Virus record (IMG/VR): IMGVR_UViG_3300044644_001556
Strand: one strand, 5' to 3'
Source: a virus
Length of the DNA stretch: 64,000 nt
Part shown: one piece after another, positions 1 through 64,000 of the stretch
Position numbering within the stretch: the stretch's first letter is position 1
Layout of the letters: each line of letters begins with the position of its first letter
Position numbers and translations under genes: made by a program
The notes under the pieces: generated by a model
The model's input: only the letters and a program-made list of their open reading frames with translations
Database searches by the model: none
What the model was told of the DNA's origin: nothing

Positions 1-2
1 TT

Positions 3-251
3 TTATTAACCGATATTTGGGCTACTATTGGAGTTCCGTCTAATTTAGGAACTCGTATTAATCTATATAAAAACGGAAATACTTTATTAGAGTCAGTTTA
101 TATCCATCCAAATACTCATAAATCGATAATTATGAGTAATAATATACGATTAACCCCCGCTGATTATTTAACTATGGATTTACAAGCAACTGGTGGTTCT
201 GATTTATTATTTACTGCAGTTTATTATGCGGTTATATATAGTGCGATATAA
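3..251 (+). CDS. 3' end of a plus-strand gene truncated by the window edge (possibly virion protein)
   Basis: Frame 3 is open from the window edge to TAA at 249-251 (LLTDIWATIG...VIYSAI*) and is followed by a hairpin. Confidence 0.6.
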   Translation, partial: LLTDIWATIGVPSNLGTRINLYKNGNTLLESVYIHPNTHKSIIMSNNIRLTPADYLTMDLQATGGSDLLFTAVYYAVIYSAI

Positions 252-278
252 GAAAAGCCGACATCAGTCGGCTTTTCT
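251..278. terminator. bidirectional intrinsic terminator
   Basis: agaaaagccgac-atca-gtcggcttttct between convergent genes. Confidence 0.75.
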
Positions 279-288
279 AATTATTTAA

Positions 289-495
289 TTACGATAAAAA
301 CTCAGCCATTACAAAACGCATTAATTGATTACCTTCGCCAATAAATCTACGTTCCCGATCATATGTCTTATTACGCTGCTTATCATAAAAAGCTAAAGTT
401 CGTTGATTACGATCAGTAATAGCAACTTCGGCTCCACCATGAATATCATTAAAATAACCGATAGTTTGTTGACGTCTATTATAAATAGGTTGCAT
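289..495 (-). CDS. hypothetical early protein
   Basis: ORF with AAGGA SD and its own promoter. Confidence 0.7.
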   Translation of the reverse strand: MQPIYNRRQQTIGYFNDIHGGAEVAITDRNQRTLAFYDKQRNKTYDRERRFIGEGNQLMRFVMAEFLS

Positions 496-529
496 AATTT
501 TTTCCTTTAAATATTATTAGTTAATACAA

Positions 530-569
530 ACAACAAATATATTATAATGTAATACTATACTACAGTCAA
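530..569 (-). promoter_or_regulatory. sigma70-like early promoter with conserved leader
   Basis: TTGACT-17nt-TATAAT followed by ATATTTGTTGT. Confidence 0.8.
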
Positions 570-642
570 GTTATTTTTAATCAGATAATAACCATAAAAA
601 TGGGGTTAATTATTATAATAACCCCATTTAAGTTAATAGTAA

Positions 643-999
643 TTAAATCATTAAAACTTCTAATAACTTTCTAGATTTTGATGGGGTTGCTGTAAATAAT
701 TCATCGAATTTTTCTTTAGGTAAATTCGCTTTTGCTGCAGTGGTCGAAATAGTTAATGATTCATACGATCCGGTTTCGGCGATAAAGTCGTATACTGATA
801 ATGAGCATGTATTTGTCATTGTTGGTTTCGAATAAATTATTGTAAATAATTCGCTACTTAATTCTATTTGTGATAATGACTCATTATTGCCAGCTTCTTT
901 AGCTAATTGTTTTTTTAACTCTTCGTATCTTATTTGAAGTGGTTTTATTTTATTATGTAATTCCGCAAATTCATTAATCAATTCATTAATTTCTGACAT
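643..999 (-). CDS. hypothetical protein, paralog of 54219..54593
   Basis: Shared DF..ET..Y..L..S...AKAN.....F...F C-terminal motif. Confidence 0.7.
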   Translation of the reverse strand: MSEINELINEFAELHNKIKPLQIRYEELKKQLAKEAGNNESLSQIELSSELFTIIYSKPTMTNTCSLSVYDFIAETGSYESLTISTTAAKANLPKEKFDELFTATPSKSRKLLEVLMI

Positions 1000-1237
1000 T
1001 TTTAATTCCTATTGTTAAATTATTACTACATTATTAGCCGATACCTAATTCATCAACCATTTCACCGTACTGTTTTTCTAATTGATTTAATAATGTTTTA
1101 TTCGATTCTATTTTTTTAGCGGCATTCGGATCGAACATATGTATATACCCATGATAATGAATTGGGTAAGTTGTATTTTGTTCTTGCTTCTCTATTTCCT
1201 CTGTCATTATTATGTTTCCATTGAAATTTTAATATTA

Positions 1238-1672
1238 CTAGGTTATTCGTCTTATTGGTCGAACGTTATTATATTGCGATAGATATTGGTTTCGCTTATC
1301 GAATGTAACTACATCATATCGATTATTAGTTTTTGTAGAAGTCCAATAGGAGCCATGCATTTGAGCAATTATATTAGTGATAATATTTTCTGAAATACTA
1401 ATTAATTCATACATAGATGGTAAATACCAATCATTATATCCACCGTAAACTAATCGATTACAATAATCATTAGCTTCATCCCAAGACATATTAACTTTAT
1501 TAACTGAAAATGGAGCTACAATAATATCAGCATTTACATTATGTTCGTTTATTTGAACATTAGATATCATTAACCCACCATATTCAGCGATTATATGTTT
1601 AATCTTAGATGGAATAAACAACACTTCAGGGTTTGTATGATAATTATATAAATTTAATGGCGGATTTACCAT
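1238..1672 (-). CDS. DUF1566/Lcl-C-like domain protein with LNLY.Y...P N-terminal tag
   Basis: W.EA..YC...YGGYNDWYLPS..EL...YWTST...VRPIR. Confidence 0.75.
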   Translation of the reverse strand: MVNPPLNLYNYHTNPEVLFIPSKIKHIIAEYGGLMISNVQINEHNVNADIIVAPFSVNKVNMSWDEANDYCNRLVYGGYNDWYLPSMYELISISENIITNIIAQMHGSYWTSTKTNNRYDVVTFDKRNQYLSQYNNVRPIRRIT

Positions 1673-1703
1673 TTAACAAAACCTCTATAATACAATAAAT
1701 TTA

Positions 1704-1711
1704 TATTTATA
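1704..1711 (-). promoter_or_regulatory. T4-late-like promoter TATAAATA
   Basis: TATAAATA about 30 nt upstream of the start of 1238..1672. Confidence 0.45.
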
Positions 1712-1787
1712 CTATAATCGATTGATTTTATTAATAAAATCCCGACATATTTTAAAAATATGTCGGGATATATTTTAAGTACGGTTA

Positions 1788-2267
1788 TTATGATTCGACG
1801 TACGTAGATTTATCCGGAACTGAATAAAATAATAAATCATCGTTCGTCGCATTGGCGCCTACTATAGTCGCAACTTCTGGACCAATTTCATGTTTATACA
1901 TGATTTTAATATTACCATTAAAATATTCGATAACCGCAGCTAAATGCTGATCTTTATTCTCTATATAATTATAATCCGGATTATACTGTAAAACGTCACT
2001 TAATAAAAAAGCCGAGGCAGTTCCGGTATTTACGTGAAATTTACCGATTGGTTTAAATGGGTTCTTTTCATTTCCGGTTGGTTGAATAATAGTCCAGGAC
2101 ATATTAGGTTGGACGTTAAACATAGTTGCGTAGGTATCCAAACCTAGCAATTCCATTTTATTACCTCTCGCGCATTTATCCCAATCACCCGGATTATTCG
2201 GATTTAAAATATACGATGGGTCGGTAATAATAATGGTACCATTAAAATATTGTGTTATATCGTGCAT
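1788..2267 (-). CDS. hypothetical protein
   Basis: 159-aa ORF with IITDPSY motif. Confidence 0.7.
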   Translation of the reverse strand: MHDITQYFNGTIIITDPSYILNPNNPGDWDKCARGNKMELLGLDTYATMFNVQPNMSWTIIQPTGNEKNPFKPIGKFHVNTGTASAFLLSDVLQYNPDYNYIENKDQHLAAVIEYFNGNIKIMYKHEIGPEVATIVGANATNDDLLFYSVPDKSTYVES

Positions 2268-2279
2268 AATTTATTATCT

Positions 2280-2732
2280 CTATTCATTATAAAATCGATT
2301 AATGCTATCTAACATATCATCTAAGCTATTATAAACTAATACACTTGGATTAATCAATCCTAACTGAGTAATTACATCTATTTTTCTTACGTAATTTGGA
2401 TGGCATGCTACAAATATTTTTTTATATGTTGGTTTAGCATGGACGCCTAATTCATATAATGTAATTGGGCATACGGTTTCTTCAGTAAAATAGAATAAGA
2501 TAGCATTAGCTTCAATTAAATGATTATATTCCCACATAATTTGATTAACTGTCATATTGATATCAGTTATATCAAAATCTGATCTACGGGGGTTTATGAG
2601 CTGAATATCTAAATTAGACAATCGTTGCACTGCATAATCTTGCCAGTCAGAACAATTAGATATACCGCCAGCTAAAAATATAGATGGCCTATCATCTGCT
2701 TTATATATTTCAGGACATTTTACTTCATACAT
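2280..2732 (-). CDS. nucleoside 2-deoxyribosyltransferase-like protein
   Basis: IFLAGGI...WQ...NPRR...QI.WE...CPITLYELG motifs; start moved to MYEVKC. Confidence 0.75.
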   Translation of the reverse strand: MYEVKCPEIYKADDRPSIFLAGGISNCSDWQDYAVQRLSNLDIQLINPRRSDFDITDINMTVNQIMWEYNHLIEANAILFYFTEETVCPITLYELGVHAKPTYKKIFVACHPNYVRKIDVITQLGLINPSVLVYNSLDDMLDSINRFYNE

Positions 2733-3024
2733 GAGGAGTACCAAATGGATTTAATGCATATTCTAATGCCGTATTTGCAGTCCCTGTTTTATCCGTTGCC
2801 GAGACTTCTCGAACTTTTGGATATTTAATATCAAATACTGGTATACTCTCCTTTATAGTACTAGATTCTGTTTCGGATTGATCTAATTTAATTTCCGATA
2901 ATATTTGTTTACTTCGTTTCTCGTAATCAAGACTTTTTGCTTTCAATTCGTCACTTTGCTCTGCATACATTTTAGCTAAATATGCAAATTCTAAGGCAGA
3001 CTCAATTTGATTTACTAATTTCAT
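2725..3024 (-). CDS. hypothetical protein
   Basis: ORF in operon context. Confidence 0.6.
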   Translation of the reverse strand: MKLVNQIESALEFAYLAKMYAEQSDELKAKSLDYEKRSKQILSEIKLDQSETESSTIKESIPVFDIKYPKVREVSATDKTGTANTALEYALNPFGTPHV

Positions 3025-3061
3025 ATTATTTCTCAGTTGATTAAAATTTAGTGGTTGTTTT

Positions 3062-4384
3062 TTAAATTCCAGTAATAGCTCTGGCTCGAATTATATCTAA
3101 TGATTCATCTATTAATAATTTACCATTTTCATAATAAGTTACTAAATTAGCGTCGTCAAATCGACCACCTTTTGATTTTTTACCAGAATCAGTAATTGGG
3201 TCTTTAACTGTATCGATCCACGCACCATTAATTTCCATTGCTGATGTTTTTTGGGCGAAGCTATACGTATCTCGATTAACTTTTTGTAATAAGCCGCCAC
3301 CTGAACCGTAAACTAAAGTTTCAGCTGCAAAACCAAGGGTACTTATTCTAGCACTTAAACCTTCAATCGCATCAGAGTCAATTCCATCACCTTGAATTAA
3401 ACTTATATTATTTAAAACATTATAACCTTTACTATTTGAAGTATGGCCAAAATGATAATCGATTACTCTAATTAATTTAGGAATAATATCGTAAGGATCT
3501 CCGCTATCCGGGCGGATAACTACATGCAAATTCTTTTCTAAAATTAAATTTTTAAAATGGATACATAATGCTTCCGTATCTCGGTAAATATCATAACCAT
3601 CTAAAACTATTGATATAACTTCTTCGTTTTTGCAGCTATTTAATATATTGCCGATATAATCAATCTGATTATGTTTACCGTAAGCGCATTGAATACTATG
3701 TTCTGTTGCTCGAATTGAATGCCCAGCCATTGGTTCATTATAATATTTTCTTGCAGCTCTTAACGCAACTAAATTATCAGTACCTCTAAAATATAATAAA
3801 TGAGCCAAACCACCAATTTCTGACGTTTCTTGAGAAGAGACGCCCCGAGCTCCAAAATCATGCAATGCATAATTTAAATTATGCATATTATCTGATGATC
3901 GGCTATATTCTTTTTTTAATCTAGAATAGTTAATATAATCATTAGAAGCAATGGTAGTCGGATACCAGACACTACGCTGCCACATAGACTCGATATATGA
4001 AGGTAACCAATATAATTCCGGATCATTACTTTCGATTGAATATAATGGAGTTCTCGATTGAGTTATAGAACCTTCGGGTACGCACTTAATAGTAATCGGT
4101 AATAAACCACCATATTCATTTAATATCTTTTCCCAACCACTTCTATTAAAAGGTAATCCGTGGGCTGCTAATAATTCTTCAGCTTCATCTATATTATCCT
4201 GAGTGATAGGATTTAATAGATGTTTTTTAATACTCATTTGAAAACCAAATGGTATAATAGTTTTATTAGGTTTTCTTGCTTCACCATATGCATATTGAGC
4301 TGTAGTTCCGCTCGGATACATATTAAAATGGCTAGGTTTATAACTATCTGCGTCTAAGATAATATTCTGTACTAATTGAGTCAT
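3062..4384 (-). CDS. nadV: nicotinamide phosphoribosyltransferase (Nampt)
   Basis: DSYK.SH, LHDFGARGVSS, ATEHS, RPDSGDP, IQGDG, GSGGGLLQKVNRDT motifs. Confidence 0.93.
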   Translation of the reverse strand: MTQLVQNIILDADSYKPSHFNMYPSGTTAQYAYGEARKPNKTIIPFGFQMSIKKHLLNPITQDNIDEAEELLAAHGLPFNRSGWEKILNEYGGLLPITIKCVPEGSITQSRTPLYSIESNDPELYWLPSYIESMWQRSVWYPTTIASNDYINYSRLKKEYSRSSDNMHNLNYALHDFGARGVSSQETSEIGGLAHLLYFRGTDNLVALRAARKYYNEPMAGHSIRATEHSIQCAYGKHNQIDYIGNILNSCKNEEVISIVLDGYDIYRDTEALCIHFKNLILEKNLHVVIRPDSGDPYDIIPKLIRVIDYHFGHTSNSKGYNVLNNISLIQGDGIDSDAIEGLSARISTLGFAAETLVYGSGGGLLQKVNRDTYSFAQKTSAMEINGAWIDTVKDPITDSGKKSKGGRFDDANLVTYYENGKLLIDESLDIIRARAITGI

Positions 4385-4694
4385 CGTTTTTCTCCCGTTG
4401 TTTCATCTCTTGCACTACGTTTCTAACTGGTATTACATATGATTCGGATATGCTATTATATAAAGAAGATTCAATCCAATAACCAACATTCCCCATTCCG
4501 TATCTAGTTAAAAAGCTATTGATTTCCGCTATTTCCATTGCCTTAGGTAATCGCCAATCAGTATAACCACCGTAATTTAAGAATTGACAATATATTGCAG
4601 CTTCTTCTTGATTTTGTAATTTAATAAATGCGTCGGATGCAATATCTAAAAAATAGTCTTGATATAAAAGTTCTTTTATCAATATCGTATTCAT
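4344..4694 (-). CDS. DUF1566-like protein inserted between the NAD genes
   Basis: YCQFLNYGGYTDWRLP...VIPVR. Confidence 0.75.
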   Translation of the reverse strand: MNTILIKELLYQDYFLDIASDAFIKLQNQEEAAIYCQFLNYGGYTDWRLPKAMEIAEINSFLTRYGMGNVGYWIESSLYNSISESYVIPVRNVVQEMKQREKNDDSISTEYYLRRR

Positions 4695-5656
4695 TTATAT
4701 CGATCATTTAAATAAGCTGGTTTTAAAAATTCAGCAGTCATAGCCATAATTATATCTCTATGATCATGAAATAAATTTAAATTATTGATTGCATATGATA
4801 TATCGAACCACTGAACTTCGCTTGCGTCGTCGGCAGCTTTAATTTTAGGTTCGTATATTTCAGGAACTAATACTTGAAATAAAAAGCAATTAGTTACCCG
4901 CATTAAACCACCAAATTTGCGTTTTGGTGAATCAAATATATTATTAAATATCGTATAATCAATCGATTCGCGCTGATCTTTTTCTTTTATTTGAATTCCG
5001 GCTTCTTCGAATAATTCGCGTTTCGCACAATCAAAGAAAGTTTCATCGTGATTTTTAAATCCGCCAGGTAATGCCCAAGTATCTTTCCCTGGTGCAAATT
5101 TGCGTTTAATTAATAAAATTTTACCGTCATTATAAATTAAAGCATCTGCACAATTAAACTGTAAGGTTTCAGGAAATGGATAACTAGCAAATAATTCTTT
5201 TTCTTTATTGAAGAAATTGTATTCTTCTTGGACGCTAGGATGCAATAATCCGCACTCTAATAAATTATTACGTATATCTGTCGCGGTAGTATCAATATCA
5301 GTATAAACTTCTACATATCTATAAGTCGGGAACCATTTTAGGTAATGATTATCTGGTTTAGTATGACCGTAAATTCGAACGTCATTAAATTTGCATAATA
5401 TTTCATTTACTTCGACTTTCCATAAATCGTCGTCATATAGATAATCATTTAATGGGAAAATCGTTACATCGGGAAACTCTTTTAATATCATATCTCGACG
5501 TTCTTGATATGTATAAGGGTTGCGTAGATTTCTCGATTGATTAGCTGAGCCTAATAAAATTACATGATTATCAGTTTCTTCGATCATTTTACTAATAACT
5601 GCAATATGGCCGGCATGCAATGGTTGGCATCTACCTATAAAAACACCAGTTTTCAT
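4691..5656 (-). CDS. bifunctional NMN adenylyltransferase / Nudix ADP-ribose pyrophosphatase (NadM-Nudix, NatV-like)
   Basis: GRCQPLHAGH (HxGH) N-domain plus WALPGGF...ARELFEE-type Nudix box and AADDA. Confidence 0.9.
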   Translation of the reverse strand: MKTGVFIGRCQPLHAGHIAVISKMIEETDNHVILLGSANQSRNLRNPYTYQERRDMILKEFPDVTIFPLNDYLYDDDLWKVEVNEILCKFNDVRIYGHTKPDNHYLKWFPTYRYVEVYTDIDTTATDIRNNLLECGLLHPSVQEEYNFFNKEKELFASYPFPETLQFNCADALIYNDGKILLIKRKFAPGKDTWALPGGFKNHDETFFDCAKRELFEEAGIQIKEKDQRESIDYTIFNNIFDSPKRKFGGLMRVTNCFLFQVLVPEIYEPKIKAADDASEVQWFDISYAINNLNLFHDHRDIIMAMTAEFLKPAYLNDRYK

Positions 5657-6004
5657 TTAATTACCTTTAATTTTATTAAATTTTTTAACATCATCTAAAA
5701 TAGTATGCGCTAAATTTACGGCTGATTGTTCATTTAATATTAAATGCGCTTGTTCTTTATGATAACCGGTAGTTAAAACTTCCCAAATAATTTTAAAACG
5801 ATTATATGAACTAGACCAAAAATTAGAAGTAGATTCAACGTAAAAACTAAGCGTTATATCTTTAAATTCAGTTTCAGTATCTAATTCAATCCAAGCATGA
5901 ACTTGATGTTCTGGGGAGCTACAAGCACAATTGATTATATAATTAGTAGCATTATCAAAATCAGTTCCTCTTGAAATACCTTCTGCCGGTTTTTGAACTT
6001 CCAT
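5657..6004 (-). CDS. hypothetical protein
   Basis: ORF with C.C...H motif. Confidence 0.65.
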   Translation of the reverse strand: MEVQKPAEGISRGTDFDNATNYIINCACSSPEHQVHAWIELDTETEFKDITLSFYVESTSNFWSSSYNRFKIIWEVLTTGYHKEQAHLILNEQSAVNLAHTILDDVKKFNKIKGN

Positions 6005-6450
6005 TATCTTTTACTCCAATGTGAATAAATTAATTCATCGAATGGAATTTGAGTTGCATTATAATCAGTAGTTACCAATGCATTACCATCTGTTAAATTT
6101 ACAAATTTATATAATACATTATTTTTCGTATAAAATATATCGATCAGTGGTAATTTATTTTGCAATGTTTTAGTATGAATTAAATATCGAATTTGGGTTT
6201 CGTTAGTTAGATAATCATTAATCGTTTCCATTTTACGAATAATACTTTTGGGGACTAAAACCGGTCGTATTTTATAATCAATACGCAATGTAATTAAAAT
6301 CGCTTTTTCAAACTCTTTATGAAACGCAACTAATTCATACCAATCGTGATAATATAATGGATCTAATCTACGGGATGGTTCGAAATCATCATACTCATCC
6401 GCATAATATAATTCATATAAATCGTCATCAAAATCAAAACAATCACTCAT
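6004..6450 (-). CDS. hypothetical protein
   Basis: GGAGG SD before MSDCFD; start revised. Confidence 0.65.
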   Translation of the reverse strand: MSDCFDFDDDLYELYYADEYDDFEPSRRLDPLYYHDWYELVAFHKEFEKAILITLRIDYKIRPVLVPKSIIRKMETINDYLTNETQIRYLIHTKTLQNKLPLIDIFYTKNNVLYKFVNLTDGNALVTTDYNATQIPFDELIYSHWSKR

Positions 6451-6470
6451 ATAGCCTCCAAAATAAATTA

Positions 6471-6497
6471 AAAGAGTGGGGTCTAACCCCACTCTAT
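6471..6497 (-). terminator. intrinsic terminator hairpin
   Basis: agagtgggg-tctaa-ccccactct downstream of 6506..7567. Confidence 0.6.
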
Positions 6498-6505
6498 ATT
6501 AAAAA

Positions 6506-7567
6506 TTAGATACCGAAGAATGCTTGATCTGGATTACTAAATGCACTTAATAATGGTGCAGTATTTAAATTATGCGATTTATTATTATTAGCTGGAAATA
6601 ATAAGCCGTTAGCTAATCGTTGTAATGCTCCGGATGTACTTTCTTCCGTCTCTGCAGTATGAGTACTTAATTCCGTTGCTAAATTATAACAATCAAATTG
6701 AGTTAAATGACCTTTTACTTGAGCGGCGATATTTTTATCTTGGAAAACATTATCTTGATAATAATCACGCAGATGAATAATTGGATCACTAATTTTCATA
6801 ATAGCATCTAATCTACGAACTTCGGCTGCACTATTAGATATTGCTCTTCTAGCTGCCGCATGTTTAGTTACTAACTGTAGATCAGATACCATTGCTCTTT
6901 CACGACCCATAATACTCAATCGATCGCGGACTAAACTACTTACTTTATTTTGCATTTGAATATTTGCAATTTGTAAATGTTCTTCCCAACGATTAACTAA
7001 TGGAATACGACTATTAATTAATTCCGTACTACCTACCATTCCATTAGTACAAATCTGACGCACTAACTCAAATGATCCTTTAATAAATGAAGTAAACGGA
7101 TTCCAATTAAAAATCATATTCGAAGTAAAATCTCCACCTTGTTGATAACCAGGAACGTCAAAATCTTGAGCACTCCATTTTTTCATTAACATATAATCCG
7201 ATGGAACAGTATTTAACCGCAATCCAGATCTGATATTACGTTCGTTTGTACTAACTCCAATATGAGCCATTAAATTATCAATGGCATTATCATCATGAAC
7301 AAAGCCGTTATATCCATTATCTCGAAAATCAATTAATTGATCTTCTACGAAAAAATAATTACCGCCAGTTAATCTCGCTTGCAATTGACTAGTAGCTAAC
7401 TCAATATGCGGACTATTTAAAGCTTTTGAAATGCGTGAAGTTGAATCGAATAAATGCTCATGAGCTCCATTGATTACGATATGAGCTTGTACGTTACCAG
7501 CTTCATCAAAAACGTTAGATAATTTTACATCTGCATTGCGGTATAATGAATAATTTTGTTGGTTCAT
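6506..7567 (-). CDS. DUF932-like protein
   Basis: LVRQICTNGM motif resembling DUF932 (R..C.NG). Confidence 0.55.
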   Translation of the reverse strand: MNQQNYSLYRNADVKLSNVFDEAGNVQAHIVINGAHEHLFDSTSRISKALNSPHIELATSQLQARLTGGNYFFVEDQLIDFRDNGYNGFVHDDNAIDNLMAHIGVSTNERNIRSGLRLNTVPSDYMLMKKWSAQDFDVPGYQQGGDFTSNMIFNWNPFTSFIKGSFELVRQICTNGMVGSTELINSRIPLVNRWEEHLQIANIQMQNKVSSLVRDRLSIMGRERAMVSDLQLVTKHAAARRAISNSAAEVRRLDAIMKISDPIIHLRDYYQDNVFQDKNIAAQVKGHLTQFDCYNLATELSTHTAETEESTSGALQRLANGLLFPANNNKSHNLNTAPLLSAFSNPDQAFFGI

Positions 7568-7628
7568 AATAATTAACTCCGATACGTTGTTATATAAATT
7601 TAAATTGGTTATTTGTTACTACAAAGAA

Positions 7629-7657
7629 ATTATATCATACTTTCATACTACGGTCAA
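7629..7657 (-). promoter_or_regulatory. sigma70-like early promoter
   Basis: TTGACC-17-TATAAT. Confidence 0.75.
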
Positions 7658-7669
7658 GCTTTTTGTCCA

Positions 7670-8695
7670 TTAATCTTCTTTTAATAAAAAAGTATTGGAA
7701 ATAGTTTTAAAAGTAAAGTCGCTATCATGACTCTTATATACTAAACCTTCTCTAATCTTATGATTAATAGATGGGCCTTCGGCGAATGCTAATAAATCTA
7801 CTAAATTAGTTGCAGAAACTTGTGATTTTTCACTAATAATAGGAACATGATTTCCAGTAAACCCAAGCTCAACCAAATCGTTATAAATTGATTTGCGTTC
7901 ATCTGGTTTAGCATACCGTTTTTCGTCGATTAAAAAGATATCAAACACAAATAGTTGAGTTGTTTCGAATTTTTCGCGATTACCTTGGATGTTCGGACCC
8001 ATTAATTCACCTTGAACCGCAATATTTTTGCCGTAACTTAGTAAAACTTGATCTAATTTACTATTTGAGAACATACGGACAAATGAATTATCTTTATTAT
8101 CTTCGTCAATCTTTAATTCTAAATTTCTAGAACAAACACCCAACTCGCCATTGAAATAATATCCGGTAAATGAACTACCATCTAATTTAATAGTAATCTC
8201 ATAGGATTCATTGATACGTTTTTCGAAAATATCACGAACTAAATTTTGACAACGCTCTTGATCGGTTTTGTGAATAAATGATGGAAAATTACCTTTAGCG
8301 TTACCGGCTAATTGCCCGTTGATAGGACGTTCCCATTTTTCAATACCTAATAGTTCAGCTATATCAGTTTCTGGCGTTACATCGATTAATTCCGGATATA
8401 ATGATAATGGTAAGATTAAACCTTGAGAAATTTGCCCTCGTAATTTAATAGTTCTAATTCTCATACCATCTTTACCTTCCCATCGAATCGCTTTGCTTGC
8501 TAAAAAAGCGTACCGTTCATCAGTTAATGGTAAAAAACTATCGATCTCAAAATAAACACCTTTATCTCCGACTTGAAATTCTCCTTTTTTTACGACGACC
8601 GGCCAACCACCATCTATAATCGCGCATTCAATTGCATCAGCATTTTCAATCGGAAGTAATTCTGTGATTGGTTTAATAGTTACTAATTGTCTCAT
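7670..8695 (-). CDS. ATP-dependent RNA ligase (DRB0094/Rnl2-like family)
   Basis: N-terminal OB domain, KLDGSS motif I, QGELMGPNIQGN, FDI, REGLVYK, FKTISN. Confidence 0.88.
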   Translation of the reverse strand: MRQLVTIKPITELLPIENADAIECAIIDGGWPVVVKKGEFQVGDKGVYFEIDSFLPLTDERYAFLASKAIRWEGKDGMRIRTIKLRGQISQGLILPLSLYPELIDVTPETDIAELLGIEKWERPINGQLAGNAKGNFPSFIHKTDQERCQNLVRDIFEKRINESYEITIKLDGSSFTGYYFNGELGVCSRNLELKIDEDNKDNSFVRMFSNSKLDQVLLSYGKNIAVQGELMGPNIQGNREKFETTQLFVFDIFLIDEKRYAKPDERKSIYNDLVELGFTGNHVPIISEKSQVSATNLVDLLAFAEGPSINHKIREGLVYKSHDSDFTFKTISNTFLLKED

Positions 8696-8723
8696 TTATT
8701 TTACCTTATATTTTAAAGATTAA

Positions 8724-9767
8724 TTAAACTGCGGTTGATAACGAAGATAAATCTAATAATGGCAAATCAATATGTTCATCTTTTACGATATTATGAATAT
8801 CTTTTTTACCGAAAATTCCATTCGTACTTAAATATCTAAATAATTTTTTCATAGTCATCATTTCATCATAAGTAGCTACTTTTTTATTAAGCCCCAATAA
8901 CCAAGCCATCGCCTGAGTAAAAGTTAAACCGATATCAAACGTCTGCTTTACTTCAGTTGGAATCTGCGGTAAGTTAACCGTTCTTAATTGAACCATTAAT
9001 TTCGGTAATTGTAATGGTTCAATTGATTGATATCCAAACTGTCTAGTTAATATAGTACCCGCATAAATAGCAAATTGTAAATTAACCATCAGATTATTAT
9101 CAACTTTATCAAATTGAGTAGATAAACCGATATATTCCTGGCTATCAGCGGCTTTTAATTTATTATTGCCTATTCCATCTAATGTTTTCCAAACCGGCGT
9201 AGAGACTGAATATGCTCCATTATTAGCGATATAAGCCAAACAGTTACGATCTTCGATATAAACATCATCAGCAAAGCCGATATAATTTACGAAAATAGAA
9301 TGAGCTATTACTGCTCTAAAATTTCCGTTTTCGGATAGATGCTTTCCGCCCACTACCGCTAAATCAATACCGTCATAGAATGAATAAATGTAACTACCGT
9401 CAAAAAACCATCTATATTCCGGTTTTAACATAGATAAGATTTTATCGAACACTGATTGCATTTGCGGAATCCATTCAATAGACTCATCAAATAAACCAAT
9501 AGTAAATCTTGAATTAACTGGAGCTCGTTCTAATGCTATAATATTACCGTCGTATAACATAATCGCACATTCTTGTGGGATAGTATAATTCGTAACACCA
9601 TGTACTTTTTTATAAAAACCAGTTATCGCTTTAGGGCAATCCATTTTATATGTCTTTTCGCGATCAGTTACGGTTTCATCGATAATCTGTAATGCACCAG
9701 ACATAGAATTTAAAGATTTTACTTTAATACGTTTAATTTTAATTTTAGATGGTTCGAAAGTAATCAT
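8724..9767 (-). CDS. hypothetical protein
   Basis: 347-aa ORF with its own promoter. Confidence 0.75.
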   Translation of the reverse strand: MITFEPSKIKIKRIKVKSLNSMSGALQIIDETVTDREKTYKMDCPKAITGFYKKVHGVTNYTIPQECAIMLYDGNIIALERAPVNSRFTIGLFDESIEWIPQMQSVFDKILSMLKPEYRWFFDGSYIYSFYDGIDLAVVGGKHLSENGNFRAVIAHSIFVNYIGFADDVYIEDRNCLAYIANNGAYSVSTPVWKTLDGIGNNKLKAADSQEYIGLSTQFDKVDNNLMVNLQFAIYAGTILTRQFGYQSIEPLQLPKLMVQLRTVNLPQIPTEVKQTFDIGLTFTQAMAWLLGLNKKVATYDEMMTMKKLFRYLSTNGIFGKKDIHNIVKDEHIDLPLLDLSSLSTAV

Positions 9768-9807
9768 AATGGCCTCATGTAATTTGGTTTAATTTAAACA
9801 ACAATTT

Positions 9808-9836
9808 ATTTTATCAAATATAAAGGAGAAAGTCAA
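9808..9836 (-). promoter_or_regulatory. sigma70-like early promoter
   Basis: TTGACT-17-TAAAAT. Confidence 0.65.
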
Positions 9837-9907
9837 GCCAAATCCAAGCCTATATATTATATTATTGTGTTAGCTTGATTTTAACTTAACTTAAGTTGTT
9901 GTTTTAA

Positions 9908-10984
9908 TTAGAAATGGGTGTAATCAAAAAGTTCTTCATTCCATTGATGTTTTGCATAGTAAATAATTTTATGAGAAGATGGAGTTCCAACTACGCAAGT
10001 AGTATCTAGATTATCTTTCGATAATGGATTTACAATTTCATAGATATGGCACGGGCAATCTGGTCTCGCGGCGCGGCCAATCAATTGATTTAAAAAGCTA
10101 TAACTACCGACATTAAGACCGATAACGACAGTATGACAATTTTTAACGTCAATACCTTCGCTTAATTTTTTACAACTAACTATAAATTTAACGGTTCCTT
10201 CACTAAATTGTTCTAAAATATCTTCAACTTCCTGTTTATTTTGATCTAATAATGCGACTGACGAATATCCTTTAGATAAGATATGATCATTAATTCTGGT
10301 TACTTCTTTTTTAGTTTTAGCAAAGATCAAAGTACCATTCATCTGATCCGCATAATTATCGAATATATCAATAATAATTTCGGCCTTAGACCGTTCCGAA
10401 CCATCAACTATAGTATGTAGATGAGTATCAGCTAAAAACCCTTGATTAACTGCTTCTTCGCGGCTAATAGGATTAATGATTTCTTCGAATTTAATAATCA
10501 TACCATCAGCTCGATCAGGAGTCGCAGTTAAACCAATTAATGGAATCTCACCTACCAACGTATCCAATTGATACTGCATTGAACTACATGCTTCATGATG
10601 GGCCTCATCTAAGACCGTAATATCCCAACCTTCATCTATAACCGATTGTGGAATATCCGACATCATTGATTGTAAAATTAATTCTACATTACTATCACCG
10701 ATAAATGTTTTTTCAGCCTGAGTTAATAATCGATGAGTATGAGCAATAAACATTACTCTTAATTTACGATCAGTTACCCCTAATATTTCAGCTAATTCTG
10801 GGCATCCTAAAGTACAAGCAATAGTTAATGTTTTCCCAGTTCCAGTCGGTAATACAACTAAGATTCTTTTTTTACCATCATTAATAGCTTGGATAGATTG
10901 ATTTCGAGCTGCAATTTGATACCAACGAACCGACTTATCACCATATAATTCATCAACAGATAATTCTTGGACTTGTTCAGACAT
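9908..10984 (-). CDS. superfamily 2 DEAH-box helicase
   Basis: LPTGTGKT Walker A, DEAHH, TATPDR, EGID, QLIGRAAR. Confidence 0.9.
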   Translation of the reverse strand: MSEQVQELSVDELYGDKSVRWYQIAARNQSIQAINDGKKRILVVLPTGTGKTLTIACTLGCPELAEILGVTDRKLRVMFIAHTHRLLTQAEKTFIGDSNVELILQSMMSDIPQSVIDEGWDITVLDEAHHEACSSMQYQLDTLVGEIPLIGLTATPDRADGMIIKFEEIINPISREEAVNQGFLADTHLHTIVDGSERSKAEIIIDIFDNYADQMNGTLIFAKTKKEVTRINDHILSKGYSSVALLDQNKQEVEDILEQFSEGTVKFIVSCKKLSEGIDVKNCHTVVIGLNVGSYSFLNQLIGRAARPDCPCHIYEIVNPLSKDNLDTTCVVGTPSSHKIIYYAKHQWNEELFDYTHF

Positions 10985-11028
10985 ATATTCACCTTTTTTA
11001 AATTAGTTAAATGATACAACAAAAACAT

Positions 11029-11057
11029 ATTATAACTGATCTAATAAGGTAGATCAA
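11029..11057 (-). promoter_or_regulatory. sigma70-like early promoter
   Basis: TTGATC-17-TATAAT plus TTTGTTGTAT leader. Confidence 0.7.
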
Positions 11058-11071
11058 TCAAAAAGTAGACA

Positions 11072-11311
11072 TTAACCGATAGCAATCGTTTCAATCATTA
11101 ATTGATTTTTAAATGATCTGATATTTACAAAAATTTCACGATCGACTAAAACTCGTTCTAATAATTCGCATTCATATAAACCAGGATTAATATCACTAAA
11201 TCTTAATTTACGACCCTGATCAGATTTTCGGTTATCTGGTAATGCATGATCACCAAATAATTCAGTTACTAAGTTACGGATAATGGTTGTTGTGTTTTGG
11301 TTAGTAGTCAT
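11072..11311 (-). CDS. small protein, GRRLKF paralog family
   Basis: TT.IR..V...NRK..GRKLRF. Confidence 0.6.
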   Translation of the reverse strand: MTTNQNTTTIIRNLVTELFGDHALPDNRKSDQGRKLRFSDINPGLYECELLERVLVDREIFVNIRSFKNQLMIETIAIG

Positions 11312-11338
11312 ATTAATCTCCAGATAGGTTAGTTTAAA

Positions 11339-11557
11339 TTAACGATTTTCTAATTCAATTAGTTTATATGCTTTACCGTTCTTAAATGCAAAAAACCCAA
11401 CATTTGATTTATGAATCAATAAGTAATTGGCATCAACATGTACGTAATAACTAAAGCCGGTAATAATAGTTCCCAAAAACAAACCGATTATAATACCCCA
11501 AGAACCGGCTTTAATTTCATTGGAAGTATAACTTGGTAATTTTTCGCCCTTTTCCAT
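11339..11557 (-). CDS. small membrane protein
   Basis: One TM segment; start revised to MEKGEK (SD AGGAG, promoter upstream). Confidence 0.65.
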   Translation of the reverse strand: MEKGEKLPSYTSNEIKAGSWGIIIGLFLGTIITGFSYYVHVDANYLLIHKSNVGFFAFKNGKAYKLIELENR

Positions 11558-11603
11558 AATAATCTCCTTTATTAAATTGAAGTTAATATCCGACAACAAA
11601 TAT

Positions 11604-11632
11604 ATTATATCATACTTTAATACTTTGATCAA
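11604..11632 (-). promoter_or_regulatory. sigma70-like early promoter
   Basis: TTGATC-17-TATAAT plus ATATTTGTTG leader. Confidence 0.7.
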
Positions 11633-11645
11633 TCCGGTAGGCATA

Positions 11646-11680
11646 AAAATAGCCCATTAGTTATAACTAATGGGCTATTT
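11646..11680 (-). terminator. terminator hairpin
   Basis: aaatagcccattagt-tata-actaatgggctattt. Confidence 0.65.
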
Positions 11681-11691
11681 AATATAAAATA

Positions 11692-11943
11692 TTAAGATAT
11701 TGCTATTTGAGCAACAGTAGCTATAATTTTAACTGGAACTGTTGTTTCTACTGTAATTGTAGTTGCCGATGCAATTTTAATGCGCGATGATGCAGTAATA
11801 TCTTGTTTGTAATTTACGTTATCCGCAGAATCACACCATACTGCAACAACTGGGCTAGTTAATGTTCCTAAACCATGTGTAATTGTGTGCAATGTATTTG
11901 CTGCTACCGCAGTATATCTATATCCGGTTACCGTAGTTGCCAT
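11692..11943 (-). CDS. small Thr/Val-rich beta protein, possible virion component
   Basis: TITHGLG...PVVAV motif and composition. Confidence 0.55.
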   Translation of the reverse strand: MATTVTGYRYTAVAANTLHTITHGLGTLTSPVVAVWCDSADNVNYKQDITASSRIKIASATTITVETTVPVKIIATVAQIAIS

Positions 11944-11980
11944 AAGAATTCCTATTAATAATAAAAAATTAAACTATATA

Positions 11981-12277
11981 TTATTTATTCTCAATGCTTT
12001 CAATTACATCCCGGACTGCTATTACAAATAATTCATCTTTTTCTCGCCGCTTATTTTTACCCACATCATCACTAGCCCAGCATAAATCATACCATTGTAT
12101 TCCTTGAACTTCATTTTTGATCATCACTCTAATGGGTCTGGGTAATTTCTGTAGTTCAAAATTAGTAGGAAACCGCCAATCTTTATGATCATTATAATCT
12201 AAAAACTGAACGTATAAAAAAGCATCACTCCAATTAAGCATTTTATTAAAAAATGGAGCTATTTCGATTTCATTCAT
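11981..12277 (-). CDS. DUF1566-like mini-protein
   Basis: EIAP...DA.LY.QFLDY...DWRFPT...AVRD. Confidence 0.75.
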   Translation of the reverse strand: MNEIEIAPFFNKMLNWSDAFLYVQFLDYNDHKDWRFPTNFELQKLPRPIRVMIKNEVQGIQWYDLCWASDDVGKNKRREKDELFVIAVRDVIESIENK

Positions 12278-12356
12278 GTTAACCTTTTACTATAATAAGT
12301 TAATTTACTAACAAATTATATTAGCAGATTATATAATCTGCTAATATTAAAATATT

Positions 12357-12593
12357 TTATTCGGAAAAATAATAAACCCGAATTTCTAAATTACTACCGT
12401 TAATAATAGCACGCCCTCTAAACGGAGCAATTTTTTCATTAATTTCTTGTAATTGTTGATCAGTTACTTTAACATCTGAATAAATTAATAAACTACCAGA
12501 ACTAGTCCGTTCATTATTAAATTTTTTAAGTTGCTTCCCACCAACATAACTTACAATAGAACTAATTTCTTTAATTTGATCTTTACCGCTCAT
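12357..12593 (-). CDS. small protein, GRRLKF paralog family (divergent)
   Basis: Similarity to 19841..20140 and 33971..34219. Confidence 0.55.
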   Translation of the reverse strand: MSGKDQIKEISSIVSYVGGKQLKKFNNERTSSGSLLIYSDVKVTDQQLQEINEKIAPFRGRAIINGSNLEIRVYYFSE

Positions 12594-12624
12594 AATTATC
12601 CTCTATGGTTCGTTAACCAAGTAT

Positions 12625-13005
12625 TTATTTTTCTGCAGAAAACGAAATAGCAAATTGAACAATATCTTCTAATTTTTCAGCAATTAAATCATATTCATCA
12701 CAGTCTTTACTAGCTAAATTATAACATAATTGCCATTGATTATCAGACAAGTAATCATACTCGGTTCGCAGCCAATTAAACCATAATTTAAAAGTCTGGG
12801 CTAAACAATCAGTATGCTGTTTATAAAATTCATTGTATTCGACTTCGTTTATAAAAACTCGCTCTACACCAGCATCTGAAAAATTAACTGCTTCAAAATG
12901 ACTATTGCATAGTTTAGATTCACCGCGCCTATAACCCCACCATCCATATTGCGGAACAATAGTTTTCGGAAATTGAACTTGAGATCGAAAATCATAAAAT
13001 AACAT
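12625..13005 (-). CDS. hypothetical protein
   Basis: GGAGG SD and promoter upstream. Confidence 0.7.
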   Translation of the reverse strand: MLFYDFRSQVQFPKTIVPQYGWWGYRRGESKLCNSHFEAVNFSDAGVERVFINEVEYNEFYKQHTDCLAQTFKLWFNWLRTEYDYLSDNQWQLCYNLASKDCDEYDLIAEKLEDIVQFAISFSAEK

Positions 13006-13053
13006 AGCACCTCCAATTAAAAAATATTATTATAATACATTAATACTATAAAA

Positions 13054-13404
13054 TCAATCTATTGTTTTAACCGGTCTAACACCGTGAATATAATGTTTAC
13101 CGCAACTTTGACTAAAACCTTTTAAACTTTCAACCCAAGCATAATACATACTTTCTTCGGTCGACGTCCAATAATAAGGTAAATAAAATTTATATTTTTC
13201 GTATCGAATATTCATTAAATTAGATTCAATAAACAATAACTCTTTCCTAGTTGGTAATCGCCAGTTTTTAAATCCATTAATTATTAATTTATCGCAATAA
13301 ATTATCGACTGATCCCAATTTAATTCAGTCGCATAATCAGTCGGCGATATAATAATATTACCGCCGATATATAATCCACCTTGGTATTCTAAATATTTTT
13401 TCAT
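13054..13404 (-). CDS. DUF1566-like protein
   Basis: W..S..YC.....GFKNWRLPT..EL...YWTSTE...AW...VRPVK. Confidence 0.8.
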   Translation of the reverse strand: MKKYLEYQGGLYIGGNIIISPTDYATELNWDQSIIYCDKLIINGFKNWRLPTRKELLFIESNLMNIRYEKYKFYLPYYWTSTEESMYYAWVESLKGFSQSCGKHYIHGVRPVKTID

Positions 13405-13691
13405 TACTCTAATATAGCTAAGATATCTTCTTCTTTAATTAAAATAATTTCTTCTTTATTAACAGTTACTTCTTGACCAGCATATCGACCAAATAAAACT
13501 CGATTTCCGACTTGAGTTTTTAAAGGACGCCAAGTTTCATCGGGCATAAATTTACCGATACCTGCTGCTATAACTTCACCGACTCCTGGTTTTTCAGCTG
13601 ATTTGCCTGGTAAAATAATTCCGGATTCAGTTTCTTTTTCTTCCGGATCACGTTTAATAGCAATATAGTCAAATAATGGTTTAATATTCAT
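13404..13691 (-). CDS. groES: co-chaperonin GroES
   Basis: IKPLFD, T.SGIILP mobile loop, G.VIAAG.G, YAG.EV, EEDILAI. Confidence 0.92.
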   Translation of the reverse strand: MNIKPLFDYIAIKRDPEEKETESGIILPGKSAEKPGVGEVIAAGIGKFMPDETWRPLKTQVGNRVLFGRYAGQEVTVNKEEIILIKEEDILAILE

Positions 13692-13699
13692 AAAAGCTC

Positions 13700-13978
13700 C
13701 TAGTTTGTGTATTCGATAATTTGATCATTCGCTCTAAATAAAACATGAATTGTTAATACTCGTTTATTGTATAATGAATTATACACTTTAATATCACAAT
13801 ATTGTTTTACTAGACTATTTTTTAATTGGTTTACTTGATTATCGGTAATATCAATACCTTTATAAGTTAATCGTTTACCCAAAGAATCAACTTTTGTATT
13901 ACATTTACTTTTACCGATAATAGATCTAACTATAGTATGAACGGTTGTCGTTCTAAGATCGCATTCTATTCTGCTCAT
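13700..13978 (-). CDS. small protein, GRRLKF paralog family
   Basis: TT.VH.IV...IG...GKRLTY.G. Confidence 0.6.
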   Translation of the reverse strand: MSRIECDLRTTTVHTIVRSIIGKSKCNTKVDSLGKRLTYKGIDITDNQVNQLKNSLVKQYCDIKVYNSLYNKRVLTIHVLFRANDQIIEYTN

Positions 13979-14007
13979 ATTACCTCTTTAAAATCGATAT
14001 TTAAAAA

Positions 14008-14232
14008 CTACAAATTTCGAACTGCCCTAACATCCCATGCATATCCCTGATCATTAAATGTCGAATCATGAGTATCCCAACAATATGGAAGATCGTACAC
14101 TTTACGTTCTACCGGAGTCGGTAATCGCCAATCTCGTTTACCATCTATATCTAAAAAAATTACATACGTTAATGCTTCATGATAAGTTTTACATCTAACC
14201 CTCGTAAAATCGGGCGATATTTCAATACTCAT
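14008..14232 (-). CDS. DUF1566-like mini-protein
   Basis: FLDIDGKRDWRLPT...VRAVR. Confidence 0.75.
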   Translation of the reverse strand: MSIEISPDFTRVRCKTYHEALTYVIFLDIDGKRDWRLPTPVERKVYDLPYCWDTHDSTFNDQGYAWDVRAVRNL

Positions 14233-14491
14233 TTGGACGTCCGTGTCCGGTTTAATCTAACGACTTTTTAAAACTAAAATACGACTGCGGATTTTATTTT
14301 TATCTCTAAGTCTGCTAGTTTTTTCAAATAATGCTTCTAATTGCGTTAAATTTAAGATCTTAATTCTCTGTTTGCCATTTTTCGTTAACGCTGGATTAGC
14401 GCGTCTTTTCGCTTTGCTTACATTTGCCATACTTACTCCTTATAATGCATATTAAAACTTTATTATATGTTAATACATTAAAAATAACTAA

Positions 14492-14779
14492 CTATTTGTA
14501 ACGCAAAACATAACAATCAATCGGAATGTTTATTGGCTTGTCTGATTTAATATTACAGAATAAATTAATACTTTTACTGTCAGCCGAGATTATCGGCTGT
14601 GATATGGTTACTTTACTCATATACGTATCTTCGTTACCTTGCTCGTCTAAACTATCGACTATTACTGTAATTTGATTGCCGGGTCGTAATTTAGTAGCTA
14701 AAACACAGCCCGGTAATTCAATGTCTGATATATGAGAAGCTGGAATGCGTGCTAATATACTCTTCATTATAAATCTCAT
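14492..14779 (-). CDS. hypothetical protein
   Basis: ORF. Confidence 0.55.
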   Translation of the reverse strand: MRFIMKSILARIPASHISDIELPGCVLATKLRPGNQITVIVDSLDEQGNEDTYMSKVTISQPIISADSKSINLFCNIKSDKPINIPIDCYVLRYK

Positions 14780-14802
14780 TTTTGTTGATATTAGTTTATA
14801 TA

Positions 14803-16104
14803 TTATTCCTTCGCCGTATAATCATCGACCAATGATTTAATAATATTAGCATAATCAACATACCACGAACGAGGTAATCCTTTTTCACCACCAATTGCAT
14901 TTACCTTGGGTTTATCTCTTGTAAATTTTTCATCCGTTATATTAGTTTGTGGGGCCCCTAAAGTAACAGTTCCATTCTCGATAATAAAAGTACATATTGG
15001 CGACGTATATGATTCGCATTCCTCACCATCAAACAAGGTAGCTTCTATTTGTAAAAATGGAAAAGCTTCTGCTATTTGAACCCAATCATCATAAACTTCA
15101 GAAACCTCAGGCCACTTACCGATATTATGCGAATAGTAAATATTACCGGATGGATTGCACCATCCATTCGGCCCAAAGATAAACGAACAAGATCCGTAAT
15201 TATTACTTAAGTATCGCAAACTAAGAAACTTAATTTTTTCGCGTAAATAATCAGATAGATTCCAATCATCAGTAGAAATATTAGCAGTTTCTCGATACCA
15301 TTTATTAAACGATTGATCATTACCCCCAGCATAACAATACGTGTCAGTAAAAAAACTATCGGTTCTAAAAATAATATCTTTCGCTTGCTCTTGAGTTATT
15401 GATTTCCCAACCACTAATAACTGAGGCCATTTCGGTAATGATTTATCCATATATTTGTTATATGCAATATCGGCATCCGATAAAAATAATGGTCTTAATT
15501 CATCGATGCGATTATTTAATTCCGCCGATTTTAATTTACCGTAATCGGTATACCAAGTTACTTTATTAAAAAATGATTTATTAGAATCCCAAAATTCTAA
15601 TCTGGTTAAATTATTAGATAGTGATATTTCTTTATATAAACCATTCAATGCTTCAATTGCTTCTTCGTCCGGTAAAAAGACTGACATCAAATCCGCATCG
15701 CGAATTGCTTTTTCTTCGAACGTAATAGGCTCAACCGGAAAAGTTCCTTTAATAAACGCGGTGCATCTAATAATAGAAACTATTTTAGCTATATGTCCCG
15801 GATTATAATAATCCCATTGATTGATATGTTGATTAGCCCATTTTGCATAAAATAAATTAAAACCGGTTACTGCATATAATAAATTTATATTATCGTCAAC
15901 GCGGCCGCCAGAATGGTCAAAATCATGAAATAATGCGGCCCATTGCAATTCAATAGCAAATTCTTTATTTTCGTGGGCTGCTATTTTCTCACACCATTTA
16001 TAAACATTAATACAATGTTGTAAATTATGATATGGATTTGCGTTCGGTTCTTTATTGCAAGATGAATCATCAATTGTAATATCAATTTGATCGAGAAGTC
16101 TCAT
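14803..16104 (-). CDS. HD-domain phosphohydrolase fused to an unknown C-terminal domain
   Basis: YHN..H, ALFHDFDH, IRDAD motifs; C-terminal LPKWPQ...GKWP domain. Confidence 0.7.
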   Translation of the reverse strand: MRLLDQIDITIDDSSCNKEPNANPYHNLQHCINVYKWCEKIAAHENKEFAIELQWAALFHDFDHSGGRVDDNINLLYAVTGFNLFYAKWANQHINQWDYYNPGHIAKIVSIIRCTAFIKGTFPVEPITFEEKAIRDADLMSVFLPDEEAIEALNGLYKEISLSNNLTRLEFWDSNKSFFNKVTWYTDYGKLKSAELNNRIDELRPLFLSDADIAYNKYMDKSLPKWPQLLVVGKSITQEQAKDIIFRTDSFFTDTYCYAGGNDQSFNKWYRETANISTDDWNLSDYLREKIKFLSLRYLSNNYGSCSFIFGPNGWCNPSGNIYYSHNIGKWPEVSEVYDDWVQIAEAFPFLQIEATLFDGEECESYTSPICTFIIENGTVTLGAPQTNITDEKFTRDKPKVNAIGGEKGLPRSWYVDYANIIKSLVDDYTAKE

Positions 16105-16166
16105 TTATTTACCTTTTTTAAATCGGTTAATCGAACAACTATTATATAATACTTTAATACAAAAAA

Positions 16167-16418
16167 TCAATCTATATCTCTTACCGCCCTTACATATCGA
16201 ACATTTAAAAAATCCGTGGTATCATAATAATCATCTAAATCCCAATAGACTGAATCTCTAGATGTTCCGTATATTCCCCATTGAGCTCGTTCTAATCTAG
16301 TCGGTAATCTCCAATTGCGTTTATCGTCTATTATTAAAAAATCGACGTACATTACTGCCTCAGCAAAGGTATTGCATTTATGTATCGTATCCTCTGGTGC
16401 TAATTCAATTTTACTCAT
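16167..16418 (-). CDS. DUF1566-like mini-protein
   Basis: ELAP...NWRLPT...YVRAVRD. Confidence 0.75.
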   Translation of the reverse strand: MSKIELAPEDTIHKCNTFAEAVMYVDFLIIDDKRNWRLPTRLERAQWGIYGTSRDSVYWDLDDYYDTTDFLNVRYVRAVRDID

Positions 16419-16764
16419 TATTAATGCGGATAGGCCTAACCGCTATTATATTCGAATTTTTATATAAACTACACGGCGAAGAAGCAAAAGCGGGAATAGT
16501 CATAGCCGAAGTATTAGAATATTCAAAATCAGTCCAATAATGCGATTCTCGTAATTCGTAATTACCATATTGTTTTATATCATAAAATTTACGCAATATA
16601 AATTCTAATTCTCCTCTATTCGGTAATCGCCAATCATTATAACCATCAATATTTAAAAATTGGCAATATAATATAGCCTCATACCAAGTCATTAGTTTTT
16701 CATATTGTTTTTCAGCAATAATTATATCATAGCCAACATTTAAACCACCAAAATATGATTTCAT
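16411..16764 (-). CDS. DUF1566-like protein
   Basis: MTWYEAILYCQFLNIDGYNDWRLP...YWT...VRPIR. Confidence 0.8.
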   Translation of the reverse strand: MKSYFGGLNVGYDIIIAEKQYEKLMTWYEAILYCQFLNIDGYNDWRLPNRGELEFILRKFYDIKQYGNYELRESHYWTDFEYSNTSAMTIPAFASSPCSLYKNSNIIAVRPIRINNE

Positions 16765-17435
16765 TTTCTATGCCTAAAACTTTGTTTTAAATCAAATCCA
16801 TGACCTTCGATTCGTAAATTATTTTCAATTTCGACCGGAGGTTTAATATCTGGTGAATCTTTCATTACATTACCTATAAAATATGAAATATCTTGAAATA
16901 ATTTTTCAGCGGAAATATAACTAGGAATACCCAAGTCCGCTAATACCGGTACTTTATAGTAATTATAAACAATATCATGACCATGAGTCAATACTTCACC
17001 AAAACTATACAAACCAGAATACTCAAATATTGGTGTTTGTAATTTATTTGATATTGCGATTAATTTATCGGTAAGTGATTCATTTCCGATATACTGTTCA
17101 TATGATGCAATTCTACGCCAATAAAAATGAGTCTCGAAATATTCTTTTAAATCATAATAATCATTCTGGGTAAATAATTTAAAATTAACCTTATCCTCAG
17201 CATACAATAAGTATAATTTCGCATTGATAATTAACCATTTAAATTTTTCTTGTAATGATGAAGCTTCACGCTGGCCCGGATGGTAAATATCAGCAAGTCT
17301 CATTATATTTTGCATTTCGCGTTGTATTGTAGGATCAACGAAAAATGGTTTTCTATTATATACAATTAATGGATCTACCCCATATTGATAGGCTATATGA
17401 TCGTAATAATCTTTATAGTTACTAATAATTTTCAT
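16761..17435 (-). CDS. conserved phage hypothetical protein
   Basis: MKIIS..KDYYD start and HGFDLKQSFRH end. Confidence 0.7.
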   Translation of the reverse strand: MKIISNYKDYYDHIAYQYGVDPLIVYNRKPFFVDPTIQREMQNIMRLADIYHPGQREASSLQEKFKWLIINAKLYLLYAEDKVNFKLFTQNDYYDLKEYFETHFYWRRIASYEQYIGNESLTDKLIAISNKLQTPIFEYSGLYSFGEVLTHGHDIVYNYYKVPVLADLGIPSYISAEKLFQDISYFIGNVMKDSPDIKPPVEIENNLRIEGHGFDLKQSFRHRK

Positions 17436-17726
17436 TTAAACTCCGTAATCTCGAACTGCTCTTACCCACCCGCCGCCAAGCTGCTGCCGTTGGCAATAAA
17501 AATATAAGGTACGATCCACGACTGAATATTGATACATTAAATCGCGTTCGTGAACTGTAGGTAGTCGCCAATTATTATTACCATTTATTGTTAAAAATTG
17601 ACAATATAATTTAGCTTGGTCCCAGCCATCCATTAATTCATTATCACAATTAATTCTAATTTCCGAAGAGATATGGCATATCTCTATTGCACGTTTATTG
17701 ATGTTTAAAATAGTTTTTTGCATCAT
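17436..17726 (-). CDS. DUF1566-like mini-protein
   Basis: YCQFLTING.NNWRLPT...VRAVRD. Confidence 0.75.
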   Translation of the reverse strand: MMQKTILNINKRAIEICHISSEIRINCDNELMDGWDQAKLYCQFLTINGNNNWRLPTVHERDLMYQYSVVDRTLYFYCQRQQLGGGWVRAVRDYGV

Positions 17727-18130
17727 AAAGCTTGCGACTTTTTCCCTAATGTTTTTAAATCAGTTCCTTCCGTAATATACTGATACCCACCTTTCGAAAA
17801 TGCAATACCAATACGTTTAGATTTAGCCATTACTGCATCGGCAGCATCTCCAGTAATTTCACCTCGAGCTACTTTTTCGACCATAGAATTACGAGACATA
17901 TTAGTTTTACTATTACTAACAACCGACGGGATATGTTCATTATTAGCCCAACTAGGTCTTCCGAATGTATTAGAGATATCAGTTTGTTTTTTAGGTTTAA
18001 TTAATTTAGTAGTACCCATGACCCAATTATAATATTCTTCGTAAGTCATTCGTAATTTAGGCTGAGCTTTATATTGAGCATTATATTGTTTCCAATCAGC
18101 TTTTAATTGAGCGGCTTGATTTTTCGTCAT
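17723..18130 (-). CDS. basic hypothetical protein
   Basis: C-terminal AFSKGGYQYIT motif. Confidence 0.7.
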   Translation of the reverse strand: MTKNQAAQLKADWKQYNAQYKAQPKLRMTYEEYYNWVMGTTKLIKPKKQTDISNTFGRPSWANNEHIPSVVSNSKTNMSRNSMVEKVARGEITGDAADAVMAKSKRIGIAFSKGGYQYITEGTDLKTLGKKSQAL

Positions 18131-18192
18131 AGGTTCCTCTTTATTTAATCAAGTTAATTATACAACAAAGATATTATATGATATTTTAATGA

Positions 18193-18603
18193 TTAAATCG
18201 ATCGAATAGCTAACATAAAACTCGAAGTATTATCGATTACCCATGCAGTTGAATAACCAGATCGTTGTTCACTCATATCAATAGTACCGTACGTACCTGC
18301 ATTCAGTTTTAATGATTTATTTGGGATTTGATCGTATAAAAAATAAATGTTATTAATTCTATTGCACTTTGAATTAGTTCGCAAATATTGTTGTGTAAAT
18401 GGGAAGCGCCTAATATAATCTAATTCTTTCCAAGTCGGCATACGCCAATCGATATACCCATTAATACGGATAAACTGACAATATATATAACCATCAGATA
18501 ACGTCATGCGAGGTATATATCCGGGCGCTACTACAAAATCACCACCCAAATATACACCCCCAGCAAACTCATCACCCAAACATAAGGATGATGCATCAAT
18601 CAT
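18193..18603 (-). CDS. DUF1566-like protein
   Basis: YCQFIRINGYIDWRMPT..EL. Confidence 0.72.
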   Translation of the reverse strand: MIDASSLCLGDEFAGGVYLGGDFVVAPGYIPRMTLSDGYIYCQFIRINGYIDWRMPTWKELDYIRRFPFTQQYLRTNSKCNRINNIYFLYDQIPNKSLKLNAGTYGTIDMSEQRSGYSTAWVIDNTSSFMLAIRSI

Positions 18604-19295
18604 AATTTTGAATAATCATAAACTGTTAAATCTATTTCGCTTCGCACTTTAACACCAATAATTGATTTATTAATAAAAATTGGGCGAATTTCAAATCGAT
18701 AGATAGAACTTTTCTTAAATATAGTATCATAATCTTCACAAACCTCCATTAATGGATACCAATCATCAATAGATTCTTGTAATTTAGCCTCCGCTAAAGT
18801 TTTAACGAAAACCCATTTGCGTTTTTTTGCTAAGTATCCGTAATTCGGAACATGCATAGCAAATTTAATCGATTGTGGAATTATATCGGATTGTTGTAAT
18901 TTATATACCTTACGATCAACATCCCATGCTCGAGCTTCTAATGCCTTAGCTACAATCAAATTAGCTGGGTCATTTAATGCTTGATAATCATTATAATCAA
19001 ACCCAAGTTTAGAATATGCGGCTGCTCTAATAGTAGCAGAAACATCATTTAATGCACTAGCTGGCCATTCACCCCGCATCCGATACGCAGTATATCGAAT
19101 ATCGCTATCCGGGTCTTGATATGCAATTTCAGGCCATTCGGCTCTGATAAATGCTATTCTGCGAATCTCCTTATCCGGATCACTAAATGCACTGGCATTA
19201 AAACCATATTCTAAATAAAATGCACGACGATATTCTTTATCAGTATATAACTCACCGAGACATTCACGAATATCTAAATCATTTACTTGTTCCAT
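18600..19295 (-). CDS. HEAT-like short-repeat protein
   Basis: Repeated A..DP...IR..AY units. Confidence 0.6.
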   Translation of the reverse strand: MEQVNDLDIRECLGELYTDKEYRRAFYLEYGFNASAFSDPDKEIRRIAFIRAEWPEIAYQDPDSDIRYTAYRMRGEWPASALNDVSATIRAAAYSKLGFDYNDYQALNDPANLIVAKALEARAWDVDRKVYKLQQSDIIPQSIKFAMHVPNYGYLAKKRKWVFVKTLAEAKLQESIDDWYPLMEVCEDYDTIFKKSSIYRFEIRPIFINKSIIGVKVRSEIDLTVYDYSKL

Positions 19296-19351
19296 TTTAA
19301 ATCCTCTTATAAATTGAATTAATAAAAACTTATTATATCATACTTTAATAC

Positions 19352-19624
19352 TTATGTCGATATATCTCGAACTAAATGTACTGGATGACTAGTTTTGGGC
19401 GTTAACATATAATCTGATTCCTGCCACCACCCCTGAAAAAAAGAATAATACATTAATGCACTATATTCATCATTACTAGGCAATCGCCAATTCATAATAC
19501 CATCATAATCATAAAAATAACTATAGATTAATGCTTCGTCGTAAGTTAAAACCTTGATCGCACTATCGATCGGTGCTAATTCAAGCTTTAATTTAGGAAG
19601 CGGTATTTTGGATTGAGTAAACAT
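19352..19624 (-). CDS. DUF1566-like mini-protein
   Basis: TYDEALIY...NWRLPS...LVRD. Confidence 0.72.
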   Translation of the reverse strand: MFTQSKIPLPKLKLELAPIDSAIKVLTYDEALIYSYFYDYDGIMNWRLPSNDEYSALMYYSFFQGWWQESDYMLTPKTSHPVHLVRDIST

Positions 19625-19625
19625 A

Positions 19626-19838
19626 TTAGTTACGGTCGCGATTTGTAACTAGCGGATTTTCGTTACTCGGATCAAATATTTGTTCTAATGCTTTTTGTAG
19701 TTCATCTAATTCATCCTTAGTCCATTTATTAGCAGTCGAGGGTAAACCTAACCGACTCATCTCACACGGACAATACGGTTCATTATTTAATGGACCTAAA
19801 CAAGCACATAATAGTAAATCATTTGGTAAATCAATCAT
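19626..19838 (-). CDS. small Cys-rich protein
   Basis: CACLGP...PYCPCEM. Confidence 0.6.
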   Translation of the reverse strand: MIDLPNDLLLCACLGPLNNEPYCPCEMSRLGLPSTANKWTKDELDELQKALEQIFDPSNENPLVTNRDRN

Positions 19839-19840
19839 AG

Positions 19841-20140
19841 TTATTCAACCGTTTCGTAAATTCGGATTTGTAAAATTTGGTCGTATTTTTTATTGCTTCT
19901 TAGTTTAACTTTACTTTGATATGGGGCAATAATTTTAGCAATTTGATTAACCTGATCTTCGGAAATATTAACACCTCGATATTCTAATCGATGACCATTA
20001 TCTCTAGGATCTTTATATATTCGTTTAAATGAACCGATAACTGGTTCAGTTAAATCTCGAACTAACCAAACCCGATTTAGTTGAGTTAAATTTTCATTCA
20101 TATTTGCATTATGAACCATAAATCCTCCGATATTAATCAT
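19841..20140 (-). CDS. small protein, GRRLKF paralog family
   Basis: D.R..GHRLEY.G..IS..Q. Confidence 0.55.
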   Translation of the reverse strand: MINIGGFMVHNANMNENLTQLNRVWLVRDLTEPVIGSFKRIYKDPRDNGHRLEYRGVNISEDQVNQIAKIIAPYQSKVKLRSNKKYDQILQIRIYETVE

Positions 20141-20327
20141 TTAATTTTTTAATAATATTATCTAATAATTCTCGATGATCATCATCCGGGCTTTTTCTCA
20201 GAGCCGATCGCATCTGCTTTTTAATCGCATCCATAGTATATAAATCAAAACGATGAACGGATTCCGTACTAGTAATTATTTTCCCATTTAAATTAACCGT
20301 AACTGTAGTATTAATAGTTATATTCAT
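20133..20327 (-). CDS. hypothetical protein
   Basis: ATGA-coupled ORF. Confidence 0.55.
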   Translation of the reverse strand: MNITINTTVTVNLNGKIITSTESVHRFDLYTMDAIKKQMRSALRKSPDDDHRELLDNIIKKLND

Positions 20328-20611
20328 TTAGATTCTCTTACCGGTAATAATCGTCTTGTTCGCCACTTAAATCGCGAGTTATCATCTACCATAACCAAGC
20401 TGCAATGTTCCGCATCCCAACAACGTTCGAGTATAATTGGATTTATTTGCGGATTCATTTTAATTATAAATGATAATTCTTTTTGAGTCGGTAACCGCCA
20501 ATCAGTATGATCATTATATCGAAAAAATTGACAATATAATAATGCATTGGAGGCGGTTAATTCTGGTTTATTTAACTGTGTCAAATTATACTCTAGCATT
20601 TTTATTACCAA
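20324..20611 (-). CDS. DUF1566-like mini-protein
   Basis: ALLYCQF..YN.HTDWRLPT...PVRE. Confidence 0.75.
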   Translation of the reverse strand: MVIKMLEYNLTQLNKPELTASNALLYCQFFRYNDHTDWRLPTQKELSFIIKMNPQINPIILERCWDAEHCSLVMVDDNSRFKWRTRRLLPVRESK

Positions 20612-20745
20612 CTGTTAATAAAAATAATATTATATAATACTATCATACATTTTACGAGCAAAAAAATACCCGAACTAATCCGGGTATTTCCTTTTTGTTT
20701 TAGATTAATGTCGTTACCCGATATCGATCCAAATTAAAGACAAGA

Positions 20746-20904
20746 TTATCTACGATAACGCGAATCGGATTCATCACCGACTAACGCAGTAGCGCGCATT
20801 GATGCCCATATCATTGAATCAATTTGATTTGAATCTTTCTTTTTTTCATCAGTTACTTGACGATCTGATGATTTTTTACGACCTAAAATAAATTTTTTAA
20901 ACAT
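20746..20904 (-). CDS. small basic protein
   Basis: Start revised to MFKKF; the upstream part overlaps a structured element. Confidence 0.45.
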   Translation of the reverse strand: MFKKFILGRKKSSDRQVTDEKKKDSNQIDSMIWASMRATALVGDESDSRYRR

Positions 20905-21064
20905 GGCTTTCTCTCTTTGGTTTGAGATGCAAGTACCTACTGGTATATTAGACCTTGTGAGTCTACGCACTAAAACTTATGCTAACTTGCAAAAATAATA
21001 GAATGGTTACGGATAGCTAAACATCCATAAAATATTTATTTAATATACGTAACCATAATTTTAA

Positions 21065-21340
21065 TTAAGCCGTCCGTCTAATAACATGCCAACCAAATTG
21101 AGTTTCAACTGGTTTGCTAATTTCACCGATTTCTAAAGCGAATGCAGCATCTTCGAATGGTTTAACCATTTGACCGCGACCAAACAAACCCAAATCACCA
21201 CCATTCGCACCACTTGGGCATTTGCTACTAGTCATTGCTAACGCAGCAAAATCAGCACCTTCGTTAATTTTTTTAATTAATTGCAATACTTCAGCTTCAG
21301 ACGAAACTAAAATGTGGCTTGCTTTAATATGCGTAGTCAT
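21065..21340 (-). CDS. ppiC: parvulin-type peptidyl-prolyl isomerase
   Basis: ASHILV, S.CPS...GGDLG.F.RGQMV.PFE.AAF, TQFGWHVI. Confidence 0.92.
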   Translation of the reverse strand: MTTHIKASHILVSSEAEVLQLIKKINEGADFAALAMTSSKCPSGANGGDLGLFGRGQMVKPFEDAAFALEIGEISKPVETQFGWHVIRRTA

Positions 21341-21402
21341 TAAATTACTCCTAAGATTAAAAATTATTTGATATTTAATTATATCGTCTCATCGCAAATA
21401 AA

Positions 21403-21819
21403 TCAATGATAATTTTCATCTTCTTCATCGTAATCCCAATTTTCATCTTCTTCTTCATCGTTTTCTTCTTCATCGTTGTAGAATGCATGGGCCATATCTA
21501 ATTCATGTTTTAAAATAGATATTACTTCATCTAAATCATGAGTTGATTCTATCGAACCTACACGATCCATAAATTGAGCTATAAGTCGATTTTCGGGTAT
21601 TTCTATATTCATAGTTCCGTGTTCAAGTCGACCATTCCATTTAACTGTAAATTTATTAGTATTTGGATGACGGGCGATATTTACATCATATGAATCTTGC
21701 AATTCGTATAAATCAGACTCAAAATCTTTTACTTTAGCATTATACTCAGCTTGATGTTGATCGTAACCTTGCTGATTTAAATCCGATGGCTTATCGTAGT
21801 AGTGATATAAATTAAGCAT
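21403..21819 (-). CDS. acidic protein with MLNLY.YY..P tag, late-promoter gene
   Basis: N-terminal motif shared with 33534..33905 and 1238..1672; TATAAATA at 21844-21851. Confidence 0.7.
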   Translation of the reverse strand: MLNLYHYYDKPSDLNQQGYDQHQAEYNAKVKDFESDLYELQDSYDVNIARHPNTNKFTVKWNGRLEHGTMNIEIPENRLIAQFMDRVGSIESTHDLDEVISILKHELDMAHAFYNDEEENDEEEDENWDYDEEDENYH

Positions 21820-21907
21820 AACTAATTCTCTTTTTAAATTAGTTATTTATATGACGGTTTTATTAAATTTAACCAGATAAATATTTTATTTGATTAATGA
21901 GATTACT

Positions 21908-22123
21908 ATGAAATTTTACGAAATTTGTGAGGGATATGATAAAAAACATAAATGTTTAACTCCGGGTACTATGTATCATATTAAATTTAAAGATAATAAA
22001 ATTAAAATAACGCTAGATCTTCCAAAATCAGTTGATGATATCGAAATTAAAAATTATGATGATTTAGAAGCTGACTTGCATTATGCAGTCGAGAAAGTAT
22101 TAGCGAAATATTATTTTAAATGA
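21908..22123 (+). CDS. small protein with MKFYEICE start (CTS-like)
   Basis: Plus-strand ORF, GAGA before ATG at 21908, GATAAATA at 21876-21883. Confidence 0.55.
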   Translation: MKFYEICEGYDKKHKCLTPGTMYHIKFKDNKIKITLDLPKSVDDIEIKNYDDLEADLHYAVEKVLAKYYFK

Positions 22124-22132
22124 TTTACTAAT

Positions 22133-22207
22133 TGGAGATCCGTATCGGATTTGAACCAACACCTCAAGGCTTTGCAGGCCTGTGCACTACCATTATACTA
22201 ACGGATC
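22133..22207 (-). tRNA. tRNA-Cys(GCA)
   Basis: Cloverleaf, GATCCGT/ACGGATC acceptor, U73, CCA. Confidence 0.88.
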
Positions 22208-22212
22208 GAATT

Positions 22213-22287
22213 TGGCATGCCAGTAAGGATTTGAACCCTAATCTCAAGGCTTTGGAGGCCCGTATGCTACCGTTACACCACTGACAT
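22213..22287 (-). tRNA. tRNA-Trp(CCA)
   Basis: Cloverleaf, anticodon loop CTCCAAA, G73, CCA. Confidence 0.88.
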
Positions 22288-22329
22288 ATAAATTTACTAT
22301 TGATTAATTTAAATTTAAAAAAGTATTTA

Positions 22330-22405
22330 GGGGCGAACGGCGGGACTTGAACCCGCAACCTCTCGAATCACAATCGAGGACGTCTACCAATTCCGCCACG
22401 TCCGC
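22330..22405 (-). tRNA. tRNA-His(GTG), no encoded G-1 or CCA
   Basis: Cloverleaf, loop TTGTGAT, C73; flanks form an extra 10-bp stem. Confidence 0.8.
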
Positions 22406-22509
22406 ACCTAAATACTCTTAAAAAATAATGCCCGACCGTACCACGGAAACCTTCTCGAGTTTCGATTTCCATACTAAACTATCTTACGATATAGTTCTGC
22501 GGTAATAGA

Positions 22510-22584
22510 TGGAGCCCCATTCCGGAATCGAACCGAAATCTAAAGATTACAAGTCAATTGTAATAACCATTATACTAATAGGGC
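22510..22584 (-). tRNA. tRNA-Thr(TGT), weak anticodon stem
   Basis: Acceptor, D and T arms intact, CCA; two U-U mismatches in the anticodon stem. Confidence 0.75.
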
Positions 22585-22605
22585 GAATGATATATTTATA
22601 TAGGT

Positions 22606-22640
22606 TGCGGTATCGGTTAAAATTTAGACCGATACCGCAT
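22606..22640 (-). terminator. hairpin downstream of pmoC
   Basis: tgcggtatcggt...accgataccgca. Confidence 0.6.
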
Positions 22641-22662
22641 TTAAACTACGAGTTAATTACGA

Positions 22663-23421
22663 CTAAGCAGCTAAATCAGCTTTCAATAATCTAGCAATTG
22701 CTTTAACTTCAATATTTACAACACCTAATACACCTAATGCGGCCCATCCGAAGAATACGAAGCCGTAGTGTAAAGGAGCAACAAATAATTCTTCCATAAA
22801 CCAGAAAGTGTGACCCCATTCATTCAAACCTACGTTTGGAAGAATCATGAAAGGTCCAATTACTGATACCATGTACTGTAATGGCAAACCTTGTTGATAG
22901 GTTGGCAATCTTGTTTTTGCATATAAGAAAGATGCAACACCAGTAATGATATAGATTGGGTAGCTCAAATAGAATTCAATAACATGACTTGGAGTGAAGT
23001 CAGTGTCACGAACGATAGTTTGATGCCATGTACCATCTTGTTCTGTAAAGTAAGAAGCACCGTAATAAATTGCGATACCGTACATTACCAACCATACCCA
23101 GTGTGTAAAATGACGACGTAATTCTTCGCGTGGTGTGATCGACATTACTTTACGATCACGACTTTTCCAGATATATCCCCATAATACTGAAGCGGTTACG
23201 ATTTCTAGAACCATTTCAATATAAAGGAAGTTCATCCAGTATGTTTCGAATTCTGGTGCAAATGAGTCTAAACCAGCTGACCAACCGTAAACTCCTTCAT
23301 ACCAACGAACCCAACCGTAGAATACAACATAAAGTGCAGCACCAGCGAACATATTTTTTTTGTTTAAAAGTGGTGCTTCTGTAACTGACGATACAACGTC
23401 TGATTTAATTGTAGCTGACAT
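22663..23421 (-). CDS. pmoC: particulate methane monooxygenase subunit C (phage auxiliary metabolic gene), gammaproteobacterial type
   Basis: GLDSFAPEFETYWMN, EQDGTWHQTIVRDTDFTPSH, GLNEWGHTFWFMEELFVAPLHYGF; GGGAG SD. Confidence 0.97.
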   Translation of the reverse strand: MSATIKSDVVSSVTEAPLLNKKNMFAGAALYVVFYGWVRWYEGVYGWSAGLDSFAPEFETYWMNFLYIEMVLEIVTASVLWGYIWKSRDRKVMSITPREELRRHFTHWVWLVMYGIAIYYGASYFTEQDGTWHQTIVRDTDFTPSHVIEFYLSYPIYIITGVASFLYAKTRLPTYQQGLPLQYMVSVIGPFMILPNVGLNEWGHTFWFMEELFVAPLHYGFVFFGWAALGVLGVVNIEVKAIARLLKADLAA

Positions 23422-23489
23422 TATAATTCTCCCAAAGGAAATTTAAATATTGAATCCAATAAATTTGAATCATGACAAGCCATTTATAA

Positions 23490-23727
23490 TAACCTAGTAT
23501 TTTACTAGGTTAATTATCCTACATTCTTCCCCTAGGTGATTCATACAAAAATAGCTTAAAGTATGAATCAATGTAGGCATCGATACTAATTACATCTCAT
23601 AAGATGTAATTATAACTCATTATTAGCAATCGATGGTATAAATCTTCCGTGATGGATTTGTGTCGCTAAATCGAGCTATTAATAAATGATTGATACCGTA
23701 GTATCAATCTATTAGCATTTATTTATA
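23490..23727 (-). ncRNA. highly structured pmoC 5' leader (candidate)
   Basis: At least five 8-11 bp stems incl. a C(UACG)G tetraloop on the minus strand; TATAAATA at 23720-23727. Confidence 0.5.
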
Positions 23728-23771
23728 ATCTATTATAGATATTGTTTTAATAAAAATTTAGTAATTTTAAA

Positions 23772-24389
23772 TTAGCAATTCCATTTTTTTAAAGCTAATG
23801 CTTTACGAGTAGGTTTGCCGTGTTCATCCTTCATCGGACCTTTTACACCACCCATTCGTGCACAAAAGCTTTTACGTCTTTTGTAAGCTTTACTGCCTTT
23901 TTTTAATTTACTAGGTTTAGTGGTTACTGCAGTCTGTAATTTACTACCAGGATGTGCTCTGCGATAACTAGCAACACCTTTTGCATTTAACCCACCATTT
24001 TTATTTTTGCCTTCTTTTCGAGTCCATGCTGCAGCTTCAAAAAGTTCTTGGTCACTAACCGATTCAAAATCAGCCCAAATTATTTCACTATCAACACCAT
24101 GGTGTATAGCTAAATTTTCAACCATATCTTCGATAAGGTCAAACATTTCATTGACTGTTGGATTAATACCGCGTTGTTCTTGACTCTGCAAATAATCCCA
24201 AACCGATACTAACATATTTTCGGCATTAGCGATTTTTTCTTGAGCCCATTCTGGTAAATTTTCGTTGCGATCGATGGTTCGCATTAGACCTGAGGCTGCT
24301 CGAGAAATAGTTATTAAATGACCGTGAGCTGTACCAGCTTCGTCATTATACTCAGAATCGGAACCTTCAAATAATTCATTTAATTTCAT
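23772..24389 (-). CDS. MKLNELFE-tagged protein with conserved T4-like-phage C-terminal domain (GGLN.KG...SFCARM...WNC; DUF6321-like, tentative)
   Basis: Motifs; CATAAATA at 24418-24425. Confidence 0.7.
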   Translation of the reverse strand: MKLNELFEGSDSEYNDEAGTAHGHLITISRAASGLMRTIDRNENLPEWAQEKIANAENMLVSVWDYLQSQEQRGINPTVNEMFDLIEDMVENLAIHHGVDSEIIWADFESVSDQELFEAAAWTRKEGKNKNGGLNAKGVASYRRAHPGSKLQTAVTTKPSKLKKGSKAYKRRKSFCARMGGVKGPMKDEHGKPTRKALALKKWNC

Positions 24390-24443
24390 ACATAGTTACC
24401 TTTTGTTGTGTTTGAGATATTTATGTACGAAATTAAACATTTA

Positions 24444-24518
24444 TGGCTCCCTAGGATGGATTCGAACCACCGACCAGACGATTAACAGTCGTCGGCTCTG
24501 CCACTGAGCTACTAGGGA
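24444..24518 (-). tRNA. tRNA-Asn(GTT)
   Basis: Cloverleaf, loop CTGTTAA, G73, CCA. Confidence 0.9.
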
Positions 24519-24530
24519 ATATATTTTATA

Positions 24531-24647
24531 TAACTAGATTCTATTTATTTCAAATACTCTACCAACTGAGCTACGCGAGGCTTTAATTCACGGTCGGAAT
24601 CGAACCGACGACACTTTGATTCGCTAAATTTTTTGCTGTTAGAATCT
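24531..24647 (-). ncRNA. circularly permuted tRNA-like RNA (T arm - closed acceptor - D arm) in an ACAGCAA scaffold
   Basis: GTCGG-TTCGATT-CCGAC precedes TAGCTC-AGTTGGTA-GAGT; CGTGA/TCGCG, TCAAA/TTTGA and AGATTCTA/TAGAATCT pairings. Confidence 0.7.
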
Positions 24648-24762
24648 TATTTAATTATTATACTTGACTTATTCTAATATATCAAGCATTAATTATCTCA
24701 TTTGAATTAATCTACCTATAAACCTAATTCTACCTCAATTAAAGGTTGATATTGATTATAAT

Positions 24763-24852
24763 TGGTGGAAGAGAAGAGATTCGAACTCTTGGACCCCTCT
24801 CGGAGCCGGCGGTTTTCAAGACCGCTGCCTTAAGCCACTCGGCCACTCTTCC
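24763..24852 (-). tRNA. tRNA-Ser(TGA)
   Basis: Long variable arm, loop CTTGAAA, CCA. Confidence 0.9.
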
Positions 24853-24865
24853 ATTTGTTATGTCA

Positions 24866-25051
24866 TTACAGAAAAGCTAAACTAATACTGGCGATACCTT
24901 CAATTAAAATCTCAGTAAAATCAGATGAGTTATTCGATGTTTTTTGTTGTTTGGTATTTTTAATATGCGTATCGATATAAGATTTAACTTCATCTCGTGG
25001 CATATCACCCACATCAATATAAAATATTTTTCTTTCAATCACATCATTCAT
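24866..25051 (-). CDS. 61-aa peptide resembling a T4-type portal (gp20) segment
   Basis: ERKIFYIDVGDMP....SYI; AGGAG SD; start revised to exclude tRNA overlap. Confidence 0.6.
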   Translation of the reverse strand: MNDVIERKIFYIDVGDMPRDEVKSYIDTHIKNTKQQKTSNNSSDFTEILIEGIASISLAFL

Positions 25052-25071
25052 ATTAATACTCCTAATATATT

Positions 25072-25145
25072 TGGCAGTCTCTACAGGGCTCGAACCTATA
25101 CTAACACAGTCAAAGTGTGTTGTGCTACCATTACACAAAGAGACA
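25072..25145 (-). tRNA. tRNA-Gln(TTG)
   Basis: Cloverleaf, loop CTTTGAC, G73, CCA. Confidence 0.88.
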
Positions 25146-25152
25146 ATAATCT

Positions 25153-25237
25153 TGGTGCGAATAGACAGAATCGAACTGTCACGCCCGAAGGCAATAGATT
25201 TTAAGTCTACAGCGTCTACCAGTTCCGCCATACTCGC
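25153..25237 (-). tRNA. tRNA-Leu(TAA)
   Basis: Variable arm, loop CTTAAAA, CCA. Confidence 0.9.
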
Positions 25238-25245
25238 TTTATAAT

Positions 25246-25331
25246 TGGTGGGTAAGGTAGGATTCGAACCTACTCAGCCAAAGGCGACAGATTTACAGTC
25301 TGCTGCGACTCTCCCACTTCGCCGCTTACCC
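25246..25331 (-). tRNA. tRNA-Tyr(GTA)
   Basis: Variable arm, loop CTGTAAA, CCA. Confidence 0.9.
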
Positions 25332-25337
25332 GATATT

Positions 25338-25414
25338 TGGTCTCCCATGAAGGATTTGAACCTCCGACCTGTCCGCCCCAAACGGACCGCCCTACCAGAC
25401 TGAGCTAATGGGAG
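25338..25414 (-). tRNA. tRNA-Pro(TGG)
   Basis: Cloverleaf, loop TTTGGGG, CCA. Confidence 0.9.
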
Positions 25415-25430
25415 AAAATTAATCTTTTAT

Positions 25431-25820
25431 TTATAACAACTTAAGGTGCTTGGTTAAAAAATCGATATTATCTGGATAATCAGGCCCTATCGCTAAACAA
25501 GTTAGTGTAGGAATTCCATTAAATTCAGTTAATCCAGCATCGGTTATTAACTTAACATTAACATTTGCGGCTAATGTATTATCATAAATTTCTAATAATT
25601 CTGCTTCGCTATCTACCGAAACACATATTTTTGTAAATAAGCCATTAATCCATTGTTCAAGTGCGTAATTCTCAGTAAGATTAATTTCTATGCGATCATC
25701 ATTATAAGATCTATAATTTAAAACTGCTCCCATTGACGCATGAGCTACTTGGGCTGCAATTTTACCTTTGCGCATATTAAGATCTTTACGAACTACGATT
25801 ACTTGTTTTGGTAATGTCAT
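25431..25820 (-). CDS. pth2: peptidyl-tRNA hydrolase, Pth2 family
   Basis: KQVIVVRKDL.M.KGK.AAQ.AHA, DAG.TEF.G..T.TCLAIGP. Confidence 0.92.
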   Translation of the reverse strand: MTLPKQVIVVRKDLNMRKGKIAAQVAHASMGAVLNYRSYNDDRIEINLTENYALEQWINGLFTKICVSVDSEAELLEIYDNTLAANVNVKLITDAGLTEFNGIPTLTCLAIGPDYPDNIDFLTKHLKLL

Positions 25821-25835
25821 ATTTATTCCGTTAAT

Positions 25836-25922
25836 TGGCGGAAGGTATAGGATTCGAACCTATACAACGATTTCTCGTTGACGGATTAGCAATCCGCTCT
25901 ATTACCATTCTAGCAACCTTCC
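25836..25922 (-). tRNA. tRNA-Ser(GCT)
   Basis: Long variable arm, loop TTGCTAA, G73, CCA. Confidence 0.9.
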
Positions 25923-25930
25923 GTTTATTT

Positions 25931-26129
25931 CTAACAAGATACATTTTAATTTCGCCAATGAAAGTTTTTGAAATTGCTGTTAGTATCTTTAAATTATCTA
26001 GATATCATCTTTCAATTATAAAATTGATATCTATAACTCGGAGTGAGTTTTATTTTTTTTAAAAATCCATTTTAACTAGATACATTTTAATTTCGCCAAT
26101 GAAAGTTTTTGAAATTGCTGTTAGTATCT
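25931..26129 (-). repeat. two identical 52-nt ACAGCAA-scaffold small RNAs (25937-25988 and 26078-26129)
   Basis: AGATAC-TAACAGCAA...TTTC-ATTGGC-GAAA...GTATCT; same ends as 24531..24647. Confidence 0.75.
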
Positions 26130-26180
26130 AAATTTGATACTAAGAAAGTAAATAATTCACTTTCTTAATAAATTAAAGAT

Positions 26181-26209
26181 ATTATATATTAAGATATCTT
26201 TAATGTCAA
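26181..26209 (-). promoter_or_regulatory. consensus sigma70 promoter for the repeat/tRNA cluster
   Basis: TTGACA-17-TATAAT. Confidence 0.75.
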
Positions 26210-26550
26210 TCTTTTTTTTAATACTTAGGTTAATCTTTAAAAATATTAATTATAATTTTAGCAATATCTAACAGTCCGAGTATTGAAAATCGCAATAATA
26301 TTATGGGCCATCCGAAAACGCTAGCAACTCGCATCAGTTAAATGTTTTAATATATAGTCTTCATCGTGGAAATAGATCTGTAACATATCTTGATCCGATT
26401 CGATAGTCCAATCAGCTAAATCAACATCTTGGTTTGATATATCTATATTTTCGACTGTTATTTTATTATTCATCTAATTTCTGCATTAACGAAATATTTG
26501 GTGATTAAGGTATTCCTATTGTTAGGTTCTAATAAAACAGCTAGAATTTT

Positions 26551-26713
26551 ACTATCATACATCTCCACTAGTGGGACTTGAACCCACGCCCGATATTGTC
26601 CGGTAGCCGGCATGTTCATGCATCCGAACATCGTAAGGTCTACTCCTCCCATGGCTCTAACCAACTGAGCTATAGTGGAGATGTATGATAGTGCTTGTCT
26701 TTCCAAGCCGTCA
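26551..26713 (-). ncRNA. GGAAAGAC-head unit with 20-bp stem enclosing a tRNA-like domain
   Basis: Inverted repeat 26551-26570/26673-26692; D arm TAGCTCAGTTGGTTAGAGC and T arm GTGGGTTCAAGTCCCAC; ~65-nt insert in place of the anticodon arm. Confidence 0.7.
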
Positions 26714-26727
26714 TGAAGGTCTCCGTT

Positions 26728-26848
26728 ACTATCAATAATTGCCACCGCAAGGAATCGAACCTAGATTTACCGGTTTGTTAGCAAGTTGCCTTACACCATT
26801 TAGACGACAATAGCAATTATTGATAGTGCTTGTCTTTCCAAGCGGTCA
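26728..26848 (-). ncRNA. GGAAAGAC-head unit with 15-bp stem enclosing a degenerate tRNA-like domain
   Basis: Inverted repeat 26728-26742/26813-26827; T arm AGGTTCGATTCCT. Confidence 0.65.
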
Positions 26849-26864
26849 CCACACATTAAATATT

Positions 26865-26948
26865 AATAAAACGCTGATGGGATTCGCACCCATATTTCAA
26901 ACCGCGCTGGGTAAGTGTACTTCAAGTCTTATACGACAGCGTTTTATT
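26865..26948 (-). ncRNA. tRNA-like RNA with 12-bp closed stem, no CCA
   Basis: AATAAAACGCTG/CAGCGTTTTATT; T-like arm ATGGG-TGCGAAT-CCCAT. Confidence 0.55.
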
Positions 26949-27040
26949 TCTAATCTGAAAGTTGTCTTAAGTAGACGGTTCAGCTCCCCTACAGCCGTTG
27001 GTTACCGAGTCGGTGGTCGGTTGATAATTATAATATAACT

Positions 27041-27222
27041 ATCAATAAAATGCACGTTACTTCTTCCGAAATATAATATCTTAAGCTACTATACTCGGCT
27101 TTACTGAGCTTTCCCCACTTGCGTGCTTTATACTCGAATCTGTACGCGCGTAACATATCGAATAAGGCCTCTACTATCTTTCGATGCATTTTATTGATGG
27201 TGCTTGTCTTTCCAAACTGTCA
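27041..27222 (-). ncRNA. GGAAAGAC-head unit with 14-bp stem enclosing ~130 nt of cargo
   Basis: Inverted repeat 27041-27054/27185-27198; head TGACAGTTTGGAAAGACAAGCA. Confidence 0.6.
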
Positions 27223-27586
27223 TATAGTAGCGAACTATAATATTGCTTTGTACCTATACGATATAACCGGCATGTATAGGCTTTTCCCAGTGAGGTTATC
27301 CGCAATTACTTCAGATGCCTTATCTCTATTGCGTGTACTGACAGATTATATAGGGGCGACCTATACCGCACACTTTTCACTAGCAACAGCGGGTAAATTC
27401 TATTAACTCTTAGTCTAATCCATTAAATGGCCCATCTTTTCCATAGGCCCATAATGCATTTTTTTCATGAATAGTTCGAGCTAATTTACGGGGTAAAAAT
27501 GGCAAAATAGGATGAACTATTACATTATGAATAATGCTCTTAATTAAACTCATATAAACTCCATATAATTAAGTTAATATAAGTAA

Positions 27587-27718
27587 TAGTGCCGGTACTG
27601 ATCTCCAGCTTCGGTAAATTCACGCAGACTATTTAATTGTTTACCATTTAATGATGCCTACCAAAACTATTTGGGTCTATCATCCTCTGCGTTATTAAGC
27701 GTATCAGTCTACGCACTA
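27587..27718 (-). ncRNA. structured RNA with complementary hairpin loops
   Basis: TAGTGC/GCACTA closing stem; GCGT-AGACTGAT-ACGC and GCTGG-AGATCAGTA-CCGGC loops are complementary. Confidence 0.6.
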
Positions 27719-27731
27719 ACTATTTAAATAT

Positions 27732-27760
27732 ATTATACTATTATGTTGCGATAAAATCAA
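27732..27760 (-). promoter_or_regulatory. sigma70-like promoter heading the ncRNA island
   Basis: TTGATT-17-TATAAT. Confidence 0.65.
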
Positions 27761-27776
27761 ACCTTTTGTTCGAATT

Positions 27777-28106
27777 TTACCACCAATATCCACGCTTAGG
27801 TTTTTTTAAGATTTGAATTTCATAATCCGCATCTCTTATATATCGGTGTATTTGTTGCTTTACATCTCTACGGTAAGGTCGTTGAGCATATAAATTATGA
27901 AACCACCCAGGACCTCTATAAAGCCAAGCACCCCATTTTTTATCGGAACTAAATCTAGCTACTCTTTTTTTATATTCATCACTAGATTTGTCTAATTTTA
28001 CCCGAACCTCATTATATTTAAATTCAGATATTGGAACCCAAATATATGTTATATTATTATATTTTAACATAAATTGAGCTTTTTTAAATCTATAAGTACG
28101 ACTCAT
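27777..28106 (-). CDS. basic MSRTYR-type small protein
   Basis: Highly basic ORF with GGAG SD. Confidence 0.7.
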   Translation of the reverse strand: MSRTYRFKKAQFMLKYNNITYIWVPISEFKYNEVRVKLDKSSDEYKKRVARFSSDKKWGAWLYRGPGWFHNLYAQRPYRRDVKQQIHRYIRDADYEIQILKKPKRGYWW

Positions 28107-28171
28107 TTTTTTTCTCCGTTAGTTAAGTTAACTAATGAAAAAATACTTTTTTATTTTTCATATAATCTCCA

Positions 28172-28273
28172 AAAATAATAAGAAGTTCTATATGGATATA
28201 TCCATGACTAAGCAATTCATCTTTCTGGTAATAGTTATATTACTTACGCACATATAGAACTTCTTATTATTTT
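28172..28273. repeat. 23-bp perfect inverted repeat enclosing 56 nt
   Basis: aaaataataagaagttctatatg / catatagaacttcttattatttt. Confidence 0.75.
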
Positions 28274-28282
28274 AAATAGAAA

Positions 28283-28307
28283 GGCGCCGAATTTAATATT
28301 CGGCGCC
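28283..28307 (-). terminator. terminator hairpin after the FN3 gene
   Basis: ggcgccgaat-ttaat-attcggcgcc. Confidence 0.65.
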
Positions 28308-28361
28308 CAAACCACTGTTTTAAAAAATATTATATCAAATAACTTAATATAAAATCAATCA

Positions 28362-31199
28362 TTAGACACCAGGTGTTGTACTAGCACTAACTAAACTATC
28401 TAAACTAGTACCCACTGAGTTAGTAGCAGTTACTGTAAATGTATACGCAGTTCCGTTAGTTAATCCGGTTACTGTAATTGGCGATGCAATTCCAGTAGCT
28501 GTTATATTATCAGGATTTGATGTTACGGTATAACTAGTAATTGCACTACCACCATCGTTAGCTGGCGGAGTAAATTCTACCGTTACTTCAGCATCGCCAT
28601 TAATAGTAGTAATTATACTTGGAGCATCGGCGATAGTCACCGGAGTTACTCCACCACTTGGTAAACTTGCAGCACTAACACCAACTGAGTTAGTAGCGGT
28701 TACTGTAAATGTATACGCAGTTCCGTTAGTTAATCCGGTTACTGTAATTGGTGACGCAGTTCCAGTAGCTGTTATATTACCAGGATTTGATGTTATGGTA
28801 TAACCAGTAATTGCACTACCACCATTGTTAGTTGGTGGCGTAAATTCTACCGTAGCTTGGGCATTACCGACAACAATATTACCTACAGTTGGGGCGTCAG
28901 CGATAGTTGCTGGTGCTATCGGGGCGATACTAGAGCTAGCTGTGCTTGCAGCACTAACACCAACTGAGTTAGTAGCGGTTACTGTAAATGTATATGCAGT
29001 TCCGTTAGTTAATCCAGTTACCGTAATTGGCGATACAGTTCCAGTAGCTGTTATATTGCCGGGATTTGATGTTACTGTATAACCGGTAATTGTACTACCA
29101 CCATTGTTAGTTGGTGGAGTAAATTCAACTGTTACTTCGGTATTACCAGCAACTACATTACCAATGGTCGGTGCAGCAGCTACCGTAATTGGAACAATTG
29201 GAGTAATACTAGAGCTAGCGGCACTAGCAGTACTGATACCAATTGCGTTAGTCGCAGTTACTGTAAATGTATATGCTGTTCCGTTAGTTAAACCAGTTAC
29301 TATAATAGGAGACGAAGTTCCTACTGCTGTTATATTGCCGGGATTTGATGTTACCGTATAACTAGTAATTGCACTACCGCCATTGTTAGTTGGCGGTGTA
29401 AATTCTACGGTTACTTCGGCATTACCGACAGTCGCAGTTCCAATAGTTGGTGCACCAGCTACAGTAATTGGTATCACTGGGGTTATACTATTACTTGCTG
29501 CACTTGCAGCACTAACACCAACTGAGTTAGTAGCGGTTACTGTAAATGTATATGCAGTTCCGTTAGTTAATCCAGTTACGGTAATTGGTGATGCAGTTCC
29601 GGTAGCTGTTATGTTACCCGGATTTGATGTTACGGTATAACCAGTAATTGCACTGCCGCCATCATTAACTGGAGGTATAAATTCAACAGTAGCTTGAGTA
29701 TTACCGACAGTCGCAGTTCCAATAGTTGGTGCATCAGCTACAGTAATTGGTATCACTGGGGTTATACTATTACTTACTGCACTTGAGTTACTAGTACCAG
29801 CTAAATTAACAGCAGCAATTGTAAATGTATACGCCGTTCCTGTTGTTAAACCAGTCACCGTAATAGGTGAAGTTAAGCCAGAAGCTGTTATATTACCGGG
29901 ATTTGAAGTCGCTACGTAACTAGTAATTGTACTTCCGCCGTCATTAACTGGCGGATTAAATCCAACTGTTGCTGAGGTAGGAGTAGCCATAACCGCCGTT
30001 CCGATAATTGGTGCATCGGCGATAGTAATCGGCGTTACTGAATTACTTGGGATACTAGATGGACTAGATCCGGCTGCATTAACAGCAGAAACAGTAAATG
30101 TATAAACTGTTCCGTATGTTAACCCAGAAATCATAGTCGGCGATGAACTATCAGTTATCGTTATATTGCCTGGGTTTGATGTTACGATATAATTTGCTAT
30201 AGCACTGCCGCCTGTATTTGCGGGTACGGTATAAGTTATAGTTGCTGTGTTATTATTTAACGCCACGTTCGTTATCGATGGTGCAGTCGGTATAGTAATT
30301 GGCGTAATACTAGCACTAGCAGTACTTACTGAACTTACGCCGACTGAGTTAGTTGCGGTTATAGTAAACGTATATGGAGTCCCGTTAGTTAAACCAGAAA
30401 CCACTATAGGTGATGCAGTTCCAGTAGCCATTATATTTCCTGGATTTGAGGTTACCGTATATTGAGTTATTACGGCTCCGCCATTATCCATTGGGGGTGT
30501 AAATTCTATGGATGCTTGAGCATTACCTCCGGTGACTGTATTAATACTTGGTGCGCCCGGTATAGTATTTGGTCGGAATGGAGTTATACTATTGCTCGGT
30601 AAACTAGCTGGGCTGTTGCCGCCAGCATTGATAGCAGAAACAGTAAAAGTATACGGTATTCCGTTAGTTAAACCAGTTATTACAATAGGAGACTCAGTAC
30701 CTGTTGCCGTTATATTACCAGGTATTGATTTTACTAAAAATCCAGTAATTGGATTTCCTCCGTCGTAATATGGTTCCGCGAACGAAACTGTAGCTCTCGC
30801 ATCGCCAACGACCGCTACGACTGAAGTTGGAGCATCAGATACGGCCGGTAATTTTATACCGATTGCGTATTCTACGGTAATTGGATCAGTCGAATCAGTT
30901 GATATACTAATAGTTGTTTCGGCACCGTCGTAAGCGAATAATTTAGTAGTAACAGGTATCGATTGACTAGTCGTTACGTCAATCAAATCACTACTTAGTA
31001 TAACGCCGGCTCCGAGATTACCTAATACCATAGGACTATCAACATTAGTTAAATCTACAGAACCGATGGTATAACTACCGAACGGTAACTGCATATTACT
31101 AGCGATAATTCTATTCGTAGTTATACGACCATAGGCATTCTCGGTTTTAAGATCTGAGTTAAAATCAACTGCCAACGTAGTTGGGTTTCTTATCGCCAT
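28362..31199 (-). CDS. protein with nine tandem fibronectin type III domains (likely virion surface/adhesion)
   Basis: Nine ~93-aa repeats P..P.I......A.V.F.PP..GG..IT.Y...GLTNGT.YTFTV.A.N..G; CATAAATA at 31226-31233. Confidence 0.88.
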   Translation of the reverse strand: MAIRNPTTLAVDFNSDLKTENAYGRITTNRIIASNMQLPFGSYTIGSVDLTNVDSPMVLGNLGAGVILSSDLIDVTTSQSIPVTTKLFAYDGAETTISISTDSTDPITVEYAIGIKLPAVSDAPTSVVAVVGDARATVSFAEPYYDGGNPITGFLVKSIPGNITATGTESPIVITGLTNGIPYTFTVSAINAGGNSPASLPSNSITPFRPNTIPGAPSINTVTGGNAQASIEFTPPMDNGGAVITQYTVTSNPGNIMATGTASPIVVSGLTNGTPYTFTITATNSVGVSSVSTASASITPITIPTAPSITNVALNNNTATITYTVPANTGGSAIANYIVTSNPGNITITDSSSPTMISGLTYGTVYTFTVSAVNAAGSSPSSIPSNSVTPITIADAPIIGTAVMATPTSATVGFNPPVNDGGSTITSYVATSNPGNITASGLTSPITVTGLTTGTAYTFTIAAVNLAGTSNSSAVSNSITPVIPITVADAPTIGTATVGNTQATVEFIPPVNDGGSAITGYTVTSNPGNITATGTASPITVTGLTNGTAYTFTVTATNSVGVSAASAASNSITPVIPITVAGAPTIGTATVGNAEVTVEFTPPTNNGGSAITSYTVTSNPGNITAVGTSSPIIVTGLTNGTAYTFTVTATNAIGISTASAASSSITPIVPITVAAAPTIGNVVAGNTEVTVEFTPPTNNGGSTITGYTVTSNPGNITATGTVSPITVTGLTNGTAYTFTVTATNSVGVSAASTASSSIAPIAPATIADAPTVGNIVVGNAQATVEFTPPTNNGGSAITGYTITSNPGNITATGTASPITVTGLTNGTAYTFTVTATNSVGVSAASLPSGGVTPVTIADAPSIITTINGDAEVTVEFTPPANDGGSAITSYTVTSNPDNITATGIASPITVTGLTNGTAYTFTVTATNSVGTSLDSLVSASTTPGV

Positions 31200-31252
31200 T
31201 ATAAATCTCCTCGATTAAATAACGATATTTATGTGTTAATTTTAAATAATGC

Positions 31253-31315
31253 GCCGGGTATAGGATTCAAACCTATAACTCTAATTAGTATTTTATCAAC
31301 TTAAACTAACCCGGG
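31253..31315 (-). pseudogene. tRNA remnant lacking a normal anticodon arm
   Basis: CCGGGT/ACCCGG acceptor, ATAGG-TTTGAAT-CCTAT T arm, no CCA. Confidence 0.5.
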
Positions 31316-31546
31316 TAATTTGATAAGTATTACTTCGATTTACTTTTTAAAACTCGCGATTTTGCTAATTGATCATCGATAATTTGCTGAGCTTTAGCAT
31401 CAACTTTCGATTTCGTATCATCTGTTTTTTTCTCGGCGCCTTTAACATCAGCTTTTAGTATTGCTGATTTATATACATCTTTAAAACTCATAACATCTCC
31501 CTAATTTAAATATAGTATATAGTAGCAATTTAAAAAAGTGTCACAA

Positions 31547-31891
31547 TTATTGAACTGGCGTTTGTGATACTGGTTCATTTGAGTTTTGAACTTCTGCCTC
31601 ATCTATTGATTTTTCGATTTTAGTTACTTCTTGTTCAGCATTTGATATTGCTTTTTCAACAGTAACCGATTCTTCCTCGTCTATTTCATTAGAATATACT
31701 TTAATGCATTGTTCTGCTTCGTCGAATGAAACTGCGGACGATAAACATTGTCTAAATTTTAATTCGTTTGGTGTTGGTGGTTCAGATTCGATTAGATTAA
31801 ACTTTAATGCGACACCGTAACCTACGAATAATACGAATATCGCCAATCCCGTAATAAAGGAATATTTTATTAATTTTATCAAACTGTTCAT
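31547..31891 (-). CDS. membrane-anchored protein
   Basis: N-terminal TM segment, AGGAG SD. Confidence 0.65.
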   Translation of the reverse strand: MNSLIKLIKYSFITGLAIFVLFVGYGVALKFNLIESEPPTPNELKFRQCLSSAVSFDEAEQCIKVYSNEIDEEESVTVEKAISNAEQEVTKIEKSIDEAEVQNSNEPVSQTPVQ

Positions 31892-31915
31892 TTTAACTCC
31901 TAATTAAAAATAATA

Positions 31916-32257
31916 TTAAAGAAATTTACTTAATGTGTAATTTATAGTCCATCTAATATATGGGCCGCTAGGATCGTGTTTATTTAAAAACTTACGTTCT
32001 ACTTTATGCCATTTATTTCGAACTGGTAATGGTGCATGGCTTCCCATATAATGTAGATATCTAAAGATGTCACATTGAGTTCTTTTGTTTATCGTATTAG
32101 CATCAGCCATATACCGTTTAGTATTATCGAACCAATTATATTTGGCGTACGATCTAATTGATCCATTTTTAACTCTGTTTATAGGTCTAAATAATATCAT
32201 AAAATTAATCCATTTAAAATAAATTATTACGTGTGCGGTCAAAAACTTTATATTCAA
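31916..32257 (-). CDS. hypothetical protein
   Basis: ORF; start uncertain. Confidence 0.5.
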   Translation of the reverse strand: MNIKFLTAHVIIYFKWINFMILFRPINRVKNGSIRSYAKYNWFDNTKRYMADANTINKRTQCDIFRYLHYMGSHAPLPVRNKWHKVERKFLNKHDPSGPYIRWTINYTLSKFL

Positions 32258-32411
32258 TCGAATATCGTTCCATTAATGGTTCGATATAGGTTATAGCGTC
32301 ATTTAAATCATTAAATATTTTATTATCTAATTCGTTAATATATTCATCCATCATTATTAATATACTATCATCATTTGGAAAAATAATATTATAACTAATT
32401 CTTCTAACCAT
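32214..32411 (-). CDS. hypothetical protein
   Basis: ORF in operon. Confidence 0.5.
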   Translation of the reverse strand: MVRRISYNIIFPNDDSILIMMDEYINELDNKIFNDLNDAITYIEPLMERYSIEYKVFDRTRNNLF

Positions 32412-32413
32412 AA

Positions 32414-32746
32414 CTACATCTCCGCTTCTCGAACCGGAATTACTACATTGTTAGTAAATGTTTTTTTACAAAAAGGTGGATGACTACGTTTAACTAATCG
32501 ACGAGATGTATATATAAAATCATTAATATTTTCGCCTAATGATAATATTAAATTACAATTCGTATTTGGATTAAGTTCAGAACTAGTCCAATAATACTCA
32601 TTCGTCGGTTTTAAAATATTTAACATTTCATCGAAAGTCGGTAAACGCCAACCAATTTTATTATCGATATTTAAGAATCGACAGTACAAAACCGAATCAT
32701 ACCAATTTAATCGTTTATAATATTGCGGTAATGCAACTTCAATCAT
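32414..32746 (-). CDS. DUF1566-like protein
   Basis: NWYD..LYC.FL...GWRLPT...YWTSS...PVRE. Confidence 0.78.
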   Translation of the reverse strand: MIEVALPQYYKRLNWYDSVLYCRFLNIDNKIGWRLPTFDEMLNILKPTNEYYWTSSELNPNTNCNLILSLGENINDFIYTSRRLVKRSHPPFCKKTFTNNVVIPVREAEM

Positions 32747-33177
32747 ATAAAAAAATAAGATAGATCTTGAATATCAATTGCTTTCCATTTACCGTTCAAA
32801 AACAAATAATGATAGTTTTTAGGATTATCTAAAATTGATGCAATATAAGAACCGACAGATTCATATAAATCATATAAAACTATATCGCCCCGATCTCTAC
32901 TATATAATACCGTTACATCATCGGCTGGAGTTTCAAACGAATGTTTACTATGCGAATCAAACTTATGTTTATTCCTTGACGTAACTTCAATAGGATTATA
33001 ATACATCCCTAATGAATATATAGCTCCACCACTAACTAAAGTTTCGGCATCTTCTTGTTCGCTATAAAATTGATTTAGTAATTTGCCGGCGTGTTTAATA
33101 TCACCATCTAATTGTAAATGAACTACTTTAATTGTGCAGTCGGATAATTGGACTGCTAATGATGCATTCGTTCCCAT
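32743..33177 (-). CDS. hypothetical protein, paralog of 62335..62715
   Basis: MGT.A..AV...DG...SLG...HSF..P....Y.RDRG. Confidence 0.7.
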   Translation of the reverse strand: MGTNASLAVQLSDCTIKVVHLQLDGDIKHAGKLLNQFYSEQEDAETLVSGGAIYSLGMYYNPIEVTSRNKHKFDSHSKHSFETPADDVTVLYSRDRGDIVLYDLYESVGSYIASILDNPKNYHYLFLNGKWKAIDIQDLSYFFI

Positions 33178-33202
33178 TTAAAGCTCCTACCCGTAAAAAT
33201 AT

Positions 33203-33231
33203 ATTATATCATACTATAATACTTTAGTCAA
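33203..33231 (-). promoter_or_regulatory. sigma70-like early promoter
   Basis: TTGACT-17-TATAAT. Confidence 0.7.
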
Positions 33232-33272
33232 TCATAAATAAAACGATTATATTTTAATTAATCGGATTAGTT

Positions 33273-33533
33273 ATGAGAAAAAATGAAAATGTCGGTCATA
33301 AATGGCGAGAAGCATTAGCTTGGTCTTATGTTGTAATTTGTTTATATGATTTTATGATAGGTCCGATCATTTATAATGTTTTGCAATTTTATAATCCGGA
33401 TCAACAAATTGGGATGTGGCAAGCAATTACGTTACAGGGTGGGGGTTTGTATCACTTATCGATGGGTGCGGTAATCGGTATTAGCGCTCACGGAAGAACT
33501 CAAGAAAAATTAGCGGATAAAGAAAATACTTAA
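33273..33533 (+). CDS. putative holin (GTA_holin_3TM-like)
   Basis: WR..LAW.Y..IC.YDF..P...W..ITLQGGGL.H..MGA.IG..A..RTQEK; CATAAATA at 33233-33240. Confidence 0.65.
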   Translation: MRKNENVGHKWREALAWSYVVICLYDFMIGPIIYNVLQFYNPDQQIGMWQAITLQGGGLYHLSMGAVIGISAHGRTQEKLADKENT

Positions 33534-33905
33534 TTAGACCTCTTCGGGTAATTCACTATCTAAAATATAGTCGATAAATTCACTAAGTTCGCCTGCGTTG
33601 TAATTAGGGTATTCGTTTCGTATTTCATCTTCCGATCCAGTAATGGGTTTATCATTATAAGAAACGATTACTGTACCATCACTGAGTAATAATAATTGAA
33701 TTGTTGATATTTTACCTAATTCGGAATTATATGCAATAACCTTAGTATCTGATTTCCAATTAACTTGATCGTAATCATATTGTTTTAACTTTGGATTAAC
33801 AACTTCATAAAATTTACGTTTTTGTTTTTCGTAAAATTGATTTATACCTTTTATTCCACCGAATAATAAATCTGGAGTTTTATAATATTTGTATAAATTT
33901 AACAT
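33534..33905 (-). CDS. protein with MLNLY.YY..P tag, late-promoter gene
   Basis: N-terminal motif; TATAAATA at 33930-33937. Confidence 0.68.
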   Translation of the reverse strand: MLNLYKYYKTPDLLFGGIKGINQFYEKQKRKFYEVVNPKLKQYDYDQVNWKSDTKVIAYNSELGKISTIQLLLLSDGTVIVSYNDKPITGSEDEIRNEYPNYNAGELSEFIDYILDSELPEEV

Positions 33906-33970
33906 TGATATTTACCGGATCAAATAACATATTTATATATTATTCGATCCGATAATCACATATCATAATA

Positions 33971-34219
33971 TTAAAATGATATAATTAACGAAGTAATTGT
34001 TTCTTCATTTTCTTTAGTGTCGACTAATTTAACATTGGCATTAAAGCCGCTTAAATCGGCTGTAAGCTGGTTAATACTATCTTCATCAAATGATATTGAT
34101 AGATTATAAAACTTTAATCTACGGCCGGTTTTGCGCTTATCATTAACCATTTTCTGGTATGATCTACCGATAGCGGCCTCAACGATAGATCTTACATGAG
34201 TAGTTGGGTTTGCTTCCAT
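33971..34219 (-). CDS. small protein, GRRLKF paralog family
   Basis: TTHVRSIVE..IGR...NDKRKTGRRLKF. Confidence 0.68.
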   Translation of the reverse strand: MEANPTTHVRSIVEAAIGRSYQKMVNDKRKTGRRLKFYNLSISFDEDSINQLTADLSGFNANVKLVDTKENEETITSLIISF

Positions 34220-34258
34220 TTTAATTTTCCTTAAATGTCTTATTAATTCAATTAATTG

Positions 34259-34597
34259 TTAGGATTCTGGATTACTTAGTTGCTTCAATTGTTCGTGGGT
34301 TTTATACCCGAAATAAAATATATTATTTTCTGCGACACAGAACGAATAACCATCACGTTCAATAAGCAATAGATAATCAATACTACCTTCAGGATTCGAT
34401 AACCAACCACTTTCTGAAATTTCATTGACTAATTCAGTTAACTCAACAGCATCTTGAATATCTTCGAAAAAAGCATCTTGATCTTCATTATCTTTATCTT
34501 TTAATTCCGTGGCGAATTTAATAACCGATAATGGAACCGCAAATTGTTCGTAATGCGTTTTACCCTGATTTTTTTTAATAGCTAAAACATTTAACAT
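34259..34597 (-). CDS. hypothetical protein
   Basis: ORF with GGAG SD. Confidence 0.65.
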   Translation of the reverse strand: MLNVLAIKKNQGKTHYEQFAVPLSVIKFATELKDKDNEDQDAFFEDIQDAVELTELVNEISESGWLSNPEGSIDYLLLIERDGYSFCVAENNIFYFGYKTHEQLKQLSNPES

Positions 34598-34607
34598 ATA
34601 TTCTCTC

Positions 34608-34823
34608 CTATTCTGCGATGGTTAAATTAAACAATTGAACATTCCAAACAACGCCACCGGCGGCTTCAACTTTAGCATACTTAGCAAATAATTCTACTAT
34701 TTTACCGGTCATTACTCGATCGTCAGGAACCCAAGTTACATTCATTCCAACTTTATATGGGTTACTAACTTGTTGTTGGTATGGGTTAATGTGATGTGCG
34801 TACGAAACTGGTCCAACTCTCAT
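34608..34823 (-). CDS. small SH3/KOW-like protein
   Basis: KVGM.V.W......GKIV pattern. Confidence 0.55.
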   Translation of the reverse strand: MRVGPVSYAHHINPYQQQVSNPYKVGMNVTWVPDDRVMTGKIVELFAKYAKVEAAGGVVWNVQLFNLTIAE

Positions 34824-34871
34824 ATATTTCTCCTATATTATATCTAATTTAGACTACAATGTCTACCTATT

Positions 34872-35057
34872 TTACAAATTAATTAATCCAGTTACTAAAA
34901 AAATAAGAAATAATATTCCTATTATTGCAGCAATACTAATTCTATGAATAAATGTTTCTTGACTTAATCGAAACTTCGAAAAATTATGCAATTGTTTTTG
35001 ACGTCTATTAATCCGTCTGTGTTTTATATGACGTTTTATTTTATTCAATCTACTCAT
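34872..35057 (-). CDS. small basic membrane peptide
   Basis: Basic N-terminus plus C-terminal TM; AAGGA SD. Confidence 0.55.
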   Translation of the reverse strand: MSRLNKIKRHIKHRRINRRQKQLHNFSKFRLSQETFIHRISIAAIIGILFLIFLVTGLINL

Positions 35058-35093
35058 ATTATTTCCTTTTTAAAATCGGACTCTAAAAAAACA

Positions 35094-35241
35094 AACCGAT
35101 GTATTACTATTAGTATCCCAAATCGGTTACCAGATACGTTATATAGAAGTGTGACTATCTATACCTTGAAATGCAAAAATAAAAGTGATAGATAAACGCA
35201 AGTTCACTTTTATCATAATAAAATATCGATAGTAATCGCAA
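35094..35241 (-). ncRNA. pseudoknotted 5'-UTR RNA, copy 1
   Basis: ATTACTAT/ATAGTAAT, GTATC/GATAC, loop AACCGAT pairs with 3' ATCGGTT; homolog at 39472-39637. Confidence 0.65.
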
Positions 35242-35255
35242 TAATTTTATTATGT

Positions 35256-35861
35256 TTATCTAATTCTAGGAATCAATATATGATTTCTAATGACATCACA
35301 TACGATAGGCTTATAGTTACCATTGGTATCTAATGATGCCATTCCATTATTACTTAACCAATTACTTAGTTGATTAGCATTTTCAAACGATATTTGTTCG
35401 TATGTATTACCTGATTTGCCGTATACGAACCCGTTACCCACACCGGGATATACGGTAACGACTTTATCATGATCGACATTAAAATTTAATCGGATCAGAC
35501 TATTTGGTCGTTCCATCGACGTATCAATGTAATCGATTATTTCAGCCTCAATAATTTTATTGCTGCTACCGGATCGAATAAATCTAACCATTATTAAATT
35601 TGGGCCAGTATACTTAGATCCTCCGGGGATATAACCTATCATTATCGGTTTACCGATAGATTCAGAATCAAATAATGTATTAGAAGCATATACTTGAACT
35701 GCATCAGGATCATGTCGATTAGTCGGTTCGTGTTTTAACCAACCAATATCGCCAGTACGAATATTACTATATACTGCATTTGCTTCTACATCTCGATAAT
35801 AATTACCGACTACTCGATATTTAGTTCCAACCCACTGATTAACTAATGCCTCGCGGACCAT
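35256..35861 (-). CDS. HIRAN-domain protein (probably C-terminal part of a -1 frameshift fusion starting in 36008..36652)
   Basis: VVG..Y, L.HEP.N.HDPDAV.V, IGYIP; frame stays open without a start codon up to 36011. Confidence 0.7.
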   Translation of the reverse strand: MVREALVNQWVGTKYRVVGNYYRDVEANAVYSNIRTGDIGWLKHEPTNRHDPDAVQVYASNTLFDSESIGKPIMIGYIPGGSKYTGPNLIMVRFIRSGSSNKIIEAEIIDYIDTSMERPNSLIRLNFNVDHDKVVTVYPGVGNGFVYGKSGNTYEQISFENANQLSNWLSNNGMASLDTNGNYKPIVCDVIRNHILIPRIR

Positions 35862-36007
35862 ATCTATAGTTTGGAAACCGTAATACTTAATACCATCTGG
35901 ATCTGATGGTGCGTCTTTATACGGATCTGATTGAGATATACCATTATCTTCTATTTCACGACAAATAGATTTACTATATGGCGATATCGTTTCAATCGGA
36001 TCCGATT

Positions 36008-36652
36008 TTACTTTTTTCCGAAGCCGCCATTCATCATCATCATTAATGGCAACATCTGAGCCATAGGATTAGCCGTACCCCCACCCATAGTTTGACTCAT
36101 TAATAACATAGGAATCATTTTATCCGCAGTATCAGAATCATCTAACATACCCATCATCATCATTGGCATTAAACTTTGTTGGAAATTATTTACACCATCT
36201 GAAGGCATCATATTAAATAAGCTACGCAAAATCATCACACCACTTTCAATACCAAGCATTGAAACTTTAGGTGGAGTCCAATCACTACGCGTTCCATCTT
36301 GTTTTAATAATTTAAAGCTTTTTTCTCGAATCTGAACGACCCAACCTAATGCTTTACCAGTTGAACTAGAATAAACTAAATCGCCTAATGAAATAGAATT
36401 AACTGGAATGCTTTGAGCGAATGCTGGAATACTCATACCCATCTGATCAAACATATTAACACATACTTGGGGTTCTAACGCTTCTTTTTTATCGTCAGTT
36501 AATTCGCCAAGTTCTAAACTTAGAATACCTTCTGATGTATTAAAGCCGATATTACCAGTACCTAAATCCCAAACCATATTATCTACTTTTTTAAATAATC
36601 GATCTACGAATTTTGAATTAAATTGATTTGAAAAATTATTTACATTATTCAT
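36008..36652 (-). CDS. protein with Met-rich C-terminus ending at an A_AAA_AAG slippery site
   Basis: PMMMMGM...PMLLM...PLMMMMNGGFGKK*; GGA AAA AAG TAA. Confidence 0.75.
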   Translation of the reverse strand: MNNVNNFSNQFNSKFVDRLFKKVDNMVWDLGTGNIGFNTSEGILSLELGELTDDKKEALEPQVCVNMFDQMGMSIPAFAQSIPVNSISLGDLVYSSSTGKALGWVVQIREKSFKLLKQDGTRSDWTPPKVSMLGIESGVMILRSLFNMMPSDGVNNFQQSLMPMMMMGMLDDSDTADKMIPMLLMSQTMGGGTANPMAQMLPLMMMMNGGFGKK

Positions 36653-36718
36653 ATTATTACCTTTTAATAAGTGTTATTTGTTACTACCTAAATATTATAT
36701 CATACTTTAATACTTAGA

Positions 36719-37126
36719 TCAACTAAAATCTTTATCTGATGGGTTGACTTCGAATCCGTAACTGTCGATATCGAATCCAGATTGTCGATATGAATCGGCG
36801 ATTATCTTTTGCGGCATTAAATTTCGTTGTTTACAACACCAAATATCAACACCTTCATTTAAATAATGTTGATATAGATTGATTATTTGATGATATTGAA
36901 GTTGGATTGCGTCCGCACTACCCCAAAAGAATAAATCATTGCAATTTACATATATCCCGATTGCATTGCGGGCGTATTTTGATAATTTTTTATCTTCTAC
37001 TTCATCATCGAAGGTTAATGTGTTTATGAAAACTATTCCTTTAGCCAATAAAAATGCTAAAATATCAGTAGTATCATCTTCATCTATTTCTGACGGATCG
37101 ATAGTAACTAAATCTAATTTACTCAT
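36719..37126 (-). CDS. hypothetical protein
   Basis: VNCND.F.WG.AD motif. Confidence 0.65.
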   Translation of the reverse strand: MSKLDLVTIDPSEIDEDDTTDILAFLLAKGIVFINTLTFDDEVEDKKLSKYARNAIGIYVNCNDLFFWGSADAIQLQYHQIINLYQHYLNEGVDIWCCKQRNLMPQKIIADSYRQSGFDIDSYGFEVNPSDKDFS

Positions 37127-37137
37127 TATTGCTCACC

Positions 37138-37320
37138 TTATGGTATTAAATGAACTCTATTAGCAGCTATTCGAATATTGACTCCATCGCTGCGTTTAAT
37201 ACATAGAGTCGGAATTTCGGTATAAATTACTTTAGTAATAACGCCAGTCGAATTCGGTTGGTTTTTAACTAACCAATAAACTTTATCACCGGGTTGTAAT
37301 TTTTTACGTAATTTTGACAT
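37138..37320 (-). CDS. small SH3/KOW-like protein
   Basis: LQPGDKVYW......GVI. Confidence 0.55.
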   Translation of the reverse strand: MSKLRKKLQPGDKVYWLVKNQPNSTGVITKVIYTEIPTLCIKRSDGVNIRIAANRVHLIP

Positions 37321-37342
37321 AACTCATTTCCTAAATAAAACA

Positions 37343-38239
37343 TTAATCAATATCGTGTTCTAAATTATATAATTCAGTATCTAATATTTTAGTGGTCGCT
37401 TCAATTAACATCCGATAGCCCCCATGATCGCAAGCTTGACTACCTTCATGACAACCAGGTAACCATTGCTTACGAGTTTTATCTATCAAATTATTAACAA
37501 ACGTACCTTTAATATAATCAGTAAGAAATACAGTTAATTCTTCAACCTTGTTTTTGACTATTAATTCAATAATATGATCATTCAAATTAAAGAATGTATT
37601 TCTAATATCATGCATCAATGTAACAACTACTAAATTAACTCTATTAGTTATTGGTGATTTTTCAAAGTAGCTTGAAAAACTGCTACTACTATTCAATTTA
37701 AATATAGAAAACATGATACTGTGGGTTGGATCATCTGGATCCGCCATACCACTTACCTTGTTTGTTAATACCTCAATAAATTCTGGTATTTCACTAAGAA
37801 CTTCTTGATATGTATATGGTTGATAACCTGATGCCTCAGCTATATAAACTTCCCGTACCCAATTGTCTAATACATAATCAACTACGTCTTTACGCATCAT
37901 AACGAAATCGATCAATCCTCCACCATAAGGATTATTGTATGTGATTTCATTGTCATGAACTAAATCAAAGAATTGATCGACATCAAATTCATCATCGTTA
38001 GATATATTACATTTTTCCTTGATCGCACGCATCAATGGATCCAATATCACTCCATGTGCATTATTACCACCACCGTAATCATTATAGTTACATTCAAACG
38101 GTACTAATACTGGTGTGAAGAACGATGTGCTGTAACATCTACCTACACCGCTATTCTGGACCAATATAAATGTATAAACTGGTTTATTATCAGTTATATG
38201 CAAATTCGATAAACCACATGTCTTATTCCAGCAACCCAT
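37343..38239 (-). CDS. hypothetical protein
   Basis: MGCWNKTC..S.L.I start, YNDYG and W.P...GSQ motifs. Confidence 0.72.
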   Translation of the reverse strand: MGCWNKTCGLSNLHITDNKPVYTFILVQNSGVGRCYSTSFFTPVLVPFECNYNDYGGGNNAHGVILDPLMRAIKEKCNISNDDEFDVDQFFDLVHDNEITYNNPYGGGLIDFVMMRKDVVDYVLDNWVREVYIAEASGYQPYTYQEVLSEIPEFIEVLTNKVSGMADPDDPTHSIMFSIFKLNSSSSFSSYFEKSPITNRVNLVVVTLMHDIRNTFFNLNDHIIELIVKNKVEELTVFLTDYIKGTFVNNLIDKTRKQWLPGCHEGSQACDHGGYRMLIEATTKILDTELYNLEHDID

Positions 38240-38437
38240 TATATTTTCCTAATTTTGACTTACGTAAAAAACGGTTTTGCAATCATTGCATTCATACATA
38301 ATTACTCGGTTATCGTAAATTTCAGTGACTACTGGAGTAAAATGTTCGTGGACTTCTAAAATTCCGCCATTCGGACTAATTGTTTTATCTAATTGATCAC
38401 TTGAACAATCTGGGCATTGCATAATTATATTCTCCGT

Positions 38438-38731
38438 TTAACTATATCGTACTAGCAAAAGTAAAGCTGGATTTGGTCTTCTTCGATCTTTTGGAAATGT
38501 GGTCCAGTAGTTAGATATTATACGTCTATTATACGATTTATCTAGCTCTATTTTATTAGTTAATTGTTTAGTAATAATTAACGTATTGATATATAAACTT
38601 AAATCTTGATAATTAGGAACTTGCCAATGCCTATACCCATCATGATTAAAAAACTGACGATATAATTGGACCTCAGACCAATTATTAATTACTTTAATTG
38701 AATCTATTGGCGCCCATATTAATTCATTCAT
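38438..38731 (-). CDS. divergent DUF1566-like protein
   Basis: NW.E..LY.QF..HDGY.HWQVP...YWT...LVR. Confidence 0.62.
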   Translation of the reverse strand: MNELIWAPIDSIKVINNWSEVQLYRQFFNHDGYRHWQVPNYQDLSLYINTLIITKQLTNKIELDKSYNRRIISNYWTTFPKDRRRPNPALLLLVRYS

Positions 38732-38739
38732 ATTTTAAA

Positions 38740-39420
38740 TTAAGCAGGAACTAAAACTGCAGCTAAAGCTTCTAATTGTTCTTTAGATAATCCAGAATTA
38801 TTAGTTATTGATTGGACTTGTCGTTCTTCCTCGAAATCATTTACGAATTGTTTATATTGATGATATAAGCGACTATTTTGCTTGATTACATCTTCACCTA
38901 ATTCAAATCGACCTTTTAAAACTTCTTTCGCGTAACTTAATGCAAATCTATCTTCGGTTGCAATAGCCGCTTCGCCTAACGGAAATGGTTCTTTTAATAT
39001 ATTTCTAGAGTAATAAAATGCATAATGCGGATCAGATGCGATTATAGGCTCACCTAATTCAAATCGTTCTTTAATTACTTCGGCGTAAGTAAATGCATAT
39101 CCCGGATTATCGATGAATAAATGATCTGCTAAATGGAATCGACCTTTTAAAATAGTTTTTGCATAATTTAAACTAAATAGTTCATTTGTCGCAATAATAT
39201 CTTCGCCTAATGTAAATGGACCTTTTAAAACTTTATATGCATATTCGTAGCTATATTCTGCCGATAACGCAATTATCTGTTCTAATTCATCATTCGGTTC
39301 TTCTAACGCTAATGCAATTTGGAATGCGGCTTTCGGACTAATAACTTTAACTAATATTTCTTTAGCTGGAAAATCATTAGATTGATCTTTAATTTCATCT
39401 ACTTGTGTAATTTCGGTCAT
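38740..39420 (-). CDS. ~25-aa tandem repeat helical protein
   Basis: Repeated YA..VLKG.F.LGE..IA. Confidence 0.7.
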   Translation of the reverse strand: MTEITQVDEIKDQSNDFPAKEILVKVISPKAAFQIALALEEPNDELEQIIALSAEYSYEYAYKVLKGPFTLGEDIIATNELFSLNYAKTILKGRFHLADHLFIDNPGYAFTYAEVIKERFELGEPIIASDPHYAFYYSRNILKEPFPLGEAAIATEDRFALSYAKEVLKGRFELGEDVIKQNSRLYHQYKQFVNDFEEERQVQSITNNSGLSKEQLEALAAVLVPA

Positions 39421-39471
39421 AAATATTCCTTTTTATAAATCGGTTAAGTCATAGAACTTTAAATTAATAAA

Positions 39472-39637
39472 TGACTGATGTATTACTATTTGTATCCCAG
39501 ATCAGTCAATAGATACGTTATACTCAATCTAACTCGAACCAAGGCAATGGTGTAAATTAAATTAGTACCTTATAAGGAGAGTGGACGCCCAAACTATCCA
39601 CTACTTATGATAAACGAACTTTCGATAGTAATTGCAA
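39472..39637 (-). ncRNA. pseudoknotted 5'-UTR RNA, copy 2
   Basis: Same stems as copy 1; loop TGACTGAT pairs with 3' ATCAGTCA (compensatory change). Confidence 0.65.
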
Positions 39638-39696
39638 AATTTGTCCGTACACCATGAACATATGAAGTCACTCATCATGCCATATTCTTTAAATCG

Positions 39697-40167
39697 TTAG
39701 CCGTCCCATTCGACTAACGTTGCGTTATTTCCGATCGCAAATTCTTCTAATAATTCAATAACTCGATTTTCATCCCCGCCTGCTAATCCGCAGCCGATTA
39801 ATGGGAATCCGAATCGTTTACCTTTTAATGCGTCGATACTACCTAATTGTCTTAAGATATTTTTAAAACCATCATATTCAAAAACATCTTCACCTCGACT
39901 AAAATCATATTGTGTATATGCATTACAAATAATAAATATCCGACCGTTCCGCTCTACTGTCGTAAAATTATAAGTCCCGACTTTATTTGCGCCTTTTACT
40001 GTTAAATTATCACTAACTACGACTTCGGGAAATAATTTAGCGATCTGACCAGCAATACCACTAGCCATCACATTAAAACAATTACACCCATGAACAATTA
40101 CATCAAATTTTCCATCAGTTGCTAATTGTAATAAATCGCCGGTTACTCGTTTTAAATGTTTAGTCAT
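39697..40167 (-). CDS. macrodomain (ADP-ribose binding/hydrolase) protein
   Basis: GDLL, IVHGCNC...M.SGIA, NAYTQ, FPLIGCGLAGG. Confidence 0.88.
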   Translation of the reverse strand: MTKHLKRVTGDLLQLATDGKFDVIVHGCNCFNVMASGIAGQIAKLFPEVVVSDNLTVKGANKVGTYNFTTVERNGRIFIICNAYTQYDFSRGEDVFEYDGFKNILRQLGSIDALKGKRFGFPLIGCGLAGGDENRVIELLEEFAIGNNATLVEWDG

Positions 40168-40197
40168 TATCTATTCCGTTTATTTTTAATTCAATAT

Positions 40198-40226
40198 ATT
40201 ATAATACGATAATACACATAAGTCAA
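40198..40226 (-). promoter_or_regulatory. sigma70-like early promoter
   Basis: TTGACT-17-TATAAT. Confidence 0.7.
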
Positions 40227-40231
40227 CAAAA

Positions 40232-40807
40232 TTATTCATTATATGCGGCCATTACTAAACCAACATAATTTTTCGTTTCTGGATATGGTGGGATACTATT
40301 ATTATGGCGCATTACGGCATGTTCGCCAGCATTATAACCAGCAATTGCTAATTTAGTATCCTTAAATGTATCTAATAAAAATTTAAGAAATTTTACTCCA
40401 CCGTCGATATTTTGTTTAGCGTCGGCTCGATCAGATACTCCAAATCGAGTAGCAGTTGCCGGCATTAATTGCATTAAACCAACAGCTCCTTTTTTACTGA
40501 CCGCTTTAGTCCTATATGTACTTTCAGTTTTAATAACCGCATGTATTAATTTTTCATCAACATTATATTTTAATGATGCTTTATGAATATAACTATTAAT
40601 TTCTTGTGCAGTTAAAACTTTAGGTTTTATTTTCGGTTTAGTCGATGCTTTTATAATAGGTTGTATTATTTTTATAGTCGGACTATTATTGGGTAAAACA
40701 ATCGGATCACTAGTTATAAACAATCTACCGGAATTATCAGATTCTATATAAACATTCGCACTAACCGGCGTTATAATTAATGCAGATACTATTAATGCTT
40801 TTATCAT
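40232..40807 (-). CDS. soluble lytic transglycosylase (SLT domain) with signal peptide
   Basis: AVIKTES, AVS.KGA.GLMQLMP.TA, AGYNAGE, PPYPET..YV. Confidence 0.9.
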   Translation of the reverse strand: MIKALIVSALIITPVSANVYIESDNSGRLFITSDPIVLPNNSPTIKIIQPIIKASTKPKIKPKVLTAQEINSYIHKASLKYNVDEKLIHAVIKTESTYRTKAVSKKGAVGLMQLMPATATRFGVSDRADAKQNIDGGVKFLKFLLDTFKDTKLAIAGYNAGEHAVMRHNNSIPPYPETKNYVGLVMAAYNE

Positions 40808-40943
40808 ATAATTTACCTTTTATTAAATAAGTTAGTTAATACAACAATATTAATTATACAGCATTTACCGATAAATGACTAACAATAAATCCAAAACATC
40901 TTCATCGTTAGTCTAATATAATCATAAGATGAGATTATTAACA

Positions 40944-41450
40944 TTAATTATAGCAAATTTTATTAACTAAGTTATTTACGGTAGATAAACCATTTTTACC
41001 AGTTATCTCAAATACTAATTTTTGATTTGTTAGATAAATTAAAAGTATATTAATATTAGAAGTATTTTCGTAAATATTAATTGCGCTAATATTAGCTAAC
41101 GGAATAATATATAGTCCGCCACTAGTAGAAAGAACTAATGGTGTTTTGCATCCACCAGGTTGAATATTTTTTATATTATCTGTTTTAATAATTTCATTAT
41201 CGGAATGGTCCGAATCATCTTTCGTTGTAGTAGTGGTTACTGATGCTACTATTTGTGGATCAGTTTTAATAATTTCATTATCCGAATGACCCGAATCGTC
41301 TTCCGTTGTAGTAGTGGTTGTAGTTACTGATGCTACTATTTGTGGATCAGTTTTATGTCGGGCATTATTTTGGGCGATCGTTCCCGCAACGACTGTAATC
41401 CCGAAAATAATTATCGATACTAGACATACTTTTGCTATATCATCAATCAT
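40944..41450 (-). CDS. membrane-anchored protein with internal duplication
   Basis: TM segment; KTDPQIVASVT(n)..DDS.HSDNEII twice. Confidence 0.65.
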   Translation of the reverse strand: MIDDIAKVCLVSIIIFGITVVAGTIAQNNARHKTDPQIVASVTTTTTTTEDDSGHSDNEIIKTDPQIVASVTTTTTKDDSDHSDNEIIKTDNIKNIQPGGCKTPLVLSTSGGLYIIPLANISAINIYENTSNINILLIYLTNQKLVFEITGKNGLSTVNNLVNKICYN

Positions 41451-41868
41451 TTACTAATTCCTTATTCGTTTTATCTTTAATTAATATTACGTTATTTTTA
41501 CTACTTTTACCAAAAAAATCTATTAATCCAGTTTCGAAATCATAAACCCAAGCTAATGGACTATGATGTTCAACACTAGACCAATATCTCTTATTGTATA
41601 AATCACCGACCGCATTATATATTTGACCTAATTCATCAATATCTGGTAATCGCCATCCATCTAAATTAGCTTGCTGGATTTCATGCCAAGTTAATGGAAT
41701 ATCGTAACCTAGTGATACTTCAAATGGTAAACCTAATAACTTACCTGAGGCGGCTTTTTGCTTTAATGCGATTATTCGATCAAAAAATTCATCACTTAAC
41801 GGCTTTGCTTGTTCTACTAATAACTGATTATCTAATAACGTCAAAATAGCAGCTTCAAAATCATTCAT
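41443..41868 (-). CDS. DUF1566-like domain protein with N-terminal extension
   Basis: LTW.E....GWRLPDIDEL...YWSS.E....AW. Confidence 0.75.
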   Translation of the reverse strand: MNDFEAAILTLLDNQLLVEQAKPLSDEFFDRIIALKQKAASGKLLGLPFEVSLGYDIPLTWHEIQQANLDGWRLPDIDELGQIYNAVGDLYNKRYWSSVEHHSPLAWVYDFETGLIDFFGKSSKNNVILIKDKTNKELVND

Positions 41869-42055
41869 AATAATACTCGATTACTTATATTCGCCAATTT
41901 CGGATTCGTAGGTTAAATCGCAGCAATTACAAACATGCCATTCAACATTTTTTGGCGCATCAGGCCAATAATGAAACATTTTACATCCACACTGACATGT
42001 AAATACATTTCCTTTTATTTTAATAAAATGAGAATCAATTACAGTATCCATATTA

Positions 42056-42502
42056 TCATTTAAACCAATTTAATATATTATCGATGAATGACGGTAACGG
42101 TTTAGGTTTACTGATAGGTATATCCCATGTTATAGTCAGCCCATCTACGATTTTGGAAACCGCTATTAAAAATGAATTTGGCTCGACGATATAACCGGCA
42201 TTAATAAAATCATTAGTTAATTGAAGTTCGAACCAAGTTATTTCAAACGGATTAACTTCTTTTAAATGTTCGTAACACCACGGCATTAATAATTGAGTAT
42301 CTCTAATGTAATATGTTTTCGGCGTAAAACAAATATGAACCGACATATGACCGTCGGCACCCAAGTTTTCCATCGTGGTTAATAATCGTGATACGATTCT
42401 ACTATAATCGGGTAATAAATTACGGTTCTTCGCCTCAATCGATATTTTTTTTAATTCTTGAGCTGCCGTTATTTTCGGAATTGAAACCATAATACCTCTC
42501 AT
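42056..42502 (-). CDS. hypothetical protein
   Basis: ORF with upstream promoter. Confidence 0.6.
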   Translation of the reverse strand: MRGIMVSIPKITAAQELKKISIEAKNRNLLPDYSRIVSRLLTTMENLGADGHMSVHICFTPKTYYIRDTQLLMPWCYEHLKEVNPFEITWFELQLTNDFINAGYIVEPNSFLIAVSKIVDGLTITWDIPISKPKPLPSFIDNILNWFK

Positions 42503-42562
42503 TTATAAAATAATTAAAAATAATATTATAATACAATCATAATATTAAATCAATACAAAAAA

Positions 42563-42820
42563 TTAATTATATCGTATTGGAACAATAACGAACGTGCGAC
42601 CAGTCTTTAAAATCATTTCTATTAATAATGGATTATCATCGCGAAACATCATATCTGTAATATTTAAATCTACTGGTAGTATATGACGCATAGCTAAAAT
42701 ATTATCGAAAGTGGGTAATATCCAATCTTGATGTCCATTATATTCCAAAAATTGACAATATAATTCAGCTTGGTAATACCCCATGGTTTGATTTGTTAAG
42801 GGTGGGGCATATTCTATCAT
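42563..42820 (-). CDS. DUF1566-like mini-protein
   Basis: MIEYAP...YCQFLEYNGHQDWILPT...PIR. Confidence 0.75.
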   Translation of the reverse strand: MIEYAPPLTNQTMGYYQAELYCQFLEYNGHQDWILPTFDNILAMRHILPVDLNITDMMFRDDNPLLIEMILKTGRTFVIVPIRYN

Positions 42821-42842
42821 AAATTAAAACTACGGAAGTGAC

Positions 42843-43100
42843 TCATTCTTTTATAAATCGTATTTTTGTTAATTTAGTAACAAATGTAGTCGGTCTTAAT
42901 TTAGTAATGCATATAGTTTCTAATTTATCATCAACTGTTATATGACTAATATCGTATTCTCTACCTTTATAATTTGCTATACATCTATAGCCAGATGAAA
43001 TGCGATATGCTTCTTTTTGATATGAATTATATTCATTATTAAAATTATCGACGTCAGTCGAATAAATTTTTTGTTCTTTTATTAAATCTGAAATATTCAT
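42843..43100 (-). CDS. hypothetical protein
   Basis: ORF. Confidence 0.55.
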   Translation of the reverse strand: MNISDLIKEQKIYSTDVDNFNNEYNSYQKEAYRISSGYRCIANYKGREYDISHITVDDKLETICITKLRPTTFVTKLTKIRFIKE

Positions 43101-43108
43101 TGTTTATT

Positions 43109-43318
43109 TTAGTTATCAATTGACCTTACTGGAGTAACGGTAAATTTACCGCGAGTCTGATCATCTAAATACCAACCATAAATTCCGTGAGTATTATGAT
43201 ATTCTTCTTTAGTAGGTAATCGCCAATTATTAAACCCGTCATGATTACAAAAAGTACAATACAATAACGCATCATCATAAGTCATCTCTTTTTCCGTTCT
43301 CGGAGCTTGTATAAACAT
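43109..43318 (-). CDS. DUF1566-like mini-protein
   Basis: MTYDDALLYC.FC...WRLPT..E...PVR. Confidence 0.78.
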   Translation of the reverse strand: MFIQAPRTEKEMTYDDALLYCTFCNHDGFNNWRLPTKEEYHNTHGIYGWYLDDQTRGKFTVTPVRSIDN

Positions 43319-43367
43319 AATTTACCATATAAATTTAGCTCCGCATATTAAGGCGGAGCTAATAACA

Positions 43368-43589
43368 TTAAGCTGCGTCTAATAGTTGTATTTGAATATC
43401 GTTTTTTGCTTCCGCTATATGAGTATCTACGTAATGATCAGCGATTCTCATAATTTGAAATGTATTGATATCGCCTTCTACTTCACCTTCAGTCATTTTT
43501 TCGTAGATAGCGTCTAATAACCAATCACCTAACATTAAATCGTTATCTTTAACTGTTATTGTAGTTACTACTTTATATGTCTTTGCCAT
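43368..43589 (-). CDS. hypothetical protein
   Basis: AAGGA SD, followed by hairpin ttagctccgc/gcggagctaa. Confidence 0.6.
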   Translation of the reverse strand: MAKTYKVVTTITVKDNDLMLGDWLLDAIYEKMTEGEVEGDINTFQIMRIADHYVDTHIAEAKNDIQIQLLDAA

Positions 43590-43637
43590 GTTTTTCCTTT
43601 ACTATTAATTAATCTCAAGTTATTTATATTCGAGTAA

Positions 43638-43871
43638 TTATTGATCGATGCTTATATTTTTATTGCGGACTGGATAAACAACTAACGATAGACCTTTTCG
43701 ATTATATAGACTTTGGCTTTGATTATGCCAACCATGAATTTGAGTATATTCTATCCATTCGGTCCATGTCGGCATTCGCCAATCAGCATATCCATTATAA
43801 TTTAAAAATTGACAATATAATATCGCATCTTCTAATAAAACTAAACCTGATCTAGGAGCTATTTCTATCAT
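43638..43871 (-). CDS. DUF1566-like mini-protein
   Basis: Family motif; ATGA coupling. Confidence 0.78.
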   Translation of the reverse strand: MIEIAPRSGLVLLEDAILYCQFLNYNGYADWRMPTWTEWIEYTQIHGWHNQSQSLYNRKGLSLVVYPVRNKNISIDQ

Positions 43872-44092
43872 GCAGTTCTAATTGGCGTTACTATCCGCAC
43901 AAATCTAACATTAATACTACCCTCGTACCAAATATTAATCATTGATCCTCTACTCTTACTGTTAATATAATAATATTCTTCTTTAGTAGGCATTCGCCAA
44001 TCATTATATCCATTATAATTTAAAAATTGACAATATAATAATGCATCAGCATATACCATTTTATTTTTTGGGGATGGGGCTATTTCTATCAT
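43868..44092 (-). CDS. DUF1566-like mini-protein
   Basis: Family motif; start revised to the ATGA junction. Confidence 0.78.
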   Translation of the reverse strand: MIEIAPSPKNKMVYADALLYCQFLNYNGYNDWRMPTKEEYYYINSKSRGSMINIWYEGSINVRFVRIVTPIRTA

Positions 44093-44295
44093 ATATCTCG
44101 CACCGGAACTATAGCCCAATCCCCATCATCAAATTGAATAATCATCTGACACCAACTTATAATATGATAATCATCACATTCTTTTTTAGTCGGCATTCGC
44201 CAATCATTATGGCCCCGGTATTCTAAAAATTGGCAATATAATATAGCGTTATTATATGTCATTAATTCCGATAATTCTTCCGCTATCTCGATCAT
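44089..44295 (-). CDS. DUF1566-like mini-protein
   Basis: Family motif. Confidence 0.78.
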   Translation of the reverse strand: MIEIAEELSELMTYNNAILYCQFLEYRGHNDWRMPTKKECDDYHIISWCQMIIQFDDGDWAIVPVRDI

Positions 44296-44507
44296 ATATC
44301 ACGAACTGGATTTACCGGAGCTAATAACCCAGGTCGAAACTTCATATCAACCTGCCACCAATGATCATACCCGAGACCATATTCTTTACATTCAGCAAAT
44401 GTCGGTAATCGCCAATCAGTATAACCATTATAATTTAAAAATTGGCAATATAATATTGCATCATCATACGATAATAGTTTTTTACATTTTGGCGCTATTT
44501 CTATCAT
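44292..44507 (-). CDS. DUF1566-like mini-protein
   Basis: Family motif; start at MIEIAP. Confidence 0.75.
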   Translation of the reverse strand: MIEIAPKCKKLLSYDDAILYCQFLNYNGYTDWRLPTFAECKEYGLGYDHWWQVDMKFRPGLLAPVNPVRDI

Positions 44508-44670
44508 TATTTCCAATTGTTACAAAAAATACCTTGATGTAATCTTACAATTCCGTATAAGATATATTTGTAAATTGTCGCCCATAATGGTAATTTGTTA
44601 TTAGTGAAACATAACATTTCGAAATGTTCATATATTGTTTGCATATTTAATTTTCCTTGATATAAATGTA

Positions 44671-44919
44671 TTAATGATACTTGATAACACAATTACCACT
44701 AACTTCGACCATACTGTTCGATTCTTTATCTATAAAATAATAACCGTCGGATTCATGGCTATTCATAATCTTACCAGTACTATCACCATCGTAAATTACA
44801 GTATCACCCGAATAACATTTGACATGCCCTGATTCACCTAATGATTTAAATTTACCGATATTCGCATCAGTACATGCACTTACCATCAATGTAAAAATTA
44901 TAATTAAACTTTGTTTCAT
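44671..44919 (-). CDS. putative lipoprotein
   Basis: Lipobox VSA-C after a hydrophobic leader. Confidence 0.65.
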   Translation of the reverse strand: MKQSLIIIFTLMVSACTDANIGKFKSLGESGHVKCYSGDTVIYDGDSTGKIMNSHESDGYYFIDKESNSMVEVSGNCVIKYH

Positions 44920-44928
44920 TTTATTTTC

Positions 44929-45150
44929 CTATTTTATATCTCGAACTGGTGTTATATGTAATTTAAAATCTTTACCGGAATAATGATCTGCATCGTATAA
45001 CCACCCCCATACTTCAATCGTATTTTGATGCCAATCAAACATATTCGGCATCCGCCAATCGGTATACCCATCATACTCTAAAAATCGACAATATAATAAC
45101 GCTTCATCATAAGTCATTTTTTTATCAGCAATCGGAGCTATTTGAATCAT
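44929..45150 (-). CDS. DUF1566-like mini-protein
   Basis: Family motif. Confidence 0.78.
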   Translation of the reverse strand: MIQIAPIADKKMTYDEALLYCRFLEYDGYTDWRMPNMFDWHQNTIEVWGWLYDADHYSGKDFKLHITPVRDIK

Positions 45151-45407
45151 TATTCATTCACTGAATAAACAAAATCATTAATATTAAATTGGTCGGTGTA
45201 ATACCGCAACTCAATATCTCGATCTAAATACAATAACATCCCATCACCGTTTAATGGATCAATCTCTAAATCTAATGATTTAACTTCGCATATATTCATA
45301 CCAGTAATAAATTTTACGGAGCAATTATCATTAACGATTAAATAATTACCAGAACCACTAGCAATACCTTTTTCTTTTAACTCAATTAAAAAATCATGAT
45401 ACGTCAT
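45150..45407 (-). CDS. hypothetical protein
   Basis: GAGG SD. Confidence 0.6.
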   Translation of the reverse strand: MTYHDFLIELKEKGIASGSGNYLIVNDNCSVKFITGMNICEVKSLDLEIDPLNGDGMLLYLDRDIELRYYTDQFNINDFVYSVNE

Positions 45408-45495
45408 TTTTATTAACCTCTAAAAAATAAACTACACATACAAATACAAATGATTGTATTATACAAAATATATCTACTATTTTTTCTGGTTCCAT

Positions 45496-45714
45496 TTAAA
45501 TATCCCTTACTGGTACAACATACCAACCATCCGAGTCGTCTTTTAATGCATCATCCAAATACCAAACATCAGATTGATATAAATCAGCATCATCATATTC
45601 TGGTTTCGTTAATAACCGCCAATCGTTATAACCACCGTAAGTACAAAATGCACAATATAAAACTGCATCATCATACGACATTCGATTGTCTGATTTAATT
45701 CCCCATTCTAACAT
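45496..45714 (-). CDS. DUF1566-like mini-protein
   Basis: Family motif (WRLLT variant). Confidence 0.75.
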   Translation of the reverse strand: MLEWGIKSDNRMSYDDAVLYCAFCTYGGYNDWRLLTKPEYDDADLYQSDVWYLDDALKDDSDGWYVVPVRDI

Positions 45715-45968
45715 GCAATCTCTCGCTGTAATTCTTGTTCTAATATTTCAACTTGATTATCAGTTAAATTCAACTTGTATAATAAGATATTTAAATTACC
45801 GATACTCCGGCCAAATGCGTTAGCATAATAAACATAATTAGCTGCTCCTTCATTTTCTTTTTGAGTCGCTAATCTATGACAATCATCAGAATGTCTATTA
45901 ACGTACGCATTAATTTTATGATATTTTGTTAATACTGTAGTTTCGTTAAATATATCTAATTGTTCCAT
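45708..45968 (-). CDS. hypothetical protein
   Basis: ORF with upstream promoter. Confidence 0.6.
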   Translation of the reverse strand: MEQLDIFNETTVLTKYHKINAYVNRHSDDCHRLATQKENEGAANYVYYANAFGRSIGNLNILLYKLNLTDNQVEILEQELQREIAC

Positions 45969-46023
45969 TTTATAGTCTCTTATTAAATTAGTTAATTAAT
46001 ACAACTAATATATTATAATACAG

Positions 46024-46536
46024 CTAATCAATATTATCAATATTTTTATTTGTAACGATAATACACGGCAACCTATCTGAGGGGGCGACCGGTATTTCGT
46101 AATATGAATGATAACTATGCCTACCCATTAGCGCCTCATGCCAAATTATACTAGAACGTTTCGCATCAATTAACGGAATTGAACCGACATAATATTTTTC
46201 TGGTATATCAGCTTTAGTATTACTAATCCAGATAAATCGACCCCGAGGTATATCAGTTCGATTATTATATAAGTTCGTTATTGCGTATATTTCATCATTA
46301 TTAGGTAATCGCCAATCAATATTAAAACAAAGCAATAATTTTACTTCATCATGGGTTAATAAATTATCAATTACCTTATACTCAAGTTTATCATCAATTG
46401 CTAATAAATCATCTATAACTCGTTGTTGAATTGATAATAGCCGGCGTTTATCGTACCAAAACCATAAACTTACAGATAACCATATGATTGCAGTAAGACC
46501 GACTGCAAAAAGACCATGCATAATATTTACCCACAT
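46024..46536 (-). CDS. membrane-anchored divergent DUF1566-like protein
   Basis: N-terminal TM plus LT.DE...DWRLPN..E...W. Confidence 0.6.
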   Translation of the reverse strand: MWVNIMHGLFAVGLTAIIWLSVSLWFWYDKRRLLSIQQRVIDDLLAIDDKLEYKVIDNLLTHDEVKLLLCFNIDWRLPNNDEIYAITNLYNNRTDIPRGRFIWISNTKADIPEKYYVGSIPLIDAKRSSIIWHEALMGRHSYHSYYEIPVAPSDRLPCIIVTNKNIDNID

Positions 46537-47069
46537 TATTGTATAAAATATGGTATATCGCGTTTAGTCCATTTAAATATATGACGCTTTCCGTTATTGT
46601 AATAATTATGGTACGCTTTAACCGAACTACTATCCTTATACTCATCTGGCATGGCGGGTGGAGGCTCACTAAATGCATTTGATGAAATATTAGCAGGCAA
46701 ATTAACTAAATACTTTAATAATCTAGATGAAGCATGTACTTTACCATAACGATACGTATACTCTTCCATTAATTTAACCCACAAATTATACAACCATGTA
46801 TAATTATCACGACTTTGTCTTACCCAGGCACTAGAGGGGTGATTTGTATGCGAATCTTGATATAAATTTTCATTTAATTCTAAATCAGCTAAAACATAAC
46901 GTTTAACTTTTTTACCAGAGTTAGATAATACCTGCATTTGTTCACCATCTAACACTCGATGAGCTACTGATAATAATTGCGCGTATTCTAATATCATTTT
47001 AACGCAATGTTTATCGGTATGATACCGAGCACATAATTCTACATCATGATCTAAATAAAATATATTCAT
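46536..47069 (-). CDS. pyrimidine-dimer DNA glycosylase family protein
   Basis: MNIFYLD...A..H.DKH.VKMILE.AQLLS, H.NHP...W.R, PAMP...AY..YY. Confidence 0.75.
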   Translation of the reverse strand: MNIFYLDHDVELCARYHTDKHCVKMILEYAQLLSVAHRVLDGEQMQVLSNSGKKVKRYVLADLELNENLYQDSHTNHPSSAWVRQSRDNYTWLYNLWVKLMEEYTYRYGKVHASSRLLKYLVNLPANISSNAFSEPPPAMPDEYKDSSSVKAYHNYYNNGKRHIFKWTKRDIPYFIQ

Positions 47070-47208
47070 CCTAACTTCTCCATTTAATTAGTTAATTTTT
47101 CAATACCAATATATTATAAGATATCTAGACAAATTAGTCTACCATTCCCTAGCTAATATATTATATTATTGTGTTATTTTGATTTTAATTTGGAGTATCC
47201 GATTGTTT

Positions 47209-47457
47209 TTAATCGATTATATCTCTTACTGGAATTACTTTGCGACTGGGATGCGGATTAAATGTAAATCTTTTAATATCCGAATACCAACAGAATTTTG
47301 AATTAATTCGAAAATAAATATTCGAGGCACTAGAACAACATTCATCCCACGTCGGTAATCGCCAATCAGTATAACCATTATGAGCACAAAATTGGCAGTA
47401 TACAATCGCCTCTTCATACGTCATATCATCATTAGTTGGAGGAGCTGCTTGTATCAT
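47209..47457 (-). CDS. DUF1566-like mini-protein
   Basis: Family motif. Confidence 0.78.
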   Translation of the reverse strand: MIQAAPPTNDDMTYEEAIVYCQFCAHNGYTDWRLPTWDECCSSASNIYFRINSKFCWYSDIKRFTFNPHPSRKVIPVRDIID

Positions 47458-47459
47458 AA

Positions 47460-47705
47460 TTACTTAATTTTATTATCAATACCGAATCTTGGTTTATTTA
47501 ACCAAACCACTAGTCTATTCATCGTCGGTTCTAACCAATCCGATATAATAAATAATGCCGCTATTGTATTTAAAATCGGTATAAAACAAAATAACATAAG
47601 TAATATATCAGCTATTGATATATTAACTGGAGGATTTAATTGTTCCTTATATATCCACCAAAACCAGATAATAATTGATGTGATATAGATAATAAGTTCT
47701 ATCAT
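47460..47705 (-). CDS. small membrane protein
   Basis: Two hydrophobic segments. Confidence 0.6.
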   Translation of the reverse strand: MIELIIYITSIIIWFWWIYKEQLNPPVNISIADILLMLFCFIPILNTIAALFIISDWLEPTMNRLVVWLNKPRFGIDNKIK

Positions 47706-48097
47706 TATTTTACTCCAAAGTATTTTAATATTTTAGATTTAACTTCAGGTTGACTTACTAATTTACTACATTCTCGAATTATACTTTCGGCGAACCGCAC
47801 CATATGTTCTTCGGTATATAAATCTAACGGGACATCACTATATTGATAATCCGTGGTAAATGGATTTGGTAAATAATCTCGCATATTATACCTTATACTT
47901 CTTACTGGTACTACATAACACATTGAAGGCCAGGTTCTACCTTCATACCAATGACCAAATAACCCAATTTCATCTGTATTTTCTTGTTCCGTTGGTAAAC
48001 GCCAATCAGTCCATCCACCGCTCGTTAAAAAAGAACAATACAATACGGCATCATCATATGACATTTGCCTATCAGATCTATCTGCAAACTCTAACAT
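47705..48097 (-). CDS. DUF1566-like mini-domain fused to an FAE.II.EC-type domain
   Basis: Family motif, then RFAESIIREC as in 50969..51208. Confidence 0.72.
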   Translation of the reverse strand: MLEFADRSDRQMSYDDAVLYCSFLTSGGWTDWRLPTEQENTDEIGLFGHWYEGRTWPSMCYVVPVRSIRYNMRDYLPNPFTTDYQYSDVPLDLYTEEHMVRFAESIIRECSKLVSQPEVKSKILKYFGVK

Positions 48098-48320
48098 ATA
48101 TATCCCTCACTGGAATCACCTTCAATGCTATTCCAAAATAATCATCCTGATCCGCTCTTCCGAAATACCAACATCCAAAAAATACATTCGAAGTATACCA
48201 TTCATCGAGGCTCGGTAATCGCCAATCAGTATATCCGCCAAATCGACAAAATGTACAATATAATATAGCATCATCATACGTCATTAGATTTTCCGTCTCA
48301 GGCGCAATCTCTATCGTCAT
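48078..48320 (-). CDS. DUF1566-like mini-protein
   Basis: Family motif. Confidence 0.78.
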   Translation of the reverse strand: MTIEIAPETENLMTYDDAILYCTFCRFGGYTDWRLPSLDEWYTSNVFFGCWYFGRADQDDYFGIALKVIPVRDIYVRVCR

Positions 48321-48508
48321 AATAAATTAACGGTACTCATTGGAATTTTATCTTTAACTCGTAAGCAATATTTGCAAGTAACTTCAACCCAGTCACTTAC
48401 CTTTACAATATTAAATGATGAATCTTCGTTACCGCATGCAGTGTATTGCTGACGTTTTTTATCTTCATTCCAAAAAAATGAAGCTTTGTGAATATTTCGT
48501 GGTTTCAT
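48317..48508 (-). CDS. small putative zinc-binding protein
   Basis: H...CG...VTCKYC. Confidence 0.55.
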   Translation of the reverse strand: MKPRNIHKASFFWNEDKKRQQYTACGNEDSSFNIVKVSDWVEVTCKYCLRVKDKIPMSTVNLL

Positions 48509-48577
48509 ACAACTTTCCTTTTATAGTTAAGTTATTATCTATTACCAATATATTATACTATATATTATCTCATAAAT

Positions 48578-48823
48578 CTACACTTTATCTCTTACTGGTG
48601 TAACTGTTAAATTCGACGTAAATTCCATATCGTGATCATCTTGCCCCCATCCTAAACTACCGATTAATCTAGCCTCTGGGATAGTCGGCATCCTCCAATC
48701 TCGATGTCCATTATAATCTAAAAATCGGCAATATAATATTGCTTCGTCATATGACATTGATTTAGAAACAGGCCCTACCTCAAATAAGTCAGGCTCTACA
48801 TTATTATTGTAAATTCTAATCAT
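48578..48823 (-). CDS. DUF1566-like mini-protein
   Basis: Family motif. Confidence 0.78.
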   Translation of the reverse strand: MIRIYNNNVEPDLFEVGPVSKSMSYDEAILYCRFLDYNGHRDWRMPTIPEARLIGSLGWGQDDHDMEFTSNLTVTPVRDKV

Positions 48824-49134
48824 ATCCTTTTATTAAATAAAACATCAATAAACACATTAATTAAATATTTAATATCTCGTTTAAATGAGATTATAGATTC
48901 AATCCAATTCTTTGTTACTCGACACGGACAAACTTGATACTCACCTATACTATGATATCGCTCAATATCAGTATACCAAACCATAATCCGATATTGAACC
49001 CAATCGTTTGTAAATTCACTTATTGTAGGTAATCGCCAATCCGTATGACCATCTTGTTCTAGAAACTGGCAATATATCTTAGCTTCATCGAAAGTCATCT
49101 TATGCTTAGTTATCTGACCCCATTGCAATCTCAT
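48820..49134 (-). CDS. DUF1566-like mini-protein with C-terminal extension
   Basis: Family motif. Confidence 0.75.
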   Translation of the reverse strand: MRLQWGQITKHKMTFDEAKIYCQFLEQDGHTDWRLPTISEFTNDWVQYRIMVWYTDIERYHSIGEYQVCPCRVTKNWIESIISFKRDIKYLINVFIDVLFNKRI

Positions 49135-49352
49135 ATTTTATCTCTCACTGGTGAAGCAAGCATCGTCGGATGTTTACCATTAATCGAGTGCACTCTATTT
49201 AAATACCAGCCAGATAATGATTTAATATTATGATATTCAGCTTCTGTTGGTAAACGCCAATCAGTATAACCTCTAAATCGACAAAATGTACAATATAATA
49301 ACGCTTCGTCATATGTCATTAACCCACTAGATTTAGGAGCGAATTCTAACAT
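49131..49352 (-). CDS. DUF1566-like mini-protein
   Basis: Family motif; start revised. Confidence 0.78.
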   Translation of the reverse strand: MLEFAPKSSGLMTYDEALLYCTFCRFRGYTDWRLPTEAEYHNIKSLSGWYLNRVHSINGKHPTMLASPVRDKI

Positions 49353-49573
49353 ATATCTCTCACTGGTATTACCGTTTGTAGATATAAATGTTTTGGTGCT
49401 CCATACCATTTATTTTCATACCAACAGCCCGCATTGATACCATGGGTTTGCCAAAATTCATCCCAGGTCGGCATCCTCCAATCCGTATAACCATTATGCG
49501 TGCAGAATTGACAATACAATATTGCTTCCGCGTATGTCATCTGACCGTTCGATTCGGGAGCTGATTCTATCAT
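49346..49573 (-). CDS. DUF1566-like mini-protein
   Basis: Family motif; start revised to MIESAP. Confidence 0.78.
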   Translation of the reverse strand: MIESAPESNGQMTYAEAILYCQFCTHNGYTDWRMPTWDEFWQTHGINAGCWYENKWYGAPKHLYLQTVIPVRDIC

Positions 49574-49735
49574 ATTAATAACACCAGCGCATATAACAAA
49601 ATAATAATGATACCATATACAATGCGGTATCATATAATGTCATATTATATTTGTCATTCAAATATATTAAACCAGGAACTATTATTATTGTTCCTATAAT
49701 CCGCATAATCGTATTACCGATATTAGATTCGACTA

Positions 49736-50068
49736 TCACTTTACAGTCCAATCGATTTCGAAAACATGGAAGTAATGTGTATTATCATAAGAATGATACT
49801 CGTCGAATTTATACCCATTCTTCTTTAATTCTTTTTTAAATTGTTTAGCAGTCGATTTAACTATCACGTCACTATCAAATACCTCTACGTGATTTTCTGT
49901 CGCCCAATCAAGTTCTGGACTACAGAATACTATCTTTCCATAACTAAACGGACACTGCATAATAAACTTATTAATCCTATCTACTAATTCATAATACTCA
50001 TTATCGTCTAATCGAAATTTAGGCAAATCGGGATTTAATATATGTCGCTGTACTAATGTTATTTCCAT
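49736..50068 (-). CDS. hypothetical protein
   Basis: GGAG SD, promoter upstream. Confidence 0.65.
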   Translation of the reverse strand: MEITLVQRHILNPDLPKFRLDDNEYYELVDRINKFIMQCPFSYGKIVFCSPELDWATENHVEVFDSDVIVKSTAKQFKKELKKNGYKFDEYHSYDNTHYFHVFEIDWTVK

Positions 50069-50123
50069 TATATCTACTCCAATAAAATTATTCTATGCTA
50101 ATATTATAATACAAACATACAAC

Positions 50124-50339
50124 TTAATCAACTATTATATCTCTTACTGGTATTATAGGATATCTAAATTCGCGGGATGATGGGTCATTTAAATGCCATC
50201 CGATGCTATCGCAATATATTCGCCATTCTTCTTTAGTAGGCATCCGCCAATCCTTATAACCAGCATGATTGCAAAATGCACAATATAATAATGCATCTTC
50301 GTATAATAAATGGTTTGATTTCGGTGCTATTTCTATCAT
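50124..50339 (-). CDS. DUF1566-like mini-protein
   Basis: Family motif. Confidence 0.78.
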   Translation of the reverse strand: MIEIAPKSNHLLYEDALLYCAFCNHAGYKDWRMPTKEEWRIYCDSIGWHLNDPSSREFRYPIIPVRDIIVD

Positions 50340-50542
50340 ATATCTCTTACCGGTACAATTAAATGATTTCCTTCAGCATATAACCGATTAATATACCAGC
50401 CGACAACATCATCATTTATAAACCAATCCGCGACAGTCGGCATCCGCCAGTCAATATGCCCATTATAAGTACAGAAGTGACAATATAATATCGCTTCATT
50501 ATATGTCATTAAACCGTTAGATTTAGGCGCTAATTCTATCAT
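50336..50542 (-). CDS. DUF1566-like mini-protein
   Basis: Family motif; start revised. Confidence 0.78.
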   Translation of the reverse strand: MIELAPKSNGLMTYNEAILYCHFCTYNGHIDWRMPTVADWFINDDVVGWYINRLYAEGNHLIVPVRDI

Positions 50543-50751
50543 ATATCTCTCACTGGTATTACCATCCAAGCTGTTAGATTAAATGTTGGATCTCGATCTA
50601 AATACCATCCAACTAAACCTGGCGAATCTTTCCATTCTTTATATGTCGGTAAACGCCAATCTTGATGTCCATTATAGTCTAGAAATTGACAATATAATAC
50701 GGCTTCATCATATGATAAATTAATTCGCGATCCTGGGGCCTGCTCTATCAT
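50539..50751 (-). CDS. DUF1566-like mini-protein
   Basis: Family motif; start revised. Confidence 0.78.
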   Translation of the reverse strand: MIEQAPGSRINLSYDEAVLYCQFLDYNGHQDWRLPTYKEWKDSPGLVGWYLDRDPTFNLTAWMVIPVRDI

Positions 50752-50963
50752 ATATCCCTCACCGGCGATACCCACCATAAGTAATCTTCAGCATTTACAC
50801 TCCATCTAGCAGACCGATCTATATACCAACAATTTAATGATTTATATTCAGCCCATGTCGGTAAACGCCAATCAGTATAGCCTTTATATGTACAGAATCG
50901 GCAATATAATATCGCTTCATCATAAGTCATCTTATTCTTAGATATAGGAGCGGTTTGTATCAT
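50748..50963 (-). CDS. DUF1566-like mini-protein
   Basis: Family motif. Confidence 0.78.
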   Translation of the reverse strand: MIQTAPISKNKMTYDEAILYCRFCTYKGYTDWRLPTWAEYKSLNCWYIDRSARWSVNAEDYLWWVSPVRDI

Positions 50964-50968
50964 AATGC

Positions 50969-51208
50969 TTATTCTATTCCAAAATGCGTTTTTATCCTTT
51001 TAATACATTCTGATACTACGTAACCTTGATGCTCTAATTTAGATACTGAATTACATTGAGCTATACACTCGTTAATAATTAACTCAGCAAACTTTTGATC
51101 GTAATCTCTTTCCCATTGATATTGCCAATCTTCATCCGTATAATCAGCTCTTTCACTGGCATATATAGAAGCTGGATCTTCATACTGCTTAAGTTTAATA
51201 TAATTCAT
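50969..51208 (-). CDS. small protein, FAELII.EC family
   Basis: KFAELIINEC...IK.HFGIE. Confidence 0.65.
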   Translation of the reverse strand: MNYIKLKQYEDPASIYASERADYTDEDWQYQWERDYDQKFAELIINECIAQCNSVSKLEHQGYVVSECIKRIKTHFGIE

Positions 51209-51210
51209 AA

Positions 51211-51483
51211 TTATACACCTAATAATTCACGTTCTTCTGGTGTTAATCTTGCTATAAGCTCTTCTCGTTTTTGTTGTTTAATGCTAGGATCATATTCATC
51301 GAATGATTCGTAAATAGTCCATGATTTTGAAACTATAACACTATCTACCCTACGGTAACCTTTTTGTTTATCTGCGCATTTCACCGCATCTACATGGTTT
51401 GAAAAATATGCAACATGGTTAGAGTTATATCCATCTGTTTCTGTTACCTCGTATGCTGCAAAATCAACTTGATGTTTCTTCAT
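51211..51483 (-). CDS. hypothetical protein
   Basis: C-terminal LTPEERELLG. Confidence 0.65.
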   Translation of the reverse strand: MKKHQVDFAAYEVTETDGYNSNHVAYFSNHVDAVKCADKQKGYRRVDSVIVSKSWTIYESFDEYDPSIKQQKREELIARLTPEERELLGV

Positions 51484-51504
51484 TATTTAAATCCAAAATA
51501 TTAT

Positions 51505-51768
51505 TTAATTATCGACAATATCGAATTTTTCTTGAATATTATCCATGATTCGTGTCAATGCATTATACGTCCATTCCTGTGCTAATTCACCGGCGGGGCT
51601 ATTACCGATAGGTATTGGATAAGTATCAATCTCTTCTAAACATGATTTAATAATCGAGATTGCGAAGTTTTGCATATAAAATGATTTATTTGTATCTAAG
51701 TATATGTCCATTAAATCTTCGTTAGGCATTCCACAAACATTTAATAACGCCCTGATTTTATCATTCAT
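51505..51768 (-). CDS. small protein, FAELII.EC family
   Basis: MNDKIR.L...NFAISIIKSC. Confidence 0.6.
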   Translation of the reverse strand: MNDKIRALLNVCGMPNEDLMDIYLDTNKSFYMQNFAISIIKSCLEEIDTYPIPIGNSPAGELAQEWTYNALTRIMDNIQEKFDIVDN

Positions 51769-51982
51769 CGTTTACTCCATTAGTCATAAAATATTTTATT
51801 ATCGATCGTGATATGCACATACACCCACAATACCGACTATGCATGCACTTACAAATGAACTAAATACTAGCCCAGGATAATGCAACTCGGTAAATATACC
51901 TACTAGATATACGAAAAATATAGTTATACATAAAAATCTTAATCTGATACTATTCATCATAAACCATCATTATAAAAGTAAT

Positions 51983-52011
51983 ATTATACTACTAATAAAC
52001 ATAATTGTCAA
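51983..52011 (-). promoter_or_regulatory. consensus sigma70 promoter
   Basis: TTGACA-17-TATAAT. Confidence 0.7.
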
Positions 52012-52298
52012 ACCACATCTCTTACTGCTCGAACAAAATAGCGGACACTCTTGGGAGTGGGATACTGAGTGCCTGACATACTCTGATATAATGCACCGTA
52101 ACCGCCATCGGTCTCAGTAGACGACCAGTAACCTAAACCAACTAAATCGTTTTCTAATTGATATATTTCTTTTAATTCATCTGTGGTTGGCAATCGCCAA
52201 TCATTCTTCCCATCTATGGCTAGAAATGAACAATATAGTTTAGCATCATCCCAATTAGCAATAATCTCTGTTTCTTTAGGTGCTATTTTAAAATTCAT
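52008..52298 (-). CDS. DUF1566 protein with VR-like C-terminus
   Basis: NWDDAK.YC...WRLPT..EL..IY...YWSSTE...FVRAVR. Confidence 0.82.
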   Translation of the reverse strand: MNFKIAPKETEIIANWDDAKLYCSFLAIDGKNDWRLPTTDELKEIYQLENDLVGLGYWSSTETDGGYGALYQSMSGTQYPTPKSVRYFVRAVRDVV

Positions 52299-52636
52299 GA
52301 TAAACTCCGAACTGCTCTAACATAGCTGCTAGAATCCTTACTATTGTAGCCTTGATTACCATGCAACATACCCTGCTTCCAAGCACCCCAACCATCGACC
52401 TCAACCGCGGACCAGTAATATGAATCAATGAAATCATGTTCCGAATTATAGATCTGGGTTAATTCTTCTAATGTAGGTAACCTCCAATCTCTATGACCAT
52501 CTATTTCTAGAAATGAACAATATAAATTAGCTTCGGTCCAGTCGGCTTTTATCTCGGTCGATTTAGGCGCTATATCTATAGTAATAACAAATACCAAGTT
52601 TGTACTCTGAAACTTTAATCTACCTATTTCTATCAT
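52295..52636 (-). CDS. DUF1566 protein with VR-like C-terminus
   Basis: YWS..E....AW.Q....G.Q....K....YVRAVR. Confidence 0.82.
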   Translation of the reverse strand: MIEIGRLKFQSTNLVFVITIDIAPKSTEIKADWTEANLYCSFLEIDGHRDWRLPTLEELTQIYNSEHDFIDSYYWSAVEVDGWGAWKQGMLHGNQGYNSKDSSSYVRAVRSLS

Positions 52637-52640
52637 TAGT

Positions 52641-52862
52641 TTACCGTACCGGTTTTGCGTATCTAATCGCTAAGTTTAAATCTGCGAACCTATTATCAAA
52701 ATACCATCCATTAGATAAACCATTCTTGTATAAATTATTAAGATATTCATCCCGGGTTGGTAAACGCCAATCACTATATCCATTATATCTACAAAATTGA
52801 CAATATAATACGGCTTCTTCATACGTCATTTCGTTTTCGGATCTTAGAGCTAATTCTATCAT
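52641..52862 (-). CDS. DUF1566-like mini-protein
   Basis: Family motif. Confidence 0.78.
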   Translation of the reverse strand: MIELALRSENEMTYEEAVLYCQFCRYNGYSDWRLPTRDEYLNNLYKNGLSNGWYFDNRFADLNLAIRYAKPVR

Positions 52863-53068
52863 ATATCTCTCACCGGAGTTACTAAGAATTTATCGATCGG
52901 TTTAAATTGATTCTTTTTAACATACCACCCGTGAGTCACATATGGATTACTATATTCTTCCTTAGTAGGCATACGCCAATCTCGATATCCATTATAATCT
53001 AAGAATGTGCAATATATTACAGCTTCCTCGTATGTTAGCATCGGAGATATTGGCGCAAATTCTATCAT
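52859..53068 (-). CDS. DUF1566-like mini-protein
   Basis: Family motif; start revised. Confidence 0.78.
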   Translation of the reverse strand: MIEFAPISPMLTYEEAVIYCTFLDYNGYRDWRMPTKEEYSNPYVTHGWYVKKNQFKPIDKFLVTPVRDI

Positions 53069-53319
53069 ACATCTCTCACTGGTATAACAAAATTTACATC
53101 CCTTACTGGTATAACGAAACATATCCCATCAAAATCATCACCTAAATACCAACTTGAGTAACCATCTAATGCAAAATAATACTCATCTGCATTCGGTAAC
53201 CGCCAATTACGATATCCATTATGCTGACAAAATGCACAATATAATAATGCATCACCATACGTCATTTCATTTTCAGATCTTGGAGCCGCCTCAATATTGA
53301 AATCAGCTAGCTCTATCAT
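53065..53319 (-). CDS. DUF1566-like mini-protein with duplicated ends
   Basis: MIELADFNIEAAP...VIPVRDVNFVIPVRDV. Confidence 0.78.
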   Translation of the reverse strand: MIELADFNIEAAPRSENEMTYGDALLYCAFCQHNGYRNWRLPNADEYYFALDGYSSWYLGDDFDGICFVIPVRDVNFVIPVRDV

Positions 53320-53534
53320 ACATCTCTCACTGGTCCAACCCACCATGTAAATAAAGTTCGATTTCGATCTGAATCGTACCGATTAATATACCACCCATGC
53401 ATACTATTAAGTAAATATTCTTTTTTTGTAGGCATACGCCAATCACTATATCCATTATATCTACAAAATGTACAATATAAAACGGCTTCTTCATATGCCA
53501 TTTCGTTTTTAGATATTGGGGCGAATTCTATCAT
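53316..53534 (-). CDS. DUF1566-like mini-protein
   Basis: Family motif; start revised. Confidence 0.78.
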   Translation of the reverse strand: MIEFAPISKNEMAYEEAVLYCTFCRYNGYSDWRMPTKKEYLLNSMHGWYINRYDSDRNRTLFTWWVGPVRDV

Positions 53535-53740
53535 ATATCTCTCACCGGAACCGCATACCATAACAACTGAGATGCACTTCCATTGTACCACGCATTTAAA
53601 CCAATATGCGAACCGTTAATATATTCAGCCCACGTAGGTAATCGCCAATTACTATACCCATCCCAGCCGCAAAATACACAATATAATATTGCGTCTTCAT
53701 ACGTCATTTCATTTTCGGATCTTGGGGCATACACTATCAT
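53531..53740 (-). CDS. DUF1566-like mini-protein
   Basis: Family motif. Confidence 0.78.
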   Translation of the reverse strand: MIVYAPRSENEMTYEDAILYCVFCGWDGYSNWRLPTWAEYINGSHIGLNAWYNGSASQLLWYAVPVRDI

Positions 53741-53994
53741 ATATCTCTCACCGGTATCAACCAGAATTTAAGAAAATTCGGATACTGATTCTTAACTCCC
53801 CATGATTCTAACGACCATATATTATCAATATAAATTTCATTATCTCCGTATACTATCGGACATACTTCTAAAAGTTCTTGATAATTAGGTAACCGCCAAC
53901 CAGTAACTCCGTCAATAACAATAAAATTAACAACCAAGGTCATATCATTGTTATTTAATTTCCGCCAATACTGATTATCGCTAATTTCTATCAT
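53737..53994 (-). CDS. divergent DUF1566-like mini-protein
   Basis: GWRLPN..EL...PVRDI. Confidence 0.7.
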   Translation of the reverse strand: MIEISDNQYWRKLNNNDMTLVVNFIVIDGVTGWRLPNYQELLEVCPIVYGDNEIYIDNIWSLESWGVKNQYPNFLKFWLIPVRDI

Positions 53995-54215
53995 ACGTTC
54001 CTTACTGCTGTCGCGTAATTTTTAACGCTCGATGGAACTTGCAATTCAGAACCATACCAACTCGATAATAACACATCTAAATTTTTATGCCATTCAGGTC
54101 GAGTTGGTAACCTCCAATCTTTATGCCCATTGCATTCTAGAAATTGGCAATATAATATCGCCTCACCATATGACATCTCATTATCCGATATCGGAGCAAA
54201 TTCTATATTCATCAT
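53991..54215 (-). CDS. DUF1566-like mini-protein
   Basis: Family motif. Confidence 0.78.
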   Translation of the reverse strand: MMNIEFAPISDNEMSYGEAILYCQFLECNGHKDWRLPTRPEWHKNLDVLLSSWYGSELQVPSSVKNYATAVRNV

Positions 54216-54218
54216 AAT

Positions 54219-54593
54219 TTATTTTACATACATTTTACGATTACCAATAGACGATACGAAATACTTAGCAAATGATTTCGATGACATATTAGCTTTAGCT
54301 CTCGATACCGAAACATCTAAATAAAAATACCCTTCGGTTTCATCCATAAAGTCTTTAAGATCGTAATCAAACTTCGACATAATAGCAGCCTTTGAAAATT
54401 CAATTCGAGCACCCTTTACATCCGCATATACAGGTTCGAACTTATCAATCTGCTGCTCTTCAATTACGTCTAATAACTCTTGCTTATATACAGCAACTTC
54501 CTTTTCTAATATCTTGATCTCTTCCATCAATAATGCCATCTTAGAAAATTTTGCTAACTGTTCTTCTGATAATAAATTTGTGATATTTGCCAT
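54219..54593 (-). CDS. hypothetical protein, paralog of 643..999
   Basis: Shared C-terminal motif; AAGGA SD. Confidence 0.7.
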   Translation of the reverse strand: MANITNLLSEEQLAKFSKMALLMEEIKILEKEVAVYKQELLDVIEEQQIDKFEPVYADVKGARIEFSKAAIMSKFDYDLKDFMDETEGYFYLDVSVSRAKANMSSKSFAKYFVSSIGNRKMYVK

Positions 54594-54638
54594 GATTGTT
54601 ATCCTTTATTTAAATTGGTTAATTAATACAACAAATAT

Positions 54639-54667
54639 ATTATATGATATTACTGCTATTAAGTCCA
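54639..54667 (-). promoter_or_regulatory. early promoter (TGGACT variant)
   Basis: TGGACT-17-TATAAT plus ATATTTGTTGTAT. Confidence 0.7.
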
Positions 54668-54689
54668 GCCATTTATCCGAGCATAAAAC

Positions 54690-54872
54690 CTATCTTTTAA
54701 ATCTTCTAAGCCATAATGTTAATGAACTACCACCGTCATATAATGCTACGAATATTAATGTTATTATAAACCAACAATACATTGGGGTAAATACTAACCA
54801 CCATGACCAATCTATTAATTCCAATACCTTTAATACGATAAAGATAATTTGTAATACTGAAAATATATCCAT
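54690..54872 (-). CDS. small membrane protein
   Basis: FIVLK...IDWSWWLVF.P pattern. Confidence 0.6.
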   Translation of the reverse strand: MDIFSVLQIIFIVLKVLELIDWSWWLVFTPMYCWFIITLIFVALYDGGSSLTLWLRRFKR

Positions 54873-54890
54873 TTACTATTCCCCAATTAG

Positions 54891-55091
54891 TTACTTACTA
54901 AATAATCTGATTCTAATCTGTTCGCACCCTACTGCAAAACATACCAATAGCAAAACCCCAATCATCCCGAGCCCCACCGCCGATAATATATCAGGATGAC
55001 TATAAAATAAGAATGCAATACCAATAGCGATAACTCCAAACACCATTATTGCAAACCACATACATATGAATTCAAATATTTTTACTAACAT
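54891..55091 (-). CDS. small membrane protein
   Basis: Two TM segments; GGGGAG SD before the revised start. Confidence 0.55.
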   Translation of the reverse strand: MLVKIFEFICMWFAIMVFGVIAIGIAFLFYSHPDILSAVGLGMIGVLLLVCFAVGCEQIRIRLFSK

Positions 55092-55225
55092 AACTCCCCT
55101 CTCCCCGATGATTAGAACATATCGATTGTTCTGATACCTCAGCTGCAACTTCAGCTAATATTAACATTATTAACCCACCTAATATCATCAATGATATCAT
55201 AAACGCTTTATCCATCCTATCCATT

Positions 55226-55528
55226 TTATAACTCTACTTCGTTCGGCAAAACTAATTCTAACTCACCAAAATTAGCAGTCGGATGTAAATCTACTTCATG
55301 AATATAACTTACATGTTCACTAATATCTCTAACCAACTCTACATACGTCTTGGATTGATAATTAGCTAAATTGAAGAACACGATAGTCTTATTACCGTCA
55401 TTATAAACCGATACTGGGAAATTAATATGAGCTGGATGAAACGTATTACGAAACTCATCTGCTACCTTACTTTTAATTGCACAATAAATGTCGCTAATCA
55501 ATCCGAAATTGTTTTCTAATCTGACCAT
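55226..55528 (-). CDS. hypothetical protein
   Basis: ORF with upstream promoter. Confidence 0.65.
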   Translation of the reverse strand: MVRLENNFGLISDIYCAIKSKVADEFRNTFHPAHINFPVSVYNDGNKTIVFFNLANYQSKTYVELVRDISEHVSYIHEVDLHPTANFGELELVLPNEVEL

Positions 55529-55571
55529 TTTATAACCCCTTATATAATTAGTTAATTAATACAACAAAGAT

Positions 55572-55600
55572 ATTATAATACAATCTGACCTTTAGATCCA
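55572..55600 (-). promoter_or_regulatory. early promoter (TGGATC variant)
   Basis: TGGATC-17-TATAAT plus leader. Confidence 0.65.
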
Positions 55601-55648
55601 GCCTTTTATTTTAATTAGCTGGATTTTAATTACATAGTTTTTAATCTA

Positions 55649-56767
55649 CTATTGTGTTCGAACCGCTCTAACATAAAATTTATATAATGTAGCTGACGTA
55701 TATGAACTCTGCTTTGATTTAAACCAACATTGTACCGATGCAGTTCCGTATTTACTTTTTACTTGTTCACCCCAGTAAATATCGTTATACTCATCCATCA
55801 ATTTATATTTAGAACTAGATTGAATAGTCGCTAAATTTTTAATCATCAATTCCATTTCGTCTTTAGTTGGTAACCGCCAATCATTATGACCACCATAAGT
55901 TAGATTATTACAATATTCATCTGCTTCTGGCCATGTTAATTGTTTTTGAGTCTCTATAGGACTCAATATCAAAGTCTTACCGTCAATCTCACCTACTACT
56001 AAACCACCACCTTGCTCTACCTTTTTTGTTGGTTTTAAATGTGGCTTATCTGTATACACCTTATTTAAAATAAGATCGATCTTTTTGATATATTTTGTTG
56101 AAGTAAAGAACCCTTGCGATTTTTCTCCATCATGAATAACGCCGGTTTGTTGTGGTTCACTTATATATGCATAACCTAATTGTCTTAATATAATATTAGT
56201 ATCAACGGTTTGGGTATCCTTAGTTACATTAACGACCTTTTGTGTCTCAGGATTAACTGCCTTCACCGGCTGTCTATTCGGATTTAATTTAGGTATGAAA
56301 TGTATTAAATGCCAAAATGAATCAAACGTATTAACCATCCCGAACGCGTTTTTCTCATTCATGATTTTATAACCAGCATCAACATCATATCCCAATTTCC
56401 GCAATTTAGTTTCATCGGCCCGCATATCATCCATCGTATACTTTGAGATATCTGATATAAATCGCTGACCCTGCCCGTTATATTTAATAACATGTATATA
56501 CGGCATACTAGCTCCGTATGTAAATGTTTTTGATAAATCTGAGGTTTCGTTTAATTTATACTGTTCCCAAAATGTTTTTAATGGGTAAAAATATATCCCA
56601 ATCGGCGTAGTCCATGAGCTTTTTGGATATACCCCAAGTTTGATAATAGGTGAAAAATGTATAAAAATATTTGGATCATCTTTATACTTCATTAATTGCT
56701 GTGCTGCAGATACCCGTAAGTTCTGTTCTGGATTTCGTCGAGCTTCGAATAACTCACTTAATTTCAT
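55649..56767 (-). CDS. MKLSELFE-tagged protein with C-terminal DUF1566 domain, late-promoter gene
   Basis: LTWPEA..YC..L.YGGHNDWRLPT..E...YW...YVRAVR; TATAAATA at 56795-56802. Confidence 0.78.
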   Translation of the reverse strand: MKLSELFEARRNPEQNLRVSAAQQLMKYKDDPNIFIHFSPIIKLGVYPKSSWTTPIGIYFYPLKTFWEQYKLNETSDLSKTFTYGASMPYIHVIKYNGQGQRFISDISKYTMDDMRADETKLRKLGYDVDAGYKIMNEKNAFGMVNTFDSFWHLIHFIPKLNPNRQPVKAVNPETQKVVNVTKDTQTVDTNIILRQLGYAYISEPQQTGVIHDGEKSQGFFTSTKYIKKIDLILNKVYTDKPHLKPTKKVEQGGGLVVGEIDGKTLILSPIETQKQLTWPEADEYCNNLTYGGHNDWRLPTKDEMELMIKNLATIQSSSKYKLMDEYNDIYWGEQVKSKYGTASVQCWFKSKQSSYTSATLYKFYVRAVRTQ

Positions 56768-56805
56768 AATATAAATACCGTAGAATAATCGTAATATTTA
56801 TAACC

Positions 56806-57039
56806 CTAAATATTGATCTTCGTATCCACTAATACATCTCTTACTGGTTGAATAGTCCATTTATCTAGGGGACGCCAACTTGTACTTTCATACCAACCAA
56901 ATATATTACCGCTCATACTATATTCTTCCGGTGTAGCCATACGCCAATCAGTATATCCATTATAATCACAAAATCGACAATATAATATCGCCTCACTATA
57001 TGTCATTTTTTTTTCTGATATTGGAGCTAATTCTATCAT
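56806..57039 (-). CDS. DUF1566-like mini-protein
   Basis: Family motif; start revised. Confidence 0.78.
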   Translation of the reverse strand: MIELAPISEKKMTYSEAILYCRFCDYNGYTDWRMATPEEYSMSGNIFGWYESTSWRPLDKWTIQPVRDVLVDTKINI

Positions 57040-57302
57040 ACATCCCTTACCGGACAAACCTTCCAGTTCGTATTATAATCAAACTTATCTATATGCCTAT
57101 TAACATACCATCCAGTAAGCCCCAGATTCGTACTATATTCATCCCGAGTAGGCATCCGCCAATCAGTATATCCATTATGCGTACAAAATCGACAATATAA
57201 TACTGCTTCTTCATATGGCATACCATTCACCGACTTTGGAGCTATTTCTATAATATATCCATCACTTGTGAAACCTTTCAGTGGTTGAGTAAATGTTATC
57301 AT
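57036..57302 (-). CDS. DUF1566-like mini-protein with N-terminal junction relic
   Basis: Family motif; start revised. Confidence 0.75.
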   Translation of the reverse strand: MITFTQPLKGFTSDGYIIEIAPKSVNGMPYEEAVLYCRFCTHNGYTDWRMPTRDEYSTNLGLTGWYVNRHIDKFDYNTNWKVCPVRDV

Positions 57303-57505
57303 ATATCCCGCACTGGGGTTACACACCACATGTAATCTGTTTTACGATCAATATACCAACTCCAACTAAAGTTGTACAGTCTCCACTCTTCAATTGTCGG
57401 CATTCGCCAATCTCTACGCTCGTTACACTCTAAGAATCGACAATATAATATTGCTTCACCATAAGTCATTTCAATTTCGGATCTCGGGGCGAATTCAATA
57501 TTCAT
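57299..57505 (-). CDS. DUF1566-like mini-protein
   Basis: Family motif; start revised. Confidence 0.78.
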   Translation of the reverse strand: MNIEFAPRSEIEMTYGEAILYCRFLECNERRDWRMPTIEEWRLYNFSWSWYIDRKTDYMWCVTPVRDI

Positions 57506-57711
57506 ATGTCTCTCACCGGCATTACATAATCTTCCCAATACGATGACGGATCATTTAAATACCACATAGTATAAATCGCCAAATACTCACATTCGTCCCG
57601 TGTTGGCAACCTCCAATCGGTATTACCATTATGGTTACAAAATGTACAATATAATAACGCCTCTTCATACGTCATCTCTTTTTCTGATGTTGGTGCTGAT
57701 TCAATATTCAT
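57502..57711 (-). CDS. DUF1566-like mini-protein
   Basis: Family motif; start revised. Confidence 0.78.
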   Translation of the reverse strand: MNIESAPTSEKEMTYEEALLYCTFCNHNGNTDWRLPTRDECEYLAIYTMWYLNDPSSYWEDYVMPVRDI

Positions 57712-57926
57712 ATATCTCTCACTGGACAAACGATCCGTCTACCAGTCATTGCATCATTATACCAACCCGTATTCCAACAACCTGTTACTATTTCATCTTC
57801 CGCAAAATATTCATCTTTAGTGGGTAACCGCCAATCGGTATAATCATCGTGCTGACAAAAGGTACAATATAATATTGCTTCGCTATATGTCATTTCTTTT
57901 TCTGATATTGGAGCTAATGCTAACAT
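57708..57926 (-). CDS. DUF1566-like mini-protein
   Basis: Family motif. Confidence 0.78.
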   Translation of the reverse strand: MLALAPISEKEMTYSEAILYCTFCQHDDYTDWRLPTKDEYFAEDEIVTGCWNTGWYNDAMTGRRIVCPVRDI

Positions 57927-58144
57927 ATATCCCTCACAGGCGTGACATGATCTAAGATGTACTGTAATCCACTGTATGCCCTATCATTTTCGGACCATCC
58001 ACGCGTACTCACGTGCTCCAGTAATTCAGCGCTTGTAGGTAATCGCCAATCATTATGATCGCCGTGTCTACAAAACGCACAATATAATACAGCGTCATTA
58101 TACCGCAACATCCGACGGGGACCTGGTGCGACTTCAATATTCAT
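57920..58144 (-). CDS. DUF1566-like mini-protein
   Basis: Family motif; start revised. Confidence 0.78.
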   Translation of the reverse strand: MNIEVAPGPRRMLRYNDAVLYCAFCRHGDHNDWRLPTSAELLEHVSTRGWSENDRAYSGLQYILDHVTPVRDIC

Positions 58145-58356
58145 ACATCCCTCACCGGAGTTACCCACGATGCGTAACATACCGTTCGATCAATATACCA
58201 ATCTCCAACTCTAGCGTCATGATATGCATTAGATGAGTATTCATCCCGCGTAGGCATTCTCCAATCTCTATGCCCATTATATTCAAGAAATTGACAATAT
58301 AATATTGCTTCTTCATATGTCATATAGTTTTTAGATCTAGGAGCTACTTCTAACAT
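58141..58356 (-). CDS. DUF1566-like mini-protein
   Basis: Family motif; start revised. Confidence 0.78.
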   Translation of the reverse strand: MLEVAPRSKNYMTYEEAILYCQFLEYNGHRDWRMPTRDEYSSNAYHDARVGDWYIDRTVCYASWVTPVRDV

Positions 58357-58559
58357 GCATCCCTCACCGGCACTACATACCAAAGCTGCTCAGTATTTAG
58401 ATCAATAAACCAACTGCATGATCGGGTACATATTAAGTAATATTCATCCAGTGTCGGTAATCGCCAATCTCGGTGTCCGTTGTAATCTAAGAATGTACAA
58501 TATAGTATAGCTTCTTCATATGCCATTTCTTGGGCGGACATTGGGGCTACTTCTATCAT
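58350..58559 (-). CDS. DUF1566-like mini-protein
   Basis: Family motif; start revised. Confidence 0.78.
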   Translation of the reverse strand: MIEVAPMSAQEMAYEEAILYCTFLDYNGHRDWRLPTLDEYYLICTRSCSWFIDLNTEQLWYVVPVRDAC

Positions 58560-58756
58560 ATACTTCTCACCGGTACTACGCTCCATATTCCACTCTCAGG
58601 ATCATTTAAATACCAACAATGCATATTATTACTCGAATACTCATCTTCAACTGGTAAACGCCAATCCTTATGACCACCATAATCTAAAAATTGACAATAT
58701 AATAAGGCTTCACCATACGTCATAACGTTTTTTGATCTTGGCGCAAATTCTATCAT
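58556..58756 (-). CDS. DUF1566-like mini-protein
   Basis: Family motif. Confidence 0.78.
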   Translation of the reverse strand: MIEFAPRSKNVMTYGEALLYCQFLDYGGHKDWRLPVEDEYSSNNMHCWYLNDPESGIWSVVPVRSI

Positions 58757-58956
58757 ACAGTCCTCACCGGTGTAACATTACGAGTATTGAAACCTCCTTT
58801 CCTATCAACAAACCACCCAGAGAGACCTGTAGTATCAAGGTATTCACTACTCGTCGGCATACGCCAATCTCTATGCCCATTGTATTCGAGAAATTGACAA
58901 TATAATATTGCTTCTTCATATGACATTACTTTAGATGGTGGTGCTTTCTCTATCAT
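58753..58956 (-). CDS. DUF1566-like mini-protein
   Basis: Family motif. Confidence 0.78.
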   Translation of the reverse strand: MIEKAPPSKVMSYEEAILYCQFLEYNGHRDWRMPTSSEYLDTTGLSGWFVDRKGGFNTRNVTPVRTV

Positions 58957-58966
58957 AACACTTCGA

Positions 58967-59266
58967 TTATGCTAATGTATATGTAAAAGTTTGTTTCTTA
59001 TTATCAGTAGCCATTCCAATATATTCCGGTACTTGCCCTTCATCTCGATACTCAACCATTGACCCTCTCCAGGTTTGTGTACATTCAGCTAATGTCGGGT
59101 GATTTGATGCTTCTATTAAAAAATTAATATATTCGGTTTTTACTGACTCAGTTACACCCACCTGAACTTTAATTCGAATCTCAGTTGGTGTGACAGTTAA
59201 TTTGAATCTGGCATTATTACCATCTGTAATAACAACATTTTTATTTGATTTGGTATTATATAACAT
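58967..59266 (-). CDS. hypothetical protein
   Basis: AGGAG SD, promoter upstream. Confidence 0.65.
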   Translation of the reverse strand: MLYNTKSNKNVVITDGNNARFKLTVTPTEIRIKVQVGVTESVKTEYINFLIEASNHPTLAECTQTWRGSMVEYRDEGQVPEYIGMATDNKKQTFTYTLA

Positions 59267-59346
59267 AAATTCTCCTATTGTAGTTAAATTCTTAGCTGCT
59301 TCATATATTATAGCTCAAATATAAGCTGATTGCAAGTACTATACTA

Positions 59347-59634
59347 TCATATATCCCTTACAGCACGCACGTAGTGGCCGCTATAGTCCTTATCGTCGAA
59401 GCCCACGTAGCTATTAGTTAGATTCTGAATCCAGGCGCCGTCGCTATCATCATCAGTAGAGGACCAGTAGTAGTCATTAGTAAAATTATTTTTAGATTGG
59501 TATATCTCATGCAATTCTTCTATTGTAGGCAATCTCCAACCTTTCTTTCCAGCTACTTCTAAAAAGGTACAATATATCTTAGCATCATACCAGTTAGCTT
59601 TGATTGCTGTTTCTTTAGGCGCTATTTCAAACAT
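59347..59634 (-). CDS. DUF1566 protein with VR-like C-terminus
   Basis: YYWSSTDDDSDGAWIQNL...K....YVRAVR; GC-rich NNY codons. Confidence 0.85.
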   Translation of the reverse strand: MFEIAPKETAIKANWYDAKIYCTFLEVAGKKGWRLPTIEELHEIYQSKNNFTNDYYWSSTDDDSDGAWIQNLTNSYVGFDDKDYSGHYVRAVRDI

Positions 59635-59855
59635 ACGTCTCTCACAGGCACTACAGATAAAAATATACCATCATTTTTAATATTAACGTCATCGCACCAC
59701 CAGGACATCAACTGAATATGATCCAAATTTATCCATTCCTCTTCGGTTGGCATACGCCAATCTCTATAACCATCATACTCCAGAAATTGACAATATAATA
59801 ATGCGTCATCATATGTCATTAGATTCTCTGTCTCAGGCGCAATCTCTACCGTCAT
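59622..59855 (-). CDS. DUF1566-like mini-protein
   Basis: Family motif; N-terminus nearly identical to 48078..48320. Confidence 0.78.
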   Translation of the reverse strand: MTVEIAPETENLMTYDDALLYCQFLEYDGYRDWRMPTEEEWINLDHIQLMSWWCDDVNIKNDGIFLSVVPVRDVCLK

Positions 59856-59886
59856 AATGCATACCATGTTTTGTTACAACAAAGAT

Positions 59887-59915
59887 ATTATAACTCATAC
59901 TTGATAATAGATCAA
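59887..59915 (-). promoter_or_regulatory. early promoter
   Basis: TTGATC-17-TATAAT plus leader. Confidence 0.7.
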
Positions 59916-59984
59916 GTACTATTGTACATCTTTTACCGAACCATACTTACTTGTTTATACCTGTAGTAATTTACTTTATAATAA

Positions 59985-60266
59985 TTAACATACTAACGCC
60001 ATTGACCTTTGGGATATAGTAGCTATTGCTATCGTATATTCATCATTAGACATATCCCTCACCGGACAAACTTCACGCCAAACTTTACTAACACCCACCC
60101 TATCAATATACCACCCGACTCTAGAGTTAAGCAATTCCTCGGAGAAATATTCATCAAACGTAGGCATTCGCCAATCATTATGCCCATCGTGTCTACAAAA
60201 TACGCAATATAATATTGCTTCTTCATATGGCATTATAATTCCAGATCTAGGTGCTACTGCTATCAT
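59985..60266 (-). CDS. DUF1566-like mini-protein
   Basis: Family motif. Confidence 0.78.
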   Translation of the reverse strand: MIAVAPRSGIIMPYEEAILYCVFCRHDGHNDWRMPTFDEYFSEELLNSRVGWYIDRVGVSKVWREVCPVRDMSNDEYTIAIATISQRSMALVC

Positions 60267-60478
60267 ACATCCCTTACCGGCGTCACTGTGTGTTTGACGT
60301 ACATTATTAATGGGATGGAATTATTATGCCATCCCCATATGTTATATCGATAATCACTCCACTCTTCTTTCGTCGGCATTCGCCAGTCCGTATGACCATT
60401 ATAGGTACAAAATTGACAATATAATATTGCTTCTTCATATGCCATTTCGTTTTTAGATATTGGTGCAAATTGTATCAT
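60263..60478 (-). CDS. DUF1566-like mini-protein
   Basis: Family motif; start revised. Confidence 0.78.
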   Translation of the reverse strand: MIQFAPISKNEMAYEEAILYCQFCTYNGHTDWRMPTKEEWSDYRYNIWGWHNNSIPLIMYVKHTVTPVRDV

Positions 60479-60702
60479 ACATCCCTCACCGGTAATACGT
60501 AATAAGCTAACCAAGGTATTAACATTCCGGTATGCCAACATCTAGCTGTTCGAACTTGATCAACATACATCTGCCAATAATGGTATTCTTCTGTAGTAGG
60601 TATTCTCCAATCTCTGTGACCATTATATTCTAAAAATTGACAATATAATATAGCCTCATCGTGATATAGATAGTTATTAAATACTGGCGCATATTCTAAC
60701 AT
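60475..60702 (-). CDS. DUF1566-like mini-protein
   Basis: Family motif; start revised. Confidence 0.78.
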   Translation of the reverse strand: MLEYAPVFNNYLYHDEAILYCQFLEYNGHRDWRIPTTEEYHYWQMYVDQVRTARCWHTGMLIPWLAYYVLPVRDV

Positions 60703-60899
60703 ACCTCCCTCACTGGCACTACGGTGTACTGACCGCTTGCAGGATCGTTTAAATACCATCCAGAAATATCAAACTCGTAATATTCATCAAATGTAGTCAT
60801 TCGCCAATCCCTATGTCCATTATAATCACAAAATGAACAGTATAATATCGCTTCATCATATGTCATATACTTTTCTGATCTTGGTGCAAATTCTATCAT
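60696..60899 (-). CDS. DUF1566-like mini-protein
   Basis: Family motif; start revised. Confidence 0.78.
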   Translation of the reverse strand: MIEFAPRSEKYMTYDEAILYCSFCDYNGHRDWRMTTFDEYYEFDISGWYLNDPASGQYTVVPVREVC

Positions 60900-61105
60900 A
60901 CATCCCTCACCGGGCAAACTTTCCATTTTGATACCCACTCACTACTTCTACAGACATACCATCCAGAAATACCTATAACATCCATATATTCAGCTCGATC
61001 AGGTAATCGCCAATCCCGATGCCCGTTATAATCTAAAAATGCACAATATAATACAGCTTCTTCATACGTCATTTCGTGATCGGATATTGGGGCTACTTCT
61101 AACAT
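60896..61105 (-). CDS. DUF1566-like mini-protein
   Basis: Family motif; start revised. Confidence 0.78.
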   Translation of the reverse strand: MLEVAPISDHEMTYEEAVLYCAFLDYNGHRDWRLPDRAEYMDVIGISGWYVCRSSEWVSKWKVCPVRDV

Positions 61106-61201
61106 ATATCTCTCGGTGTATATTGGTAAACTCAATGCTCTTACACTATCGGAGTAAGTATACTCCCGAGTTGATTTAATTTGTAAAAGATTATTGGTAT
61201 A

Positions 61202-61909
61202 TTAAATACTCCGAACTGCGCGAACATAGTTGCCGTTAAACTTATTACCATGCCCCTGATAGCCGTCGGACATATCCTGTCTCCAAGCGCCATTACTAAC
61301 GCCCTCAGTACCCGACCAGTAGTTGTCCTTAATAAAATCATTATTAGATTCATAGATTTGATTTAATTCTTTTTTAGTTGGTAATCTCCAGCCATCTCCT
61401 AATGATTTTACATATTCAACAGCTTCATACCAAGTCATCATTTTTTCCGGCGACCGTGTCGCAATTTCAAACGGCAAGGTTGGGTTTTGTTTAACTATAT
61501 CTCTTACTGCTCTAACGTAGGCGCTGTAACCCTTGAAGAAGTTGAACTGATTGCCATCGGACAAATTCTGACCCCAGGCGCCGTCGCCACTGCCCTCTGT
61601 AGACGACCAGTAGTAGTCCTTAGTAAAATCATTTTCAGAATTATATATTTCATGCAATTCTTCAATAGTCGGAAGACGCCATCCTTCTCCTAACGATTCA
61701 ATATATGCAACCGCATCATTCCAATTCATCTTTTTTGTTGTAGCTTTATCAGCAATTTCAAATGGTAAATCTGATTTGTATTTTATCATGATAGGTTTTA
61801 CAACATCTAAATTTAACTGCAGTAATTTGATAAATTCTTCCACTTGTTCTCTGGAAATATTATTAACCGCATCCCAGGAATAAGTTTCTGATTTTCTAAT
61901 ATTAAACAT
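61202..61909 (-). CDS. tandem two-domain DUF1566 protein, both domains with VR-like C-termini
   Basis: 2x LPFEIA...M.W..AV.Y..SLG.GWRLPT..EL..IY...YWS.TE...AW.Q....G.Q....K....YVRAVR. Confidence 0.88.
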   Translation of the reverse strand: MFNIRKSETYSWDAVNNISREQVEEFIKLLQLNLDVVKPIMIKYKSDLPFEIADKATTKKMNWNDAVAYIESLGEGWRLPTIEELHEIYNSENDFTKDYYWSSTEGSGDGAWGQNLSDGNQFNFFKGYSAYVRAVRDIVKQNPTLPFEIATRSPEKMMTWYEAVEYVKSLGDGWRLPTKKELNQIYESNNDFIKDNYWSGTEGVSNGAWRQDMSDGYQGHGNKFNGNYVRAVRSI

Positions 61910-61956
61910 TTTTAATATTTCCTTTTAATAAATTGATTATCTAATACAACAAATAT

Positions 61957-61985
61957 ATTATAACAAAAAAAGACATCCATGTCCA
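61957..61985 (-). promoter_or_regulatory. early promoter (TGGACA variant)
   Basis: TGGACA-17-TATAAT plus ATATTTGTTGTAT. Confidence 0.72.
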
Positions 61986-62215
61986 GCCATTTGTTTACTT
62001 ACCACATACCGCACTATAACCAATAATAATCGATTGTAAATTCATCTGATCTAACACTACAGTCTTTTCTTGCTTTGATTTTAAACAATCAGCAATTGAA
62101 TCAAAATTAAAGGTTAATATAGTTGGTGGGGTTGATAAATGAAATGTTAATGCGATTACTAATTTAATCATTTTTGCTTTTCCTATTTAGTTAAGTTATC
62201 TGATACAACAAATAT

Positions 62216-62244
62216 ATTATAATACAATCAAGGACATTTGTCAA
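62216..62244 (-). promoter_or_regulatory. consensus early promoter
   Basis: TTGACA-17-TATAAT plus leader. Confidence 0.8.
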
Positions 62245-62334
62245 GCCTATATATTATATTATTGTTCAATCTTGATTTTGTTTGGCCCTAACTGTTTGAT
62301 TTAAAAAGAGACTTCCTTGTCTAAGCCATTCAAT

Positions 62335-62715
62335 TTATTTAATTAAAGATGATTTTGCTTTTTGCCATTTCTTACCATCAAAGTAATATACGTAATCACA
62401 ATACATATGTTCTTTAATAAACTCAAACATTGCCTTGCGATTGTCATACCCATTGTACTTTAATTCTTCACCTCTATCTCTATGATAGAACACTGTAGTA
62501 CCTGACTCCGGCGCATCAAATGAATGCTCACCTACTGGGTGAATACGTTCACCTAATGAACTAATATTGCCATGCATTACTAAGTCTTTTGCTACTGCTG
62601 GGTCTGAATAGTACTGAGTTAAGATTGGTAATAATGTTCCACCGTCCCAATTGACTGTAACTGATTCATATCTACGGCCGGCTAATTTAACTGCTACGAT
62701 TGCTTGCGTTCCCAT
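62335..62715 (-). CDS. hypothetical protein, paralog of 32743..33177
   Basis: MGT.A...WDG...GNISSLG...FYHRDRGE. Confidence 0.72.
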   Translation of the reverse strand: MGTQAIVAVKLAGRRYESVTVNWDGGTLLPILTQYYSDPAVAKDLVMHGNISSLGERIHPVGEHSFDAPESGTTVFYHRDRGEELKYNGYDNRKAMFEFIKEHMYCDYVYYFDGKKWQKAKSSLIK

Positions 62716-62757
62716 TTGGCTTTCCTTTTAAGTTAAGTTATCTGATACAACAAATAT

Positions 62758-62786
62758 ATTATAACTGATCGAGATCTTAATGTCCA
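62758..62786 (-). promoter_or_regulatory. early promoter (TGGACA variant)
   Basis: TGGACA-17-TATAAT plus leader. Confidence 0.72.
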
Positions 62787-62924
62787 GCTTTTTTAAAAAT
62801 TATCTATTACTGTACTTAACATAAACATAATGAAAATAACGAATGGTCCCACTGCATCTAATACTTCTAATTTAGTCATTTTGATTTACCTTTTTATTAA
62901 TTGGTTAATTGATACAACAAATAT

Positions 62925-62953
62925 ATTATAACAAAAAAAGACGTCCATGTCCA
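62925..62953 (-). promoter_or_regulatory. early promoter (TGGACA variant)
   Basis: TGGACA-17-TATAAT plus leader. Confidence 0.72.
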
Positions 62954-62962
62954 GCCTTTTGT

Positions 62963-63256
62963 TTAGAAATTAGCTAATGATTTTTCATATGAATACTCTG
63001 GTGTACCAGTACGTTCTCTTTCTAGTTTTGATTTGGTTAATGTCGTGATTCGTTTGCCTGATACAATTACAATTGACATTAGTCGTTGGTCCTTGTCATA
63101 ACCATACTTAATAGTCTCAATTACCTTACCTTTATTCTTACCCTTTAATATTTGAGTGATTGCTTCTATTCTCATATGGTGTTCGTTAAATACATTAATC
63201 ATTACTGTATTGTTGTAAGTTAAAGTTTTTTTAATTGAATAATATGGTTTGTTCAT
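62963..63256 (-). CDS. hypothetical basic protein
   Basis: Start revised to MNKPYY (promoter lies upstream of it). Confidence 0.65.
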   Translation of the reverse strand: MNKPYYSIKKTLTYNNTVMINVFNEHHMRIEAITQILKGKNKGKVIETIKYGYDKDQRLMSIVIVSGKRITTLTKSKLERERTGTPEYSYEKSLANF

Positions 63257-63298
63257 TTTTTTCCCTTTATTAAATTGGTTAATTAATACAACAAATAT

Positions 63299-63327
63299 AT
63301 TATATAATAAAAGGACGTCCATGTCCA
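63299..63327 (-). promoter_or_regulatory. early promoter (TGGACA variant)
   Basis: TGGACA-17-TATAAT plus leader. Confidence 0.72.
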
Positions 63328-63335
63328 GCTTTTTG

Positions 63336-63611
63336 TTAGGTTAAATGAAACTCTTTATTAACCCAATCAAATGCAATATAAATCTCACCCTCTTCATCGC
63401 AATGCTCCAGGTAATACATATCACCATCACCACTTGGATTACCTGGGAACCAATCCTCATTTTGCTTTACATATCCATACCCAGCCATTACTTTTTCTAA
63501 TGCCTGTACGAATTGTTCTTCAGTTCCATTAAATGCAAATTCGTATTTACATGCACCAATTGATTTAATTAAGATGCCGTAATCTGAAAATTGATATACT
63601 AATGATGTCAT
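63336..63611 (-). CDS. hypothetical acidic protein
   Basis: AAGGA SD and its own promoter. Confidence 0.68.
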   Translation of the reverse strand: MTSLVYQFSDYGILIKSIGACKYEFAFNGTEEQFVQALEKVMAGYGYVKQNEDWFPGNPSGDGDMYYLEHCDEEGEIYIAFDWVNKEFHLT

Positions 63612-63655
63612 TTTGCTTTCCTTTTAAGTTAAGTGTTATCTGATACAACAAAGAT

Positions 63656-63684
63656 ATTATACTATACTTACCCACCAATGTCCA
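63656..63684 (-). promoter_or_regulatory. early promoter (TGGACA variant)
   Basis: TGGACA-17-TATAAT plus leader. Confidence 0.72.
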
Positions 63685-63686
63685 GC

Positions 63687-63956
63687 CTAAACTTTAATAT
63701 TTACGACCAACGAACTAACCATAGTCTTCTTACCTGCTTCCATTGCATACACATCAGCATGCTCAGCTACCGCATTAAACTTTCTAATCAGGCCATTAAC
63801 CTTGTCTAATTGGGCGTTAGTCAAATCCATACCTAAGAACTTCAACCTTCTACCAAACTTGCGCTTATCGTTATTTAAGCTAATATAATCCCGACCTACT
63901 AAGCTTTCGATCGCTGCGCGCACTTCTGTTGTCTTATTAAACGATGCCATTGTCAT
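63687..63956 (-). CDS. small protein, GRRLKF paralog family
   Basis: TTEVRAAIESLVGR...NDKRKFGRRLKF. Confidence 0.7.
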   Translation of the reverse strand: MTMASFNKTTEVRAAIESLVGRDYISLNNDKRKFGRRLKFLGMDLTNAQLDKVNGLIRKFNAVAEHADVYAMEAGKKTMVSSLVVNIKV

Positions 63957-64000
63957 AATATACCTTTCCTTTTGATTAGTTAATTTGTTCTACACTTTAT

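Follow-up and report, generated by a model that had tools for sequence, protein, structure and literature searches.

Lectin-like genes of a T4-like phage carrying pmoC end in probable orphan relics of DGR variable regions

The window analysed here, a stretch of 64,000 nucleotides from an uncultured T4-like lake phage carrying pmoC, holds several genes for Lcl_C/DUF1566 domains whose 3' ends do not resemble the rest of the sequence, and it raises the question of what wrote these ends. The original prediction held that they are current or past products of a diversity-generating retroelement (DGR), targeted in trans or captured from elsewhere. We refer to the last ~37 codons of the five domains concerned as patches; their positions, with those of a control domain and of a nearby inverted repeat, are collected in Table 1. 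This region had no match in GenBank phages or in IMG/VR, and our literature search found no papers on DGRs in pmoC phages.

Table 1. Lcl_C/DUF1566 genes of the window, their VR-like patches and the neighbouring inverted repeat
Feature	Coordinates	Strand	Description
Two-domain gene, 235 aa	61202..61909	-	47-aa leader, then two tandem Lcl_C/DUF1566 domains
Domain 1 VR-like patch (YWSSTEGSGDGAW...YVRAVR)	61502..61612	-	strongest signature of the five
Domain 2 VR-like patch	61211..61321	-	GC 0.52, third-position A 0.06, C/(C+T) 0.38
Single-domain Lcl_C gene, 95 aa	59347..59634	-	Pfam E 1.2e-15; VR-like patch 59356-59469
Single-domain Lcl_C gene, 96 aa	52008..52298	-	Pfam E 4.4e-11; weaker VR-like patch 52020-52130
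Single-domain Lcl_C gene, 113 aa	52295..52636	-	Pfam E 2.6e-12; weaker VR-like patch 52307-52417
Control: 372-aa protein with C-terminal Lcl_C domain	55649..56767	-	Pfam E 2.3e-12; equivalent region 55658-55777
Short inverted repeat	61149..61169	-	downstream of stop codon; unsupported as part of the feature

The 235-aa protein matches PF07603 in two stretches (Pfam, E 4.8e-27) and also the C-terminal domain of Legionella Lcl (PDB 8q4e, residues 75-136, E 2e-5), although Lcl itself is a bacterial adhesin that has a collagen-like stalk, whereas the phage domain stands alone or in tandem after a short leader. The Lcl_C genes score 95, 58.3, 43.5, 47.5 and 47.7 bits against PF07603, all above the curated cut-off of 34.9 bits, and the profile covers every patch through its last position (117/117). 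The patches therefore form the C-terminal end of CLec-fold (DUF1566) domains, which is exactly the position that DGRs write in DUF1566/CLec2 targets. These targets make up category 'd', whose CLec2 variable regions (VRs) lie in DUF1566 and DUF823 as well as Fib_succ_major domains, as in Legionella LdtA (Wu et al. 2018, PMC5758913). The phage domains resemble them in fold, in the extent of the patch (the last ~37 codons, up to a VRAVR motif), and in combining NNY loop codons with a scaffold that avoids adenine; they differ in that no reverse transcriptase (RT), Avd or template repeat (TR) was found here and in that the patches lack a common template. Six loci fetched for comparison (L067, L073, L077, L079, L080 and L084) share the architecture of the 235-aa gene and its low third-position A: tandem DUF1566 domains each hold a VR, and the record also carries a template repeat with an RVT_1 gene close by (in L067 with a match below the curated cut-off). 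The first five are verified phage DGRs with a tandem two-domain target. The scaffold is of another subtype, reading AW.Q...G.Q....K....YVRAVR here and AW.V.F..G.V.......CVRAVR in the verified cassettes.

The compositional contrast is sharp and confined to the patches. In 45-nt windows GC climbs to 0.5-0.64 at the 3' end of each domain of the 235-aa gene and of the 59347 gene and, as had been predicted, more weakly in the 52008 and 52295 genes, against 0.2-0.4 in the 5' halves of the same five domains; overall, GC is ~50% in the five patches and ~33% in the remainder of these domains. Third-position A, pooled over the five regions, is 0.10 as compared with 0.35 in the window's 22 long ORFs (p 8e-15), while third-position C/(C+T) is 0.46 as compared with 0.19. 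When the amino acid is controlled for, with expectations derived from the window's own synonymous usage, the patches contain 59 C-ending codons where 23.4 are expected (z 8.2). The same holds for the scaffold: K/Q/E/L/R codons (R-ending two-fold) are split 7 A : 21 G in the patches and 1175 A : 178 G in the background (p 4e-13), and the A-ending share of four-fold families is 15% rather than 34% (p 3e-4). The shift is thus one of synonymous codon choice and not of amino-acid content alone. Since T3 is unchanged in the patches, at 0.36, and the fall is confined to A3, it amounts to adenine avoidance and not to a gain of GC, which also rules out import from a GC-rich donor. Codon usage is at background in the N-terminal halves of the five domains, and the Lcl_C domain of the control protein is free of the signature (third-position A 0.44 at a GC of 0.34, C/(C+T) 0.12, and 9 A : 2 G among R-ending codons), so the signature is not a property of the fold. 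Avoidance of adenine is the mark that a DGR template imposes, and third-position A is likewise low in the verified DGR variable regions that we fetched for comparison.

The individual patches carry this signature to different degrees. The codons originally quoted for domain 1 are present as written; its patch has a GC of 0.53 (0.33 in its N-half) and a C/(C+T) of 0.68 (p 1.3e-7), and of the codons between GAG and GTT, 21 have C or T in third position, the other five (W, Q, L, Q and K) lying on or near conserved alignment columns (the K is invariant and one Q nearly so). In the 59347 patch third-position A is 0.05, C/(C+T) 0.57 and GC 0.50; in the two weaker patches third-position A and C/(C+T) are 0.08 and 0.29 (52295) and 0.18 and 0.38 (52008). 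The domain 2 patch has partly drifted back to the codon usage of the genome. Among homologues that share the N-terminal leader, the patch varies mainly at loop positions, mostly in residues encoded by NNY.

Do the five patches descend from one template? The patches of domains 1 and 2 differ at 18, 7 and 14 sites in codon positions 1, 2 and 3, and their N-halves at 11, 5 and 14. Third positions have therefore diverged equally in the patches (14/37) and in the N-halves (14/40), so the two domains share no common template; the YVRAVR codons, moreover, differ among all five patches, in agreement with the original view that the copies stem from different templates or are old. Relatives behave otherwise. 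In L003, a 77%-identical orthologue, the two patches differ by 10, 9 and 3 at positions 1, 2 and 3 and the N-halves by 14, 7 and 19; in L014 one pair of its four patches differs by 11, 11 and 0; and pairs of verified DGR VRs differ by 13, 8 and 2 or by 5, 8 and 1. Patches identical at non-adenine sites are thus found in L003 and L014 and not in the window, and these two relatives still show the one-template pattern. The four one-template patches of L014 spread across 11 kb, and both RT and template are absent from its 45.8-kb record.

Could the bias have arisen without any DGR? On this account, which we consider unlikely though far from negligible, the binding loops prefer Tyr, Asn, Asp, Ser and Gly, all available as NNY codons, and the bias comes from selection (acting, for instance, on nucleic-acid structure or on the accuracy of translation) or from repeated segment exchange with donors of other composition. 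Binding sites are usually rich in Tyr, Ser, Gly and Asn, and the exchange of whole C-terminal segments can be demonstrated. The same bias is also present in most RT-less phage genomes with such domains, complete template-less ones included: the signature recurs in many phage records without an RVT_1 match (47/50), and neither RT nor template was found in four near-complete genomes (G013, G041, G035 and G022, two of them with terminal repeats) or in the 92%-complete G002. Patches must then be orphaned very often, unless the signature is kept up by some process that is not a DGR. However, the bias persists after the amino-acid control and reaches the conserved scaffold K, Q and E codons, it is directed against adenine and not toward GC, and the exchanged tracts also contain the AT-rich WRLP...NDF part, which sits at background. 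The 0-3 third-position changes in L003 and L014, set against ~20 at positions 1 and 2, would be rare under selection alone.

If a DGR did write the patches, its machinery should be looked for, and none was found. The genome is at least 175 kb long; our searches covered ~113 kb of it as DNA and a further 9 kb as a gene table only, ~53 kb lying outside both. RVT_1 was absent from the scanned window ORFs of at least 150 aa (10/24, Pfam) and from the called genes of the flanks, and tblastn with five DGR RTs found no RT in the ~113 kb, while the same RT searches recovered the enzyme in every positive-control record. Templates were sought with blastn-short and with the rule that each TR base equals the VR base or is A; no compatible sequence emerged in the window, L085, L089, L092, L129 or L131, and only paralogues matched in the window and its flanks. 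Neither the RT nor the adenine-only template of a complete DGR was found in the DNA examined or in the records of the relatives. Beyond this genome, the domain 1 pattern had no match in IMG/VR, the domain 1 and 59347 patterns had none in 185,579 species genomes, and no matching template turned up among 79 metagenome loci; the metagenome pattern scan missed even the patch itself, which means that the collection lacks this phage's contig and is silent on its genome.

Several candidates were set aside along the way. The TR/VR 'pairs' that a blastn-based finder reported in L001 are AT-rich intergenic repeats, that is, repeated promoter-like spacers and not templates; positions 239612-239728 of G002, a template candidate, proved to be another paralogous patch, ending in YGRAIR; and when tblastn with DGR RTs matched patches of G035, of G022 and of the window, the match came from the template part of stop-to-stop query ORFs and not from an RT.

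The same patches might instead be live DGR targets, rewritten by an RT and template that a Methylococcales host, a co-infecting phage or the unread third of the genome would supply, a reading that we find improbable. It draws on the ability of DGRs to reach targets that do not adjoin them (mostly within 50 kb in phages; PMC5758913), on the situation in L014 described above, on the ~30% of the genome outside the DNA read, and on one burst of change: the core of the 59347 patch departs from the L135 orthologue by a one-codon indel, 10 nonsynonymous changes and a single synonymous one, an excess that could reflect diversification more recent than the word 'fossil' implies. Against it, the scaffold synonymous sites differ among the five patches and one patch differs in length, so a single template cannot serve all five; domain 1 found no template in IMG/VR or the species genomes, nor 59347 in the latter; and domain 1 has regained A-ending codons at its 3' end (AGA GCA GTA AGA). 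The alleles are also fixed across many assemblies. The exact 235-aa protein occurs on 19 contigs from several projects (JGI, NCBI, ENA and Logan), with no variant at 90% identity or above, its 90% cluster consisting of one sequence. The 52008 gene and its L135 orthologue differ by 10 synonymous and 3 nonsynonymous codon changes, a synonymous drift that amounts to ordinary purifying selection, and the 52295 gene differs from its L135 orthologue at one site. Other comparisons show whole-segment exchange: the domain 1 patch is near-identical to the L003 orthologue across ~56 codons while the flanks are ~17% different, and the 59347 patch is identical to that of L134 (114/114 nt) although the N-part differs at 27 nt (16%). 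Orthologues, in short, drift synonymously or exchange whole segments, and in the assembled sequences hypervariation between close relatives is seen solely in the 59347/L135 pair. The patches now look frozen, and ongoing activity is without support; the parts of the original prediction that invoked current DGR products and targeting in trans are accordingly not supported. Rewriting by a non-adjacent DGR (in the unexamined third of the genome, a methanotroph host or a co-infecting element) seems doubtful to us; if true, it would mean that a T4-like phage borrows hypermutation for a library of lectin genes. In a wider form of this reading, RT-less phages may pass DGR-written tips among themselves as modules ready for binding, which would account for the signature in at least five near-complete phage genomes here that lack an RT.

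The hairpin proposed downstream of the last patch adds little. In Bordetella phage BPP-1 the DGR is laid out as mtd VR - avd - TR - brt, with an IMH and a hairpin; the phage genes share with it a receptor-binding tip of C-type-lectin fold with a 3'-terminal variable region, and the adenine-specific logic of that system accounts for the codon pattern seen here. Unlike BPP-1, in which the whole cassette and a GC-rich recognition hairpin adjoin the target, no cassette was found in our case. The inverted repeat does exist, but its supposed role in DGR recognition is not supported: the 6-bp stem (-4.3 kcal/mol, z -0.9) is matched in stability by 37 of 200 shuffled sequences and is not conserved in L003, the closest relative. 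Nor is there a terminator-like site at this position. No supported GC-rich hairpin marks the VR 3' end, and an IMH can be defined only with a TR.

Chance or an assembly artefact, for which we found no supporting point, is practically discounted by p values from 1e-12 to 1e-15 and by the independent assembly of the same sequence in many samples.

We therefore read the last ~37 codons of the five full-length Lcl_C/DUF1566 domains, with a probability of roughly 0.6, as DGR variable regions that survive as orphan relics; we infer the DGR as writer from the signature and the relatives rather than from a TR/VR pair. A DGR in an ancestor or donor phage would have copied a template repeat into the patch positions, with reverse transcription misreading adenines during the copying, and this would have left NNC/NNT at ligand-binding positions and adenine-avoiding synonyms (GAG, CAG, AAG, TCG and GCC) in the scaffold. 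To judge from the DNA examined, the lineage would since have lost both the enzyme and any template that fits, and the patches would now pass on like any other coding sequence, carried from gene to gene and from phage to phage by homologous recombination starting at the conserved GWRLP motif and drifting slowly back toward the genome's AT-rich codon usage. Of the five, domain 1 and 59347 appear freshest, and domain 2, 52008 and 52295 older.

No new mechanism is revealed by these relics, but amino-acid-controlled adenine avoidance distinguishes written patches from unwritten Lcl_C domains within one genome and can thus be used to detect past DGR activity after the RT and template have been lost. 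The full-length members of the phage's large lectin mini-gene repertoire would be tied to DGR targets, and a T4-like pmoC phage of methanotrophs would join the large phages with orphan DGR regions. A plausible origin for the repertoire would be binding tips that were hypermutated once, then fixed and shuffled by recombination.

The lectin genes of the window, all on the minus strand, encode true Lcl_C/DUF1566 domains (Pfam E 4.8e-27 to 4.4e-11; PDB match 8q4e), five of which end in a patch resembling the variable region (VR) of a diversity-generating retroelement (DGR). These final ~37 codons of each domain, which span YW(S/T) to VRAVR, reach a GC content of 0.5-0.64, compared with 0.2-0.4 before them. 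Because the loop residues (Tyr, Asn, Asp) have NNY codons only, we tested synonymous choice alone, taking 22 long ORFs of the window as the codon background. Among Y-ending codons the patches have 59 with C where 23.4 are expected (z 8.2), while in two-fold codons ending in a purine (K, Q, E, TTR for L, AGR for R) G outnumbers A by 21 to 7 (background 178 to 1175; p 4e-13) and A-ending four-fold codons amount to 15% instead of 34% (p 3e-4). Third-position T stays at 0.36; what the patches show is therefore that adenine is avoided, and not that they came from a GC-rich source. Codon use is at background level both in the N-terminal halves of the patch-bearing domains and in a sixth Lcl_C domain. 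The signature is thus real and specific: the domain-1 codons quoted in the original prediction are correct, and the GC-rich 3' ends it described hold up when only synonymous choices are counted.

In the literature DUF1566 VRs are classed as CLec2, or category 'd', targets of DGRs, and targets that do not adjoin their element have been described (PMC5758913). Six of 79 IMG/VR loci with relatives (L067, L073, L077, L079, L080 and L084) have a template repeat (TR) that differs from two VRs almost only at adenines, and an RVT_1 gene lies in the same records, although the match in the L067 record is below the curated cut-off. In L067, L073, L077, L079 and L080, both VRs lie within tandem DUF1566 domains of one protein, which is the architecture of the window's 235-aa protein; third-position A is low in the VRs of the TR loci, as in the window patches. 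Pairs written from a template can be told from ordinary paralogues by their differences at codon positions 1, 2 and 3, which number 10, 10, 3; 13, 8, 2; and 5, 8, 1 in the cleanest verified VR pairs (19-26 third-position differences in their N-terminal halves), with up to 7 at the third position in the remaining verified pairs. The 77%-identical orthologue of the 235-aa protein in locus L003 gives 10, 9, 3 in the patches and 14, 7, 19 in the N-terminal halves. In another relative, L014 (= L170), four patches have all scaffold codons in common, clearly indicating one template, and one pair differs by 11, 11, 0; its record, rated 25% complete, has neither reverse transcriptase (RT) nor template. 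Homologues with the leader MFNIRK... vary mainly at loop positions, mostly in NNY-encoded residues. This variation and the one-template pattern therefore lead us to conclude that a DGR has written the 235-aa protein family in relatives, and for the window patches an origin as past DGR products has the best support (probability about 0.62).

Within the window, domains 1 and 2 of the 235-aa protein differ by 18, 7, 14 in the patches and 11, 5, 14 in the N-terminal halves, which indicates no shared template; the YVRAVR codons are unlike one another in all five patches, one of which is a codon longer, in keeping with the proposal that the copies come from different templates or are old. No template was detected in the window by blastn-short, by a 60-nt pattern in which codon positions 1-2 could be either A or the base of the patch (self-match only), or by sliding scans, which also covered five further loci (L085, L089, L092, L129, L131). 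The domain-1 compatibility pattern had 0 matches in IMG/VR, as did those of domain 1 and gene 59347 in 185,579 species genomes and a domain-1 scaffold pattern with free loop codons in both collections. A metagenome scan carries no weight here, as the collection lacks the contig of this phage. Of 24 window ORFs with 150 aa or more, 10 were scanned and none had RVT_1; it was also absent from the called genes between -30.7 kb and +27 kb around the window, and five DGR RTs used as tblastn queries had no RT match in ~113 kb of this genome; both Pfam search and tblastn recovered positive-control RTs. Neither the DGR RT nor the matching TR that the original prediction proposed to look for was thus found in the examined DNA, and the patterns used detected no matching TR in IMG/VR or the species genomes. 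The GC-rich hairpin it placed after the last VR-like region is no better than shuffled sequence (z -0.9) and lacks conservation.

Comparison between phages reveals how the patches have changed. In the syntenic locus L135, the orthologue of the 52295 gene differs by one base, and in the patch of 52008 the differences are synonymous at 10 codons and nonsynonymous at 3. The core of the 59347 patch is set apart from its true orthologue there by a one-codon indel and by changes of which 10 are nonsynonymous and 1 is synonymous, while the first 13 codons of the patch, mutated-type codons among them, carry one synonymous change; this fits allele replacement, or partial rewriting after the lineages split. 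Domain 1 shares ~98% identity with L003 along a tract of ~56 codons that runs from GWRLP to the loop end, between flanks at ~83%. Similarly, the 59347 patch matches locus L134 at 114/114 nt, the preceding 55 codons differing at 27 nt and the identical tract beginning, at the protein level, at WRLP. In both mosaics the C-terminal two-thirds are near-identical between phages and the N-terminal thirds 16-17% different; the C-terminal two-thirds of the domains have thus been exchanged as units.

Coordinates of the lectin patches, their relatives and neighbouring features
Feature	Position	Remark
Patch, domain 1	61502..61612	235-aa protein, 61202..61909
Patch, domain 2	61211..61321	same protein
Single-domain patch genes	59347..59634; 52008..52298; 52295..52636	
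Sixth Lcl_C domain	55649-56767	background codon use
Mosaic pair	61430-61690 vs L003:949-1662	start at conserved GWRLP motif
Mosaic pair	59356-59530 vs L134:10001-10291	start at conserved GWRLP motif
59347 patch comparison	59356-59469 vs L135:3972-4271	
L014 (= L170) patches	502-615, 7205-7318, 7472-7585, 11228-11341	spread over 11 kb of 45.8-kb record
DUF1566 arrays of G002	236.8-240.3 kb; 324.4-325.8 kb	many of its domains
pmoC/AmoC gene	22663-23421	Pfam E 1.3e-120
12-tRNA cluster	22133-26815	contains pmoC/AmoC
tRNA	26739-26815	odd four-base anticodon call (aaca)
945-aa protein	28362-31199	~nine fibronectin type III repeats
Repeated spacers	61921-62001; L001 1-10000	~80 nt; L001 lies past the window's end
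Promoter-like spacer copy	61957-61985	TGGACA, 17 nt, TATAAT, TG upstream; near consensus
AT-rich 1.5 kb	L085 7214-8782	~20 kb beyond the window's end; gene-array strand switch

The signature is also widespread in phages that lack an RT. Such domains occur in 50 further IMG/VR records, 47 of which have no RVT_1, and four near-complete genomes (G013, G041, G035, G022; two with terminal repeats) have a strong signature with neither RT nor template. The second-closest relative, G002 (IMGVR_UViG_3300044644_001125, loci L112-L128; 327 kb, 92% complete), contains 28 DUF1566 domains whose ends resemble a VR, with signatures of varied strength, and has no RVT_1 or template; both were likewise absent within reach of 120 such regions in 79 metagenome loci. 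About 44% of AT-rich metagenome patches and 56% of IMG/VR patches carry the signature. Orphaning may be common, or else some other force keeps the signature up, and it is mainly for this reason that our confidence in a past DGR product stays near 0.6; a non-DGR origin, in which such a force would maintain the signature, is less likely. That the patches are current products or targets in trans, as also proposed, is unlikely, since neither RT nor template was found in the DNA searched, domains 1 and 2 share no template, and the exact 235-aa protein, on 19 contigs (JGI, NCBI, ENA, Logan), is the one sequence of its 90% cluster; of 'current or past', the past is the better supported, on the signature and the relatives' one-template pattern.

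The window offsets and the longest contig carrying the 235-aa protein place the window, as its final 64 kb, at the end of a 144,806-bp contig, and a 99.8-kb JGI Lake Mendota contig extends 30 kb beyond its end; the genome is therefore at least ~175 kb. T4-type genes (gp55, UvsW, gp26/gp51, portal) are listed up to 66 kb upstream, and six consecutive genes of 299-339 aa without Pfam match in the gene table, ~22-28 kb ahead of the window's start, look by size like a tandem paralogue set. The window has a GC content of ~31-33% and nearly all its genes on the minus strand. Besides pmoC/AmoC and the 12 tRNAs, it encodes NAD-salvage functions, an RNA ligase and a helicase; the fibronectin-repeat protein occupies its only GC-rich island (0.42 vs ~0.31). 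Upstream of the 235-aa gene, the repeated spacers separate small genes, and the AT-rich segment, without called genes, may serve as an origin or contain divergent promoters. The patches are unusual only in their missing machinery and in their setting, the mini-gene array of a pmoC phage.
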